Origin: Myxococcales bacterium | GTDB taxonomy: Bacteria > Myxococcota_A > Polyangia > Polyangiales > DASUME01 | Assembly: GCA_047601445.1 (NCBI GenBank) | Contig: JASGJH010000001.1 | Location: forward strand, 9,344,001 to 9,408,000 | Direction: 5' to 3' | DNA length: 64,000 nt | In this document: piece by piece, positions 1 to 64,000 of the stretch | Layout: the number at the start of each line of letters is the position of its first letter | Numbering within the stretch: the first letter of the stretch is position 1 | Notes under the pieces: model-generated | Told to the model about the DNA's origin: nothing | What the model saw: only the letters and a program-made list of their open reading frames with translations | The model's database searches: none | Program-made: the position numbers and the translations under genes

Positions 1-1
1 C

Positions 2-3000
2 GACGATCACCGCGTTGGTACCGGTGGCCCGCGAATGCACCAGGCGCGCCGCGTCGAGGTCGGCAGGCGTGATCCCCATGAAGTACGCGGGGACGTCGCC
101 CGCGCACGGGATCGCGATGCCCGAAATCAGCGCGAGATCCTCACGCGGCACGGGTCGACCGCGGCCGAACAGGGCCTCGATGCCGGCCTTGATCGCCACG
201 AACAGCTGAACCGCTACGACCTCTTCCTTGAGCTCGAGCACCGCGCTCTTGTGGGCCAGCAGCAGGTTGGCCTCCTCCACGCGTTCGTCGGCGCCGAGCA
301 TCGGCACACCGCCAACGAGGTCCGACAGCAAGGTCAGGAGCGCGTTGTCGTACTCGATGCGTCGCAGGAGCGGCAGCAACACGTACAGGAGACGCTCCCT
401 CGCATCGGCGGGCAGGGTGGCCAGCAGCAGCGCCCCTCGAGCTCGGTAGGCGGCGTCGTTCATGTAACGCTGCACGAAGGTGGCCATGGCCCCCACGGCC
501 TCGGCGCGTGCACATTCTTGCTCGCCCCGGGGCTTGCGGAGCTCCTCCCAGGGCAGCCAGTCCGGCGCACCGGGCTCGCCGCGGGCCGCGCGTTCCATGG
601 CCTGTTCGTCCGGATAGACGGCACGATAGTGGGCGTAGAGGCGCTCCACGCTCTGGAGCAGCGCAGCACGCTCGGGTTCCTGCCACAGGGCCGCCTCGAG
701 CTTTCCGAGCTTCTCGAGCCGCACCGGGGTGCGCTTGATCAGGCTCTGGTTGGTGAAGCGATCACTGTCGAGATAGTCCGTCAAGCGGTTGGTCTCGCCC
801 GCCACGAAGTCGAGGAAGGGGAACTCCACGGGCGCGTTCTCGTTCAGCGAGACGGTGCCGATGACCACGCCGTGCTGGCTCGACATCCGCACTGCGTCGC
901 CCTCGGCGAGCCCTTCGCGCGCGGCGTAGCTCGGGTGGATCTGGATCGCGTAGGACTCGTCGTGGCGGCCCGCGATGGCCATGCTCTTGATGCCCGAGTT
1001 GTAGCGGCGAACGTAGAGCTTGGCGTCCTTGCCCGGTCGGCCACGCCCCGTGATCAAGCTGCGCAGCTGCTCGTCGCCGCGCGCCACCAGGTTCGCGAGC
1101 AGCTCCTCCGGTGGACGCACCAGCCGCGCCTGCCTGCGTTCGTGCTGCCGCAGACCCGGAAACACGTTGCCCTCGCTGCGCGCGTGCGCGTAGCGACCGT
1201 CGCCCTGCCACTGCACGCCCAAGCCTGCCCGCTGCTTGAGCAGCGCATGGGAGATCGGGGTGCCGTGCTCGTCTTCGAGGCGATTGTAGACGTCGAGCGC
1301 CCGCGAGGTCGACACCACGTGATCGAACACGTCGGAGGCACGGACGCTGCCGTCGGCTTGCAGGTAGCGCCCGAACGCGCGCGTGATCACGTCGGGGTCG
1401 AGGTCGTTCAACGCCGCCGTGTCGGTGTCGCGCAGGCGAGCCGCGATGGTCAGGGCGAGTCGCGCCAGGATCTGCTCGTCGGACCAGGCCAGGGCAGGAG
1501 GCTCGCTGATGCCCTGCTGGAGCTGCAACGTGCGGTCGCCGCGTTGAATCACGCCGGTCCGCTCGGTGTAGGTGAGGGCGGGCAAGATCACGTCGGCGTG
1601 GTCGAGCGCACCCTCCGGCAGGAACGAGTCGATCACGATGTTGTAGGCGCGCCCCAGGCGGCGCTTCCACTGGCCGAGACGCGGCATATTGCGCGTCATC
1701 TGGGTGCCCAGGAACAGGAAGCAGTACAGGTGGTCGTCCTCGGACATGCGCGCCACCGGGGTCCCCTCGGTGCGCGGAATATTGTGCTCCGGGATGTCGA
1801 GCAGCTCCGCGAGCTCCCTGCGGTGCGCCGGGTTGGCCGGGTCGAGGTTGAACACCAGCTTGCGTGAGTTCATCCCCAGCATGAGCTCACTGGTGGCGTT
1901 CGACTGGCCGGCGATGCGCATGGAGCCGGCGCCTCGCCGGCCGACGTTGCCGGTCAAGAGCAGCAGGTTCAAGTTGGTGGAGAAGCCGTAGGAGCCGGTG
2001 CTCTGGTTGATGCCCATGCTCGACACGAAGGCGGGCTTGGGGCGCTCTCCCGCCTCGTTCGGACGCGCGATCAGGCGAGCGTAGGCGCGGATGGTCGCCG
2101 CAAGCTCACTCACGTCCTGCCCCTCGAGCGCGATGCGGCGCGCCACCGTATCCACCGCGAAGCGTGGCTCCAGGCACATGGCCTCGAAGGCCGCGCGACT
2201 GGCGGGATCCACCGCGCGCTCGAGGTAGGCGCGGTCCTCCCAGCCCTGCATCAGGATCTCGTGGGCCACGGCCATGTTGAAGAGCACGTCGCCGCCCTGT
2301 TCGAAGCGAATGTGCAGCGTGCGTGGATCACTCGCTTGCAGGTCCACCACGGTGTGGGAGCGAACCGGATCGATCACGACCTTGACGGCCGCCTCGTTGC
2401 GCTTGGCCTTGGCGAAGGCCTGCGGAAAGGTCACGAGCGGGTTCGTGCCGTGCATCACGATCACGTCGGCCAGCGCCAGCTCCTCGAACTCGTGCCAGGT
2501 GAAGGAAGCTTCGTTGCCGAAGTTCAAGGTATGGCCCGCACCCGCGCTAGCCAGGCAGTGCTCGGAGTTGGCTCCCAGCGTCGAGATCTGGAAGACCAGC
2601 TTGTAGAGGCACTCCATCCAGATGGCTTCGACGGTCTGTTGTCCGTTGCCGTACATGGCGATGCCAGTCGGCCCGATCCACTCGCGAATGTGCAGGAACA
2701 GCCAGGCCGCGCGGTCGAGGGCGCGCTCCCAGGAGACCACCTCCATCTTGCCATCGTGCCCGCGGATCATCGGGGCTCGGATGCGGTCGTCCGCGATGCC
2801 GTGCTTCTCCAGCCGGCGTCGGCGCTGCAGGTCGCCGCCGGTCTCCAGAGACGTCAAACCCTTCACGCACAGGCCCAGGTCGCTGAGCGGCACCAAGCGT
2901 TCCTTCGAGCCCTCATCCCGCTGCACGGTGAAGGAGCAGCCCACGCCGCAGTAGCTGCATACGGATGCGCGCGACGTGAGCTCGGCGTGCCGCTGCTGGG

Positions 3001-3076
3001 CCTCGACATCGGTCCGTAGTTCTGCACTCTCGGCGAAGCGGCGAAGAAAGTCGGCGGGCTCCTCACGGGCGGCCAT
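2..3076 (-). CDS. Molybdopterin (Mo-bisPGD) oxidoreductase catalytic subunit, NasA/NarB/FdhF-like; runs off the window start
   Basis: Absent from the ORF track because it has no stop in the window. Manual translation from ATG 3076 (AGGAGG 8 nt upstream) gives the Fe4S4 motif CSYCGVGC...LCVKG, a Mo-ligand segment NSEHCLASA and GTNP. The frame reads sensibly at the window edge (>1000 aa). Confidence 0.85.
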   Translation of the reverse strand, partial: MAAREEPADFLRRFAESAELRTDVEAQQRHAELTSRASVCSYCGVGCSFTVQRDEGSKERLVPLSDLGLCVKGLTSLETGGDLQRRRRLEKHGIADDRIRAPMIRGHDGKMEVVSWERALDRAAWLFLHIREWIGPTGIAMYGNGQQTVEAIWMECLYKLVFQISTLGANSEHCLASAGAGHTLNFGNEASFTWHEFEELALADVIVMHGTNPLVTFPQAFAKAKRNEAAVKVVIDPVRSHTVVDLQASDPRTLHIRFEQGGDVLFNMAVAHEILMQGWEDRAYLERAVDPASRAAFEAMCLEPRFAVDTVARRIALEGQDVSELAATIRAYARLIARPNEAGERPKPAFVSSMGINQSTGSYGFSTNLNLLLLTGNVGRRGAGSMRIAGQSNATSELMLGMNSRKLVFNLDPANPAHRRELAELLDIPEHNIPRTEGTPVARMSEDDHLYCFLFLGTQMTRNMPRLGQWKRRLGRAYNIVIDSFLPEGALDHADVILPALTYTERTGVIQRGDRTLQLQQGISEPPALAWSDEQILARLALTIAARLRDTDTAALNDLDPDVITRAFGRYLQADGSVRASDVFDHVVSTSRALDVYNRLEDEHGTPISHALLKQRAGLGVQWQGDGRYAHARSEGNVFPGLRQHERRQARLVRPPEELLANLVARGDEQLRSLITGRGRPGKDAKLYVRRYNSGIKSMAIAGRHDESYAIQIHPSYAAREGLAEGDAVRMSSQHGVVIGTVSLNENAPVEFPFLDFVAGETNRLTDYLDSDRFTNQSLIKRTPVRLEKLGKLEAALWQEPERAALLQSVERLYAHYRAVYPDEQAMERAARGEPGAPDWLPWEELRKPRGEQECARAEAVGAMATFVQRYMNDAAYRARGALLLATLPADARERLLYVLLPLLRRIEYDNALLTLLSDLVGGVPMLGADERVEEANLLLAHKSAVLELKEEVVAVQLFVAIKAGIEALFGRGRPVPREDLALISGIAIPCAGDVPAYFMGITPADLDAARLVHSRATGTNAVIV

Positions 3077-3241
3077 GAACTCATCCTCCTAAGAAACCAG
3101 ACGAAGAAAGGTCTGACTGTCACCGCTATCACCGCGCGCCGAGGCTGCGCAGTATCCGGCTGCGACAACAAGCCTGACCGAAGGGACACTCGGCGCAGAT
3201 TGCGTCTTCGCAGGCGTGAGGAAGGCGCTAGCGTCACGTCG

Positions 3242-3811
3242 ATGCGTCTGTCGTTGATTTGCTCGATGTTCTTGTTCGTTGCCTGCGGCGACTCCTCGGA
3301 TACCGAACGAACCTCCGGAGGTGACCCGCCTGACCATGCTGCCGATGCAGGCCACGCTGCGGGCGAACACGGCGACGCGGGCTTCGACGAAACCGCTGGC
3401 GCGGAGCTCGGTGCGGCCTGCGATCCGGAGCATGCAAGCTCCTGCGGCGGGGACGACAACAAGTGCCTCACGGAGCTCGCGGTGCTCGACACCCGGGTCG
3501 AGTTCCGCGGCGGCTACTGCTCGGCAGGCTGTGACACCTCCGCGGAATGCGGCGCCGATGGGGCCTGTCCGGTCGGCGAGACGCGCGCCGAGCTCGCGGG
3601 CACGCCCATGGCAGCGTTGTTCGATACGCTGCCTTCCAATTGCCTACGCGCCTGTGAGTCGGCCGCGGAATGTCGCACCGAGGAGGGCTACGACTGCAAG
3701 CCCATGACGGCGGCCATGCCCGAGCAGCTGCGCGCCATCGTGGGCACGCTGCTCGCCGACAAGCCCATCACGAAGCGCACGCTCTGCGTCCCCATCCAGC
3801 CCGCGAAGTGA
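3242..3811 (+). CDS. Cys-rich lipoprotein, function unknown
   Basis: Signal peptide with lipobox FVAC; repeated Cys motifs (GGYCSAGC, CLRAC, ECRTEEGYDC). Confidence 0.75.
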   Translation: MRLSLICSMFLFVACGDSSDTERTSGGDPPDHAADAGHAAGEHGDAGFDETAGAELGAACDPEHASSCGGDDNKCLTELAVLDTRVEFRGGYCSAGCDTSAECGADGACPVGETRAELAGTPMAALFDTLPSNCLRACESAAECRTEEGYDCKPMTAAMPEQLRAIVGTLLADKPITKRTLCVPIQPAK

Positions 3812-3828
3812 TGCGTGCTGTGAACTCG

Positions 3829-4660
<832 letters not shown>

Positions 4661-4767
4661 GGAACTAGGCCGTGCATGTAGCACGCGGCCCCGACCCCTC
4701 GCGCGCCCGCTGGGAGGACAGCGAACCTCGCGGAGGAGTGGGTCCGGTGCCCCCCGTTCAGGAAAAA

Positions 4768-5853
4768 TCAGTAGCTCATGACCGCTTCCGGTGAGCTTCC
4801 ATACTCGTGCGCCACGCCATCGGCTTTGCGACAGGCCTCGAAGAGCGCACGCCGCACGAGACCTGCGAGCACACGTTGTTCGAGGTAACCCTGCAAGACC
4901 TCGTGCCTTCGCTCCGGGAAGCGCGTGAGTAGCGGCAACGCCACGTCCTCCAGCATCCAGCGGCCGTGACGTCCGTCTTCGCGCAGGTGCAGCGACCAGT
5001 AGTCGTCATCGCCATTCGAGACCCCGAGGCGCCTGGCCGCTTGCGCGTAGGCCCAGTAAGCCGCGGGCGTGGCCAGCTCCGCGTAGGTGTAGGCTCCGCA
5101 GAAGCGCAGGTAGTGGCGCTTGTTCTCCGCCAGATAGAAGCCGTGGTTGATGGTGGCGAGAATCTCCCAGGGAGCCTCCTCGAAGTAAGCCTCGGGCCGA
5201 CTGCTGAGCTCCTGCTCCTCCAGCATGCGGGCGAAGTAGCTCGAGTGCTTCTTGGCGAGCCGTCCGGCGCCGTACTCTTCGACGAAGATGCGTGCCAGCG
5301 CCGCCTGCACGCCGTTGGGGGCGCCGCCGATGGCCCGCGCAAGCTGGCTGGCTTCCACGAGACCGGCGAGCGATCCGATTTCGAGCAGTCGTCGATATCC
5401 GCCGAGCTGCAAATCGTCGGCGAAATAGCGATCCATCGGCGACCCCGCCGCTGCACTGTCGCGCTCTGCCCAGAGGCGCAGGCTGGCCGCTGCATCCCGC
5501 GTGTCGACTTCGCCCGGTGTACCCCGCCGCGCGAGCCAGTTTGCCCAGTGAGACTCGAGCGTCATCCGCAGCTCGGCCAAGACCAGGGACTCCTCGTTGG
5601 CATAGCGGTTCGGGTCGTCGCCCCAGTAGAGCCGCAGGCGATTGAGCTCGTAGAGGCAGCGTTGCGCCTCCAGCCGACAGCGCTCGCGCTCTCCAGGATC
5701 ACTCCAGGCCCGCCGTGACAGCTGGTGAAACCGCGCGACGAGCGCCGCGCGCTGGTTCGGTCGTTGCGCCATCTCTTCGTCGAGGTTGCGCGTGTGGATC
5801 AAGGCCCGGATGACCTGATGGGGACTCGTGGAGTCGAGCAGGGTGGGGACCAT
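4768..5853 (-). CDS. Iron-containing redox enzyme, heme-oxygenase-like diiron oxidase (HDO) family
   Basis: Diiron-ligand-like motifs FVEEYG...KKHS, YAE and HLREDGRH. Start placed at ATG 5853. Confidence 0.75.
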   Translation of the reverse strand: MVPTLLDSTSPHQVIRALIHTRNLDEEMAQRPNQRAALVARFHQLSRRAWSDPGERERCRLEAQRCLYELNRLRLYWGDDPNRYANEESLVLAELRMTLESHWANWLARRGTPGEVDTRDAAASLRLWAERDSAAAGSPMDRYFADDLQLGGYRRLLEIGSLAGLVEASQLARAIGGAPNGVQAALARIFVEEYGAGRLAKKHSSYFARMLEEQELSSRPEAYFEEAPWEILATINHGFYLAENKRHYLRFCGAYTYAELATPAAYWAYAQAARRLGVSNGDDDYWSLHLREDGRHGRWMLEDVALPLLTRFPERRHEVLQGYLEQRVLAGLVRRALFEACRKADGVAHEYGSSPEAVMSY

Positions 5854-5864
5854 GGCGCTGCCAA

Positions 5865-5880
5865 AGCAACTAGTGATCCA
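5865..5880 (-). promoter_or_regulatory. Putative sigma54 -24/-12 promoter
   Basis: Minus strand TGGATCACTAGTTGCT (GG-N10-GC with TTGC) directly upstream of ATG 5853. Confidence 0.5.
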
Positions 5881-6074
5881 GCCCCCGTTGCGCTCCGAAA
5901 AGTTCAGTCTCCGCAAACTTCTACGTTCTCGTTTTGCGCGGTGCCCCGTCGGGCCTCGATTCGTTCCGGATGTCCCTGCATCGCAGCGTGCGTATGTGCG
6001 AGGCAGAAATGCCTTCGTGCCCCAGGGCTCCTCGGCTCCCTGCGCCTCTAGGATGCGCCACGCCACCGGTCGCC

Positions 6075-6854
6075 TCATTTGAACTTGTCTTCGGGGAACA
6101 CGACGCCCTCGAGGCAGTCCCCCAGGTTGCTGTTCACCGCTGCCCCAGGTTCCAGCGTGCCGCTCCATGTGCCCTTACCGCCTGGTGCCTCACCGAGCGT
6201 GAACACGGGCTTGGGCTCGCGCACCTCGTAGGTCCCCTGGACGAAGGACTGCGTCTGCGGATCAAAGGTCGCCGCGGCGGTTCCCTTGAAGAAGTAGTTC
6301 ACGAAGTTCCCTGAGCCATCCTTGGTGGCGTAGTAGCCGCGCAGCTCCCCCGTTAGCTTGCCCGTGACGCAGTCGAGCTGACCGGTGAAGAGCGAGCGCG
6401 CGGGCTTGAAGTCGGGGGTGTCGTTGCCCTGCGCGACGAAGCATCCATTGCCGATGGTGTAGAACTCGCCTTCGCTGTTCTTCACGATGTCGAACTCCGT
6501 GTCGGCAGAGTCGGGCTTGCCCTCGAGGGGACCGATGACACCCGGCCACACGCTGTTGGCCGTCGACCAGTAGACGATCTCGTTGTGGCCTTTGTAGTGA
6601 CCAGGCTTGCAGTACACGCCGTCCTCGGGAGTGGGATCGCAATCGGTGCAGGCGCCTCCGTCGACATCGCTCGTAGGGTCCGCATCGCCATCGCCATCGC
6701 CATCGCCATCGCCATCACCATCGCCATCGCCATCGCCAGGATCGCTCGAGGCCGGGTGACCGTCATCCACGGGCATGCCGCGGTTCGAACCGGGGTCGTC
6801 GCCGCAGCCGAGAAGCAGGAGGAGCACGAAGAAGGTAGAAGCTATGCGAGGCAT
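6075..6854 (-). CDS. Lipoprotein type A1 (CxxGxYxG / GxLDCxxG family) with Gly-Asp linker
   Basis: Lipobox LLGC; (GD)n linker; similar along its length to 10305-11132. Confidence 0.8.
   Translation of the reverse strand: MPRIASTFFVLLLLLGCGDDPGSNRGMPVDDGHPASSDPGDGDGDGDGDGDGDGDGDADPTSDVDGGACTDCDPTPEDGVYCKPGHYKGHNEIVYWSTANSVWPGVIGPLEGKPDSADTEFDIVKNSEGEFYTIGNGCFVAQGNDTPDFKPARSLFTGQLDCVTGKLTGELRGYYATKDGSGNFVNYFFKGTAAATFDPQTQSFVQGTYEVREPKPVFTLGEAPGGKGTWSGTLEPGAAVNSNLGDCLEGVVFPEDKFK
6683..6737. repeat. (CATCGC)n coding tandem repeat, Gly-Asp linker
   Basis: About 9 hexamer units encoding GDGDGD... Confidence 0.85.
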
Positions 6855-6878
6855 GTGAATCCCTTTCGTCCAAGCCGC

Positions 6879-7529
6879 TCAGGGTGCGGGCTCGAAATGA
6901 ACGTCGAAGCTGCCCATGCAGGCCATGCCCGCGCTGTCGGCATCGGCGAACCAGCTGCCGCGGATGTGCGGAGCGTTGGTGTCGTCCTCCGAGATCGTTC
7001 CTTGGAGGGCCGCTGTGAAGACGCCTACGGTCGGGAGCACGCCTGATAGGCCGTAATCACCGTCGGTGATCTCCGCGTGAAACTCGCCGCCTTCGCAGTC
7101 GAGACCCCCGCGCAACTGACCCGAGAAATCGGCGATCAGGAACTTGCCCTGGAGTTTGTCGCCCTCGGGATCGACCACCAGGTCGTCACACAGCTCCAGG
7201 CAACCGTCGTCGGTGGTTGCCGTACGCCCAGGCACGAGATCGAAGGCGAGCGCGCCGCCCGGCAGGGGCGCCTGGCAGGTGTAGGTCCCCACGTAGCGTC
7301 CAGCGCGGCAGACCTGGTCGTTGCTGCCTGCGTCCACGGATTCGAGCGGAGGTTCCTCGGCGGCGCGCGCGTGGTCGCCATCCTCGCCATTGCCCCGAGG
7401 TGCTTCGGCCTCCGCATCGGGGAGGGCCGGGCCCACGGCGGCGCGGACGGGGAGAGCGTCCGAGCACGCCGTGAGCGCGCCTGCCATGACCAGGGCCACG
7501 ACGGGGAGTTGGGGTGAATGCGGTCGCAT
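6879..7529 (-). CDS. Lipoprotein type B1 (CxxGxYxG / GGLDC family)
   Basis: Lipobox LTAC; CRAGRYVG, LAFDLV and GGLDC; paralog of 9637-10293. Confidence 0.8.
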   Translation of the reverse strand: MRPHSPQLPVVALVMAGALTACSDALPVRAAVGPALPDAEAEAPRGNGEDGDHARAAEEPPLESVDAGSNDQVCRAGRYVGTYTCQAPLPGGALAFDLVPGRTATTDDGCLELCDDLVVDPEGDKLQGKFLIADFSGQLRGGLDCEGGEFHAEITDGDYGLSGVLPTVGVFTAALQGTISEDDTNAPHIRGSWFADADSAGMACMGSFDVHFEPAP

Positions 7530-7703
7530 GTTCCTCGGGAAAAAAGCCAAAAGGGAGCGCGAATCGGATGCTTTGGAGTTAGCCTCGTCGGGGCCCCCGC
7601 CACAATCTGAGGGGCGTCCGTTTGGGGAGCGCTGAAGAGCGCTTCGGTCTCGGGTGAGTGGTCAACCGAGCCGCAGACGGGGACGCTAGGGGCACAGCAG
7701 TCA

Positions 7704-8807
7704 ATGAAACGAACCGCCGCGAACCTCGAATGGCCTCGTATCCGCCTCGTGCCCGCGTTGCTCTGGTTGGGCTGGTTGATGAGCGGCACGCTGATTGCGG
7801 TCTTCACCGCGCTGCCAAGTCAGCCCGACGTGCGCAACGTGTACATGCTCTCCTATCTGGCTCACACCCTGGCGCTCTGGGCTTCGATTCCTCTCGTGCA
7901 GTTCGCGAGCGCCAACGGCCACAACATCGCCCTGCGCCGGCCCAGGTTCTGGCGCTGGTTCCCGCGCGTGATGCTGCTCAACGGCGCCTGCTTTTCGCTG
8001 TTCTTCCTGCTCAAGCTGACACTCGCCCGCGCGCTGCGAGCAGGCAGCGCCGCTCTGCTCGACGTGCCCGGCGCCACGCCCATCGGTTTCGTCGAGGAGC
8101 TGCTCTACGAGCTGCCCAAGGACATGGCGCACTTCACATGGTTGTTCGCCGCGTTCCTCGCCTTTCGCTTCTACACGCGGGAGCGACAGGAGGCCGAACG
8201 CGCAGCACGGCTCGAAGCGATGCTCGTGAAGTCGCGGCTCGAGGCCCTGAATGCCAGGCTCGATCCTCACTTCATCTACAACGCGCTGAACACCCTCAAC
8301 TCCCTGATGCACTCGGACCTCGCGCGCACGGAGCAGCTGTTCGAGGACCTGGGCGCGCTGCTGCGCGCGGTGCTGTCCGAGGACCGACCCGTCTGGAGCT
8401 TGGCCGAGGAGCGCGCTCACACCCGGCGCTACGCGGACCTCGTGGAGGCCCGTTTCGGAGAGCGCGTGCGCGTGAAGTTCTCCCTGCCTCGGGAGCTCGA
8501 CCGTGTGGCGCTGCCCCGCTTCTGCCTCCTCACCTTGGTGGAGAATGCGGTGAAGCACAATCAACACGAGCGTCGGCCGCTGCGCATCGACGTGTATGGC
8601 GAGCGCACCCCGCAGGGGCTCTCCCTCGCCGTGAGCGACGACGGCGTGGGCTTCTGCGTGCGGGGGAACGGGTCCGTGCGCGCCGGAGGCCTGGACAGAC
8701 TCGGCGAGACCTTGCGTTTGCTCTACGGCGCCGACGCTACGCTGACGCGAGAGAGCGCTGATCCCCATGGAGCGCGCGTCACGCTGCGCTTGCCGGAGGC
8801 ATCATGA
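7704..8807 (+). CDS. LytS/YehU-family sensor histidine kinase
   Basis: N-terminal TM helices; H-box LDPHFIYNALN; LVENAVKH; DDGVG. Confidence 0.92.
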   Translation: MKRTAANLEWPRIRLVPALLWLGWLMSGTLIAVFTALPSQPDVRNVYMLSYLAHTLALWASIPLVQFASANGHNIALRRPRFWRWFPRVMLLNGACFSLFFLLKLTLARALRAGSAALLDVPGATPIGFVEELLYELPKDMAHFTWLFAAFLAFRFYTRERQEAERAARLEAMLVKSRLEALNARLDPHFIYNALNTLNSLMHSDLARTEQLFEDLGALLRAVLSEDRPVWSLAEERAHTRRYADLVEARFGERVRVKFSLPRELDRVALPRFCLLTLVENAVKHNQHERRPLRIDVYGERTPQGLSLAVSDDGVGFCVRGNGSVRAGGLDRLGETLRLLYGADATLTRESADPHGARVTLRLPEAS

Positions 8808-9550
8808 CCAGGCTGCGCGCGCTGATCGTGGACGATGAGAAGCCGGCCCGCGACAACCTGGCGCGCCTGCTCTCGCAGGACGTGCGCTTCGAGCTCGTGG
8901 GGCAGGCGGTCGACGGCGGAGACGCGCTGGTGCAGATCGAGCGCCTGGTGCCGGACCTGGTGTTGCTCGACATTCAGTTGCCGGGGCTGAATGGTTTCGA
9001 AGTGCTGCGGGCGTTGGGGGAACGCGACTTCGCCGTGGTGTTCTCCACGGCCCACGACGAGTATGCCCTGCGAGCCTTCGATGCCCATGCGGTGGACTAT
9101 CTGCTCAAGCCCTATGCCGCGGAGCGCTTTCGGCGTGCGCTCGACAAGGCCGCAGCAGCCCTCGCCAGCAAGCAGCGTGCGAACCACGACGAGCTCATTC
9201 GCAGCGCGCTGGCCCACGCACGGCCCAAGCTGGCCTTCAAGGAGCGCGGCGGAAACTGGGTCAGCTTTGCGCCCGAGGAGGTGCTCTGGGTGGCGGCCTA
9301 CAAGAAGCACACGCGCGTGGTGCTGCGACAGTGCGAGTACGTGGTGCGCGCCTCGCTACGTGAGCTGGAGCAGCGCCTCGACGAGGCCTTCGCGCGCACG
9401 CATCGCAGCGAGATCGTGAACCTCCGGGCGGTGCTGCGGGTGGAGCCATGGACGCACGGCGATGCCATCTTGGTGCTGGACGGCGGCGCCACCAGGGTGC
9501 TCACCAGGACCTATCGTAAGGATTTTTTGGCCGCTCTGGCAGGTCGGTGA
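8804..9550 (+). CDS. LytTR-family response regulator
   Basis: REC domain (VDDE, LLDIQLP, DYLLKP) plus LytTR (RTHRSEIVN); ATGA overlap with the kinase. Confidence 0.95.
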   Translation: MTRLRALIVDDEKPARDNLARLLSQDVRFELVGQAVDGGDALVQIERLVPDLVLLDIQLPGLNGFEVLRALGERDFAVVFSTAHDEYALRAFDAHAVDYLLKPYAAERFRRALDKAAAALASKQRANHDELIRSALAHARPKLAFKERGGNWVSFAPEEVLWVAAYKKHTRVVLRQCEYVVRASLRELEQRLDEAFARTHRSEIVNLRAVLRVEPWTHGDAILVLDGGATRVLTRTYRKDFLAALAGR

Positions 9551-9636
9551 AAAGACTTCACAAGCCAGCGAGGTCCAGAAGTTTCCTGGTGAAAGATTGG
9601 GTGCATCATGCGCGATGGCGATCTTGGCGCGGAGTC

Positions 9637-10293
9637 TCACGGCTCGAGCGTTACGGTAAAGTCGGAAGGGCAGGTGATCCCCACACTGGGAACCAACACC
9701 ATTTTTCCTGTGATGGCCTGCGGAGGTCCCGCCATGTGCATCCCTGTGACCATGCCCGTGATCGTGTTCTTGGGGCCTGGCCACGGGCTCGGCTCGCCGA
9801 CCTCACCATCGGTTACTTCCGCCTTGAACTGCCCGCTGCTGCAGTCCAGGCCTCCGCTCAAGTGCGCCGTGAAAACGAGCGGGCCGTACATGCCTTTCAA
9901 CTCGGCGCTGGCGTCGCTGATCACCAGGTCGGCACAGAATTCCAGACCCACGCAGGTTCCCTCGGCCTCGGTCGCGCCGTCCTTGAGCACGAGGTCGAAG
10001 GCCAGCGGTCCTTCGCCGAACGCACCCAGCATGCTGCAGTTGTACGAGCCCTCGTAGTGGCCCGGAGCGCACTTCGGGTTCGGAGCGCGGGTACTCGCAT
10101 CCGGGTAGGACTCGTGGACCTGATCGTCGTCATCGTCGGGATCGAGATCACCAGCCTCGGCCTCGCCGGCGTCCTCGTTGCCGTAGCCGGGTCGATCACC
10201 CTCGTTGTCTGCGCTCTTGGGTGGAACCGTCGAACATGCACAAGCCAGAGCCCAGACGGCGGACCAGAACAACATGGTTGAGACACGATGCAT
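9637..10293 (-). CDS. Lipoprotein type B2
   Basis: Lipobox-like ACAC; CAPGHYEG, LAFDLV and GGLDC; paralog of 6879-7529. Start is ATG 10293 or the next ATG downstream. Confidence 0.8.
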   Translation of the reverse strand: MHRVSTMLFWSAVWALACACSTVPPKSADNEGDRPGYGNEDAGEAEAGDLDPDDDDDQVHESYPDASTRAPNPKCAPGHYEGSYNCSMLGAFGEGPLAFDLVLKDGATEAEGTCVGLEFCADLVISDASAELKGMYGPLVFTAHLSGGLDCSSGQFKAEVTDGEVGEPSPWPGPKNTITGMVTGMHMAGPPQAITGKMVLVPSVGITCPSDFTVTLEP

Positions 10294-10304
10294 GGGGATC
10301 GACC

Positions 10305-11132
10305 TCATGTGGGGTTCGGAATGGGTTGCGGGGTCAGGTCGCTCGGGAAGGGCAGGTCGAAGCACGCCTGCGGTGTCGACGGGGCGGTCGCTTCCTCCGA
10401 CAGTGCGCCGGTGAAGGATCCCTGCCCGCCAAAGCCTGTCCCCTTCTCGCGCAGGTCCCATTTGCCATCGACAAACGACCTGGTCTTTGGATCGTAGCGA
10501 CCCGTCATCTTGCCTTTGGCGAAGTAGCGCGCCCAACCGCCGAAGGAATCCCAGTTCGAAGCGAGATACTCGAGACGCACCTCGAAATCGATGACCCCGG
10601 TCGTGCAGTCGACGGTTCCCAGCATCTCCAGCGTGTTGCCATAGGCGGTGTCGTCTTTTCCTCCCCACTTTTCCTCCCCAGGCGGTGGAGGGACGCAGGC
10701 TCCCTTGACCGAATAGAATTCGCCGTCGCCGTCGCGTACGAGCTCGAACGTCCACTCCGCGTCGATCGAACCAGTCATCCCGGGGGTTAACCCCCAGAGG
10801 CTCGAAGCCGAGGAACGATAGCTGCCCGTGGTTCTCCCTTTGTAGACCCCTGCGACGCAGAGGGCCTCGTCGCGCACCGCCGCTTCGCAGTCCTCACAAT
10901 CGCCAAACTCACCTGAGCTGCATGTGCGCTTTCCGTACTCGGTGTCCGAGCAGCTGCACACCTCCTGCTCGCCATCGATGCACTCGGCGTTGCCGCTGTC
11001 ATCGCTCGCGGCGTCCTCGTCTTGGTCGGGGGCTCCGGCGTCAGGTGGGTCTGAGGGCACTCCGTGACTCTCGGGTGAATCGCCGCATCCCGTCAGAATG
11101 CACAAGAGCAAGGGTATGGATAAGCGCTGCAT
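10305..11132 (-). CDS. Lipoprotein type A2
   Basis: Lipobox LTGC; CVAGVYKG, GEFYSV, GTVDCTTG and YDPKTRSFVDG; paralog of 6075-6854. Confidence 0.8.
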   Translation of the reverse strand: MQRLSIPLLLCILTGCGDSPESHGVPSDPPDAGAPDQDEDAASDDSGNAECIDGEQEVCSCSDTEYGKRTCSSGEFGDCEDCEAAVRDEALCVAGVYKGRTTGSYRSSASSLWGLTPGMTGSIDAEWTFELVRDGDGEFYSVKGACVPPPPGEEKWGGKDDTAYGNTLEMLGTVDCTTGVIDFEVRLEYLASNWDSFGGWARYFAKGKMTGRYDPKTRSFVDGKWDLREKGTGFGGQGSFTGALSEEATAPSTPQACFDLPFPSDLTPQPIPNPT

Positions 11133-11286
11133 CTGGGCCTCGCGTGTCGGCGGCCTAATTGCCAAGTATCTCTTGGTCGCACATGGGCCTCGATGAAGTC
11201 CATGCGCGGCCCGCCGGCTCGCACCGGCGATGAACCAGTTCGCACCAGTTTGTGTTCGGCACCGCGCGCCGAGAGGTGTAGATCCA

Positions 11287-13134
11287 ATGGCAATGTCGCA
11301 TTGGACCTGGCCGCGGATTCGCGCTCGCACGGCTTGGCTCAGCTGGCTGTCGCTGATGGCCTTTGCTCAGCTGGCGAGCGTGGCCCTGGACGCGGGGTTG
11401 AACGACGAGGCGCCGTCCTACCTCTGGCTGATGTTCTCGGCAGGCGCGACTGGGGCGTGGGCGGCGTTGCCCATCGTTCTGACGACCGTCCTAAACGCAC
11501 CCGACCGCCGTCGCGCTGGGTGGGGACGCTACCTGGGCTTTCACGCGCTGGGTTGGGTGCCTTTCGCCGTCGTGAGCACGGCGTTGCCTGAGCTATTGCT
11601 CTACGCAGCTGTGGTGCTGTTGGACGCTCCTCTGAAGATGAGTCCTCTGTCCGTGACGGCGGGCGCGGCGTTGCAGAGCAACGTACCCCTCTATGCCAGT
11701 CTCGTGACGTTGCTGACCACCTACGAAGAGTGGTCGCACAACCGCGTCCTCGAACTCGAGTCCGCCCGCCTGCAACGCGAGATCGCCCAGGCAGAGCTCG
11801 AGGTGGTGCGCTCGCGACTCGATCCGGAACGGGCCTACGCTGCCCTGGTGGCGGCGCGCGATTGCCTCCCCGCTCATCCCGATCGCTGCGAGCTGCACAT
11901 TCAGGAGCTCGGCGATGCATTGCGGATCTCGCTCTCGGATGCACGTCCCGACGAATCGACCCTCCCTGTAATTGCGTCACCGGCAAGGCCGCACGTGCCC
12001 GCGACTCCGGGGGCCGAGCGACCTCCGCTTCACGAGCCAGCGACACCGCAGCCTCCGCAACAGACCACGCTACGACTCGCTTGGCTCGCGATCGGTTGGC
12101 TGGTCGCGATGCTAATCGCAGCGGGCTCGCACGTCGCCTACCCTCAATTCGGCAAGCTCCACTATGTCGCAGCCACTGGGCGTGCCGTGGGCGCCTGGCT
12201 GGCGCTTCCGATCATCTCCAGGGCGGTCGCGTGGGCAGGTACGCCGCGCTTGCGCTCTGGCCGGTTCGTCGCTCGATACCTCATGGGGTTCGTTGGCTTC
12301 GCGCTGGTGTGGGCGCTCGTGGCTCCGCTCGTTCGCGAGGCCCTCGCATGGTTGACGGGGATCTCGTTGCCGCCTTCGAGCCTCGTCGGTAGCTTCCTGA
12401 CCGAGCTCCAGCTCGTTGGGACCGTGCATCTTGCGCTGGCGGCGGGCTTCATGGCTGCGTCGGCCGGGCGGCTGCGACGTGAGACCGAGCTGCGGGCCGA
12501 GATGCTTCGCCGGGCGCTCGCGGAAAGCCAGCTGGGTGTCCTGGACGCGCACCTCGACCCCCACTTCTTGTTCAACGCCTTGAACACCCTTGGCGAGATG
12601 GCCTACGAGGATCCGCAGCGCGCGCGGATTTTGATCGACGCCTTGCGTGCACTTCTGCGCGACGCGCTCGCCTACGACGGACCACAGTGGACGGTCGCTC
12701 AGGAGGAGCTGCGTACACAGCAATTTGCCGACTTCGTCGTGGCGCGATTCGATGAGCGCGTGCGTGTGCTCTGGGCCGTGCCTTCCGAACTCGCACAGAT
12801 CTCGATCCCACGTCTGAGTCTGCAGTCGCTGGTGGAGAACGCAGTCAAGCACAACCAACACCGGCTCGAACCCTTGACGATTCGCGTCGAGGGGCAGCGC
12901 GAGGGGAGTCATGCGCGCTTTCGTGTGAGTGATGATGGCGACGGGCTTCGTGCACCAGTCGAGTCAAAAGCGCGCAATCGCTCGCACGGTCCAACGCAGC
13001 GCCGCGGTGGACTATCGCGGCTGGTCGAGATGCTCTGGTTGCTGCACGGCGAAGAAGCGAGTCTCGAGGTGTCTGCAGCGCACGCCCAGGGCATGCTGGT
13101 GGAGCTGCGCGTACCTCTCGGGAGGCAAGTGTGA
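11287..13134 (+). CDS. LytS-family histidine kinase with duplicated N-terminal membrane/pseudo-DHp module
   Basis: Intact C-terminal LDPHFLFNALN, LVENAVKH and DDGDG; the N-terminal copy has degenerate RLDPERAYAAL. Start could be 11230. Confidence 0.88.
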   Translation: MAMSHWTWPRIRARTAWLSWLSLMAFAQLASVALDAGLNDEAPSYLWLMFSAGATGAWAALPIVLTTVLNAPDRRRAGWGRYLGFHALGWVPFAVVSTALPELLLYAAVVLLDAPLKMSPLSVTAGAALQSNVPLYASLVTLLTTYEEWSHNRVLELESARLQREIAQAELEVVRSRLDPERAYAALVAARDCLPAHPDRCELHIQELGDALRISLSDARPDESTLPVIASPARPHVPATPGAERPPLHEPATPQPPQQTTLRLAWLAIGWLVAMLIAAGSHVAYPQFGKLHYVAATGRAVGAWLALPIISRAVAWAGTPRLRSGRFVARYLMGFVGFALVWALVAPLVREALAWLTGISLPPSSLVGSFLTELQLVGTVHLALAAGFMAASAGRLRRETELRAEMLRRALAESQLGVLDAHLDPHFLFNALNTLGEMAYEDPQRARILIDALRALLRDALAYDGPQWTVAQEELRTQQFADFVVARFDERVRVLWAVPSELAQISIPRLSLQSLVENAVKHNQHRLEPLTIRVEGQREGSHARFRVSDDGDGLRAPVESKARNRSHGPTQRRGGLSRLVEMLWLLHGEEASLEVSAAHAQGMLVELRVPLGRQV

Positions 13135-13901
13135 CACTTCGTGTATTGATCGTGGACGACGAACGCCTCGCGCGGGTCAAGGTCGCGCGCTTCCTGGAGA
13201 GCGACGATAGGTTCCGCGTGGTGGGTGAAGCGTGCAACGGGGTGCAGGCGCTTGAACGGATCGAGGAACTCGAGCCCGATCTGGTGGTGCTGGACATCCA
13301 GATGCCCGGCCTCGACGGCTTCGAGGTGCTGGATGCATTCGGAGGGGAGGCGCCATTCACCGTGATCTTCTCGACTGCCTACGATCGCTACGCGCTGGAC
13401 GCCTTCAACGCCCACGCCGTGGACTACCTGCTCAAGCCGTACGACCGGGAGCGGTTCAACCGCGCGCTACAGAAGGCCTTTGACCAGCGTACGGTCGCGG
13501 TTCGTCGGCACGCCGCCTTGGTTGAGGGCGCCCTCGGCGAGACCCGCTCCAAGCTCGTCGTCAAGGAGGTCGAGGGCCCGTGGCACGCCCTGCACTTGTC
13601 GCGGGTTCACCGGCTCTCGGCCGCGAACAAGTACGCGCGCGTGGTGGTGGACGGCCGCGAGATTCTCGTGCGTAGGCCGCTCAGCGAGCTTGCCAAGCTG
13701 CTCGACGACCGCTTCGTGCGTGTGCAACGAGGGGAAGTCGTGCGCATCGGGGCGGTGGTGCGGCTCGAACCACGAGGACACGGTGACGCCACGCTGCACT
13801 TGGTCGATGGTAGCCGGGTGTCGCTTTCCCGGACCTTTCGTCAAGGATTCGAGGCGCTTTGGAGGTCTGAAGACAAGCAGGGCCTGGCAGTCAAGCCATG
13901 A
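13131..13901 (+). CDS. LytTR-family response regulator
   Basis: REC plus LytTR; close paralog of 8804-9550; GTGA overlap with the kinase. Confidence 0.95.
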   Translation: MTLRVLIVDDERLARVKVARFLESDDRFRVVGEACNGVQALERIEELEPDLVVLDIQMPGLDGFEVLDAFGGEAPFTVIFSTAYDRYALDAFNAHAVDYLLKPYDRERFNRALQKAFDQRTVAVRRHAALVEGALGETRSKLVVKEVEGPWHALHLSRVHRLSAANKYARVVVDGREILVRRPLSELAKLLDDRFVRVQRGEVVRIGAVVRLEPRGHGDATLHLVDGSRVSLSRTFRQGFEALWRSEDKQGLAVKP

Positions 13902-14024
13902 GGGGAGCGAGTGCTACCCGGAACCCTGCCCGGCGTGAGCGCCTGGTGATCGCCACCAACGGGGTCTACGCGCCGCCTTCGAGCTTCGTGATGGAGAAGG
14001 GGTACACGCCGTACTGACGCGCGG

Positions 14025-14591
14025 CTACTTGCTCTGCGCGCGCAGGGTCTTGAGCGCGCCGCCCCAGGCCAACACCTGGTCGAGCACCACGTTCACTTCC
14101 TGCTCGTGACGCGGGCTGGGGTTGAACTTGGAGAAGTGCTCGAAGTCCGTGTACACCGAGAGCATCACCTGGGCGCGTACGTCGGCCACCATCAGCTCGC
14201 CCATCACCAGGCGCAAGGACTCCACGGCACGCGCGCCGCCGGCGCTTCCGTAGCTCACGAACCCCGCGGCCTTGTTGTTCCACTCGGCGTACAGATAGTC
14301 GATGGCGTTCTTGAGCGCCGCCGACACGCCGTGGTTGTACTCGGGTGTGACGAACACGAACGCATCCAGGGAGCTGATCTTCGCCGCCCACGCCTTGGTG
14401 TGGGGCTTCGAGTACTGAGCCATCATTGGCGGCACCGGCTCGTCGAGCAGCGGCAAGTTGAAGGACGCGATGTCCACCAGCTCGTACTCGGCGTCCGTAC
14501 GCTTCTTGGCGATGTTGTGGACCCATTCGGCGACCGCGATGTTGTTGCGCCCAGGACGCGTGCTCCCGGTCAAAACCCCGACTCTCAGCAT
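14025..14591 (-). CDS. NADPH-dependent FMN reductase
   Basis: GSTRPGR, TPEYNHG, LKNAID and VSYG motifs. Confidence 0.93.
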   Translation of the reverse strand: MLRVGVLTGSTRPGRNNIAVAEWVHNIAKKRTDAEYELVDIASFNLPLLDEPVPPMMAQYSKPHTKAWAAKISSLDAFVFVTPEYNHGVSAALKNAIDYLYAEWNNKAAGFVSYGSAGGARAVESLRLVMGELMVADVRAQVMLSVYTDFEHFSKFNPSPRHEQEVNVVLDQVLAWGGALKTLRAQSK

Positions 14592-14782
14592 CGTTTCTCT
14601 TCCTCCAGCTTTGGTCCCGGGAGAGGGTAACCTGCGGCGTTCCGTGTTCGCTATGGTGAGCTTCGTTCAGGTGTGCGCAACGCGTTCACGCGCGCGCGCC
14701 CGTGGGCGTGCGTTGGGCAGCTCGCTGTTGACAATGCCGGGTTCGAATCCTCACAATGAGCCCCAATCGAGGTTCCAGTAAG

Positions 14783-15205
14783 ATGACCATGGCAATTAGT
14801 CGCCTGGGACGAGTGATGGTGGCCGTTCACGACGCCGCCCCTCCCACCGACGATGAATGGGCTCGCTGGGTAGCGCTGGTTGGTGAACCGAGCTCCCCCG
14901 AATTGCGTCTATTGGTTGAGACCACTGGCCAAGGTGGGCCGAATGCCAAGCAACGCAAGTTGCTCGCCGAGGCCACCCATGGGCTGGACGTGCGCTGTGC
15001 CATCCTCTCGGACTCCTTGGCAGTGCGCGGTGTTATCACGGCGCTCGCTTGGCTCGGGCTCGCCCAACGCGCCTTCGTGCCGGGCGATCATCGCGGCGCC
15101 GTCGACTACCTCGGCCTTTCCCCGAAGGAGTACGCCGAGCTCCTCGAGTGCTTGCCCAAGCTCCGCCGAATGTGTGGGTTCATGGAGCAGCGCGCGGCCC
15201 GCTGA
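14783..15205 (+). CDS. Hypothetical protein, STAS/SEC14-like small domain
   Basis: PTDDEW, GGPNAKQR and VRGVITAL pattern resembling myxobacterial STAS-like proteins. Confidence 0.6.
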   Translation: MTMAISRLGRVMVAVHDAAPPTDDEWARWVALVGEPSSPELRLLVETTGQGGPNAKQRKLLAEATHGLDVRCAILSDSLAVRGVITALAWLGLAQRAFVPGDHRGAVDYLGLSPKEYAELLECLPKLRRMCGFMEQRAAR

Positions 15206-15253
15206 GCGCGAATGTGGGCGGGGTGTCTGCCCTGCCAGCGCGGCGAGAATGAT

Positions 15254-17233
15254 CTAGCGTGTCGACTCGCCGAGCGCGTCGGCGATGGCCGCGATCAGCT
15301 CCTCGGCCGTGAAGGGCTTACGCAGGACGGGATGTCCCAGCCCCGCGTGCACGGCTTCCTCGCTGTAGCCAGTGATGAACAGCACGCGCGGCTTCGAACC
15401 GTTGCCCGCCATGCGTGCTACCAACTCCGGCCCTCGCATGTGCGCCATGACGACGTCACAGATCACGAGGTCCAGCGCCGCTCCGCGTTCGCTCCAGACT
15501 TGCAGAGCGTCGTCGGGGCGACTGGCCACTCGCACCGTATGGCCGCGCCGCTCGAGGATGTGTCGGGTCACCTCGCCGATGCGACTCTCATCGTCGACCA
15601 CGAGGAGCTCGAGCGGACGCAGGCTGCGCCCGCGCGGCCGAGTGAGCGCGCGCTGACCCTCCGTGTGCGCATTGTTGGCCTCGGCTGCCGGCAGCACGAT
15701 GGTGAAGATGGTCCCACCCCCTGGGCGAGCGTCCACGCGCACCGTGCCGCCGTGTTGCTCCGCGGTTCCGAGCACAGTCGCAAGCCCCAGTCCCGTGCCG
15801 CCCACCTGCTTTCGCGTGGTGAAGAAGGGCTCGAAGATATGGGGACGCACCGCCTCGTCGATGCCGGGCCCCTGATCGCTGACGGAGAACTCCACGCGCA
15901 GCGCGCCTTCCGCGACGCGTGCTCGGGTCCCGAGCTGCACCACCCCGCCTCCCGGCATCGCGTCGCGGGCGTTGACCACGAGGTTGACCAACGCGCGCTC
16001 GAACTCGAGGGGATCGACTCGCACTTCCGGCAAATCGGGCGCCAGGTCGATCTCGAGTCGCACCTCGTCGCCCACCAAGCGTTGCATCAACGTGATGGTG
16101 GAGCGCACGAGAGCGTTCGGCGCCACTTGCTTGAGCGATAGCTGTGCCTTGCGACCGAAGGCCAACAACCGATGTGTGAGGCTCGCCGCAGAGCTGAGCG
16201 CCTGCAGCGAGTTCTCGACCTCCGAGCTAGCGCCGATGCGGTCACTCAGTAGGTCGAGGTTGGCGATGATCACGGTCAGCAGGTTGTTGAAGTCATGGGC
16301 GATGCCTCCCGCCAGTCTGCCCACGGCCTCCATCTTCTGCGCGTGGGCGAGCTCTTCGCGCATGCGCACCTGGTCGGTCACGTCGAGCATGGTGCCGCGT
16401 ACCTCGCGCGTGCCGTCGAGACCCACCGCCGGAAAGCCCGTCAAGCGCACGTGGCGAATCTGCCCGTCGGGTCGCTGCAGTCGTCCATCGATTTCGCCGC
16501 CCTGCAAGTCGTCGAGGGCCTGTTCGTAGCGCGCCTGAAAGGCTGGCCTGTCCTCGGCCACCACGCGCTCGAGGAACAGCTCGGGCCGGGCCTCCACGTC
16601 TGGATCGATGCCCGCGATGCGACGAAACTCGCGCGACCACTCGATCTCTCCGTGGCTCGGATTCATACGCCAGCTGCCGAGCTGAGCAAACTGCTGGGCC
16701 TCTTCCAGCAGGGCAAGCGTGCGCAACAACTTGGCTTCGGTCTCGAGACTCTCGGTGCGGTCGAGCACGCCGCCGACCACCCTTCGCACGGTTCCCGCGG
16801 CGTCGTAGAGCATCGCGGTGGACGAGCGAGTATGGCGAATCGAGCCATCGGGCCGCACGACGCGGCAATCGTTGGGCGGCACCACGCCATCGCGTGCTTG
16901 ACGCTCGGCCGCCTGGGCGCTCGCGCGGTCCTCGGGATGCACCGAGGCCATGAAGGTCTCCACCGAGGGCGTGACGCTGCCCGGCTCGAGCCCGAGGATC
17001 CGATACAGCTCGTCGGACCAGGTGACGCGGCCACTGGCGACGTCCCAGGTCCATGTGCCCAGGTGCGCCACACTCTCGGCATCGCGCAAGAGCTCTTCAC
17101 GTTCGGCCAGCGAGACGCCGTCGGTGTCTTCGTGTCGGGCCGCCGCCCGCTGCAGCTCCGCCACCTTGAGGCGCAGCCCCACGACCTCTTGCTGCAGAGC
17201 GCGGAAATGCTCGCCCCTCGCTCCATCCCCCAT
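15254..17233 (-). CDS. PAS-PAS hybrid sensor histidine kinase / response regulator
   Basis: Two PAS_3-type domains; [21 protein letters not shown] and GTGLGL; C-terminal REC. Confidence 0.95.
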   Translation of the reverse strand: MGDGARGEHFRALQQEVVGLRLKVAELQRAAARHEDTDGVSLAEREELLRDAESVAHLGTWTWDVASGRVTWSDELYRILGLEPGSVTPSVETFMASVHPEDRASAQAAERQARDGVVPPNDCRVVRPDGSIRHTRSSTAMLYDAAGTVRRVVGGVLDRTESLETEAKLLRTLALLEEAQQFAQLGSWRMNPSHGEIEWSREFRRIAGIDPDVEARPELFLERVVAEDRPAFQARYEQALDDLQGGEIDGRLQRPDGQIRHVRLTGFPAVGLDGTREVRGTMLDVTDQVRMREELAHAQKMEAVGRLAGGIAHDFNNLLTVIIANLDLLSDRIGASSEVENSLQALSSAASLTHRLLAFGRKAQLSLKQVAPNALVRSTITLMQRLVGDEVRLEIDLAPDLPEVRVDPLEFERALVNLVVNARDAMPGGGVVQLGTRARVAEGALRVEFSVSDQGPGIDEAVRPHIFEPFFTTRKQVGGTGLGLATVLGTAEQHGGTVRVDARPGGGTIFTIVLPAAEANNAHTEGQRALTRPRGRSLRPLELLVVDDESRIGEVTRHILERRGHTVRVASRPDDALQVWSERGAALDLVICDVVMAHMRGPELVARMAGNGSKPRVLFITGYSEEAVHAGLGHPVLRKPFTAEELIAAIADALGESTR

Positions 17234-17273
17234 TTCAGGAGCCTAACACAAAGGTGCTCGGCCCTGCCTCGAC

Positions 17274-17936
17274 TCAGTCGGCGGGTCGATAGAGCATGAG
17301 CCCCGCGTAGCTGCACACCAGGGCAGTCGACTCGTCTGCCGACGAGCCCGCAGGCAACCAAACGCGACCGTTGCCCGTGACGTCCACCGCGCCGAGCGCA
17401 CCGCCAGGGCTCTTGAACTGATAGCCGAGCGCGGCCTTCACCGGACCGCCGCTCTGGGGCTGATGCAGCACCGTCAACGCGTAGGCGTTTCCGATGATCT
17501 GCGCGCGTCCCGTGCCGTTCGTGATGGTCACGTCCGCCCGCGGTGTGTTGTCTTCCGCACACCAGCAGTGGAAGCTCGAGGTCACCTTGGCGAAGCCTGC
17601 CTTGCCCCTGGATTCGTACTCTGCCGTGCATTCTCCGTGCAGGGCATGGGCCGCTGCCTTGAGCTCGAAGCGATAAGCGCTCTTGCGCGCGAGGCGCTGG
17701 AAGCCGCCTGCGTTCTGCTGCGAGCTCTGGTCGAAGTCACGATCGATTCCAGTGACCAGATAGTCGCCGACGTGAATATCCTTCTCCCGGAAGCTCGTGC
17801 GGAAGCCGGACGAGTAGCCTTGCACGGGGAGCTCGCGCGCATCCTTGACGGCGATCGGGGCCCTGAGCACGTGCTTCGTGCAGCCGCCGCCGAGCAGGGC
17901 GAGCGACAATGCGGTGGGGGCGATCCAGGGCTTCAT
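17274..17936 (-). CDS. Hypothetical lipoprotein
   Basis: Signal peptide ending LGGGC; coding-like ORF. Confidence 0.65.
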   Translation of the reverse strand: MKPWIAPTALSLALLGGGCTKHVLRAPIAVKDARELPVQGYSSGFRTSFREKDIHVGDYLVTGIDRDFDQSSQQNAGGFQRLARKSAYRFELKAAAHALHGECTAEYESRGKAGFAKVTSSFHCWCAEDNTPRADVTITNGTGRAQIIGNAYALTVLHQPQSGGPVKAALGYQFKSPGGALGAVDVTGNGRVWLPAGSSADESTALVCSYAGLMLYRPAD

Positions 17937-18080
17937 GGGCGTACTTCTCCTCGCACAGCGGCCGCACGGACGACACCCGCGCGACGCCCCAAGCATGCGT
18001 CGAGCCCGTGAAAATGCATCCGTTCGTGCGCGCTCGGGCGGGGAAGAGGGCCGCTCGCGCAGCACGCGCCTGGCGCGGGC

Positions 18081-18443
18081 CTAGCGGCGGTGCCCGCGGC
18101 CCGGACTCGGCGAGGTCACCAGAATGGCCCACAGCAGGGCCACGGCGCCCACCGCGGCGCCGATGATGGGGAAGGGGATTGCCACCAACAGCCCCGCAGC
18201 CACCGCCTTTTGCCAGACGGCTCCGGGCGCATCGGGGTTGCGCGTGTGCTCCGTCCAACCCACGAAGGCGGCGCACGCGGAGCTTCCGATCAGCGTGGTC
18301 AGGAGCATCGAGCGCGCACCCAGCAACCAGTTCGCCCCATACATCAGCCAGTCGATCACGAGCATGCTCAACGCGCTTGCGGCGTGCAGGGGCGCCAGGG
18401 GGGCGGACTTGTGGGGCTCATCGTGATGGATGGGGGCGTTCAT
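18081..18443 (-). CDS. Small hypothetical membrane protein
   Basis: Several hydrophobic helices; codirectional with its neighbours. Confidence 0.6.
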   Translation of the reverse strand: MNAPIHHDEPHKSAPLAPLHAASALSMLVIDWLMYGANWLLGARSMLLTTLIGSSACAAFVGWTEHTRNPDAPGAVWQKAVAAGLLVAIPFPIIGAAVGAVALLWAILVTSPSPGRGHRR

Positions 18444-18541
18444 GGAGTACTCCAAAAGCCGGCGTCTCCGCGGCGATGGAAGAATCAGGTGCAGGTTCTG
18501 CACCAACGCTCGAAAGCGCCCGCATGAGCCCAGGCCCGCGA

Positions 18542-20281
18542 TCAATCGTGCTTGAAGGTATCGCCCACCAAAGAGCGCAGCATGGCCTGAGCATCCCCGA
18601 CCGTGCTGGGCATGGCCCTGGCTTGCAGCCCGGGCGCGGCGAAGCGGGAGAGGGCCAGGCCCACGATGGTCTGCTCGAGGTCGTTGAGGGGGCGCCCGTC
18701 GACATCGGAGGGAGGCGGCGGGACGGGTCGAGGCGTTGGCGACGGCCAGCTCGAAGGTACGCGCACCGCATCAAGGTTGATGGCGTCCGCCAGATCGGGT
18801 GCATCGCGATCACGGTCGGTGAGGGCGGATAGCCCGAACCTCTGGCACAGAGTGCGCACCAGGGCCGCGTGGTGAAGGGGCCGGTTGATCACCGTGTTGG
18901 CCTGCGTATAGGCCGAGATGACGATGGCGGGAACGCGCAGGCCCAGGCGGTCGAACATGAAGCCGAGCTCGCCCTCGGGCTGCGGGTTCTGCGGCGTCGT
19001 GGCGGGCGGCGGGGCCACGTGATCGAAGCAGTTGCCGTGCTCGTCGAAGGTGAGCAGGAGCAGCGTGTTCAGCGCGTTGGACCCGGTCTGCGCCGCGCTG
19101 TTCTTCACGGCCGTATACACGTCGTACACGAGCTGATCGCCGGCACGCACGTCGGACCAGCCTCCGATGGGGAGGTCCGCGCTCAGGGGGGCTGGGGGGT
19201 GGTAGTCGTTGTTGTTGTAGAGCATGCGCGGTTCCACGAACGCGTAGGTCGGCAGCGTTCCGGCCTGCACGTGCTGGTAGAACTCAGTCATGGTGTAGAA
19301 GTTCGTGCGCCAGAAGGGCACCAGCATCAGCCCGTGCAGCAACGCCGTGAGCGGCACGACCTGCGATTCGTCGTAGTACACCGCCCAGCTGATGCCGGCC
19401 TCCGAGAGGCGGTTGAAGATGGTGAGCGCGTCGTTCGCGAGCCACTTCGAATAGGGCTCGTTCACCACGAAGCCCGAAGACGAAGACGCGTGGAAGAAGG
19501 AGCGGTTGGGGATGGTCTCCGTGGGGACCGCGCAGAACCAGGCGTCGTAGACAGCGAACTCCTTGGCCAACGTGTTGATCACGGGCAGCTGCTCGGGGCT
19601 GAAGCTGTCCATGATCACGCGGTACTCGTCGAAGGTCGGATTGCGCCCCTTGAGCGTGCGGAAGTTGTTGCAGTAGTCCCACACGAAGCCGTCCATGGTG
19701 GCGGGCGTTCCGGGCGGGGGGGCGTTGTACGGCGGCAGCATTTCGCTGGCGTCGCGGAAGGCGTTCTCAGGCGGGTCCACGATGCTGTAGAGCGCCGTGT
19801 TCACGTGCTGATATTCCTCGCCCGGGTCGGGGTTCGGATTCTGCATGTCGGCGTCGGTGCCCGGACTCACGCGGTTGGCCACGTACTTGTTGCCGTCGTC
19901 GATGTAGTCCGGCACGGGATTGCGGAATTCCTTGCCCGCGAGCCCGTTGAACATTTGATTGCGCGGCTCGCCAGCCGGGTAGCAGTAGCCGAGCAAACTA
20001 TCGAAGGAACGATTCTCGAACATCACCACCACGAAGTGGTCGAACTGCTTGAATGGTGTGTCCGGCCCGGGTGGGGGCGGTGTCGTCGTATCGTCGTCGT
20101 TCTTGGGAAAGATGCAGCCGCTCACGAGGGCGGCGCTGGCGGCCGCAGAGGCCTTGAAGAAATCACGTCGACCCGTCACGCCGTCGCTGCTCGATGGGTT
20201 GGTGGGCTGCGCGGCCTCGACAGCGGGGGGCTCGAGACTATCGGAGTCTTCGGGCTTACGACCGGACTCGTCGTCGCTCAT
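18542..20281 (-). CDS. Phosphoesterase (phospholipase C / acid phosphatase family), Tat-exported lipoprotein
   Basis: Tat motif GRRDFFK followed by LVSGC; FENRSFD, TIPNR and TFDEHG...DHV. Confidence 0.92.
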   Translation of the reverse strand: MSDDESGRKPEDSDSLEPPAVEAAQPTNPSSSDGVTGRRDFFKASAAASAALVSGCIFPKNDDDTTTPPPPGPDTPFKQFDHFVVVMFENRSFDSLLGYCYPAGEPRNQMFNGLAGKEFRNPVPDYIDDGNKYVANRVSPGTDADMQNPNPDPGEEYQHVNTALYSIVDPPENAFRDASEMLPPYNAPPPGTPATMDGFVWDYCNNFRTLKGRNPTFDEYRVIMDSFSPEQLPVINTLAKEFAVYDAWFCAVPTETIPNRSFFHASSSSGFVVNEPYSKWLANDALTIFNRLSEAGISWAVYYDESQVVPLTALLHGLMLVPFWRTNFYTMTEFYQHVQAGTLPTYAFVEPRMLYNNNDYHPPAPLSADLPIGGWSDVRAGDQLVYDVYTAVKNSAAQTGSNALNTLLLLTFDEHGNCFDHVAPPPATTPQNPQPEGELGFMFDRLGLRVPAIVISAYTQANTVINRPLHHAALVRTLCQRFGLSALTDRDRDAPDLADAINLDAVRVPSSWPSPTPRPVPPPPSDVDGRPLNDLEQTIVGLALSRFAAPGLQARAMPSTVGDAQAMLRSLVGDTFKHD

Positions 20282-20618
20282 GGTTCGTTCGCTCCTGGAC
20301 GCTAGAGCGAACCACGGTGCCACGGCGTGCGCGTTCCTCAAAGCAAGTTTTTATCGAGTCTCTTGCGTGTCTTGACGCGTGGAATCCCCATTTTTGAGCG
20401 GACACGTTCCCAGGGAGCGAGGGGCGCGAACTCGCCACCCGATGCGCTCGGAGCGCTCCAGGATGGGGGCGGGCGTCCACTACGGCCTGGCTGACTTGCA
20501 CGTTCGGTTGTGTCTTGTATAGAGGACGCTGCTCCGTTCGGCGCGACTGGCGACTCTCGGTGGCAGGCGATCTGCAGTCGATTGCCGAGCTGGGCGTTCG
20601 CGAAGCCGGCTAGCTGTC

Positions 20619-21836
20619 ATGACGCAAAACAACGAGGGCTCGCATCCGGGGGTAGGGCTAGCGGCCTTGGTTCGCCTCGTTTGTGGACAAGTGTTTCTGC
20701 ATGCGAGCATGGCGGGCCTGCGCATGGCGGTTCCGCTGCAAACGCTGCGCGCTGACGGCCGCGAACTCGCGCTCGGCCCCTTACTCGCAGCCTTCGCTGC
20801 GGCTGGCCTGCTGGTGTCCATCCCGGGCGGGCGACTCGTCGATCGTCGCGGCTATCACCTGCCTCTGTACTTGGCGGTCGCATCGACCTCGCTCGGTGCG
20901 AGCGTGGTGTTGCTATCGACCTACGCGGTGACCCAACGCTTGGCCCTGCTATTGGTCGGTGCGCTGCTCTCGGGAGGAGGCAGCAGCCTGGGCCTCATCG
21001 CCATCCAACGACATGCCGGGCGGGATGCCCGCAACGGCACCGAGCTCAAGCGTGTGTTCAGCTGGCTGGGGGTGGCGCCTCCGTTGAGCAATTTCGTGGG
21101 CGCCACCCTGACCGGTATCCTGATCGATTATGCGGGCTTTCGGGCCGCCTTCGTGGTCCTCGCGCTGTTCCCGCTCGGGAGCCTGCTCAGCTCCCGCTTC
21201 GTCCCACGCGAGATCCCACGGGCAAGCCCGGCGACCAAGCCGAAGCCCGCCTGGGATCTACTCGAAGGAGCTCCGATGCGGCGTCTGTTGCTCGTGAGCT
21301 GGTTCATGTCGGCAAGCTGGGACCTCCATACCTTCATGGTGCCAGTGCTCGGCAATGAACGTGGGCTGAGCGCATCCGCCATCGGCGCCATCCTCGGCAC
21401 GTTCGCGTGTGCGGTGACCATGACGAGATTCGTGCTCCCGTTCTTCGCGCATCGTCTCACCGAGGTCGCCATGCTGAGGGTTGCCTTGACGGTGGTCGCG
21501 TGCACGTTCGCAATTTATCCGCTCGCTGGGACCTCCTGGGGGATGGTCGGCTGCGCGGTCTGCCTGGCTTTCGCGCTCGGCACTTCGCAGCCGATGGTGT
21601 TGAGCTCTCTCCACCACATCACGCCCCGCGAGCGCCAGGGTGAGGCGCTCGGGCTGCGCGCCATGACGAGCAACACGTCGAGCACACTCTTGCCGCTGGT
21701 CTTCGGGGCTGCAGGTACCGTACTGGGGGCCACGCTGCTCTTCTGGTCCATGAGCGCCTTGGCTTGTGTCGTCAGCGTGATCGCTCGCTCGCTGCGCGAG
21801 ACCCCGGCCGGATCGTTCGCTGAGCCGCCCGGCTGA
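20619..21836 (+). CDS. MFS transporter
   Basis: About 12 TM helices; motif A GRLVDRRG. Confidence 0.9.
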   Translation: MTQNNEGSHPGVGLAALVRLVCGQVFLHASMAGLRMAVPLQTLRADGRELALGPLLAAFAAAGLLVSIPGGRLVDRRGYHLPLYLAVASTSLGASVVLLSTYAVTQRLALLLVGALLSGGGSSLGLIAIQRHAGRDARNGTELKRVFSWLGVAPPLSNFVGATLTGILIDYAGFRAAFVVLALFPLGSLLSSRFVPREIPRASPATKPKPAWDLLEGAPMRRLLLVSWFMSASWDLHTFMVPVLGNERGLSASAIGAILGTFACAVTMTRFVLPFFAHRLTEVAMLRVALTVVACTFAIYPLAGTSWGMVGCAVCLAFALGTSQPMVLSSLHHITPRERQGEALGLRAMTSNTSSTLLPLVFGAAGTVLGATLLFWSMSALACVVSVIARSLRETPAGSFAEPPG

Positions 21837-21871
21837 GGGCGTCTCGTCGACCTCCTCAAAACGCGCTTCTG

Positions 21872-22543
21872 CTACTGGAGTCTGTGCGTCGATCCGACGT
21901 AGCTCCGATAGCGCTCGATGTAGAAGGTGACCGGGTTCTCGTGGGTCTTCACCGCAGGCAGAATGGCCGCGGCCTCCCTCCAGCGTGAAAGCAGCCCGAG
22001 CTCGGACGGGATGCTCGCGCCACGATGGTACTCGAGGGCAGGCCAGCGCTCGAACCAGGGGTAGAGGGTGAAGTCCACAAGACTCGGCGTCGCCCCCAGG
22101 AAGAAGGGGCCGGGCGTGGCATGCCGAGCGAGTTGCTCCTCCAAAAACACCAGCGCCTCGCGCAGCTCGCGTGAAGCGCGCGCAAGCTCGGAGTCGTCCT
22201 GAGCGCGCAGTACGGCGCCGAAAGCGGGGGTAAAGCGCGTGTTGGCGTAGTCGATCAAGATGCGGGCCCGCGCGCGCTCGCCGGGTTCACGGGGCAGCAG
22301 GGCCGTTTCGGGGAAGACCTCGTCCAGGTACTCGTTGATGATCGCCGACTCCCAGATGCGGCGGCCGCCGTGCTCGATGGCGGGCACTTTGCCGTAGCCA
22401 GAAACCGCGCGGTCGAACCAGGCAGGCTTGTTTCGCAGGTCGATCTCCTTGAGCTCGAATTCCACCTGCTTGGCGCTCAAGACCAACCGTGTGCGATGAG
22501 CATAGGGGCATGCGCGCGCACTGAATAGCGTCACCTGGGCCAT
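21872..22543 (-). CDS. Glutathione S-transferase, omega-like
   Basis: CPYAHR, GKVP and WESAII; GAGGAG RBS. Confidence 0.92.
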   Translation of the reverse strand: MAQVTLFSARACPYAHRTRLVLSAKQVEFELKEIDLRNKPAWFDRAVSGYGKVPAIEHGGRRIWESAIINEYLDEVFPETALLPREPGERARARILIDYANTRFTPAFGAVLRAQDDSELARASRELREALVFLEEQLARHATPGPFFLGATPSLVDFTLYPWFERWPALEYHRGASIPSELGLLSRWREAAAILPAVKTHENPVTFYIERYRSYVGSTHRLQ

Positions 22544-22584
22544 GAACACTCCTCTCGCCTCAAACCCTTTGCGAGCTCCGATGC

Positions 22585-23052
22585 CTACACCACGCTTTGG
22601 CTCGCGACTTCGCGAGTCGCAGATTCCGGACGTTCCTTGAGGCGGTCCCTCCGGCGCTTGAGCCAGGCATCCACGGAGAGCGCGCCCGGGCCAGTCGTCA
22701 GCAATGTGCCGAACACGAGGGCGAACAGCAGCGCCAGCTCCTTCTTGTTCCAGGGATCACCAGCATGCTGCACGAGTCCGGCCACTAGCATGGTGAACAA
22801 GACCGCGGCTGCAGCGGGCCGCGTGAAGAAGCCCACCAGCACCAGCAGGGCGCCCACGAACTCAGCACCCGTCGCCAGGCCAAAGCTCGCCACCGGGCCG
22901 ATGTGTAGGGGATCGGCGAAGTGCGCGGCTTTTTCCGAGAACGCCAGCAGCTTGGGTAGCCCGTGGGAGAAGGCCATGAAGGCGCCGCCCCCGAGCCGCA
23001 GCAGCAGCAAGCCCTGGTCGACACGCGTCTGGGTTGAGTTCTGCTCGGACAT
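22585..23052 (-). CDS. DoxX family membrane protein
   Basis: LLLRL...HGLPK, AEFVG and GPGALSVD. Confidence 0.9.
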   Translation of the reverse strand: MSEQNSTQTRVDQGLLLLRLGGGAFMAFSHGLPKLLAFSEKAAHFADPLHIGPVASFGLATGAEFVGALLVLVGFFTRPAAAAVLFTMLVAGLVQHAGDPWNKKELALLFALVFGTLLTTGPGALSVDAWLKRRRDRLKERPESATREVASQSVV

Positions 23053-23115
23053 CATGACCTCCGTCGTGTCCTGTATAATAGACACGAGCCGGGAAGTCGA
23101 GCCTGCTGCTGCCCT

Positions 23116-23757
23116 CTAGCGTCGCCGCGCGCGGATGCTGGTGGGCTCGTCGGCTTCGTTGGCTTGGCTCGCCTGACTTGCAAACGTGACCAGCAGCGCC
23201 GTCACGACGTGGGTCGCGGTCGAGACGGCGTCCGCGCGATCGACCGTGCCCTCGATCCAGCCCGCCAGCGTGGCGCGGCCGGCCGCCACGATGATCCACA
23301 GCACGTACGAAGCTCGGCTGGCCGGGACGCCCAGGAAGACACCGAGCTGCTCCTGCCACGGACCGAGCAAGCCCATGAAGATGGTGCGGCCCAGCTCGCA
23401 CAGCTCGGGCTCCACGCCACGCGCGTCGAGCAAGAGCCAGGGACCTGCTCCCTTCTGCTCGATGGCATCGCAGCAAGCCTCCACGAAAGCCGTGGCGATC
23501 GTCTGCACGCTGGCGGTCGGCTGGCGCTGCAACACTTCGTGAAAGCGCGCTCCCAGGAATTCGGCGAAGTCTTCGAGGACCGCCTGCAGCAGCGCCTGGC
23601 GCGTGGGGAACAGGCGGTAAACCAGCGGCCTCGAAACGTTGGTGCGTGAAGCCAATTCGGTGATCTGCACCTGCTCGAGGCCATGCTCGGTGAGGAGGCG
23701 AGCTGCTTCGGCGAGGAGCTGGCGTCGTCGAACGTCTGGCGGCACCCGGGAGCCCAT
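23116..23757 (-). CDS. TetR/AcrR family transcriptional regulator
   Basis: N-terminal HTH (ITELASRTNVSRPLVYRLF). Confidence 0.9.
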   Translation of the reverse strand: MGSRVPPDVRRRQLLAEAARLLTEHGLEQVQITELASRTNVSRPLVYRLFPTRQALLQAVLEDFAEFLGARFHEVLQRQPTASVQTIATAFVEACCDAIEQKGAGPWLLLDARGVEPELCELGRTIFMGLLGPWQEQLGVFLGVPASRASYVLWIIVAAGRATLAGWIEGTVDRADAVSTATHVVTALLVTFASQASQANEADEPTSIRARRR

Positions 23758-23833
23758 CGGCAGGAACTTATAGGAGGGGACCCGAGGCGTCGAGCGATTG
23801 GGATTGACTGCTTGCCATGCCTCTCTTGCGAGT

Positions 23834-23848
23834 GTTACACGGTGTAAC
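23834..23848. promoter_or_regulatory. Perfect palindrome, putative TetR operator
   Basis: GTTACAC-G-GTGTAAC between the divergent TetR and desaturase genes. Confidence 0.65.
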
Positions 23849-23897
23849 GAAACGCTCGGGTTGCACACGCCCGGCTTGCGGTCCCACGGAGCGCCTT

Positions 23898-24788
23898 ATG
23901 TCCACGAACGACTCTCCTTCCTTGCTCGGGCGCGTCAGCGACGCGCAGGCCGTGCGGGCCATTACCGAAGCGACCCACCGTACCCGCGAAACGCGCCGAC
24001 GCGTGGATTGGGCGAGCCTGGTCGACCGCGCGGTGCTGGTCGGGATGGCGGCGCTCGGCCTGGCCTGCCCGCAGGGGGCGGGGCTCTGGTATCGGGCGTT
24101 TGCGGTCGCATTGCTCGGGCTCTGGGCCACGGTGCTGGGCGCGGCGGCCCTGGTCACCCTCATCTCGGAACGCCAAGGCGAGCGTCTTCAGGGACCGCGG
24201 CGCAAGCCCGCGCTGATCGCCCGCGAAGTGCGCACCACCATGCTGTCCGCGTGGATCGCCGCCAGCCTCCTGGCCTGGCCGCTGGCGCGCCTGTGGTCCG
24301 GCAAGCCCACCGGTCTGGTGTGGGATCTGGAGCAAGCGGGCGGGGGAGTTCTCATCTTCTCGCAGACCTTTGCGGCCCTGTTCGTGCTCGATGCCTGGCT
24401 GTACTGGAAGCATCGGCTGCTCCACACGCGCGCGCTCTTCGGGTTTCATCGCGATCATCACGCTTTCCGCGACCCCACTGCGTTCGCCGGCTTCGCGGTG
24501 GGGCCCGTGGAAGCGCTTCTCACGTTCTGGCCCATCGTGTTCTTGGCTCTCCCCGAGGCCATTCACTACGGCCCGCTCTATCTGTCGCTGGTGATCGGCT
24601 TCGTGGTGCTCAACCTCTACCTGCACTGCGGCGTCTCCGTGCGTTTTATCGAGGCGAGCCTGCCGCGCCTCTTCCTCAACACCTCCGTCTTCCACAATCG
24701 CCATCACGCCAACGCCGAGGTGAACTTCGGGGAGGCCTTCACGATCTGGGATCATCTCTGTCGCACGCGTGAGCAGGACCAGGGGTAG
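23898..24788 (+). CDS. Sterol desaturase / fatty acid hydroxylase family protein
   Basis: His boxes HRLLH, HRDHH and HNRHH; NFG...WD. Confidence 0.88.
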   Translation: MSTNDSPSLLGRVSDAQAVRAITEATHRTRETRRRVDWASLVDRAVLVGMAALGLACPQGAGLWYRAFAVALLGLWATVLGAAALVTLISERQGERLQGPRRKPALIAREVRTTMLSAWIAASLLAWPLARLWSGKPTGLVWDLEQAGGGVLIFSQTFAALFVLDAWLYWKHRLLHTRALFGFHRDHHAFRDPTAFAGFAVGPVEALLTFWPIVFLALPEAIHYGPLYLSLVIGFVVLNLYLHCGVSVRFIEASLPRLFLNTSVFHNRHHANAEVNFGEAFTIWDHLCRTREQDQG

Positions 24789-24860
24789 GGGCCGAACTCC
24801 AAACGCGCCAGCGCCTCGGGACTTGCGCCGCGTCCCGCACGGAGCGAGGCTCGGAGGGCG

Positions 24861-26828
24861 ATGGCCGAGTTCACGCCCCAGACGTCAACGCCGCAAACGT
24901 CCAGCTTGGCGGAGTGGGGGATCTATCCGCGCCCACAGCGCGTGCACGGGCGTTCCGGCGGCCTGCAGCTCCCGGCGCGGCTCTCGCTGGTGGGCGTTTC
25001 TAGCGAACACGGGCCGGCGGTCCGTGAGCTCGAGCGGGCACTGAGCCTGCGCGGACATCGACTCGAAGCAGCCGACTCGGCTAGCTCGTTTCCGGCGTCG
25101 TCCATCCAGGTGATGGCGAGCGATCCGGGGAGCCTGCCTCGGGAGTCGGGGCCCTGCGCGCGTCAGGGGTACGTGTTGGCGCTCGACGAGCGCGCAGGCA
25201 TCACCATCCGACCAGGAGGCGAAGCGGGTCTCCACTACGCTCTCATCACGCTGACGCAGTTGATCCGAAACGCCCTGGGTGCGCATGGACAGCTCGAGCT
25301 CCCCTGCTGCGTGCTCGAGGACTGGCCCGACTTTCCCCAGCGCGGGCTGCTGCTGGACGTGAGTCGCGACAAGGTCCCCACGCTCGCCACCTTGAAGGCG
25401 CTGGTCGATCGCATCGCGAACCTCAAGCTCAACCAGCTCCAGCTCTACATGGAGCACACCTTTGCGTATCCGGGACACGAGCAGGTCTGGCGTGACGCAA
25501 GTCCCCTCACGCCCGAAGACATCCGTGAGCTCGACGAGCACTGCGCTGCCCGTCACGTGGAGCTCGTCCCCAACCAAAACAGCTTCGGACACATGCAGCG
25601 CTGGCTCGCGCACGCTCCCTATCGCGCGCTCGCCGAGTGCCCGGAGGGCTTCGAGCACCCCTGGAACTGGAGCGGCGAGCCCTACGGGTTGTGCGCCACC
25701 GACCCCGCCAGCCTGCGCTTCCTCGAAGGCCTCTACGACGCGCTGCTGCCCAACTTCCGTAGCGGGCAGTTCAACGTGGGACTCGATGAGACCCTGGACC
25801 TCGGCGCCGGCCGCTCGCACGAGGCCTGCGAAGCGCGCGGCACCGAGCGGGTGTACCTGGAGTTTCTGCGACAGGTGCATGCGCGCGTGCAGGCCCGCGG
25901 CAAGTCCATGCAGTTTTGGGGCGATATCATCATCAAGCGGCCGGACCTGCTGGCCGAGCTGCCCAGGGACGCCGTCGCGCTCGAATGGGGCTACGAGGCC
26001 GACCATCCCTTTGCGGAGCACCTCGCGCTGTTTCGAGCGGCGCAGCTGCCGTTCTACGTGTGCCCCGGCACCAGTAGCTGGAACTCCATCGCGGGACGTA
26101 GCGAGAACGCGCTTCTCAACCTGGCCAAAGCCGCGCGAGAGGGAAAGCATGCGGGCGCGGGCGGGTACTTGATCACCGACTGGGGCGACCATGGACACCT
26201 GCAACCGCTGTCGGTTAGCTATCTGGGCATCCTGGCTGGTGCAGGCTTCAGTTGGAGCGTACGTGAGGCGCAGGATCCGTTCGCGCACGCTTGGCCCGAG
26301 CTGCTCGATCGCTTCGCCTTCTGCGAGGTGGGAGCAGGCCTGGGGCGGCTGGCCTACGAGCTCGGGAATACGTACCTCCAAGCGGGCAGCCTGCGGCCCA
26401 ACGCCTCGGTGCTGTTTTGGATCCTGATCAAGCCGGAGCGCACTTTCAGTCCGCCCGGGGTCAGCGAAGAAACGCTGGCGCGCACGCTCGAGCACCTCGA
26501 GCGCCTTGGCACTAGGCCCGTTGGCGCTGTCCCCTCGGCAACGCCCAGCGCAGCGGAGGAGCAGGCCGAGCAGGCGCTCGCACGCGAGGAGCTCGAGTGG
26601 GCAGGCGACCTGCTGCGCTTTGCCTGTCACCTCGGGCGTGCGCGCTACGCGCTCTCCAATCGCGAACACATCGCGCTCGCCCCCGCGCATGTGCGGGCTG
26701 CCTTGGCGCAGGAGCTACGGCCGCTCCTGGAGCGTCACCGGCGCCTCTGGCTGGCCCGCAATCGGCCCGGCGGACTGGTCGACTCGGCGCGCCGGCTCGA
26801 GCGCGTCCTGGACGAGCTGAGTAGTTGA
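24861..26828 (+). CDS. Glycoside hydrolase family 20 (beta-N-acetylhexosaminidase)
   Basis: DWPDFPQRGLLLDVSR, SFGH and catalytic NVGLDE; no signal peptide. Confidence 0.88.
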   Translation: MAEFTPQTSTPQTSSLAEWGIYPRPQRVHGRSGGLQLPARLSLVGVSSEHGPAVRELERALSLRGHRLEAADSASSFPASSIQVMASDPGSLPRESGPCARQGYVLALDERAGITIRPGGEAGLHYALITLTQLIRNALGAHGQLELPCCVLEDWPDFPQRGLLLDVSRDKVPTLATLKALVDRIANLKLNQLQLYMEHTFAYPGHEQVWRDASPLTPEDIRELDEHCAARHVELVPNQNSFGHMQRWLAHAPYRALAECPEGFEHPWNWSGEPYGLCATDPASLRFLEGLYDALLPNFRSGQFNVGLDETLDLGAGRSHEACEARGTERVYLEFLRQVHARVQARGKSMQFWGDIIIKRPDLLAELPRDAVALEWGYEADHPFAEHLALFRAAQLPFYVCPGTSSWNSIAGRSENALLNLAKAAREGKHAGAGGYLITDWGDHGHLQPLSVSYLGILAGAGFSWSVREAQDPFAHAWPELLDRFAFCEVGAGLGRLAYELGNTYLQAGSLRPNASVLFWILIKPERTFSPPGVSEETLARTLEHLERLGTRPVGAVPSATPSAAEEQAEQALAREELEWAGDLLRFACHLGRARYALSNREHIALAPAHVRAALAQELRPLLERHRRLWLARNRPGGLVDSARRLERVLDELSS

Positions 26829-28102
26829 CCCGTGCGGTCCTCGGCCCGTATGTCCAGCCAGTGACAGCCCGCCCAGGACGTTCGCGTTGGTCTTTGCTGC
26901 GTGCGCCCGGCCTGCCTGCGCCCGGCCTGCTCGTCACCACCTTCGTACTCGGGCTCACGGGCGCCTTCATGGTGCCGTTCGGGGCGCTCTGGGCCACCGA
27001 AGAGATCGGCATGAGCACCGAGCAGCTGGGCACGTTCACCACCCTCAACGCCGCCAGCGCCATCGTGGTGAGCACCTGGTTCGGCCGTTGGTCCGACACG
27101 CACCTGAGCCGTCGCAGGCTGTTGCTCGTGGGCTCCTGCGCAGGCGCTCTCGGGGCGCTCGGCTATGCGCTGGTGCACGAGCTCGTGCCATTGCTCTTGA
27201 TCGGGTCCTCGGCTTTTGCCCTGGCTTCCATGAACTTTGCGCAGCTTTTTGCCCACGTGCGTGAGGAGCTCGATCGCGCGGGTTCATCCGAGGCGGCTCG
27301 TCGTGCGCCCGGCGTTACGCGCACGACGGCGATTCCGCTCGCGCTCGGCGTGCTGCGCGCCTGCTACGCCCTGGCGTGGACGGTGGGGCCCAACCTCGGT
27401 GCCGTGATCAAGCGGCACTTCGGCTATCGAGGCTTGTTTCTCAGCACCTCGAGCTTCTTCGTGGTCCTGTTCGTGTGCAGTGCGTGCTTCGTGGCCCAGC
27501 GCCCGCGCGAGGCTGCAGCCGCCAGTGCCGCGCCCCGCCCGCGCACGGCACTGGCGCAGCCGCGCATCCTGGTGCATTGCCTGGCGTTCGCCCTGATGTT
27601 CGCCGCGAGCGCGCTGAACTCGCTCAATTTGCCTCTGCACATCACGCGTCAGCTGGGTGGTACGGAGGACAACGTGGGCCTTACCTTCGCCATCTCCCCG
27701 CTGTTCGAGATGGTGTTCATGGTGGCCTTCGGGCACTTCGCGGCAAAAGGGCACCAGCGCGCCATCATGTTGCTCGGCACGGGGGCGGCCGTGGGCTACT
27801 TCGTGCTGCTGCGCTTCGCCACGCTGCCCTGGCAGGTCTACCCCTTGCAGGTCCTGTTGGCGGCGGGGGTCGCCGTGACGGCCAGCGTCGCGATCCCGTT
27901 CTTCCAGGACCTCTTGCCCCAGCAGCCTGGCCTCATCACGAGCCTCTATTCGAACGCGCTCAAGGTCGGCAGCCTGATCGGGTTCTCGAGCTTCGCGATG
28001 CTCGCAGCTCGCGTCGGAAGCGACGGGCTGTTCCTGGTGTGCGCTGGGCTCGGGGCGGTCAGCCTGACCCTGCTGGCGGTCTTCTCACCTCGGCGGGTCT
28101 GA
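26825..28102 (+). CDS. MFS sugar efflux transporter (SET-like)
   Basis: GRWSD motif A, AQLFAHVRE, SPLFE and FFQDLLP; overlaps the GH20 stop. Confidence 0.82.
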   Translation: MTRAVLGPYVQPVTARPGRSRWSLLRAPGLPAPGLLVTTFVLGLTGAFMVPFGALWATEEIGMSTEQLGTFTTLNAASAIVVSTWFGRWSDTHLSRRRLLLVGSCAGALGALGYALVHELVPLLLIGSSAFALASMNFAQLFAHVREELDRAGSSEAARRAPGVTRTTAIPLALGVLRACYALAWTVGPNLGAVIKRHFGYRGLFLSTSSFFVVLFVCSACFVAQRPREAAAASAAPRPRTALAQPRILVHCLAFALMFAASALNSLNLPLHITRQLGGTEDNVGLTFAISPLFEMVFMVAFGHFAAKGHQRAIMLLGTGAAVGYFVLLRFATLPWQVYPLQVLLAAGVAVTASVAIPFFQDLLPQQPGLITSLYSNALKVGSLIGFSSFAMLAARVGSDGLFLVCAGLGAVSLTLLAVFSPRRV

Positions 28103-28122
28103 GCCTTTGGCCGAGGAATTTG

Positions 28123-28170
28123 GTCCTCGTCGTTCGTGCTCGTCGTCGTAGCCGTGCGCGTGCGCGTCCT
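28123..28170. repeat. Solo CGTnnn hexamer array related to the arms flanking the four-helix-bundle gene
   Basis: 28147-28166 CGTAGCCGTGCGCGTGCGCG matches 34816-34835 at 19/20; intergenic. Confidence 0.55.
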
Positions 28171-28267
28171 GGTGGGCGACTGCCGGCAGGCATTCCTAGC
28201 CGGACCCGCGAGCTGTCTGTGGGGATTCTTGGCCTGCGCCGCCCGGCTTGCCCTAAGCTCGAAGTCC

Positions 28268-29842
28268 ATGCGCGCACCGCATTCGAGCAAGCGACGCTCT
28301 TTTCTCACCTCGCTGGCCGCCGGTCTCGGACTCGCGCCGTGGTCCCAGGTCGCCGGCGCGCTCGACTCGAGCGCGGGGACGGCCACGCCCCGACGCAAGC
28401 TCACGCTGCCACGGCGCAAGGGCCACACGCCGCGCAACGTCATCCTCGTGATCACGGACGACCAACGCTACGACGCCCTCGGTTTCATGAAGGCTCAGAG
28501 CTTTCTGGAGACGCCCCATCTCGACGCCCTCGCCGCGCGCGGCGTGCACTTCGAGAACGCCTTCGTCAGCACCGCGCTGTGCTCGCCGTCGCGCGCCACC
28601 ATCTTGACCGGGTTGTACGCCCATCAGCACCGCGTGGTGGACAACAACCATCCGGTCGCGCCCGAACTGGTGTTCTTTCCCGAGTACCTCAAGCGCGCGG
28701 GATACGAGACCGCCCTCGTGGGCAAGTGGCACATGGGAGGCGAGAGCGACGCGCCGCAACGGGGGTTCGACCACTGGGTCAGCTTCCGCGGGCAGGGGTC
28801 CTACGTGCCCACGTCCGATGGACTGAACATCGATGGACAACGGGTCCCTCAGCGCGGCTACATCACCGACGAGCTCACCGAGTACGCCCTGGACTGGCTC
28901 GGCAAGCGCCAGGGCAAGCGTCCCTTCTTCCTCATGCTCGCGCACAAGGCCGTGCACTCCAAGCTGGTGCCCGCGCCGCGTCACCAGGGGCGCTACGCGA
29001 ATGCGAGCTTTCGCCCGCCCCGCAGCATGTCGCCGAGTCCGTCCCAACAGGCGCTGCAGCCGCTGTGGGTCAAGAACCAGCGCAACAGTGTGCACGGAGT
29101 CGAGTTTCCGTATCAGGATCCTCAGGGCAAACTCGCGGCCTATTTCCAGCGCTATGCGGAGACGCTGCTCTCGGTGGACGAGAGCGTCGGCGCCCTGGTG
29201 GACCACCTGCGCGCACGTCAGCTGCTGGACTCCACCGTGATCCTCTTCATGAGTGACAATGGCTTTGCCTTCGGCGAACACGGCCTCATCGACAAGCGCA
29301 CCGCCTACGAAGAGTCCATGCGCATCCCGCTCATCATGTCGTGCCCGGAGCTCTTCGAACCCGGCCGAGCGGTCTCGGCCCTGGCAGCCAACCTCGACAT
29401 CGCTCCCACCATCCTGGAGTTGGCCGGTCTCGAGCCACCCGCTCACCTCCGCGGCCGCAGCCTGGTGGGCCCGGCGCGCGGTGAGTCGGTGCCCTGGCGA
29501 GACGCGCTGCTCTACGAGTACTACTGGGAGCGGAACTACCCACAGACCCCGAGCTTGCACGCGCTGCGAAGCGACACCCACAAGTACATTCGCCCCCACG
29601 GCGTGTGGGACCTCGACGAGCTCTACGACTTGCGCAGCGACGCCGGGGAAGAGGACAACCTCATCTTCAGCCCGGGCCACGAGGCCCTGGCCGCCCAGCT
29701 CAACGCACGCTTGTTCGACCTCTTGTCCGAGACCCAGGGCCTCGACATCCCGATGAAGCCAGACACCGGCGAGCGCTACCTGCTGCGCCGCGCCGACGGC
29801 TCGGGTACCGCGGGGTTTCCGCCCCAGTTCCTCAAGCGGTGA
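28268..29842 (+). CDS. Sulfatase, formylglycine-dependent, GlcNAc-6-sulfatase-like; Tat-exported
   Basis: Tat motif KRRSFL; ITDDQR, LCSPSRATILTG, GKWH and SDNG. Confidence 0.92.
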   Translation: MRAPHSSKRRSFLTSLAAGLGLAPWSQVAGALDSSAGTATPRRKLTLPRRKGHTPRNVILVITDDQRYDALGFMKAQSFLETPHLDALAARGVHFENAFVSTALCSPSRATILTGLYAHQHRVVDNNHPVAPELVFFPEYLKRAGYETALVGKWHMGGESDAPQRGFDHWVSFRGQGSYVPTSDGLNIDGQRVPQRGYITDELTEYALDWLGKRQGKRPFFLMLAHKAVHSKLVPAPRHQGRYANASFRPPRSMSPSPSQQALQPLWVKNQRNSVHGVEFPYQDPQGKLAAYFQRYAETLLSVDESVGALVDHLRARQLLDSTVILFMSDNGFAFGEHGLIDKRTAYEESMRIPLIMSCPELFEPGRAVSALAANLDIAPTILELAGLEPPAHLRGRSLVGPARGESVPWRDALLYEYYWERNYPQTPSLHALRSDTHKYIRPHGVWDLDELYDLRSDAGEEDNLIFSPGHEALAAQLNARLFDLLSETQGLDIPMKPDTGERYLLRRADGSGTAGFPPQFLKR

Positions 29843-29861
29843 GGACTGCGTACGACCTGGT

Positions 29862-32800
29862 TCATCCGCCCACGCGAATCCACGCGCGTCCCACCATGCT
29901 CATGCGCTGGTGACCGACCACCACCGCGAGCTCGTAGTCGCCGGCCGTGGCCGGTGCCGTCATGGTGACCTTCGCGGTGCGCGAGGTGGCATCGACCGCG
30001 CTCACGCTGCAGGTCCCCGAGGCTGCCGAGCACTCCACGAACTCGGGTTGGTCCGCGTCGTGCTCCTGCCAGCTTACGTCGAACTCCACCGTGGCTCCGG
30101 GGCTGATGCTGGCGGCCGCCTTGCTGGTCACCGTGACCGCGCCCGCCATGCTGTCGTAGGCTGCCAGGTACTGCTTGCCCTTCTTGTCCTGGCTCAGCAC
30201 CCAAACGCGTCGGCCATCGAGCGCGATGTCGAGCACGCTGCGATTCAACAAGCTGAGACGACCCAGCAGAACGGGCTGCGCGGGGGCTGCCACATCGAGC
30301 AGCGTCACGTCGGACGCGGGCTCACTGAAGCCGGAGAAATAGGCCACGGTGGCGCCATCCACGGCGAACCCCGTCGCGTTGACCAGCTCGAGCGAGCGTG
30401 AGCCCGTGAGCATGGGCGCCGTCGGCGTCGTCAGAATCCCACACGCCCACGCTGCCAGAGGCACCCACGCCAACCAGGATGCCGTTGCCCGCCTGCAAGT
30501 AGCTCCCGACGAAGGAGCCGACGGCCGTGGGCGCGCTCGCGTCCGAGAAGTCGATCACGCTGCTCTGACCGAAGGCCGTCGGGCTCGACGTGTACACGAG
30601 GTCGCCGTTGGCGGTCAGCTGGCCGTACATGAAAGCGGCATAGGTCGCGCGCAGCGTCGGGGCGCGCGGATTGGAGAGGTCGAACTGGCGCAGACCCATC
30701 GGCGTACCGAGGTAGAGTCGATTGGCGGAGGCAGCCATGGTCTGCCAACGATCGATCGGCAGCTCCACGAGCGGCATCAGCGAGGCGTCGAGCACCCGCA
30801 GTGTAGCGTCCTCCACCACGAAGATGTTTCCGTCGTGGACGGCGAGCTGGCGACGTGCGGCCGGCAGCGAGGCACTCCCGACCAGCTTGGGTGTGGTATC
30901 GCGCACGTCGTACACCTGCAGCGCGTTGAAGTTGGCCACGTACAGGCGTCCGTCGCTCACCAGGACATCGGACGCTCCGTACATCCCGGGTTCGAGCTCC
31001 ACCAGCGGATCGGGTGCCAGGTTGGCGGCGAAACGCGCCGACGCCACGCCACCCGCGCGCAAGGCTGCGTACGCGTGCGCGGGGCCGATCGCGAGAGCGA
31101 GGGGTTCCGCGTCGCGGCCCAGCGGTTGGGCCCAGGCCAAGGGACCGTCGAGGGCGAGCGGATCGACCGCGAGCATCCCCGCCCAATTGTCCTCGGTGGC
31201 CGCGAACATGTAGGGCGCCGTATAGCGCACGGCGCTGACGTCCCCGAGATCCACGGTTCCGAGGTTGGCGGGCGGTGTCGTCGCGAAATTCAGCGTGTAA
31301 AGCGAATGGCTCGAGCTGCAGTACGCGCGCTTGTTCGCGGCATCGAAGGAGTTGTTGGTGCACCACTGGGACATGACGCCGGCGGTCTTCGCGTTTCCAG
31401 GGTCGCTCACGTCCACGCGCTCGATGCCGCTGACGTACCGGTGCAGGTACACCATGCTGTCCTCTCCGGCAGGGACTTCCACGCCGAGCGTATCGCCGCC
31501 GCGGTAGGCCCCGAGCAGGGTGGGGTGTGCTGCATCGCTCACGTCGTAGATATGGAGCCCTTCAACGCTGGCATAGGTGGTCTTGAAGGTCGCGTAGAGG
31601 CGGTCCCCGCGCAGGTCGATGTCCGTCATCTGCAGGGGCACCGAGAGCTCACGGATCAGCTTGGGTGACGTGGGGGTCGACACGTCGATTTCGTAGGCAC
31701 CCAGGATGTCCGACGTCAGATAGAGGCGCGTGCCCGCGAGCGTGAGCTCCGAGGTCTCGCCCGGTAGCTCGAGCTTCTTCACGAGCGAGGGATTTGCCGG
31801 GTTCGAGATGTCGTGCACCTCGAGACCGTCGTACACGCTGGCATAGAGATAGTTGCCCGATACCAGGATGTCGCGCGAACCCGAGTCGATGGTGCTCACC
31901 AGCGTGGGCGTCGCTGGCGTACTCACGTCCACGATGTCGACGTTCAAGAACCGGCGCAAGTAGCAGTAGTTGCCCTGCGCGCGCACGCCTTCGGCGCGCG
32001 GGAACTCGAACGTGGACGTGGAAAAGCTGCCCACGATGCTCGGCGAGTCCGGGTTCGCGATGTTGATCACGTCCATGCCGGGAGTGTCCTGGGACCAACG
32101 CGAGGCACACAGCGTGTTGCCCGTGACAGCAGCGCCGGTGTTGTCGAGCTCGAGACTTCCACGCGCGCTCGCGGAGGCCGGGTTGGACACGTCGATCAAG
32201 CGCAGCACGTCCGTCGTGTTCACGCGGCCCCGTGCGAACGCGATGTTGCCCGCCACGTACTGGAGCGACGCGCCGTCGCCGTCGTCGAAGGAACCCAGGA
32301 ACACCGGTTGCGACGGATTGGTCAAATCGTAGATGCGCAGCCCGTCTTGTGCGCTGAAGTAGAGGCGATTTCCCACCAGCTGCAGCCCCGTGCCATAGGC
32401 TTCATCCAGTGTGGCCAGCACGTGGTAGCCAGGCTGCGACGCATCGATCACTTGCATGCCGCTCGCGCCCAGGCTCATCACGGCGATGGATGCGTTGCCG
32501 GTGAAGTCCACGCCCGAGTTCTTGGAACCCTCGATCTTGGCGATCTCACTCGGCTGGCTCGGATTGCTGGCGTCGAGCACGGACAGGTCGCCCGTGCTGG
32601 AGAGCGCGAACACATGGGGCCAGCTGACCTCCACGTCTCGAGAGGTCGATGGGAAGCTGCCGACCACGTTGGGGTGCAGCGGGTCCTCGAGCCCCGCGAT
32701 CTTCACGCCCTCCTTCTCGTCCGCGATCACCAGGTGCTCGCCCCCGAGCTCCACGTCGACCGGCGAGCCGCCGAGGAGAATCGGCGCGACCGCAAGGGCG

Positions 32801-33225
32801 TCGCCGAGCGTATCCGCGCGCTTGCCGTCGTAGCCTTGCACGCTCACCGTTACCGTGTCCGGCTGCGAAGAGAGCGTGCCGTCGTCGACCACCAGCTCGA
32901 AGGTCATCTGCTGCGTGAGTCCAGGCGCGGTGAAGGTCGGACGAGCGGCCTTGCCATCGAACGCCACCGGGCTCCCCGAGCGTTGCCGCCAGGTGTAGTG
33001 GATCGCATCTCCGTCCGGATCCGACGAGCTCGAACCGTCCAAGGTCACCAGCATGCCCGCCGTGACCGACAGATCGGCGCCTGCGTTCGCCACCGGTGGC
33101 TCGCCGCCCCCCATCCCGCCGTCGCCAAGACCGCCGTCCCCGAGCGAGTGGCCATGATCATGGCCCCCGTCGTCACAGCCGAACGCCAACAAACCGCACA
33201 CCGACCAGGCAAGGATCTTGCGCAT
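29862..33225 (-). pseudogene. Large lipoprotein with PKD/Ig-like domain and LVIVD repeats; frameshifted near 30435
   Basis: Lipobox AFGC; ANAGADL...LDGSSSSDPDGD; many DxSNPxxP repeats. Removing one base at 30435-30436 gives VWDLTTPTAP and joins ORF 29862-30473. May be a sequencing error. Confidence 0.75.
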
Positions 33226-33495
33226 CCAACGCTCCACGCGAGCCGCGTCCATGGCGTGCGCAACCATGCGCCGCCCGTCCCCTCTTACGAGTCACGACGT
33301 TATCAGATTCAGACCAAACTCCAGCGCGCCGTTCTCTCCGCGCACGCGCTTTGTGCGCTGGATCTCCAGTGGCGTTCGCTGTCGTTCGGACCTCGACCGA
33401 GAACGGCGCAGCAAGGAGCCCGCGGTACGCATGGTAGGCTTGAGTCACACGTCCTGCTGCAGGCCGTGCGGCTCGCAGGAGGGGAGGGGCGCCGC

Positions 33496-33930
33496 ATGCT
33501 CAAGCACTTCGACCACATTACGCTCGTCGTCCGCGACGTCGACGCCGCCAAACGGTTCTTCGGTCTGCTTGGCTTCGAGCAGGACAAATCCGTGGTGATC
33601 GCGGGCCCACGCTTCTCCGAATACATGGGCGTGGCAGGCATCCAGGCCGAGCACGTGACTCTCGCGCTTGCGGGCGCCTCGCCGCGCACCGAAGTGCAGC
33701 TCTTGAAATACCACCAACCGGACGCGCGCCCTGATCCCGAGGCGGGCAATCTCACCCGACTCGGCTTCAATCACGTCTGCTTTGCCGTGGACGACTTAGA
33801 CGCCGAGCTCGCGAAGCTCAGGGAGAAGGGCATCGAGCCGCGCAACGAAGTGCTCTATTTCCACGACCGCAAGCTGGTCTTCCTCTTGGGGCCCGAAGGA
33901 GTCACGGTGGAGTTGGCTCAGTGGAGCTGA
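33496..33930 (+). CDS. VOC (glyoxalase-like) family protein
   Basis: DHITLVVRD, GFNHVCFAVDD and GPEGVTVEL. Confidence 0.9.
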   Translation: MLKHFDHITLVVRDVDAAKRFFGLLGFEQDKSVVIAGPRFSEYMGVAGIQAEHVTLALAGASPRTEVQLLKYHQPDARPDPEAGNLTRLGFNHVCFAVDDLDAELAKLREKGIEPRNEVLYFHDRKLVFLLGPEGVTVELAQWS

Positions 33931-34008
33931 ACGCTTGCTGGACTAGGGGCTGTTCCTAATTCTCGGCGCTAATTTGTGCTGAAATCCGGATCGTGATCAA
34001 AGGTTGCT

Positions 34009-34760
34009 GTGCACCGCCACGCTCTGACCGACCAGCAATGGGAGCGCCTCCAGGGACAGCTTCCGAAGCGCCGCCCCGGACCAGCCTCCAAGCTCGGAGA
34101 CTGGTTGTTCATCGACGCCGTGCTCTACCGGGCAAAGACGGGTTGTCCGTGGCGTGATTTGCCCGAACGGTTCGGCCCCTGGAACTCGGTGTACAACCGA
34201 TTCTACAACTGGGCCGAGCGGGGGGCCTGGGAGAAGATTTTCAAGGCGCTGCAGCTGGACGTGGATGAAACGGGCTCGATCATTGATGCCTCTGTCGTTC
34301 GGGCGCACCAAGACGCTTCGGGCGGAAAAGGGGGATCCAATCCAATGCTTTGGGCCGCTCTCGAGGAGGTTTTTCAACGAAGATCCACGCCATTGTCGAT
34401 GCTAAGGCACGCCCACTGCACGTCGCGTTGACTCCTGGACAACAGCACGGCTCGACGATGGCGGAAGAGCTTCTGCCGCACGCTCGGGGGCGGGCGTTCA
34501 TTGCCGACACAGCTTACGACGCAGACCGCATTATCGAGGCAGTCCGCGCGCAGGGGATGAAACTCGTCATCTGCAACAACTCCACTCGCAAGTACAACCG
34601 ACGCCGGCTCGACCGAACCCTGTACCGCGAGCGCTACTTGGTGGAGGTTTTCTTCCACAATCTGAAGAGGTTCCGGGTTATCGCAACCCGGTACGAGAAG
34701 ACTGCGCAGAGCTACCTGGCTCTGCTGCAACTTGCGTGCGTCTGTCTCTGGCTTTCGTGA
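34009..34760 (+). CDS. tnp: IS5-family DDE transposase, two ORFs joined by a probable -1 frameshift
   Basis: OrfA: TGCPWRDLPERFGPW, IDASVVRAHQ. OrfB: GRSRGGFSTKIH, ADTAYD and the Y(2)R(3)E(6)K signature YRERYLVEVFFHNLK. Slippery AAAAGGGGG at 34326-34334. Confidence 0.93.
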
Positions 34761-34790
34761 CTGCGCCCCGCGCGTCAGCGTCAGCGTCTA

Positions 34791-34835
34791 CGTGTTCGTC
34801 GTCGTCCTCGTGAGACGTAGTCGTGCGCGTGCGCG
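34791..34835. repeat. Left arm of a 45-bp inverted repeat
   Basis: CGTGTTCGTCGTCGTCCTCGTGAGACGTAGTCGTGCGCGTGCGCG; 44/45 identical to the reverse complement of 35217-35261. Confidence 0.95.
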
Positions 34836-34876
34836 AAACGGCGCAACCAATCCGTTCATCGGCCGATATCGAAGAC

Positions 34877-35215
34877 ATGCTGGACTATGAGCGGCTCGAC
34901 GTTTACCAATGTGCCCTGCAGTTCGCGGCACTCTCCTTTCAGATTCTCGAGAAAATGCCTCGCGGTCATGGAGAACTTTCTGACCAGCTCAGACGCGCGA
35001 CGATTTCCATCCCTCTCAACATCGCAGAGGGCGCCGGCAAGACCACCGAGAGAGAACGCGCTCGCTACCACGCCATTGCGCGAGGTTCTGCCATGGAATG
35101 CGCTGCAATCGTTGACCTCCTCCGCCTTCAGGCTCTGGTCGACCTAGAAACGGCAACCGTAGCGAAAGCACTCTGTGTGCGCATCGTCTCCATGCTGAGC
35201 CGCATGTGCCGGTGA
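34877..35215 (+). CDS. Four-helix-bundle protein (23S rRNA IVS protein / bAvd-like family)
   Basis: MLDYERLDVYQ...DQLRRATISIPLNIAEGAG...ARGSAMEC family signature; 112 aa. Confidence 0.92.
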   Translation: MLDYERLDVYQCALQFAALSFQILEKMPRGHGELSDQLRRATISIPLNIAEGAGKTTERERARYHAIARGSAMECAAIVDLLRLQALVDLETATVAKALCVRIVSMLSRMCR

Positions 35216-35216
35216 C

Positions 35217-35261
35217 CGCGCACGCGCACGACTACGTCTCACGAGGACGAGGACGAACACG
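35217..35261. repeat. Right arm of a 45-bp inverted repeat
   Basis: One base separates it from the four-helix-bundle stop codon; reverse complement of 34791-34835 with one mismatch. Confidence 0.95.
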
Positions 35262-35339
35262 ATGACGAGTAGGAGTACGCTACACGCTCGTCGCCCCCCT
35301 CTCGCGCGCTGAACTCCCGAAAACAATTCGGAACAGCCC

Positions 35340-36257
35340 CTAGGGCACGGTCAGCACCGGGACCGGGCTGTGACGCACGATGCTGTGGGACACGCTACCC
35401 AACATGGCTCGCTCGACACCGCCTTTGCCGGTGGCTCCCACGCAAATCAGCTCTGCGTGGACGTCTTGAGCCCGCGCCAGCACGGCCTGCTTCGGATCCC
35501 CTTCCAATGCGTGGCAGCGCGTCCTCTCGAGCAGGTCGCTGGGGACCACACGACGCAACTCTGCCTCCAGAAACCTCATGTAGCGCGCGGCCAGTTCGGG
35601 GCTCGGCCACGGATCCGCAAAATTGGGCTGCAACTCCCCCCAGTACACACCCGGATGCACATGGATGAGCTCGATGCGTCCGCCGGTGCTGCGCACGACG
35701 TGCGCGGCGAACTCGAGCGCGAGGCGCGCCGGCTCGGAGAAGTCGTAGGCCACGGCGACCCGTTGATAGGTACGCTTTAGCCGCACTTCGATCTGCTGGT
35801 TCGCGACGCCCTCGGGCTGCCTCACCGTCATCACGGGCACCTCGGCCGTGCGCAGCACGCGCTCCGCCACGCTGCCGACGAACGTGCGGCCCAGCGCATT
35901 GCGACCGTGGGTGCCCATCACGACGAGGCTGATATCGGGTGTGCGCGTTCGCATCGCGATCACGCGCGCGGGGCTGCCTTCGACGAGCCGCGTGGTCGCC
36001 ACCGCACCGTGCCGCTCGGCCAGTCGCCGTTGTTGCTCCAGCAGCTCGCCGGCCCGCCGGAAAAACGAATCCAGCGCCTCCACCGTCATACCCATTCCCA
36101 TACCCATCGCGGGCTCCGGGAGGAGGGGAACCTGGAGCACGTGGATCAACTCGAGAGGCTGCTGAAATAGCTTCGCCAACTCACATGCGTGCAGCAGCGC
36201 GAGCTCCGAGCAGGACGAAAAGTCCTGGGGACACAGGATGCTTGCTTGCTTGGCCAT
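35340..36257 (-). CDS. Universal stress protein, tandem Usp domains
   Basis: Two domains with DFS, MGTHG...GSVAERV and VGATG...GSVS. Confidence 0.93.
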   Translation of the reverse strand: MAKQASILCPQDFSSCSELALLHACELAKLFQQPLELIHVLQVPLLPEPAMGMGMGMTVEALDSFFRRAGELLEQQRRLAERHGAVATTRLVEGSPARVIAMRTRTPDISLVVMGTHGRNALGRTFVGSVAERVLRTAEVPVMTVRQPEGVANQQIEVRLKRTYQRVAVAYDFSEPARLALEFAAHVVRSTGGRIELIHVHPGVYWGELQPNFADPWPSPELAARYMRFLEAELRRVVPSDLLERTRCHALEGDPKQAVLARAQDVHAELICVGATGKGGVERAMLGSVSHSIVRHSPVPVLTVP

Positions 36258-36273
36258 CGCGTTCTCCTCGCGC

Positions 36274-36660
36274 TCAATCCACACCGAACGGCCAGGCTGA
36301 CCACCGCGAGAACAACATCATCCCGATGATCAGCAGATTGATCGGCACCCCCAGGCGCGCCTCTGGCCAAAACGTCAGCGACAACAGCAGCGACAGGGGC
36401 GCCGTGTAGAACGTCAGGGCTTGCCACCAACCCGAGCGCACCGCAGCCCCGCCTGCAGCCACCACGAAGGCTACCGCGCACAAGAGCCAGAGCACTCCGA
36501 AGATCTTGCTCGTTCCCTCGCCAATACTCACGCGTCCCGAGAGGACCGAGCTCTGCTGCACGATCTGCGGTACCCACCGAAACGCGCCCACGAAGCCGAC
36601 CAAGTGAGCGACTCCATGGAGCAATAGAAGCACGGGTATCAGAAAGTACACGGCGTCCAC
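36274..36660 (-). CDS. Hypothetical 4-TM membrane protein
   Basis: LHGVAHLVG and four hydrophobic segments; probably co-transcribed with the USP gene. Confidence 0.7.
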   Translation of the reverse strand: MDAVYFLIPVLLLLHGVAHLVGFVGAFRWVPQIVQQSSVLSGRVSIGEGTSKIFGVLWLLCAVAFVVAAGGAAVRSGWWQALTFYTAPLSLLLSLTFWPEARLGVPINLLIIGMMLFSRWSAWPFGVD

Positions 36661-36702
36661 CTTTCCGCCGAGTCACCCGGATGCGACTCTGCGACCTCAT
36701 GG

Positions 36703-36718
36703 AGCAAGCTCCGGACCA
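36703..36718 (-). promoter_or_regulatory. Putative sigma54 promoter for the membrane protein-USP operon
   Basis: Minus strand TGGTCCGGAGCTTGCT (GG-N10-GC with TTGC), about 40 nt upstream of the start. Confidence 0.55.
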
Positions 36719-36817
36719 GCTTCGGGCTCCTTCTTTGAACCCATTCGAGGCTGGTTACTGGGGGCGGTGGCGCAGGAATTGCGCGAGGAGCGCGTGCTGT
36801 GCAAAGGATGCGCTGAG

Positions 36818-37270
36818 TCAGTGAGTCCCTGCGCTCCGCAGTGCAATGGCGTCGTTCGCCGTGTCGGGACGAGCCGAATCCCACAAGCGCCAGGCGAAGG
36901 GAAGGGGCCCCAGCAACAGCGCCAAATTGGGCGCCCACCAGCCCAGGTCGAAGTCTCCGCGCAACGCCCAGAACGCGATGGCATTCATGCCGGAGGCCGA
37001 CGTCGCCGCCAGGGAGAGCATGGCCAGGAGGACCCAGCGGGCATCGCCACGCCGCGCGGCGGCGACCGCGCTCAGTCCAGTCGCAGAAACGAAGAGGTCC
37101 AGCGGAAGAAAGGACCAATTCCAGGCCACCATCACCGGGTCGTCGTGATGCGCGTAGAGCCATTCTGCAGGCAGTACGTGCGTGAGGGTGATGACCCAGT
37201 ACACGATGAACCCGAGATCGACGCCCAACATGAAGAACCGGAGGGGGCGGCTCAAAGGAACGAAGCGCAT
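36818..37270 (-). CDS. YvaD-like (DUF5360) membrane protein
   Basis: DLGFIVYW, AWNWSFLPLDL and DLGWWAPNL motifs. Confidence 0.8.
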   Translation of the reverse strand: MRFVPLSRPLRFFMLGVDLGFIVYWVITLTHVLPAEWLYAHHDDPVMVAWNWSFLPLDLFVSATGLSAVAAARRGDARWVLLAMLSLAATSASGMNAIAFWALRGDFDLGWWAPNLALLLGPLPFAWRLWDSARPDTANDAIALRSAGTH

Positions 37271-37523
37271 GCGCCCAAGTTAGCACTGGTTCCTGCCGGG
37301 GCGCTTCGAGGGCACCGGGCCGTGAAAGCGCTTAGCCCCTGGCGAGGCTCGAAAGCGTGCCGACTTCATGGTGGTCACATCGTCGTGGCAGCGAGGAGCG
37401 AACGTCGAAGCACGGGAGCTCACAGGCAACGTCGCGGGAGGAAAGCACGTGGCAGTTCTACGTCCCAAGCTGGTTCAGTCGGCGTTCCCGGTACCCCAAA
37501 GCAAGAGAGCTAGGCCTCGAGCG

Positions 37524-37799
37524 TTGCGCCGCTCTCTGATTCTGCTGGCGCAGGTCGTTGTTGCCGCGGGTTGTGGTGCGCAGAGTCCAGGGCCGGGGAA
37601 TGTGCGCACGGTGACGCCCGGCACCCCCGAAACGATGGTCGGAACCTGCTCGCCTTGCTCGGAATCTTGCGTGAACAAGTACCGTAAGCAGTGCACCGAG
37701 GACAAGGTGCACTCCGAAAAGGCGAAGAGCGGCGGCTGCCTGGCCTATTGCGTCGGCCAGCCCCCGGCGAAGGAGCCGGCCGATTGGATGCCACGGTAA
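37524..37799 (+). CDS. Small Cys-rich lipoprotein
   Basis: TTG start, lipobox AAGC, six further Cys (CxxCxxxC...C...CxxxC). Confidence 0.55.
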   Translation: MRRSLILLAQVVVAAGCGAQSPGPGNVRTVTPGTPETMVGTCSPCSESCVNKYRKQCTEDKVHSEKAKSGGCLAYCVGQPPAKEPADWMPR

Positions 37800-37805
37800 C
37801 GAGTG

Positions 37806-39530
37806 CTAGTTGGCCGGCGCACTCGGGTGCGAGAGCTCCAGGTCGGGCTGGTCGTCCATGTTCACGCCACCGAAGAAAATCTGCCAAGCCGGTCTATCTG
37901 CAAGTTGCACGAGGAGATCGGCAAAGCCATCTCCATTGACGTCACCTGTGACCTCGATCCCCCTGAGGTTCTCCATGGCAAGCGGCGATCCAGCGCCAAG
38001 CTCGTGCCCTCCCGGGTAGACGACCACTTGGTCCATCGAGCCAAGGACGACATCCTCCAGGCCGTCGCCATTGAGGTCGCCGTGGGCCGCGCGATGAAAA
38101 TAGCGCTCTGTGCTCACGGCGGGAAGTGACAGGGATACGTGTGGAACCAGACCGTGCTCGCGATGCAGATAGACATCGACTGCGTTCGCACGCTCGATCA
38201 GCAGATCAGGCCACGAATCGCCGTCGATGTCTCCGGCCCCCACCATGGAGACGGGCTCCGGCGATCGAAGCTTCGCGTGGGCGCCGCTGTTCTCATGGCC
38301 GAGGGGCCTGCCCGCACTTGCGACAACAAGGAGCGAGTAGTTGCCGCCATCGCGGACCGCTGCGGCGATGTCTTCGAAGCCATCCCCATCGATGTCGCGA
38401 ACGGTGGCCAGCTCGACACTCTGCTGCACACCCGATACTGGAGCAGGGGCAATGCCACTCAAATAGTCCGGCCATGACTCTTCCTGAGGTGGCATTCCGA
38501 CCCAGACTCTTCCGACGAAATACCCAATCTCGCAGGCAATGAGGTCACTCATGCCATTCGCGTCGAGGTCCGCTGCTCCGCACACGTTGAGGTACGTGTA
38601 TTTGAGTCTCCAATCTCGCTTCCAGAGGAGCTCCACTTCTTTGGCCGTGCCGCCTTGGTAGGCATAGAGCTGGGTCGGGTTGTCGGATGAGACCGCCAGC
38701 CTTCGCAGCGCCCAATCCGAGAAACCGTCGCCATTGGCATCGCCGATCGATGTCGCCAGCGTGAAGTAGCTATCCGAGTACGGGGGTGCGATCGCTTGAT
38801 CGGCCTCCGCGTCGAGCTCCTTCCCTCCATGGAACAGCGCAACGGGGTATCCGAAATCCCCCAGCAGCACATCGGCATATCCATCGCCGTTGTAGTCACG
38901 CAACTGGCGCCCCACGTCGACGTAGCGTGGCTCGGCCCAAGCATCGCAGCCGAGGTCGTTGCAGGCACGCCAGCGCCAATAGTAGCGAGCGCCTACCGGC
39001 GGCGAGTCGCTGATCGGCAGGTCGGCATCGGGCGTGTACTCGGCGCTGTTGACCGTGACCTGCACGGTAGGGGCAGCGAATGCGCAGTCCTTCGGTGCGC
39101 CTGAGCATTGGCGGTCGAGTTCGAGTTCGTAGTGAGTGGCGCCCTCCACCTCGTACCACAGGAAGGTCGGCCTGCGCGCACGCAGACCCAGCGTGTCGCC
39201 CGTCAACTCGCCGTTCCATGGGCGAATGGATTGCTGTTGCACGATGGCGGGCCATGGAGCTGGAGTCGCCGCCTCCGGGCCGGCATCGTCGACGACGGCT
39301 CCCGCGTCGGTCGCGGCATCGTCTGCAGGACGCACGCGGGCCGCGCCGTCCGGTGCCATGGCATCGAGCGCGCCAGATGTTCCTGCGTCGGACCCACCGG
39401 TCTGCTCGCCCTGGCCGGGGCTACAGCCCAACGCAAGTGCGCAGAGACCTGCATACATCGGCGCCATCGAGCCACGCCGTGGCCGCAGGCCGTCGCAAAG
39501 TCGGGAGAGCAATAGGGTAGCGAGGCGCAT
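37806..39530 (-). CDS. FG-GAP/VCBS-repeat lipoprotein with an Fn3-like domain
   Basis: Lipobox ALGC; RYYWRWRAC; seven DxNGDG/DIDGD repeats. Start uncertain. Confidence 0.82.
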   Translation of the reverse strand: MRLATLLLSRLCDGLRPRRGSMAPMYAGLCALALGCSPGQGEQTGGSDAGTSGALDAMAPDGAARVRPADDAATDAGAVVDDAGPEAATPAPWPAIVQQQSIRPWNGELTGDTLGLRARRPTFLWYEVEGATHYELELDRQCSGAPKDCAFAAPTVQVTVNSAEYTPDADLPISDSPPVGARYYWRWRACNDLGCDAWAEPRYVDVGRQLRDYNGDGYADVLLGDFGYPVALFHGGKELDAEADQAIAPPYSDSYFTLATSIGDANGDGFSDWALRRLAVSSDNPTQLYAYQGGTAKEVELLWKRDWRLKYTYLNVCGAADLDANGMSDLIACEIGYFVGRVWVGMPPQEESWPDYLSGIAPAPVSGVQQSVELATVRDIDGDGFEDIAAAVRDGGNYSLLVVASAGRPLGHENSGAHAKLRSPEPVSMVGAGDIDGDSWPDLLIERANAVDVYLHREHGLVPHVSLSLPAVSTERYFHRAAHGDLNGDGLEDVVLGSMDQVVVYPGGHELGAGSPLAMENLRGIEVTGDVNGDGFADLLVQLADRPAWQIFFGGVNMDDQPDLELSHPSAPAN

Positions 39531-39832
39531 CGGGAAGTCTCCGAAAAGCAGTCGCATTTCGCGAGTGCTGGCGGCAACGGCAGGTCCCGGTACCGCTATT
39601 CCGGCCCGGGCCCCGCGGAAGCGCGTTTCACCCCCCTTGGGGGCGCCTTCCTGGGGGCAGACGCCCGAGAGCACGAAGCTGTAGGGAGATGGACCGCCCA
39701 GTGCTCGTCCGCGTGCATCGAGAGGGAGGTGGCGCCGAGGGGCTAACCCATGGGCACCATCGGGCCCGAGAAAACGGGCTAAGTTGTGATTGTTCAAACG
39801 GTCTTGGCTGAGCTCGTGGCATGCTTGGGCGG

Positions 39833-40258
39833 ATGCTGAGCAACCCCCCAACGACCCGCGCCTCCCTCTTCAAGCCGCTGCCTCAGTTCAAGAGCACTTG
39901 GCCGGCCGGCGGTTGGAGCTGGGACCGTCGGTTCGCGTGCCTTGCCTCGACCATCTCGCAAGGCAGCTCCGCCGAGGGCTGGCGTATTGCGCAGACCCTG
40001 TTTCCCCACGTCTGGGATAGCCGGACGGTGGCCACGGCCCCGGCCAGCGTGACCAAGGTCTCCGTGGAAACCGGCGGCGTGCGCGCGGGACAGTTTCTGT
40101 TTTCCACCGCTGCCGTGGACGACCTGCTGCTCTACGGACTTTGGTGGCCCTGGGGCGAAGAGGGCAGCAACATCTCGATGCGCATCGGCCTGACCGGCAG
40201 TCCCACGCGCGATGAGCTCATCAAGCTGCGCAGCGCGTTCAACGTGCACGACGAGTAG
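39833..40258 (+). CDS. Hypothetical protein
   Basis: Coding-like ORF; Trp-rich motifs GWSWD and GLWWPWG. Confidence 0.65.
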   Translation: MLSNPPTTRASLFKPLPQFKSTWPAGGWSWDRRFACLASTISQGSSAEGWRIAQTLFPHVWDSRTVATAPASVTKVSVETGGVRAGQFLFSTAAVDDLLLYGLWWPWGEEGSNISMRIGLTGSPTRDELIKLRSAFNVHDE

Positions 40259-40333
40259 CCCCGCGATGGCCGCGACGAGGACCTGCAATCCTTCGTCGTG
40301 GGGCCAAGCGATTCGGGCTACCTTCCCCGCACC

Positions 40334-41554
40334 ATGCGCCCAGAACCGTCCCAAGCAGTCGCTCCCTTCATCGCCCTGGGCCGCAGCCTGGACGCCGCCT
40401 TCCGCCGCATTAACTACGCTGATGACGCCTTCTCCGGGCTCGCGACCGAGCACCTGGAGCGTGCCGGGCTGCACGAATCCTTCGACTTGCGCGAACTCGC
40501 CCGCTGGGCACTCCTCACGTCGGACCTGCCCCAGCAAGCCGATCTCTTGGCGGAGTTCGGGCAGCCCCCTCTGACCTTGTGGAACGGCCGCCGCTTCCAT
40601 ATCGCGCTTCTCGTTTGGCGGAACAGCACGACCACGATCCATCAGCACGCGTTCGCGGGGGCGTTTCAGGTGTTGCAAGGCGGCAGCATGCACACGCGCT
40701 ACGCGTTCGAGCCGAGCTGTTGGCTCACCGAGGAGCTCGGTTTTGGCGCACTGCGTTGCCTGGGGTCAGAGCGTCTGGTGCGTGGGGATGTGCGGCCGAT
40801 TGAGTCGGCCGCGGGCGGCATCCACGCGCTCTTCCACCTGGAGCATCCGTCGGTCTCTCTGGTGGTGCGCACGCACACCGATAAGCGCCAAGCGATCCAA
40901 TACGACTATGACCATCCAGGCGTCGCCAAGAATCCCTTTCGCTCCGACCCCCAGCAAGTCCGCGCTCTTCAGCTCGCGCGGATGCTGCTGCGCACCGATC
41001 GGGCCGCCGCCGAGGAGTTGCTCGACGAGTACTTGGAGCAGGCCACGGTGGCGGACGCTTTCGAGCACCTCGATCGGCTTGCAGGTGCGGGTGAATACAC
41101 GCTCGCCCAGCGACTGCTGAGACGCATCGAAGGGCGCTTCGCAGGGTTTGCGGAACAGGTGGAGGCTGCGCTCTCGGGGATCCACCGCACGAACTTCTTG
41201 GTCGGCAAGCGCGACGCGGTGCGTGAGCCTGAGCTGCGTTACTTCTTGGCCATCCTGCTCAACGCACCGAACGCCCAAGAGGTCCGGCGTCTAGCCTCGG
41301 CCTTCGCGCCAGAGCGGGCTCCAGGCGAGACCCTTACCACTTGGCTCGAGAGCTTGAGTAAGGTGAAGCTCAAGCTGCAGGCGGGTGGCCTGCCGTGGGA
41401 GCCGAACATCTTCGGGCTGCCAGAGCCCGATGCCGCGTCGCTGTCGTTGCTGCGGCGCGCCCTTTCCGGAGAGGCGCTCGAGCCTGACCAGTCGACGCCA
41501 TTTTTTCGCGCCGTCCGCGCGGACCCTATCTTCGCACCGCTCTTTCGCGAATAG
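40334..41554 (+). CDS. Hypothetical protein with a cupin-like metal site (HxH...H)
   Basis: TTIHQHAFAGAFQVLQG and GIHALFH, followed by a helical C-terminal domain. Confidence 0.6.
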   Translation: MRPEPSQAVAPFIALGRSLDAAFRRINYADDAFSGLATEHLERAGLHESFDLRELARWALLTSDLPQQADLLAEFGQPPLTLWNGRRFHIALLVWRNSTTTIHQHAFAGAFQVLQGGSMHTRYAFEPSCWLTEELGFGALRCLGSERLVRGDVRPIESAAGGIHALFHLEHPSVSLVVRTHTDKRQAIQYDYDHPGVAKNPFRSDPQQVRALQLARMLLRTDRAAAEELLDEYLEQATVADAFEHLDRLAGAGEYTLAQRLLRRIEGRFAGFAEQVEAALSGIHRTNFLVGKRDAVREPELRYFLAILLNAPNAQEVRRLASAFAPERAPGETLTTWLESLSKVKLKLQAGGLPWEPNIFGLPEPDAASLSLLRRALSGEALEPDQSTPFFRAVRADPIFAPLFRE

Positions 41555-41572
41555 ACGTCGCCCCCGCGATGC

Positions 41573-43181
41573 CTAGCGCAGCAGCTCGAGTAAGTCTTTC
41601 CGCGCAAACGGAGCTGCCTCGTCAGGCCCTGCGTCGGTCGCCGGCGCGGTCGCCCGTGCACGCGCGAGGGCTTGAATGGAGAGGGCACGCTTCCAGACAC
41701 GCTCTTGCGACTCACCGGCGACCCTCGACGCATGTTCCGCCGCGGTGATCGCCATCGGCCAATCGGATAGTCCGAGCGCAGCGACGGCCGCCGTGAGGTA
41801 ACAACGGCTGCAGCGTCTGTCTCTGGCGACCGCTGCGCGCGCGAAGCCAAGGGCTTGAGCATGGTTTCCTTGAGCCAGCGCACAGCGAGCGAGCAGGTCC
41901 TTCTCGAAGGCGCTCCGCCCCTCGGCCAAGCCCGCCGCGAGCTCCGCCAGATGGCTCGGTGGGGGCGCGTCAGCGGGCGCTCTCGATAGATGCGCCAGTT
42001 CTACAGCGATGGCCGCAGCGGTGGTCCGGCTGCTCGGTCGGGCCTCTCGCCATTCGCGCGCACGCAGGCGTGCATCACCGATTCTTTTCTTCGTGAACCA
42101 AGAGCTCTAGCTCGAGCTCCCGCAAGCGAGGGGCGTACGCGTCGATGGCGAGGCCGAGCTGTAGATGTTGTCGCGCGCGCTCGGGTTGCTCCTTGATGAT
42201 CCAGAGTTCTGCCCAGGTCGCCTGGCCTTCGGCGAGGTTCTCGGGCGCCGAGGCGATGCGAGGCCGGAACCCCTGGTCGATGGGCACGCTACGCGTGGAG
42301 ATCGCGTCGGGGTCGATGCTGCTCTTGATCACGGCAGCGAGGTCGATCTCGCCGAAGGCGGCCTCGAGGGCAACCTCTGCGTCCGTACCCTGGGCCAGCT
42401 CTCGTAAATAGGTCAAATAGCTCCGAAGCAGCGGCCCGTCGTCGAACTGCATCGCGCGTACTGCCAACGAGGCCAAGGCGTAGTGAGCGTTCGAGATCTC
42501 GCCAGCCGCAGCGTCCCCCTCGGCGTGGAACGTGCTCGAATCCATGCTGAACAGCGCAGGCGCGTGGGCCAAGAACGATGCCGGCACCAGAATGACTTCG
42601 CGGTTCTCGAACCAGACCTGCTCCCATCGCTCCTGCTCGGAGAGCACGAACTTGGGCGTTCCAACCACCAGCGTGTCGTCCACGGGATAGGCGGTCTCCA
42701 TGAACGTGGCCACCCCTTCGGTTAGCCAGATGGGAGGCTCGGGAATGCACCGATGCAGCAGCCGATGCGCGATCTCGTGCTTGAACGTGGCGAGCTTTTC
42801 CGGGCCGTCGTTGGGAGACAGTACGATGACGGAGTGACTCTCGGCGATCTCGAAGTTCGGCGTTGCGTGGTAGCCGATTGCATTCTCCGGGGCGACCGCA
42901 TGAAAGTCGTCCCAGTCGCCGAGCATCACCACCTCCACCAGGACGTCATTCGTCCGATGCTTGCACGGCATGACTTGGGCGAACATCGCGTAGACGGTTT
43001 GCATCTGTTCTGCCCAAGCACGCGTGTCTGCCAGCGTGTCGTTGCTGCGCAAGCGGATGTCCTGGGTCTCGACGAGATGCCAGCTTTGGCGAAGCGGCAG
43101 CTTGCTCGACCCGGCACAGCCCACCAGCCAGGTCAGACAAACCACGTAGAACCAGATGGATGGGTACGGCCGACGGATCAA
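41573..43181 (-). pseudogene. HExxH zincin-like (DUF1570-like) lipoprotein with a TPR-like C-terminus; frameshifted near 42086
   Basis: Lipobox LVGC; FKHEIAH and WLTEGVA. Removing one base from the T4 run at 42085-42088 gives an open frame into ORF 41573-41929. Start uncertain (TTG 43181). Confidence 0.65.
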
Positions 43182-43568
43182 AGGACAACGAAGCACGGGC
43201 GGGATTGTTGGGGCGCCATGCTTCGCCGCAACTGCATGCAACGGGTGATTCGCGTCAAATCCCGCGTTGTCACGGACTCGCCTTCCGTGCGTCAAATGGA
43301 CGTCGCCTGCTGGTCACGTCCCATTTTGAAGCGAGCTCGGTACTCGAGCGGCGGCACGCCACTCACCCCGTCAAAAGAGCTTGCACCTGGTTCTCCGTCT
43401 TCCCGAATTCTTCTCGAAGACCTCAAGGTCTGCGGTTGGACAGGGGACCGAGCATCGCTAATTAGTTGGTCGAGCGGTTCGCACACCTGAGCGTTGTAGA
43501 TTTCAGCAGTAGTCTGGTCGATTTCTTCTCTCCCATCCGCTTCGAACGCAAACCTGGGTGATCCGCGA

Positions 43569-43591
43569 GCATGAATGCGTGACATTCATGC
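43569..43591. promoter_or_regulatory. Palindromic operator/enhancer-like site
   Basis: GCATGAATG-N5-CATTCATGC upstream of the sigma54 activator gene. Confidence 0.45.
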
Positions 43592-43705
43592 GTGCCGGAG
43601 CGAATCTACGAGTTGGTACGTCGTCTGAGTACGAGACTGCTTGGACAGGGCTGTCAGTGTCCATGGGTCATCGTTCTGGCTCTGATTTAGAGGCACGACC
43701 TCCCC

Positions 43706-45445
43706 ATGACAGACTCTGCGCACGACAAGATAACGGGCGAGCGAGCATTGGCGTTGGCTTCGGCCGAATTCCAGACCTCTCGAGCTGTGCTGGTCATCCA
43801 CGCTGCTGCGGGGCCACGGGTGGTCGAACTGCCTCGCGATGGCACCTTGCTCGTGGGGCGTCGTTGGCCGTCGGACGTCGTCTTGGACGACACGAGCCTC
43901 TCTCGGCAACACGCGAACTTCGCCTGGGTGGGTGCGGAGGTCTGGGTCGAGGACCTGGTCTCGCGCAACGGCGTCGTGGTGGGAGGACTGCGCGTCAAAC
44001 GCGCTCGCGTCAAACCCGGGCAGCACGTTCTGCTCGGAGATGTGCACGTGTCACTGCACCTGGTCGCGCCTTCCCACGCCATTCTCAGCGGGTTCGACAC
44101 CTTCGAGCAGTGGCACTCCCATTTGTGCGAGGAGATCGAACGAGCGCGAATCCTGGACGATCAGCTCGCCGTGCTGATGTTTTGCGGCGTCGGACATGAC
44201 GTGGAGCACGCGTGCCGCATGCTGCGCGAGCGGATACGCCCGCTCGATCGACTCGCGTTCGTACAGGATGGCCGGGTGCTGATCATGCTCCCCTCCATCG
44301 CGCCCCCGCAGGCCAGCAAGCTATTCAAGGAACTCCTGGGTGTGCTCACTGAGTGCGGACGATTTTCAGGCGGCATGGCGTGCTTTCCAGAGGCCGAAAA
44401 TGCAGAGGAACTGGTAGCCGCCGCACGGCATCGCTGCGACCACGATCTCCCAGAAGTCGTCGCGCGCCCGAGTACGCAGCCGCCGACCGCGGAGCTGTCA
44501 GACGCCGAAGCGGCCAAAATGGCTCGGGTGATGCGGCTCGCAGACCAGGCCGCCGTGGTCAACGTCCCCGTGCTCATCACAGGGGAAACCGGGGTCGGCA
44601 AGGAGGTTCTCGCGCGGCGCATTCATCAGCAAAGTGGTCGCATGGGGCCGCTCAAGGCAGTCAACTGCGCGGCCATCCCGGCCTCACTGGTGGAGAGCGT
44701 GCTCTTCGGGCACGTCAAGGGCGCCTTCACCGGCGCCGATCGAGCGTCGCTCGGCGTGTTCAGGACCGCGGAGCGCGGCACCGTGCTGCTCGACGAGATC
44801 GGGGACCTGCCGCTGCCCGCGCAGGCGGCCCTGTTGCGCACGCTCGAGTCCAAGACCGTCACGCCGGTCGGGAGCGCTGCAGAGGTCGAAGTGGACTTCA
44901 GGTTGATCGCTGCCACGCATCGAGACCTCGAAGCGATGGCGGTCCGCGGCGAGTTCCGGTCTGACCTCCTCTATCGAATCAACGCCATTACGTTGTTCAT
45001 TCCACCCCTGCGAGAGCGCGGTCACGAGATCGATGACCACGCCATCCAGTTCATGGAGACGGCGGCACGGGGCTGGGGAAAGTCCGTCCACAAGATTGGC
45101 CCCAAGGTTCTCGAGCGTCTGCGCGCCTACCCATGGCCGGGCAATCTGCGCGAACTGCGCAATGTGATCGAGCATGCAGTGGTGGTGGCAGAGGGGCCGA
45201 TCATCCAGCTTTCGGACCTGCCGGCCCGTCTTCAACCCGACGCCGAGGCCGAGCTGGACAGCAGCGACTCACGGCAGGCCGACGGGGCGTTTCGAGAGCG
45301 GGTGCGGAGCTACGAGACCCGGGTGATCCGGGAGGCGTTGAGCTGCTCCGATGGCAATGTCACCCGCGCAGCCTCGCAGCTGCAGTTGCCACTGCGCACG
45401 CTGGTGTACAAGATGCGCCTCTACGGCGTCCGACGCTCGGACTGA
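43706..45445 (+). CDS. Sigma54-dependent enhancer-binding protein with FHA domain
   Basis: FHA (VGR, SRQH, SRNG), a degenerate GGDEF-like middle, Walker A GETGVGKE, GAFTGA, WPGNLREL and a Fis-type HTH. Confidence 0.93.
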   Translation: MTDSAHDKITGERALALASAEFQTSRAVLVIHAAAGPRVVELPRDGTLLVGRRWPSDVVLDDTSLSRQHANFAWVGAEVWVEDLVSRNGVVVGGLRVKRARVKPGQHVLLGDVHVSLHLVAPSHAILSGFDTFEQWHSHLCEEIERARILDDQLAVLMFCGVGHDVEHACRMLRERIRPLDRLAFVQDGRVLIMLPSIAPPQASKLFKELLGVLTECGRFSGGMACFPEAENAEELVAAARHRCDHDLPEVVARPSTQPPTAELSDAEAAKMARVMRLADQAAVVNVPVLITGETGVGKEVLARRIHQQSGRMGPLKAVNCAAIPASLVESVLFGHVKGAFTGADRASLGVFRTAERGTVLLDEIGDLPLPAQAALLRTLESKTVTPVGSAAEVEVDFRLIAATHRDLEAMAVRGEFRSDLLYRINAITLFIPPLRERGHEIDDHAIQFMETAARGWGKSVHKIGPKVLERLRAYPWPGNLRELRNVIEHAVVVAEGPIIQLSDLPARLQPDAEAELDSSDSRQADGAFRERVRSYETRVIREALSCSDGNVTRAASQLQLPLRTLVYKMRLYGVRRSD

Positions 45446-45541
45446 GAGCGCCCTGGGTGGTCCGTCGAGCCGTCGTGAGTGCGCCCGATCTGCCATCCGC
45501 TCGCGAGCGAAGGACGATCGGGCGCTAGGTAGAGCGCAGAC

Positions 45542-46003
45542 TCAGAACAGCCGGGAACCCACGGTCACGTCGTAGCCGATCAGCGTGTCACCCGAGTTGC
45601 AGTAGATGGTGAGGTCGCCGTAGGTGGTGCCACCGCCGCTATCTTGGTCAAAGTAGTTGTCATCGTGCTGCGGGTAGGTGGAGCCATCCGGCCTGCGGCA
45701 GGTCGTGTTCATGATGCGATGAAAGCCCCCGCGGCTCGAGGTCGTGTTGTAGAACAAGCGATCGCGGCTGTGTCGCTTGCTCACTTGGCCTCGCACGAAC
45801 GCATCGCACGCGGCGCCACCCGGAATCGGGCACGCGCCGTCGGCTTGCTGGATCGGGCTCCAGACTTCCCACGCGTCCGCGGCGTTGAACAAGAACGTGA
45901 ACTGGACGGGATTTCGCACCTGGGCCGAGGCCGAGTGCGCCAAGGTAAGCAGGCCAGCGGCTGCAGCGAGCATCGCCGCGACCTTTCCAATTGATTTGAT
46001 CAT
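45542..46003 (-). CDS. Secreted hypothetical protein
   Basis: AGGAG RBS; Sec signal ending ASA-Q; four Cys in the mature part. Confidence 0.75.
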   Translation of the reverse strand: MIKSIGKVAAMLAAAAGLLTLAHSASAQVRNPVQFTFLFNAADAWEVWSPIQQADGACPIPGGAACDAFVRGQVSKRHSRDRLFYNTTSSRGGFHRIMNTTCRRPDGSTYPQHDDNYFDQDSGGGTTYGDLTIYCNSGDTLIGYDVTVGSRLF

Positions 46004-46116
46004 GCTGATTCTCCTAGTTGTCTAATGTCGGATCGCGTCCGCCCGAGAACGAGCGCGACCAAACTCCGCAGTGGGCGAGCGACGGCGCCAATCGGTGGCG
46101 GCGGCTCGTGTACGAC

Positions 46117-48510
46117 TCAGAGCAAGTGGCTTGGTTCGCCAACTTCGGGAGGCGTTGGGGACGGGTCCTGCAGGATCAGTCTGACGTCGTCGAGCGTCTG
46201 ACCTGGTCCCAGGTCGACTTCACGTGCGGCATGTCGGCCGGCTTCGTCCATGGCGCTCACGAACAGGCGGCCAGGGCTCACGTTGGCGAACTCCCAGCTG
46301 CCGTCGGGCTTGACGAAGATGGCGCGCGTCCACCCTGTCTCGAGCACGCTGAGTTGAATCGAGGTCTGCGCCAAAGGCTTGCCATTGGAACCGAATGCGC
46401 TGCCGCGCAATGTACCTAGGGCATCCAAGCGGAGTGTGACGTCGCTGCCAGTCGGAACCCGGCTTTGCTGCGTGGTGCTTCCGCTGAGCTCTTCCGCGCG
46501 CAGGAGAAAGAGGCTGCCGGAACTCAGGCGGTCGACTCGGAAGCGACCCTCGAGGTCGGTCAGCACGCGGCGCTCCCCGCCGAGACTCCGTGTGAGCCTC
46601 GCCGATAGCTCCGCACCGGGAGCGTCGTACGACGCCGTCACCCAGACGTTGGGCTTGGGTTCTCCGGCCGCGTCGACAACGCGGCCTGAAATGCTGGCGC
46701 TGCGCTCGAGCACGGCCGATAGCTCGAGCTGGTTCCCTTCTCGGACGACGACCGCCGAGTCAGTGCCACCGACGATGGAGGGCGGATTGGTGCCATCTTC
46801 GATCGACACTCGATAGCGACCAGGTTCGAGTGGACCGACGCGGTAGCGACCGTCGCCCACGGGGTTACCTGTCTTGGCTCGGCCGACGGAGGTTGCCACC
46901 AATGTGATGCCCTCCACGGCTTCGCCGTCGGACCCCTTGACCGACACCGTGATCGATGCGGTTCCGGCGAGCTTCAGGCGGGCATCGACCTTGCCCATGC
47001 CTTCCCGGAGCTCGACCGTCGTGGGCTCGCCTCGAGTGTGGCCGTGGGGAGAGATGACATAGGTGCCCGGTCTCAACGTCGCCGCATACTCGTAGTACCC
47101 ACGCTCGTCAGTCGTGGCGATCATCACGCCTGGGGCCGCATCAGGAGGCTGAGGAAGCTGAAGGCTGAAGTGGGCATAGGGAACGGGTTCTCCGCGCTGA
47201 TCCACCACGCTGATGGAGAGTCCGAGTCCAGGGCCCACCTTCCATTGCAGATCCGCGAGATCACGGTTGCTGACGTCCAACGTGGAGGGGCCCTCGAGCA
47301 AGACCTTGTCACGACAGTAGACGTCCACGGCGTAGCGGCCCGGCGGAACCCCCGGGAACGTTACGCGACCATCCGATTCGATGATTGCACTCAGGGTCGG
47401 CAGCTCGACCGTTGCGTCTTCTGCCGGGAACATTCTGACGTGGCCGCTGCTGCAGGCGGCGCTGGTCGCTCGATCGAACACGCGCCCTCGTACAGAGGAG
47501 CAGGGGGAGACCACGACCCAGATACGTTGCGCGGAATCGGCCACATCGAGCATGACTGGTTCCAACGAGCGTCCCTGGACGTGATCGCCTTCGGCGCTCA
47601 GCACATAGGAGCCGGGCGTGACGCCGTTGATCAGAAAGTGCCCCTCCGAATCGCTCGGAAGCGACGGCTCCGAGGGCCGACCCATGCCGGTGGTGGGCAA
47701 GGCTGAGACCACCACGCCTTCCACTGGCTTGCCATCACCGTACGTCACGACGGTTCCAGCCACGGTCGCTTGAGGCATCAACACGAGCTGCACACCCGAA
47801 GCAGGCGCGACCCAGTTCAGATAGCCCACGGTGTATCCGTCGGCCCAGGCGGTGAGGGAGATCTCCCCTGGCGGCATCGACAAAGCGAAGCGACCCTCGT
47901 CGTCTGTCTCGCCGCGCACCCGGGCGCGCGGTGTGCCGCCGCCGACGATTTGCACGCCGGCGTGGGCCACAGGTCCTCCAGTCGCATCAACGACGAGCCC
48001 GGAGACGCTCGTGCCGCCTCCGCGTAACACCATATCGACGCCATCTTTTCGGGTGTTCTCGGCCAGGTGGATTGCCGCGGCTCCATTGGCGACGCTGGGC
48101 AAGAAGCCGAGGGCAGAAGCATGTACGAAGTAGACGCCGGAGCTCAGTTGGCTCAACGCAAAGACGCCTGAAGCGTCCGTCGCGACGCACCGATGGGTTG
48201 CCAGAGACGCTTCGACGGAGCTGAACGCGCACACGGAAGCGGCAGCGATCGGTGCGCCCTTGTCGTCGAGGACGCGACCGCTCAGCGCACTCGAAGAGTC
48301 GGGAGGATCACCAGGGCCGCGCGGCGCGCGAATGGCAGGGTAGCGGGTGCCTGAGGTCTCTTGTGTCTGGTTCTCGTCCGAAGGGAGAATCAACCAGGTC
48401 GAGAGTGCCAGTAGCGATAGGCCCGCTAGCAACAAGCCGCTCTTCCCGGCGACCGGTCCGCGATGATCCTGCTCGTCGTCTGCGTTGCCGCGATTCTTGG
48501 TCACAGTCAC
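46117..48510 (-). CDS. Membrane-anchored carboxypeptidase-regulatory-like (beta-sandwich) repeat protein
   Basis: N-terminal TM helix followed by about 8 repeats of the type GRVVDxxGxPV...TDxxGxF...PGxY. Start placed at GTG 48510/48504, downstream of the sigma54 promoter. Confidence 0.85.
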   Translation of the reverse strand: MTVTKNRGNADDEQDHRGPVAGKSGLLLAGLSLLALSTWLILPSDENQTQETSGTRYPAIRAPRGPGDPPDSSSALSGRVLDDKGAPIAAASVCAFSSVEASLATHRCVATDASGVFALSQLSSGVYFVHASALGFLPSVANGAAAIHLAENTRKDGVDMVLRGGGTSVSGLVVDATGGPVAHAGVQIVGGGTPRARVRGETDDEGRFALSMPPGEISLTAWADGYTVGYLNWVAPASGVQLVLMPQATVAGTVVTYGDGKPVEGVVVSALPTTGMGRPSEPSLPSDSEGHFLINGVTPGSYVLSAEGDHVQGRSLEPVMLDVADSAQRIWVVVSPCSSVRGRVFDRATSAACSSGHVRMFPAEDATVELPTLSAIIESDGRVTFPGVPPGRYAVDVYCRDKVLLEGPSTLDVSNRDLADLQWKVGPGLGLSISVVDQRGEPVPYAHFSLQLPQPPDAAPGVMIATTDERGYYEYAATLRPGTYVISPHGHTRGEPTTVELREGMGKVDARLKLAGTASITVSVKGSDGEAVEGITLVATSVGRAKTGNPVGDGRYRVGPLEPGRYRVSIEDGTNPPSIVGGTDSAVVVREGNQLELSAVLERSASISGRVVDAAGEPKPNVWVTASYDAPGAELSARLTRSLGGERRVLTDLEGRFRVDRLSSGSLFLLRAEELSGSTTQQSRVPTGSDVTLRLDALGTLRGSAFGSNGKPLAQTSIQLSVLETGWTRAIFVKPDGSWEFANVSPGRLFVSAMDEAGRHAAREVDLGPGQTLDDVRLILQDPSPTPPEVGEPSHLL

Positions 48511-48596
48511 CCTCGCTGCCTTCGGTCTGCACTCGCGCTGCGCCTTGGCCCGGACCGCGATGGGCGGACAGGCGAAAGCTCCTGGGCCTGCGCCTG

Positions 48597-48612
48597 AGCA
48601 ACCGCCATGCCA
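48597..48612 (-). promoter_or_regulatory. Sigma54 -24/-12 promoter
   Basis: Minus strand TGGCATGGCGGTTGCT, near consensus TGGCAC-N5-TTGC; a GCAA-N4-TTGC dyad lies upstream at 48679-48690. Confidence 0.75.
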
Positions 48613-48866
48613 CGCGCAAAAAGACGATGTTCTTCGGGATTGCATGGTGCTGCTCGGGCTCCGAGGAGCGAGAGCCACGCAACTTCTTGCTCGCTTGCCC
48701 AAGCAAGCAATTGCGCGCACAGGCTTCGATCCGCGAATCGCGTTTCGACGAATCACCCCATCGACCACCGAGCGTCTCCCGTCCGCCGAGGAGAAGGGCG
48801 TGGGAGAGAATGCGCTTGGCAGCACCAACGCCTGCCGGGTGACGCGGGAAAGTCGGCGCGAACTAG

Positions 48867-49877
48867 CTACTGGTAGCGCCGCGAGAGCTTCGTCCACTGG
48901 TGATTGCCGTAGACCCAGTCGCACAGGCCGCGCATGTACGCGACCTCGCGGGGGCTGGTGTCGGGGGCGCAAGTGAACGTCTCGAGCGCGCGGTCGAAGG
49001 CCGCGAGGTCCGAGTTGTAGAGTTGCACGGCGTCGGCAAAGGCCTGTTCCGCCGTGAGCGCGCGCTCGCGCATGATGACGGCGACCAGGTTGTGTGGGTC
49101 GTGAGCGTGCTGCTCCTTGTGGAAGGAGTAGAGATCATTCGTCCATGCGCAAAGGCTGGACGCGGCGTCGCGCAGCCCGCAATAGCTCTCTTTTTGCACC
49201 ATCGTCGAGTCGAGCGGCTGCTCGAGGGTCAGCTCGATCAGATCGAAGACCGGCAACGCGCCGACGCTCCAGCGCCGCAGCGAGCGGTACACCGGGAGGC
49301 TCGGGTAACGCCCAGTGCTGCGGTAGGGAAACTCCAGCAAGCATCCCTCGAAGTAGAGACGCAGACTGTAGCCGAAGCGCTGGAGCACGCTCTCTCCGCC
49401 GAGGTGCGAGATACGCGCGCGCAGATCGGCGAGCGCGCCATGGAAGGGCGACGGCGCGGCGGGCAGTTCACCGTGGAAGATCAACTCTTCGAAGGTCCTG
49501 AGCGTTGCCTCGAGCGTGCGGACATCGCCGCAGCGCTCGCCGTACGCGTCGTCGAAGAGGTAGAGCCAGCCAATCAGATTCGCGCCGAGCTCCACGAGCT
49601 CCGAGGAGGCGCGCGGGTAGGTGTGGGCCGCAAAGCTGCCGCAGTGAATGGCCGCAAAACGCTCCAAGGACGGTCCATCCACCAACAAAAGCTCGGCCAC
49701 CCAAGCCAAAGCCTGCTTCTCGGCCGCGTCGAGGTGAGCGCTGGGTTCGACCTGCGGAGTCCGGACCAGGTCGGCGCTGAGTTCCACCAATCGTCGGCGC
49801 TGAGCCCCCTCGGACATCGAGGCAGACGAGGGCGAACGCTCGCCCGACGAGGGCGCGGACATGGGCTCGATCGGCAT
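48867..49877 (-). CDS. Class I terpene synthase
   Basis: Variant aspartate-rich motif FDDAYGE, pyrophosphate-sensor region RRWSVGA, NSE motif NDLYSFHKE and C-terminal WxxxxxRY. Confidence 0.88.
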   Translation of the reverse strand: MPIEPMSAPSSGERSPSSASMSEGAQRRRLVELSADLVRTPQVEPSAHLDAAEKQALAWVAELLLVDGPSLERFAAIHCGSFAAHTYPRASSELVELGANLIGWLYLFDDAYGERCGDVRTLEATLRTFEELIFHGELPAAPSPFHGALADLRARISHLGGESVLQRFGYSLRLYFEGCLLEFPYRSTGRYPSLPVYRSLRRWSVGALPVFDLIELTLEQPLDSTMVQKESYCGLRDAASSLCAWTNDLYSFHKEQHAHDPHNLVAVIMRERALTAEQAFADAVQLYNSDLAAFDRALETFTCAPDTSPREVAYMRGLCDWVYGNHQWTKLSRRYQ

Positions 49878-50114
49878 AGGTGAAAATTCCCCTCCGCGAA
49901 CCCTACTCAATCCTCAGAAGAATGGAATCGACTGAGGCGGGGCCGAGGGGAGGGCGGGGGGAGGCTGCAGGCGTCGAACGGCGACCGGAGCTGAGTGGTC
50001 TCGATGGGTTACGCCATCGTTCGCGCAGGCAAGATAGGCGTGCCACCATCCGCTGGTTCAGCCTGCTGACTGAGCTTGGATCGGAGCGAGAAAGAGGGCG
50101 CCCTCTTGTGAGCT

Positions 50115-50771
50115 TCAAAGCCGTCCTGCGACGCCGAGCAACAGACCTCCTGCCACGGGCGTCGCCGATGCAGTCCAGGCTCGGCCTTTCGAGCGCGCTA
50201 CGGAAACGTGTTGGCGGTGCGCGTGATCGATTTCGAGGAACACCACGGGAATGGTAGCGACAGAAATCCCTAACGCAGTAAGCCCTCCGATGGCTGCTGT
50301 GCGGCTGTCACTGGTTTCTATCGCCGCGAGCAAGCCCCCAGTCCCAACGCCGAGCCCCAAGGCAGTTCCGAGCATGCCCATCCACCAGCGCCCGTGGCCT
50401 CCGAGGGCGTGGTGCGTGAAATAGCTGCTCAGGGTCGCGAGTGCCGGCGTGGTGACCAGAAAGGTGAAGCTGGCAGCGAGCCCAGCATTCAGGCCGCACC
50501 ATGGACCCAGCTCATCGTCGTCGACGGGCTCTTCGCGGCAGTTCTTCCCGGCTGCCCGACCGGCGAGATAGGCCGCGCCGAAGCCAAGTCCCGTACCGAT
50601 CGCAGAGCTACCCAGAGTCCAACCCCGACGGGACCATTTGGAAGCCGGAGGTTTCGCGACCGCCAGCTCGCGATCCAAGACGGGATGGGAGGCATCTTGC
50701 GCGCGCCCTCGCGTCGAAGACCCCAAAAGCAGAACGAAAGATAGGAGAGCAAGCGTCAGCGCACGCATCAT
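50115..50771 (-). CDS. Hypothetical exported/membrane protein
   Basis: Signal peptide, Gly-rich hydrophobic helices and C-terminal GLLLGVAGRL. Confidence 0.6.
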   Translation of the reverse strand: MMRALTLALLSFVLLLGSSTRGRAQDASHPVLDRELAVAKPPASKWSRRGWTLGSSAIGTGLGFGAAYLAGRAAGKNCREEPVDDDELGPWCGLNAGLAASFTFLVTTPALATLSSYFTHHALGGHGRWWMGMLGTALGLGVGTGGLLAAIETSDSRTAAIGGLTALGISVATIPVVFLEIDHAHRQHVSVARSKGRAWTASATPVAGGLLLGVAGRL

Positions 50772-51050
50772 GAGCGGCCTGAGCAAGGTGGATGCCAGCG
50801 CCGCCGGGAAAGCTCCGAACCTGGGCGCCCTCCAAATTGTCCGGCAATTCACGCGATTCTCGGGCAGGGCCAAATGTTCGGAGTGAGATGCTCTATGACG
50901 CCTGTGTCAGGGTGACGACGTCGGTGGCTGAACGTGGGCCCTGCGCTACTCGGTGCCGACCAGAGCAATGGAATAGTTAGGAATGTCGGGCGCCCTGCGC
51001 AGCTGCGCCCGCGCGCCAAGGCGCGCGGGCCTGTGCTAGCGTCGGCGCCG

Positions 51051-52211
51051 ATGAGAAGTTTGCGCGCGCTGATCGCGCTGGCGTTTCTGTTGTGGACCAG
51101 TGCGGCGCTTGCGGAGCCTGCGAATCGCTACGGTGCCAAGGGGCGCAGTGTGCTGATCACTGGCCTTTCTGCGGGCGTGACGGGGAGCGGGATGAGCTTG
51201 GCGCATCCGGCTTGGGGGGCTGCGGGCCGGCTCACGCTGGTGCACTTCGTGCGCGACAACTTCGCCATCGGTGGCACGTTCGCGGTTGCGGCGAATCACT
51301 TGGGCGGGTCCATGTTCGCAAACGAGCCGGTGACCTCCCGGGCGGGTGGGGACCTCGACGTGATTGGGCACGTCCCGCTGTCCCCGCGTACCAGCCTGCG
51401 CTTCTGGGGTTGGGGCGGTGTGCGTCAGGTGAGGAGCCGTCTGTCGAGCATCAACAACCCCTATGGGCCCGACGAAGTCGTGGTGGAGAAGTATCTGCAA
51501 GCGAACTTCGGCTTGGCGACCGAGGTCTTGTTGCACTTGTCGTCGAGCGTCGCCGTGGCCTTCGGGCCCTCGCTCTCGATGTTCGCTCCGATTTCTACCA
51601 TGTCGCGCTGGGACTGGTCCCTGAGTCTCGGTCCCAACGTGAACTACTCCTTCGGGGCTCCCCCGAGTGCGGGCCCCAACGACCAGCAGGCCAAGCTCGT
51701 GCCGGCGCGCTTCGCTGCACGCGGTCGCAACGTGCTCAGCGGCGGCTGGAACGTCGGCCGTCAAACGGGCGCAGCGCTGGGCTTTGCGCGCTTCGTCACG
51801 GACCATTTCGCGCTCGGCCCGCACCTGCAGGGCGGCGCGAACTTCGACGACCGAAACGTGGGGACGCCCTACTGGGTCGCCATGGGGCTGCAGATGTTGG
51901 CGGAGCTCCCGCTCCGGGGCCGTTGGTCGCTGCTGTTCTTGCCCGAGCTAGACTATCGCTACGATCGCAGCGTGGTGACCAGCCGTATGCCCGCTGGATC
52001 CTACGGACCGCCGGTCTTGCAGCGCCTGGCCACCAGTCACGGGGTTCAGATTTCAGGCGCCATCGTGCCCGTGTTCCACGTCTTCGAGGCCCTGGTGCTC
52101 GGCGTGGGGCCCTACGTCACGCAGCAGGTGCGCCTCGCTTCGAGCGTCGACACACTGCCCACGGGCTATCTCTTGGTGGGAGCCACCAGCGTGCTGGCCG
52201 GCTCGTTCTGA
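51051..52211 (+). CDS. Putative outer-membrane beta-barrel protein with an internal tandem duplication
   Basis: Signal peptide ending ALA-E; amphipathic strands; two homologous halves; terminal Phe. Confidence 0.65.
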   Translation: MRSLRALIALAFLLWTSAALAEPANRYGAKGRSVLITGLSAGVTGSGMSLAHPAWGAAGRLTLVHFVRDNFAIGGTFAVAANHLGGSMFANEPVTSRAGGDLDVIGHVPLSPRTSLRFWGWGGVRQVRSRLSSINNPYGPDEVVVEKYLQANFGLATEVLLHLSSSVAVAFGPSLSMFAPISTMSRWDWSLSLGPNVNYSFGAPPSAGPNDQQAKLVPARFAARGRNVLSGGWNVGRQTGAALGFARFVTDHFALGPHLQGGANFDDRNVGTPYWVAMGLQMLAELPLRGRWSLLFLPELDYRYDRSVVTSRMPAGSYGPPVLQRLATSHGVQISGAIVPVFHVFEALVLGVGPYVTQQVRLASSVDTLPTGYLLVGATSVLAGSF

Positions 52212-53488
52212 GCGCGGACTCTGCAGACGGCACATACGCACAGGGCCACGATGCCCAGCGACAGGTAGGGCGCGATGGGGCCTATCTGCAGGCGCTGCTC
52301 GATTTGTAGGGCGCGGCTCTCGACGGCGATCACGAGCACCGCCAGAGCCGAGAGCCAGCGCTGACGAAATGTCGCGGCGAGGACCACCACGGGCGTGTAC
52401 ATCACCAGGTCGTATCCATGTTGGGGCGTGAAGGCGATCTCGAGCGCGGCCAATAGGCAGAGCTGCCAGAGGGGATTCAACAGCAGAGATCTCGCTCCGT
52501 CGGCATGAGCTGGAACCTCGGCGTGGGTTGCAAGCCATCGCTTGGCAAGCACGAGCGCGACGACCGCCACCATACCCAGGAGCGGCCCCATAAGCAGCGG
52601 CAAGCGATGCGGGGCGAACCCCGCCAGGAGCGGCGACACGTTGTAGAACTCAGAGGGCTTCATGAAGTCCATGCCGAGATGCAAGTCGTAGGCATGGCGA
52701 AACTGTTCCGGGAACACGGAGAGCCCACTCGGGATCAGCCCGATCACGCTCACGAGCAGCGCGGCCGCGCCCGCCTGCAACACAGGCTTGTGGCTACCGT
52801 CGAGCAGCAGAAAGAGCAACGGCAGGAGACAGATCTGCGGCTTGAGCGAGGCCACGAAGACGGACAGCACAAGCAGGCCCGAACGCTTCTCCTCTCGAGC
52901 CCAGAACGCGGCGCATACCCCGAGCAGCGGCAGAAGCGAGAGCTGACACTCGTACAGGCACCACCGCACCGCGCCATTGAGGCCGGTCAGCGCCACGAAG
53001 GCCCAGATGAGGACCTCGGGCGTGCGCGGCGCGAGCCGCTGGACCATACGCACCGCGAGCAGGCAAGTGAGTCCATAGGAGACCACGTTGACCAGGTCCC
53101 AGATGCGGCATGCGAGGGGCCACGGCAGCACTCCGAGTGGCGCAGCCAACAAGGCCCAGTGCGGTGGATACACGAAGGGCCCGGGCGGTGGCTGTCCGTG
53201 GGCCCACGAGGGCACCACGAATGCCCACTCGGCGTGCCAGCGTGGAATGTCGTAGGGAGAAAAGCCGTGGGCCCACGCGCGTCCGGCGGCGTACACGAAG
53301 GCGAAGTCGTTCGCGCCGCGCACCAGCTCACGCAGAGGCCAGAGGCTGTACAAGGCAGAGGCGAAGAGCATCAGGCCTACGACGCACCAGGCATGCGTGC
53401 TGTCGTTCGGGTGCCACCAGGTGTGGAGACCACGACGCGGCGGCCGAAGCGCGCCGTCGGACGCGGGGGGGAAGGGGCGAGTGAGCAT
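52166..53488 (-). CDS. Glycosyltransferase family 87 (DUF2029, GT-C)
   Basis: NDFAFVYAAGRAW...SPY, FVYPP, SLKPQ and HGYD; multiple TM helices. Confidence 0.85.
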   Translation of the reverse strand: MLTRPFPPASDGALRPPRRGLHTWWHPNDSTHAWCVVGLMLFASALYSLWPLRELVRGANDFAFVYAAGRAWAHGFSPYDIPRWHAEWAFVVPSWAHGQPPPGPFVYPPHWALLAAPLGVLPWPLACRIWDLVNVVSYGLTCLLAVRMVQRLAPRTPEVLIWAFVALTGLNGAVRWCLYECQLSLLPLLGVCAAFWAREEKRSGLLVLSVFVASLKPQICLLPLLFLLLDGSHKPVLQAGAAALLVSVIGLIPSGLSVFPEQFRHAYDLHLGMDFMKPSEFYNVSPLLAGFAPHRLPLLMGPLLGMVAVVALVLAKRWLATHAEVPAHADGARSLLLNPLWQLCLLAALEIAFTPQHGYDLVMYTPVVVLAATFRQRWLSALAVLVIAVESRALQIEQRLQIGPIAPYLSLGIVALCVCAVCRVRAQNEPASTLVAPTKR

Positions 53489-53671
53489 GCTGTGCTGGTT
53501 GCCCTGCTGAACTCGTCGGTTCATTCGGCCCGCGGCTGCCCGTTCCGCAACACAAGCGCACGCTCGTCATGCTCCAAAATGCGCGCGCGCGTGGCAGCGT
53601 GCCGCGCACGCTCTTCGGATGATCACCACGGCCGGCCTCTTACTCGGATCGATGACGCCGTTGCGTGAGTC

Positions 53672-55570
53672 CTAGGAGGGCTCGATGTCAGGGGCGCGTG
53701 GGCGGTTCATGCTCGAGGCTCGCTCAATGGCGCGCGCAATCTCGGCCCCGCTGAAGGGCTTCGTGACGAAGCCCGCCAGGCCCTCTTCGCGGAGCTCGGC
53801 GAGGGTCGTTTCCGCCATCAGGCCCGAGCACAGCACGACCGGCACATCCGGTTCGATGGCATGCAGCGCTTCGAAGCACTGGCGACCGTTCATGTCGGGC
53901 ATGGCCATGTCGAGCACCACGCAGGCATAGGGATCACCCCCGCCCCTGAAATGAGCTAGCACATCCCGTGCGTGCGACATGGTGTCTACCTCGTAGCCGA
54001 GTTGACGAAGCAGAGCCCCCGAGACCTCGCGAATCATCTGCTGGTCGTCGACGATCAGGACACGCTTGCGCTCGCGTGGTCTCGTGACCGTAGTGTCGTC
54101 GCTCACCGCCTCGGGTGCCTGCTGGCTGGCACGAGGCAATAGGATTTCGAAGGTCGTACCCTGACCCTCGAGGCTCTCGACCGAGATTGCCCCGTGATGT
54201 TCGGCGAGAGCGCCATAAGTGGACGCGAGGCCGAGGCCGGTGCCGTGGCCCACGGGTTTGGTGGTGAAGAACGGCTCGAAGAGATGGCGCTGGATCTCGG
54301 CGGACATCCCGATGCCCGTGTCGCTGATGCGGACGCAGAGGTAGTCGCCGGGCTTCAAGCCGCGCGCAACCGCCTCGGCACTGTGCTCTTCGAAGCGGAG
54401 GTCGGCACTGGTCACGCGCAGCTCGCCGCCCTCTGGCATGGCATCACGCGCATTGATGCACAGGTTGAGCAGCGCGGCGTGAAGCTGCGCGTGGTCCCCC
54501 ACCACGACCGGACGTGCGGCGTGCAGCGCGCACGCGATGCGGATCCGTGGGTCGAAGGTACGCTCCGCGAGGACGAGCGTGGCGCTCACCAGTTCGTGAA
54601 GGTTGATGGGCTCGGAGCTCTTGCGGCCGCGGCGTGAGTAGGAGAGCAGTTGCGAGGTGAGCTCCTTGGCCCGCTGACCGGCGTCTTGTACGATGGCGAG
54701 CAGGCGGGCGGCGCTCGACTCTCTGTCGAGACTGCGGCCCAGCAATTCGGCCGCACCCAGGACACCCGAGAGCAAGTTGTTGAAGTCGTGTGCGATGCCG
54801 CCGGCGAGCTGTCCCAGGGCTTGCAGCTTCTCGGCGTGCTGCTGCTGCGCCTCGATTCGCGCCAGGCGATCCGCGAGCAGTCGCTCGCGCCCGGCGAGCC
54901 ACAGCGCGAGCAGCGCGATCGTGGATGGATAGGCAATTAGCACGAGGCCGATCCCCCGCGACCAGCCGGTCATCCCGACGACCACGTCCCACAGCCAGAA
55001 GCCGAGCCACAGGGTGCAGGTGCAGATCACTGGCAACCGGTTCTCGACCTGGCTGCGGTTGCGAAGCGCGTCGTATAGCGGCATCGCACTCACGCTGGCC
55101 GTCACGAAGTGGAGGAGCGCGATCCCTCGCCAGTTTGCTGGTCCAAGCTCCTCGTGAACGCGCTCGCCCCACGGAGTGAGCCGTAGTGCCACGCCCACCA
55201 GATGGGTATGGCGCAACGCGCCCGGTGACACGAGCGCCGCGACGGATAACGCCAGACAGGCGAACGCGGATAGCCGATAGCGACCAGGTGGACGACCATA
55301 CAAGAGGCAGCCGAAGAAGAGAACCGAGCAAGCGCTTGCCCATGTGACGCTTACTCCGGCCGCGTGAGCGAGTTGCCGCATGGTGGAGAGATCGCTCGTC
55401 CGAGCGATCGCGGCGCACACGCCCGCGAAGAGCGACCCACACAGTGCCATCCCGGCGAAGGCCAGCAGCGTGCGCTCCGTGCGGCGGCGCAGTGCCAACA
55501 GAAAGGCAACGCCACCCGCGGTGGCGAAGCCGCCGCTCAAGAACATCAGGGCGTCCACGACGCGCGGCAC
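53672..55570 (-). CDS. Membrane-bound hybrid histidine kinase / response regulator
   Basis: About 7 TM helices; [22 protein letters not shown] and GTGLGL; C-terminal REC. Confidence 0.92.
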
Positions 55571-55712
55571 GCTCGATTCCCCTCCGGTCGAGTCCCGCGC
55601 ACGCGGGTCGCGGCAAAGAATAGGTGGACACCCGTGAGCCAACGAAATGTGGGCGTTCGTGGAAACGACTTGGGCGGCGAACCCGAAACACCCGTGGATC
55701 CAGTGTCGGCAG

Positions 55713-56606
55713 CTAGCGCGAGGCCTCGGCGATCAGTCCTCGGAAGAACTGCGCCGCCGGGTCCCGATCCGTCCGCGGATGCCAGAACATATGGATCGGT
55801 CGCGAACCCATCGCGAGCGGTGGCGTTCTGATCGCGAGCGGCAGATAGTCGACGTACCGTGCGGCCAGTCTCGCAGATAGGGTGGCGACGTAGCCGGTCT
55901 GCAGCACCACCCACGGCGCAAGCGAGAAGTGCGGAACCGTGAGCGCGATGTCGCGGGAGATGCCGCGCTTGGCGAGGCCGATGTCGATGGGATCACGCGT
56001 ATGGTCCAGCACCCGCACGCGGACATGCCTTGCTTGTCGGTACTCGCGCATGCTCATTTTGGCGGGGCGTCCTTCGCGACGCGTCAGACACACCAGGTGC
56101 TCTTCAAAGAGGGCGCGCTTGAAGCAGCCCCTCGGCATTTCGGGAGGACTTCCGACGTGAACGTCGACGTCGCTCGCGAGGCCGCCACCCTGCACGAACT
56201 GTTCGAGTGAGATTTGGCGTAGACGCGCATGGGGCGCCCGCTCGCGTAGCAGCGCCGTCAACGGTGGCACCACGACCACCCCGTAGTAGTCCGCACAGGC
56301 GAGCGTGAATTCGCGGGAGCTGCTCGCCGCGTCGAACCGCGGCGCAGGCTCGAGCAGCGTACCCAGGTCACCGACGAGTTGGTTCAGCCTGGGCGTGAGC
56401 TCTGCCGCGCGCGGCGTCGGCGTAAGGCCCCGTGCGTGGCGCACGAGCAGCGGATCCCCGAACGCGTCGCGCAGCCGCGCCAGTGCGTTGGAGACTGCCG
56501 ACTGCGTCACGCCGAGACGCTTCGCCGCACGCGTCGCACTGCGCTCCGCGAGCAGCGCATGCAGAACCACGAGCAGATTGAGGTCCACCGACGCGATATT
56601 CACCAT
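55713..56606 (-). CDS. LysR-family transcriptional regulator
   Basis: VDLNLL...TQSAVSNALARLR HTH plus a substrate-binding domain. Confidence 0.95.
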   Translation of the reverse strand: MVNIASVDLNLLVVLHALLAERSATRAAKRLGVTQSAVSNALARLRDAFGDPLLVRHARGLTPTPRAAELTPRLNQLVGDLGTLLEPAPRFDAASSSREFTLACADYYGVVVVPPLTALLRERAPHARLRQISLEQFVQGGGLASDVDVHVGSPPEMPRGCFKRALFEEHLVCLTRREGRPAKMSMREYRQARHVRVRVLDHTRDPIDIGLAKRGISRDIALTVPHFSLAPWVVLQTGYVATLSARLAARYVDYLPLAIRTPPLAMGSRPIHMFWHPRTDRDPAAQFFRGLIAEASR

Positions 56607-56670
56607 CGTGATGGATGGTAACACCAATCATCACTACCCATGAACTGGCATGCGGGGCACGATCGGCGAC

Positions 56671-57033
56671 ATGAAGCTCAACCACATGGATCTCTTGGTG
56701 CGCGACGTCCCGGCGACGGTCGCGTACTTCGAACGGTACTTCGGGCTGGCGGCGCGCACGAAGGCCGACTCTTCGGCGCTCGCGGTCCTCACGGATGGCG
56801 AGGGCTTCACCCTCGTGCTCCAGCACGCCGAGGATCCCAAGTACCCCGGTCACTTTCATCTCGGTTTTCTCATCGACGATGTCGAGGGCGTGTACGCCCT
56901 TCAGGAGCGCGCGCGTGCCGATGGGGTCGACGTGAGTGACGTGATCGTGAACGGGCGAGGCACGATGACGTACTTTCGTGCACCCGAGGGCTACTACGTC
57001 GAGGTGAGCTGCCACAAGCGCCGCTTTGCGTGA
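56671..57033 (+). CDS. VOC family protein
   Basis: LNHMDL, FHLGF and PEGYYVEV; divergent from the LysR gene. Confidence 0.88.
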   Translation: MKLNHMDLLVRDVPATVAYFERYFGLAARTKADSSALAVLTDGEGFTLVLQHAEDPKYPGHFHLGFLIDDVEGVYALQERARADGVDVSDVIVNGRGTMTYFRAPEGYYVEVSCHKRRFA

Positions 57034-57085
57034 GGCGCGGCGAAGACGATGTCGAGTTGGCACACCGCTTGTATTGTCGAGCCCG

Positions 57086-57709
57086 ATGAAGCTTCTGTTG
57101 AGCCATTCTGTGCCAAGAGCGTCCTCACGGGCTGCCCTGGTCCTACTTCTTGTAGGCTGCTCCGACACCGCGAAGACGGATCTTGATGCAGGTATCCATC
57201 CAGAGATGGACGGTTCGCAAGTCGACGACGGCGGCCCACAAGGGGAATGGGACGCTAGCCCACAAGACGTATGGCACGCTGACGACAAGGGATTCGCGGT
57301 CAGGTCCACAGGCGGATTTCCGTTGCCTGAGAGCCCGGATGCAGGCTGCCACGGGTATGACGTAACCATCACGTTCACTGCGCCGAGCTCCCTCGTCTCC
57401 ACAGGATGTGAGGCGGGGATGATCAGAGATTGGAGTCTCGAGCTCAGCGACAGCCAGGAGCAGCAGCTGTTGGGCGAGCTCGAGGCGTTGAGGACGACCA
57501 ACAAGAGATGGTGCACCTACGACGCGACGGATGAAACTCTGACCGTCTATGACCGCACCGGCGCTGCGCGCCAGTACGAGAGCAACATCGACTGGGGTTG
57601 CAATGAGAACCCGCCGCCGGGGACGATGCTCATCGACTATACCTACGGTCCTGAGGGGCAGTTCCTTCGTTTTCTGTTCAGCTTGAGGCCTGCGGCTGAC
57701 GGGGGATGA
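57086..57709 (+). CDS. Hypothetical lipoprotein
   Basis: Lipobox LVGC; acidic, Cys-containing mature part. Confidence 0.65.
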   Translation: MKLLLSHSVPRASSRAALVLLLVGCSDTAKTDLDAGIHPEMDGSQVDDGGPQGEWDASPQDVWHADDKGFAVRSTGGFPLPESPDAGCHGYDVTITFTAPSSLVSTGCEAGMIRDWSLELSDSQEQQLLGELEALRTTNKRWCTYDATDETLTVYDRTGAARQYESNIDWGCNENPPPGTMLIDYTYGPEGQFLRFLFSLRPAADGG

Positions 57710-57759
57710 GGGACGGCGTCACTGTCACAGGCCGCGACGCGAAAGCTCTCGCAACTCCT

Positions 57760-59236
57760 TCAATGCACGTGCCCCGTCGCGTTCGGCTGGGCTACGTGCA
57801 ACATGCCCATCATGCCGAAGTCGGCGTGGTCCAGAATGTGACAGTGCAGCATCCACATTCCCGGCCGGTCATCGAAGGTCACGGCGATACGTGATGTGGT
57901 GCGCCTCGGAAGATTCAGGGTGTCTTTCCATTCGCCCACGGCCGGCACTTCGCCAGCGCGTTCGAGGACCTGAAAGCGAAAGCCATGCAGGTGGAAGGGG
58001 TGGTCGTAGTCGGTCTGATTGTCGAGCACCCACACGTGCGTCTCTCCGACCTGTGCCATGAGCATGAAGGGGTCTTCCGAATACACCTGGTGGTTCAAGC
58101 CAAACACACCGTCGCCGTTGGCTCGCGTGTCCTGAGTCATGGCAATGGTGTGCTCCACCGCCCGAGATACGTCGATGGGCGCGATGGTGGCGAGCTGATC
58201 GGGCAAGTCGGGAGCGGTGCCGCCGTCCTCCACGACTTCGATGCGCAGGAGCGGAGTCGACTGTTCGCAGGCAGGCCCGCCACACGAGAACCGGTCGTAG
58301 GGCAGGGCCTCCAGCAAGTGAACACTTCCCACGGGGCCTTGCGGCACGAGCACGGCCTCGCTGCGCTCTCCCGGTACAACGAGCATGCTCTGGTGCTGCT
58401 CCGGACGCTCGAGGAAGCCGCTGTCGCCCGCTACACGCGCAAGTTGGTGTTCGGCGACGGCGAGCCGAAAGTAGCGCGCGACGGCTGCGTTGATGAAACG
58501 TAGTCGGAGAGGCGCCCCCGCACGCACGCGGATGCTCGGCAGGCTACGACCATTGACCTGCACCTCCTGTCCCTGATGGCCGAAGAAGGCGCCCACGAAA
58601 TCCGCAGGATCGATCGCTTGCAGCTCAGCGCCGGCCAGTGCGAGATCGCTGAGTATCAGCACAGCCTCCATGCCCAGCTCCGGTTCCTCTGGGCCGTCGA
58701 CGATCAGCGCTCCGTAGAGTCCACGCCACACCTGCTTCGAAGAATTTCATGTGGGGGTGGTACCAGTAGGTGCCAGCGCGCGGGACCACGAATTCGTAGT
58801 CGAAGGTTGAACCCGGCGCGACGGACGAGTGCTGCGGGTCAGCGCCATCCATGGCCGCGGGTACTTCCAGGCCGTGCCAGTGAATCGTGGTGGGCTCGGG
58901 CAAATCGTTGCGAAAGTGAACGCGCAAGCGGTCGCCCACATGCACTCGAATCAAGGGCCCAGGGACCGAGCCGTTGTAGGCCCAGCGTTCGACCTCTATT
59001 CCTGCAGCACCGGTGGGCAGGCGGGTGACTGACGCCGTCAGAGAGACTTCCACCACCCCTTCCGCTGGATCCTGATCGTCCAGCTCGGTCATGCGCAGGG
59101 CATCATCCCAGTGCTCGGGCTGCGTGTTCGCGGATGCCGCGGAGTCCTCTTCGTGGCCTCGATTGTCGGCAGCACACATCGACAGTGGAAGGAGCGCAAT
59201 CAACGCGACCAAACGGGCTCGCCATGGGGACAACAT
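57760..59236 (-). pseudogene. Multicopper oxidase; frameshifted near 58746
   Basis: HWHG and WYHPH in ORF 58625-59449; HPFHLHG and HCHILDHxxxGM in ORF 57760-58731. Removing one base at TTT 58745-58747 gives [16 protein letters not shown]. May be a sequencing error. Confidence 0.85.
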
Positions 59237-59395
59237 GCAGCCATCCTGGCATGGGTTCGGTCTCCATGCTCCGCCGCGCAGACCTTTCGCCACAGGCGAC
59301 CCGCCGCGCATGTTTTGCGCCGCGCACCACGAGCATTCGGGCCGAAACAAGCGCGATTGGCGGATGGTGCGCGAGCTGCATAGGAGAGGGGCATC

Positions 59396-60193
59396 ATGTC
59401 GTATCCGCCCGTTCGTGCGCAGCGTGCTTCTCTTTGGCCTCGGGAACACGGGGCCTATGTCCAGCTGCTTGGTCCGCTGTTGATTGCTCTCTTCTTCGTG
59501 CGGCCCTCGGCCACGACGCTCACTTGGGCGGTCATGGTCGTGTGTCTGTTTCTGCTACACGAGCCGGTGATGTTGCTGCTCGGTCGGAGGGGGGAGCGCG
59601 CCAAGGCGGAGCTAGGCTTCCTGGCCCGTCACCGAGCCGAGTGGTTGGGAGTCGTTGCCGCCGTGACTGGCTTCGGAGGACTCACGCAGGCCTCGTGGGA
59701 GGCGGCCCTCTGGTTCGTTGTTTCGCTCGGCTTCGCGTTGCTGAGCGCGCGATTTTTGTTCGCCAAGCAGGAGCGTACGGTGCGCGGCCAGCTCGTGGTG
59801 GGCGTCGCGCTCGCGAGCTTCACCATGCCCATGCTGGTTTCGTCGGCGGTGCCGAGCGCACGAGCGCTGTGCCTGACAGGAACCTTGGCGCTCACGCACG
59901 CGCTCGGGTGCATCACCGCCCGTGGCGTCATCTACCGCAAGCAGGATGCAGGGCGCTTGCTGCACGTGGCCGCGTTCGCGGCATTCCTCGCGGCTCTTCT
60001 ACTCGGGCTCGTGCACCGGAGCGTGATGCCGCTTGCCTGGTCGCTCGCTCCCTTGCCGTTCGCCGGCATCGCCGGGGCGCTGGCGTTGGGCCTGTTTTCT
60101 CCGCGTTCGCCGAAACCGGTCGGTTGGGCCCTCACGGCCGCGAGCTGCGTCGCAATGCTGCTGTTTGGGTGGGGCTTCGCGGGCTCGGGGTGA
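59396..60193 (+). CDS. YwiC-like membrane protein
   Basis: N-terminal PREHGAY motif; multiple TM helices; PKPVGW near the C-terminus. Confidence 0.8.
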
Positions 60194-60240
60194 TGCTTCG
60201 AACGTGAGCTCCGGCCCCTGTTCAGAGCGGTACGTGCCTG

Positions 60241-60777
60241 TCAGCGAAACGCCCAGCTCATCCGAAACTGGCCCTCGCCGAATGGCGTCAGCTGGTGGTA
60301 CTTGCCGAGGTAGAAATCCCAGAACGGCCCGTAGCGAACGTCGACTCCGAGTTGCCACGTTCGCGCAAACTGCACAGCCAGGCCGAACACGCCGAACACA
60401 CTGGGACACTGGTTCCAGAGCGAAGCTCCCACACCGAGCAAGGGCACCAAGCCATCGAAGGGTGCGCGAGCGGCGACTTCGGCTCGCAGACGGCCAAAGG
60501 AATTGAGAGAATGGCGGTCCACCATGGCGCCATAGCCCACGGCCACGCGGCCAACGAAGTACTTGAGGGGTGCCCATGCGAGGCCAAGGTCGAGCGCGAG
60601 CCCCCCCTCGAGCGCGCTCGGCCCCTCACCCATCACGACCACCCCGGAAGCAACCTCGAGACTCAATGTGCGCTCTTGGGGAGCCTTGCTGGGAGATTCC
60701 GGCGCAGGCTCTGGTTCGCTGGCATGGACAGGGCTCGTCAGGGACAGCAGGGTGCAGACGAAGAAAACTCGGAGCAT
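60241..60777 (-). CDS. Hypothetical exported protein, small beta-barrel-like
   Basis: Signal peptide ending VHA-S; alternating hydrophobic strands. Confidence 0.55.
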   Translation of the reverse strand: MLRVFFVCTLLSLTSPVHASEPEPAPESPSKAPQERTLSLEVASGVVVMGEGPSALEGGLALDLGLAWAPLKYFVGRVAVGYGAMVDRHSLNSFGRLRAEVAARAPFDGLVPLLGVGASLWNQCPSVFGVFGLAVQFARTWQLGVDVRYGPFWDFYLGKYHQLTPFGEGQFRMSWAFR

Positions 60778-60883
60778 GTCGCTACCATACCTTAGGGCTG
60801 GGCGCGCTGCTTTCCGTATCATCCCGTGCGAGGACCCGGCTGTTCATAGGGGCGCCGACGGCCTGCGCGAGAAGCTCCGATGA

Positions 60884-61309
60884 TCAGAACGGTTTGGTCT
60901 CCATCAACACGGTAGTGGCTGCGATCAGCAGGCACATCACCCAGGCACGTCGCGCGATGCCACGTAGGGTCGCTTGCTCTTCTAGAGTGTCGCGCTGGCG
61001 CAGAGCAACGCGGGTTCGAGCATGGATGGCGCCTAGCGCGAGCAGCTCGAAGAACGAAACACGGAACCACCAGAAATCGTGGTATGGCCCGCCCAGGCTC
61101 CATTCGATGAGCACCCCTGTGACCATCATGGTGATGAGACCGGCGGTCGTGCCCTGCACCAGGATTCGCAGAAGCTCCCATGTCTGGGGTCCAATCGGTG
61201 ATGGAGTCGCGCGCGAAGAGGACGCAACGACTGCGATCCCCACCACCTGCCCGAGCCCCAGAATGGCTCCGATGACATGAATCGAAAGAAGAAATGCGTA
61301 AAGGGTCAT
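60884..61309 (-). CDS. 4-TM membrane protein (DUF2269-like)
   Basis: LSIHVIGA...TGVL and C-terminal LMETKPF. Confidence 0.65.
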   Translation of the reverse strand: MTLYAFLLSIHVIGAILGLGQVVGIAVVASSSRATPSPIGPQTWELLRILVQGTTAGLITMMVTGVLIEWSLGGPYHDFWWFRVSFFELLALGAIHARTRVALRQRDTLEEQATLRGIARRAWVMCLLIAATTVLMETKPF

Positions 61310-61456
61310 GGTTTTACTCCCGGATGCACCATGAAGACCCGCTGGCCCGGGGCCATGTGACAGCTCGTTCGAAAAAATCACGCGAGGATCCGTCCGCGTG
61401 TCGTCCACGCACCAAGAGGTTCCGGATCGAAAATGCGAAGTCGGCTGGATGTCCGG

Positions 61457-62482
61457 TCAGGTCTGCTTGAGCGTCGGCGCGCCGCCGCTGAGCAGGTTGC
61501 GCATCATTTCGCTTCGCAAGAAGTCGTGCGGGAACCCCAGCTCGACGCGGCTCGCCGTATCGAGGCGCTCGACCTGGGCGGGCGCGAGGGAGAGCTCGAG
61601 CGCGCCGAGGTTCTCTACGAGCTGGGCAGGTGTACGTGCGCCGAGGATGGGCACGATGCCATGGTCGCCGCAGGTGCGCGTGCGTAGCCACGCCAGCGCG
61701 ACCTGCGCTGGCCGCGCCCCGAGCTCGGATGCGATCGTGGCCACCAGCTTCGCGAGCTCGAGCGAGCGGGCCGGAAGCCGTGCGGTGGAAAGGCGTGTCG
61801 GCTCGTCGCTGGGCTGTCCGGCCACGTACTTGCCGCTGAGTGCGCCGCCAGCCAGCGGCGCCCAGGCCAACACGCCAAGCCCGAGGGCTTCGGCCATGGG
61901 CAAAAGGTCGCGCTCCGGCGTGCGCTCGACCAGGCTGTACTCAATCTGAAGCCCGATGAACGATGACCAGCCTCGCAGTTCGGCGAGCATGTTCGCGCGC
62001 GATATTTCCCAGGCTGTAGTGTCGGAGACGGCGACGTAGAGTGCCTTGCCGCTCCGCACCAGGTCGTCGAGTCCGCGCAGGATCTCGTCCCAAGGCGTGA
62101 CCCCGTCGCGCGCATGGAGCCAGAAAATGTCGATGTGTTCGCTGCCGAGCCGACGCAGGCTCTCGTCGATCGAGCGCATCATGTTCTTCCGGCCGTTGCC
62201 CGCGCGCTGCGGGCCGCCGGTGCGGGCCGGTGTATATTTGGTGGAGATCACGAAGTCGTCCCGATTCGCCTTCACGAACGCGCCGACGATACGCTCGCTC
62301 TCGCCCTGCGCGTAGAGGTGGGCGGTGTCGATGAAGGTGCCCCCCGCGTCAGCGAAGTCCTTCAGGATCGCGTTGCTGTCGTCGATGCTCGAGCCGAAGC
62401 TGCGCGGGTCGCCGAACGTGATTGCGCCGAGACAGAGCTCGGACACGTACAGGCCGCTCTTGCCGAATTGATGTTGTTTCAT
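61457..62482 (-). CDS. Aldo/keto reductase
   Basis: LCLG, FIDTAHLY, STKY, WAPLAGG and PILGAR. Confidence 0.95.
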   Translation of the reverse strand: MKQHQFGKSGLYVSELCLGAITFGDPRSFGSSIDDSNAILKDFADAGGTFIDTAHLYAQGESERIVGAFVKANRDDFVISTKYTPARTGGPQRAGNGRKNMMRSIDESLRRLGSEHIDIFWLHARDGVTPWDEILRGLDDLVRSGKALYVAVSDTTAWEISRANMLAELRGWSSFIGLQIEYSLVERTPERDLLPMAEALGLGVLAWAPLAGGALSGKYVAGQPSDEPTRLSTARLPARSLELAKLVATIASELGARPAQVALAWLRTRTCGDHGIVPILGARTPAQLVENLGALELSLAPAQVERLDTASRVELGFPHDFLRSEMMRNLLSGGAPTLKQT

Positions 62483-62557
62483 CGGGGCAGATTGGCGCGC
62501 TAAGATTATTTGGTGAACACCCAAGGTAAACACACTGCTTTGAAGCATGGATTAACA

Positions 62558-63499
62558 ATGGACGGCGCGACCCTGGGTCGCCTGCGTATGTTCGTCGCCG
62601 TCGCTGAGCGCCGCAGCTTTAGCGCTGCAGCGCGCGCAATGGGAATATCTCCCTCGGCTGCGAGCCAAGCGGTCACGCGACTCGAAAGCGAGCTCGGCTG
62701 TGCGTTGCTCGTTCGGACCACGCGCAGCGTCGCGCTCACGGATGCGGGAACGCGGCTACTCGGTGAAGCAGCCCCTGCGCTGGCCAGCGCCGAACAGGCC
62801 CTGCTCGGCATGAAGACGCGCCGCAGCGAGCCGGCGGGTCTGCTTCGCCTCAACGTCCCGCGCATTGCCTGCCAGCTCGGACTTCCGCGGCTGCTCGCCG
62901 AGTATACGCGCCGTCATCCGGAGATGCGCGTCGAGGTCGTGGTCGACGACCGACGTGTAGATGTCGTGCGCGACGGCTTCGACGCGGGTGTGCGCTCGCG
63001 CACGTCGGTGCAGAAAGACATGGTGAGAGTGCCCATGACGGGTCCGGCGCGGCTCGTCGTGGTGGGCGCCAAGCGCTACTTCAGCAACAGAAAACGGCCC
63101 AAGCACCCGCGTGACCTGATCGACCACGTCTGTCTTGGGTGGCGCTCGCTCCAGGGCGGTGCCGAGTATCAGTGGGAGTTCTCCGAGCAGGGGCGCGCGC
63201 TCTCGGTGGCCGTGGATGGCCCCGTCGTCTCGAACGACACCGCGCTGCTGATCGCTTGTGCCACGGCTGGCCTCGGTCTCGCCTTCGTGGTCGAGGCCGA
63301 GGTGCGGCGCGAGTTGGCCTCAAAGCAGCTCGAGATCGTGCTGGGCGAGTTCGCCATCGAGGTTCCGGGGCTGTTCGTCTACTTTCCCAGGGCGGCGCGC
63401 CAAGTCCCCAAGCTGCGCGCGTGGCTGGACTGCGTACGCACGCTGTACACGGAGTGCAATGCTCGCCCAGCCGTACGAGGCGCGGCGGCGACACGCTGA
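62558..63499 (+). CDS. LysR-family transcriptional regulator
   Basis: SFSAAARAMG...RTTRSVALT; divergent from the aldo/keto reductase gene. Confidence 0.95.
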   Translation: MDGATLGRLRMFVAVAERRSFSAAARAMGISPSAASQAVTRLESELGCALLVRTTRSVALTDAGTRLLGEAAPALASAEQALLGMKTRRSEPAGLLRLNVPRIACQLGLPRLLAEYTRRHPEMRVEVVVDDRRVDVVRDGFDAGVRSRTSVQKDMVRVPMTGPARLVVVGAKRYFSNRKRPKHPRDLIDHVCLGWRSLQGGAEYQWEFSEQGRALSVAVDGPVVSNDTALLIACATAGLGLAFVVEAEVRRELASKQLEIVLGEFAIEVPGLFVYFPRAARQVPKLRAWLDCVRTLYTECNARPAVRGAAATR

Positions 63500-63541
63500 C
63501 CGCACGAGCGAGGTGCCCCCGAGCGCACTCGCTATTCGCGA

Positions 63542-64000
63542 CTACTCGCTGTGTCCGAGCGGAGCCAACTCGAGTTCGCCGAGCAGTGAGGGGTCGCGGA
63601 AGATGTCGATCTCGGTGATCTTCCTGGCCTCGATCGTGAAGGCCATGACCGAGAACAACCTTCCTTCGAGCGTACAGATCAGACCCGGTGCACCATTGAC
63701 GAGCGCCGGCTGCCTGTGTAGCCCGATGCGCGAGAAGGCCTGCGCCCGACGCGCGACCTCCTCTGCACCGCGACACTCGACACCCGAGCCAGCCGTCCCA
63801 CTGCCGTCCGTTCGGAGGGTAACCTCCGGGTCGAGGACCGCAACGAGTCCGTGGAGGTCGCGATGCTGTGCAGCCGAGACAAAGGCATCGACGATGCTTC
63901 GTTGAATCTGGGGGTCGGCATCGCGCGTGTCGCTCCGCGTCTGAAGTCGACGGCGCGCGCGGCTGGCAAGCTGGCGAGCCGCATCAGGGGTACGCTCGAC
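63542..64000 (-). CDS. ECF sigma factor (SigJ/ECF41-like), C-terminal part; start outside the window
   Basis: Manual translation: AARQLASRARRR (region 4), then a SnoaL-like extension VDAFVSAA...LDPEVTLRTDGSG...VNGAPG...DP. Confidence 0.85.
   Translation of the reverse strand, partial: VERTPDAARQLASRARRRLQTRSDTRDADPQIQRSIVDAFVSAAQHRDLHGLVAVLDPEVTLRTDGSGTAGSGVECRGAEEVARRAQAFSRIGLHRQPALVNGAPGLICTLEGRLFSVMAFTIEARKITEIDIFRDPSLLGELELAPLGHSE

What the first reader, a model, noticed from the sequence alone, without database searches (positions are those of the whole stretch)
33943..35343. IS5 element carrying a four-helix-bundle gene enclosed in a long inverted repeat
Seen in sequence: the IS ends (15/16 TIRs, TA duplication) enclose the transposase and a further 580 bp. 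That extra DNA holds a 112-aa four-helix-bundle ORF closely bracketed by 45-bp arms that are 44/45 complementary. A transcript could fold into a long stem with the whole gene in the loop. Established: IS427-group elements normally end close to the transposase stop. This protein family includes proteins encoded in 23S rRNA intervening sequences, which are excised from an RNase III stem, and the RNA-binding DGR accessory protein Avd. Inference: this is an IVS-like gene-in-a-hairpin cassette outside rRNA, either mobilised by the IS or itself a mobile, RNA-processed unit that could regulate transposition. It is the best candidate for an undescribed system in this window.
Basis: partly seen in the sequence, partly recalled or inferred. 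Interest (0 to 1): 0.85.

Follow-up and report, generated by a model that had tools for sequence, protein, structure and literature searches.

The report
Competence-timed gene cassette inside IS5 transposon
A small jumping gene carries, tucked into a hairpin, a gene of unknown function whose own promoter matches that of the host's DNA-uptake genes, which suggests this widespread mystery protein is made when the cell takes up foreign DNA.

Summary
In detail: an IS5 (IS427-type) element carries a four-helix-bundle gene (PF05635) between 44/45-complementary arms; a second copy lies elsewhere in the genome. The scan found this gene-in-hairpin cassette before on other DNA. New here: (1) Among 47 assessable close relatives of this IS, found by transposase alone, 11 carry the cassette right behind the transposase stop, in either orientation; 30 are empty; the tree needs at least 7 changes. 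The cassette is an independent module under purifying selection (dN/dS about 0.05-0.13) that repeatedly lands in IS ends and decays into REP-like hairpins. (2) Inside the loop, 8 nt before the ATG, sits GCAAC-N16-CGATA. The same motif precedes dprA (24 of 30 related genomes) and comF (46 of 55), and comEA, radA and Tad-pilus genes in this genome, but not comEC or comM; background is 1%. So the gene probably has its own sigma28-type, leaderless transcript, co-expressed with DNA-uptake genes. That transcript lacks the left arm, and the arms show no G-U bias, which weakens the RNase III/IVS reading. No expression or binding data; what the protein does during competence is inferred.

The parts
33943..35343 (+). 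Whole IS5 (IS427-type) element with passenger cassette, CTAG to CTAG
   Evidence: second copy at G000:C1:6835570-6836932 (-), 91% identical
33943..33961 (+). Left terminal inverted repeat with the CTAG target
34009..34431 (+). Transposase orfA (DUF4096, N-terminal half of NF033580)
34326..34334 (+). AAAAGGGGG, probable -1 frameshift site joining orfA and orfB
   Evidence: sequence; frameshifting is inferred from the two overlapping halves of NF033580
34350..34760 (+). Transposase orfB (DDE domain); ends W-L-S-stop, the same length as most empty alleles (W-L-N-stop)
   Evidence: two positions differ from a residue shared by 47 of 52 and 50 of 51 relatives, so this copy may be ageing
34785..34835 (+). 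Left arm, built of degenerate hexamers (GTCCTC/GTGCGC type); member of a dispersed intergenic repeat family
34843..34868 (+). Promoter-like motif GCAAC-N16-CGATA (-35 at 34843-34847, -10 GCCGATA at 34862-34868), 8 nt before the ATG; shared with dprA, comF, comEA, radA and Tad/Flp genes
   Evidence: promoter activity is inferred, not measured
34877..35215 (+). Four-helix-bundle gene (PF05635 / TIGR02436), 112 aa, under purifying selection
35217..35267 (+). Right arm, complementary to the left arm
35268..35324 (+). Variable tail between right arm and right end
   Evidence: tail plus end only 59% identical to the second copy
35325..35343 (+). Right terminal inverted repeat with the CTAG target; its CTAG is also the stop of the usp gene
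33496..33930 (+). Left neighbour, VOC/glyoxalase gene (not part of the element)
35340..36254 (-). Right neighbour, universal stress protein gene (not part of the element)
28133..28166 (+). Gene-less single copy of the same arm family behind an MFS gene stop
   Evidence: (G000 9372133-9372166, E 0.012)

Best explanation
An ordinary IS5 has acquired a self-contained cassette: arm - promoter - four-helix-bundle gene - arm. SHOWN: the cassette is independent of the IS (solo copies, many IS lineages, both orientations, module swaps at the transposase stop), its gene is under purifying selection, the IS moves it as a unit, and old copies lose the gene and leave REP-like hairpins. SHOWN at sequence level: its promoter motif is the one in front of dprA and comF across the class, and of comEA, radA and the Tad/Flp pilus in this genome. 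INFERRED: a FliA/WhiG-like sigma factor reads this motif and makes a leaderless mRNA when the cell expresses DNA-uptake genes. INFERRED, weakest step: the pentameric protein acts on the arms at the DNA level while transforming single-stranded DNA is present, so that the cassette is taken in, or is not cured, during transformation. The arms can fold the gene out of a single strand, which shortens the non-matching stretch; a multi-copy IS offers homology on one side and a short end repeat on the other. The 3' end is the only place in this compact IS that tolerates an insert. The IS then amplifies the cassette by normal DDE transposition.
For: Repeated gain: of 52 inner-clade metagenome loci found with orfB alone, 10 have the gene and 1 a remnant directly behind the transposase, 4 have gene-less hairpins, 2 short inserts, 30 are empty, 5 are cut off; outer clade 0 of 28. 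Tree: 7 changes, carriers as one clade rejected, p-AU 2.6e-28. IS-borne genes are scattered on their own tree, 10 changes, with solo sisters in the same genome (L004/L029). Mosaic: window vs second copy dS 0.04-0.07 in the transposase but 1.03 in the cassette gene; window vs L062 0.58 and 0.38. dN/dS 0.04-0.13 in 13 computable pairs of 15. No constant duplication at the junctions. Other IS types carry it: IS630 (L191; about 48 copies in G009), a DDE_Tnp_4 element (L179-L192), IS200/605-like ends. Promoter: 32 genome sites at spacing 16 against 4-13 at spacings 10-25, 10 of them with an ATG 6-10 nt behind against 0-2; downstream genes dprA, comF, radA (spacing 17), comEA, Tad/Flp; dprA 24 of 30 genomes of the order, controls 1 and 0; comF 23 of 28 and 23 of 27 in other orders; background 53 of 5011 ORFs. 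A matrix trained only on 23 foreign dprA sites ranks the window's site 5th in the genome; its -10 consensus GGCCGATAAG matches the sigma28 -10 GCCGATAA of PMC8325347. FliA/WhiG-like sigma in 37 of 41 relatives; no flagellin match in this genome. Motif before the four-helix gene in 13 of 15 loci of the genus and 6 of 9 IS-borne metagenome loci, controls 0. No G-U bias in the arms. Decay series: 15 eroded hairpins with IS5-end and transposase remnants examined in this genome.
Against: No transcript data: promoter, start site and sigma factor are predictions. The motif is not found before comEC (1 of 30) or comM (this genome), nor before dprA in other orders (4 of 30, control 3 of 30). Several motif sites precede secreted repeat proteins or unknown genes, so the regulon may be wider than, or other than, competence. 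The motif is rare before the same gene family elsewhere: 3 of 20 loci in other families of the order, 3 of 9 other Myxococcota, 3 of 38 other phyla; a competence link may be local. Gene-less hairpins also land at the same IS site (4 loci), so the site may draw hairpins whatever they carry. Nothing here shows what the protein binds. Natural transformation was not shown for this organism.
Confidence: 0.55

Rival explanations
1. IVS-like RNA unit: read-through from the transposase makes a 45-bp stem, RNase III cuts it, and the released RNA or protein is the working part.
For: Stem is far more stable than shuffles (z -6.25). In Coxiella an S23p-bearing IVS with a 28-bp stem is cut by RNase III (PMC4990558, passages). 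A read-through transcript here would still form the stem, so cutting may happen as a side effect and could silence the gene outside competence.
Against: The conserved promoter lies downstream of the left arm. No G-U excess on the gene's strand (63 vs 85, p 0.08 in the other direction, 49 loci). Cassettes sit in both orientations. The gene is conserved, unlike the decaying Coxiella ORF. No Rfam match.
Confidence: 0.15
2. The motif marks another programme of the same sigma factor (DNA damage, surface contact or a developmental stage), not DNA uptake; the cassette uses it as a stress timer.
For: comEC and comM lack the motif; radA, a LuxR gene, a sigma54 activator and secreted repeat proteins have it. 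Sigma28-type factors control pili for other purposes (PMC8325347, passages).
Against: dprA, comF, a ComEA-type HhH protein and a Tad/Flp pilus together are the usual late-competence set (own knowledge); comF keeps the motif in 46 of 55 genomes across the class.
Confidence: 0.2
3. The protein is an accessory factor of the IS that regulates or helps transposition, for example by bringing the arms and so the ends together.
For: In a second layout the arms lie just inside both terminal repeats and enclose transposase and gene (L011, L318, L343, L191, L186). The window's own IS clade has kept the cassette in 5 of 5 rows. Enrichment is large: 11 of 47 against 2 non-IS genes per 5011 or more ORFs in this genome.
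Against: 30 of 47 close relatives are empty, some on very short branches from carriers. The cassette rides in unrelated transposase families and mostly stands alone. In the window the arms enclose the gene only, not the IS ends.
Confidence: 0.12
4. Capture route rather than function: an IS5-ended mini-element (end-arm-gene-arm-end) jumps into the CTAG that closes another IS5; the resulting end-to-end palindrome is deleted and leaves the stop codon. No transformation is needed.
For: In G320 a degenerate inverted copy of the right end lies between transposase stop and left arm (L345, L358). End-to-end insertions exist (L081). It explains both orientations and why 17 of 19 inserts of this layout have a stop within 4 codons of the last Trp.
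Against: No such remnant in 12 other elements aligned (3 more were not parsed). No symmetric mini-element was seen among 17 end-bearing loci of G320 and G007. It does not explain the promoter or the solo cassettes without IS ends.
Confidence: 0.2

Closest known systems
IS5 family, IS427 group (NF033580)
   Same: Two-frame DDE transposase, short terminal repeats, CTAG target; 30 close relatives end with the transposase stop inside the right repeat.
   Different: 583 bp of passenger DNA behind the stop, gained at least several times independently, in both orientations.
Passenger-carrying IS (tIS) and mobile insertion cassettes (MIC); names recalled, the review was not held
   Same: A non-transposition gene inside the IS ends, moved as a unit; transposase-less derivatives exist (G007 L041, L052).
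   Different: The passenger is a hairpin-bounded cassette with its own host-regulon promoter, recurs across IS families, and also stands alone.
ORF-bearing 23S rRNA intervening sequences (Coxiella, Leptospira S23p; PMC4990558)
   Same: Same protein family in the loop of a stem; short repeats near the start.
   Different: Not in rRNA; own promoter inside the loop; gene conserved rather than decaying; RNase III cutting not shown.
DGR accessory protein Avd (4DWL) and Xcc0516 (2GSC), BT0352 (2RLD)
   Same: Fold: TM 0.79, 0.93, 0.85; Xcc0516 is a pentamer (PMC4990558).
   Different: 10% identity to Avd; no reverse transcriptase near any cassette (two RT genes elsewhere).
REP/REPIN repeats with RAYT (recalled)
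   Same: Intergenic palindromic family, single and paired copies, a gene between inverted copies.
   Different: The gene between the arms is not an HUH transposase; the one Y1 transposase of the genome is far from any arm; here hairpins look like decayed IS-borne cassettes.
Mobile-element genes that act on natural competence (ComI, RocRp, Prx, RokLS20; review PMC12378983, passages)
   Same: A small factor on a mobile element tied to competence; transformation can both cure and spread IS.
   Different: Those are on plasmids, ICEs or prophages and were shown to inhibit; here an IS passenger appears to be a member of the regulon, direction of effect unknown.

Membership tests
IS5, IS427 group | DDE transposase of the NF033580 type in two frames | tested here: met
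   116 and 139 bits against a cut-off of 110
IS5, IS427 group | Short terminal inverted repeats in a CTAG/TA target | tested here: met
   15 of 16 nt, CTAG at both ends in both genome copies; empty site not seen
IS5, IS427 group | Element ends at the transposase stop | tested here: not met
   583 bp extra; met in 30 of 47 assessable relatives
Passenger-carrying IS (tIS) | Gene unrelated to transposition inside the ends, moved with the element | tested here: met
   two copies at unrelated sites with the cassette; complete relatives L062, L075, L093, L104, L345
Passenger-carrying IS (tIS) | Already catalogued in ISfinder | not testable with these tools
   ISfinder is not on hand; no plasmid record covers more than 9%
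23S rRNA IVS with S23p ORF | Located in an rRNA gene | tested here: not met
   between a VOC and a usp gene; no Rfam match
23S rRNA IVS with S23p ORF | PF05635 ORF in the loop of complementary ends | tested here: met
23S rRNA IVS with S23p ORF | Excised from RNA by RNase III | not testable with these tools
   no raw RNA reads available; indirect signs are against
DGR (Avd) | Reverse transcriptase with template and variable repeats next to the gene | tested here: not met
   RT genes at G000 1.21 and 4.49 Mb only
DGR (Avd) | Avd-like four-helix fold | tested here: met
   TM 0.79 to 4DWL, pLDDT 97
REP/RAYT | Dispersed intergenic palindromic repeat family | tested here: met
   22 loci, 0 in the reversed genome; 20 of 20 gene-less loci outside crude gene calls
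REP/RAYT | HUH (Y1) transposase between the repeats | tested here: not met
Competence regulon | Same promoter motif as dprA and comF | tested here: met
   24 of 30; 23 of 28; 23 of 27; not at dprA in other orders, 4 of 30
Competence regulon | Same motif as comEA, radA and a pilus | tested here: met
   this genome only; not examined in relatives
Competence regulon | Same motif as comEC and comM | tested here: not met
   comEC 1 of 30; comEC and comM none in this genome
Competence regulon | Co-induction with DNA uptake | not testable with these tools
   needs RNA or reporter data

The most novel reading that the evidence does not exclude
The four-helix-bundle cassette is a selfish element of natural transformation: it has adopted the promoter of an undescribed sigma28-type DNA-uptake regulon of myxobacteria, makes its pentamer when single-stranded DNA enters, and uses its arms to be integrated or to escape curing. 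Insertion sequences of several families pick it up because it protects or spreads them too, and decayed copies are a source of REP-like repeats.
Probability: 0.3. Interest if true: 0.9.

Novelty: new variant of a known kind. Interest (0 to 1): 0.74.

Why it matters
The S23p/four-helix-bundle family is very large and has no known function outside Avd. A shared promoter with dprA and comF gives a first condition under which to look for its protein and phenotype. The same motif outlines a candidate competence regulon and sigma factor for myxobacteria, which I did not find in my searches. Filled and empty IS alleles on short branches give natural pairs to test how the cassette is gained, and the decay series links these cassettes to unexplained intergenic hairpin repeats. 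If the protein shields or spreads IS during transformation, it adds a new player to the conflict between mobile elements and chromosome curing.

Tried and rejected
One-off insertion: rejected. Single ancestral passenger lineage: rejected (p-AU 2.6e-28). Constant target duplication at the cassette junctions: not found. RNA wobble bias in the arms: not found. Rfam: no match up to E 1. Sequencing runs: no RNA holder listed; 20 rows with small shares only; four runs laid gave contigs of relatives only and say nothing on expression. Complex of the protein with DprA: no answer, neither support nor evidence against. RT or Y1 transposase partner near the cassette: none. Plasmids and phages: 8 short transposase matches at DNA level, 9 cyanobacterial four-helix genes, no phage match. 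Shuffled control for the motif was weak (4 per 3 Mb), so the spacing scan and gene-level controls were used. The neighbour scan picked the longest frame on each side and missed several real genes (many rows without a family), so it gives examples, not a rate. L046 was labelled solo in the tree but proved IS-associated. L004's transposase remnant was read by eye only. Literature: 10 searches gave no paper on four-helix-bundle genes in IS, in hairpins outside rRNA, or in competence regulons, nor on this motif; the library lacks most subscription papers, the IS review PMC7190074 was not held, and supplements were not searched.
Full report
Observation. The element is as described: terminal repeats 15 of 16 in CTAG, a two-frame IS5 transposase, 583 bp extra DNA with a 112-aa PF05635 gene between arms that are 44 of 45 complementary. 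The extra DNA folds far better than shuffles (z -6.25). The model (pLDDT 97) matches Xcc0516 (TM 0.93), BT0352 (0.85) and Avd (0.79). The nearest named relative of the protein (88%, L141) is titled a Myxococcales bacterium, so the host is probably a myxobacterium.

The genome. A second copy of the whole element lies at G000:C1:6835570-6836932. Its transposase is nearly the same (dS 0.04-0.07) but its cassette gene is not (dS 1.03), while metagenome locus L062 shows the reverse (0.58 and 0.38): the two halves are swapped as modules near the transposase stop. dN/dS of the gene is 0.04-0.13 in 13 computable pairs of 15. Two more family members without IS5 lie at 3.64 and 6.70 Mb in other repeat arms. 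The window's arm occurs at 22 loci, 0 in the reversed genome; the 20 gene-less loci are outside crude gene calls. A second family, related to L008 (an IS5 with cassette in G005), has left many eroded hairpins; in the 15 printed, most keep both arms, several an IS-end or transposase-end remnant, and the gene is lost or cut down.

The cassette is general. Inverted arms scored 30 or more in 71 of 99 loci, against 12 of 99 for mismatched pairs and 11 of 99 for direct orientation; 8 loci were dropped for short flanks, 24 come from one record, and one scored on a run of N. The scan had noted this layout on other DNA and transposase-less IS4, ISL3, IS200 and IS66 versions. These notes are leads, not support.

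Repeated gain by IS5. A metagenome search with orfB alone gave 80 loci (best 80 of 524). In the inner clade (52 loci) 10 have the gene directly behind the transposase (4 same strand, 6 opposite), 1 has arms with a remnant, 4 have gene-less hairpins, 2 short inserts, 30 are empty and 5 are cut off; the outer 28 are all empty. The DNA tree needs 7 changes and rejects one clade of carriers (p-AU 2.6e-28). The IS-borne genes are scattered over their own tree (10 changes, 66 rows, few columns). In 401 genomes of the phylum, 5 others hold a close transposase; 2 of the 5 carry the gene. Junctions show no constant duplication. 17 of 19 inserts give a stop within 4 codons of the last Trp, 11 at exactly the length of most empty alleles, so only inserts that spare the transposase survive. 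Other families carry the cassette too: IS630 (L191; 97 end matches, about 48 copies, in G009, typed from its N-terminus by eye), a DDE_Tnp_4 element, and a roughly 560-bp element with IS200/605-like ends in 24 loci of one record. In a second layout the arms lie just inside both ends and enclose transposase and gene (L011, L318, L343, L191, L186).

The promoter. Between left arm and ATG lies GCAAC-N16-CGATA, 8 nt before the ATG. It precedes the gene in 13 of 15 loci of the genus, 6 of 9 IS-borne metagenome loci, but only 3 of 20 in other families of the order, 3 of 9 other Myxococcota and 3 of 38 other phyla; controls 0. In the genome it is spacing-specific: 32 sites at 16 against 4-13 at other spacings, 10 with an ATG 6-10 nt behind against 0-2. 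Genes behind it include dprA, comF, radA, a ComEA-type HhH gene, and Tad/Flp pilus genes, and also a LuxR gene, a sigma54 activator and secreted repeat proteins. With one mismatch allowed it lies before dprA in 24 of 30 genomes of the order (controls 1, 0), comF in 23 of 28 (0, 0) and in 23 of 27 genomes of other orders (1, 0); these sets are the 30 best-scoring loci of each search, and kin are not independent. Background is 53 of 5011 ORFs. Against: comEC 1 of 30, comM none in this genome, dprA in other orders 4 of 30 with control 3 of 30. A matrix from 23 dprA sites of other genomes ranks the window's site 5th of 65 above threshold. Its -10 consensus equals the sigma28 -10 GCCGATAA, and a sigma28-type factor drives pilus genes in Rubrobacter (PMC8325347, passages). 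The genome has one FliA/WhiG-like sigma, below the family cut-off, found in 37 of 41 relatives, and no flagellin match. That this sigma reads the motif is inference.

What follows. The gene's own transcript would begin at about the ATG and lack the left arm, so the gene-in-loop RNA can form only on read-through. Arm mismatches are 63 G-U to 85 A-C on the gene's strand in 49 loci, which gives no sign of selection on a sense RNA stem and fits a DNA-level role. In Coxiella the IVS is cut by RNase III and its ORF decays (PMC4990558, passages); here the ORF is conserved. A review describes transformation as curing and also spreading IS, and lists mobile-element factors that act on competence (PMC12378983, passages). 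My best reading is a cassette timed to DNA uptake, which gains or keeps its place through transformation, lands in the one tolerant spot of IS5, and is amplified by transposition (0.55 overall; structure and repeated gain about 0.9, shared promoter about 0.85, competence about 0.7, the protein's action about 0.35). Rivals: another programme of the same sigma (0.2), capture by an IS-ended mini-element (0.2, one lineage supports it), RNA excision (0.15), transposition accessory (0.12). These overlap in part.

Known and new. It works like a passenger-carrying IS and is a member of IS5; it is not an IVS, DGR or RAYT system by the tests above. Ten paper searches (listings only, apart from the three papers named) found no description of the IS link or the motif; ISfinder, subscription papers and supplements were not seen. 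The scan's notes hold no match to this DNA or to the promoter link. Verdict: real, new variant of a known kind, interest 0.74.

Noticed in passing
G000:C1:375621, 981187, 1067777, 1081141, 6295389, 8813766, 8819367; sigma at 1855399-1856109: Candidate sigma28-type regulon of myxobacteria (GCAAC-N16/17-CGATA) covering dprA, comF, radA, comEA and Tad/Flp pilus genes, many apparently leaderless; worth its own study.
   Followed up: partly
G000:C1 at about 1.92, 3.47, 3.49, 4.08, 4.20, 5.07, 5.34, 5.48, 5.83, 5.99, 7.05, 7.30, 7.48, 7.60, 8.33, 8.34, 9.31 Mb: A second hairpin repeat family that looks like decayed copies of an L008-type IS5 with cassette.
   Followed up: partly
G009, e.g. L051:1-420 and L315:1500-1748: IS630-type element with 97 end matches (about 48 copies) that has arm, promoter and four-helix gene at one end; the middle is not assembled.
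   Followed up: partly
L143-L190 (record OZ242383.1), L154, L157, L159: About 560-bp four-helix cassette with IS200/605-like terminal hairpins, 96-100% identical ORFs among 19 copies compared, some in tandem; probably the element of note e1-358726.
   Followed up: partly
L010, L017, L019, L021, L023, L025, L027 (G013, G016, G017, G021, G036, G038, G039): A second four-helix subfamily, 8-16 matches in several genomes, often as convergent pairs, with long hexamer runs and a small hairpin before the start; lacks the promoter motif.
   Followed up: no
L070, L085, L091, L097: Gene-less hairpins of 230-320 nt inserted at the same IS5 3' site; unrelated to the window's arms.
   Followed up: partly
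L178-L181, L185, L186, L192; L191: Elements in Chlamydiae-titled and Verrucomicrobia-titled records in which repeat arms just inside the ends enclose a transposase and a four-helix gene.
   Followed up: partly
L001:1498-1797: Four-helix gene in heptamer arms wedged between cas6 and cas4.
   Followed up: no
G000:C1:9490870-9491690: A distant single-frame IS5 without cassette; the surrounding DNA looks unlike the rest and the assembly is listed at 5.4% contamination.
   Followed up: no
window 28133-28166: Gene-less copy of the arm family behind an MFS gene, near the start of a sulfatase-like gene.
   Followed up: partly
L072:835-1730; L007; L344: Nested insertions: an IS481-like element in an IS5 right end, an IS4 in a cassette arm, and head-to-head IS5 copies.
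   Followed up: no
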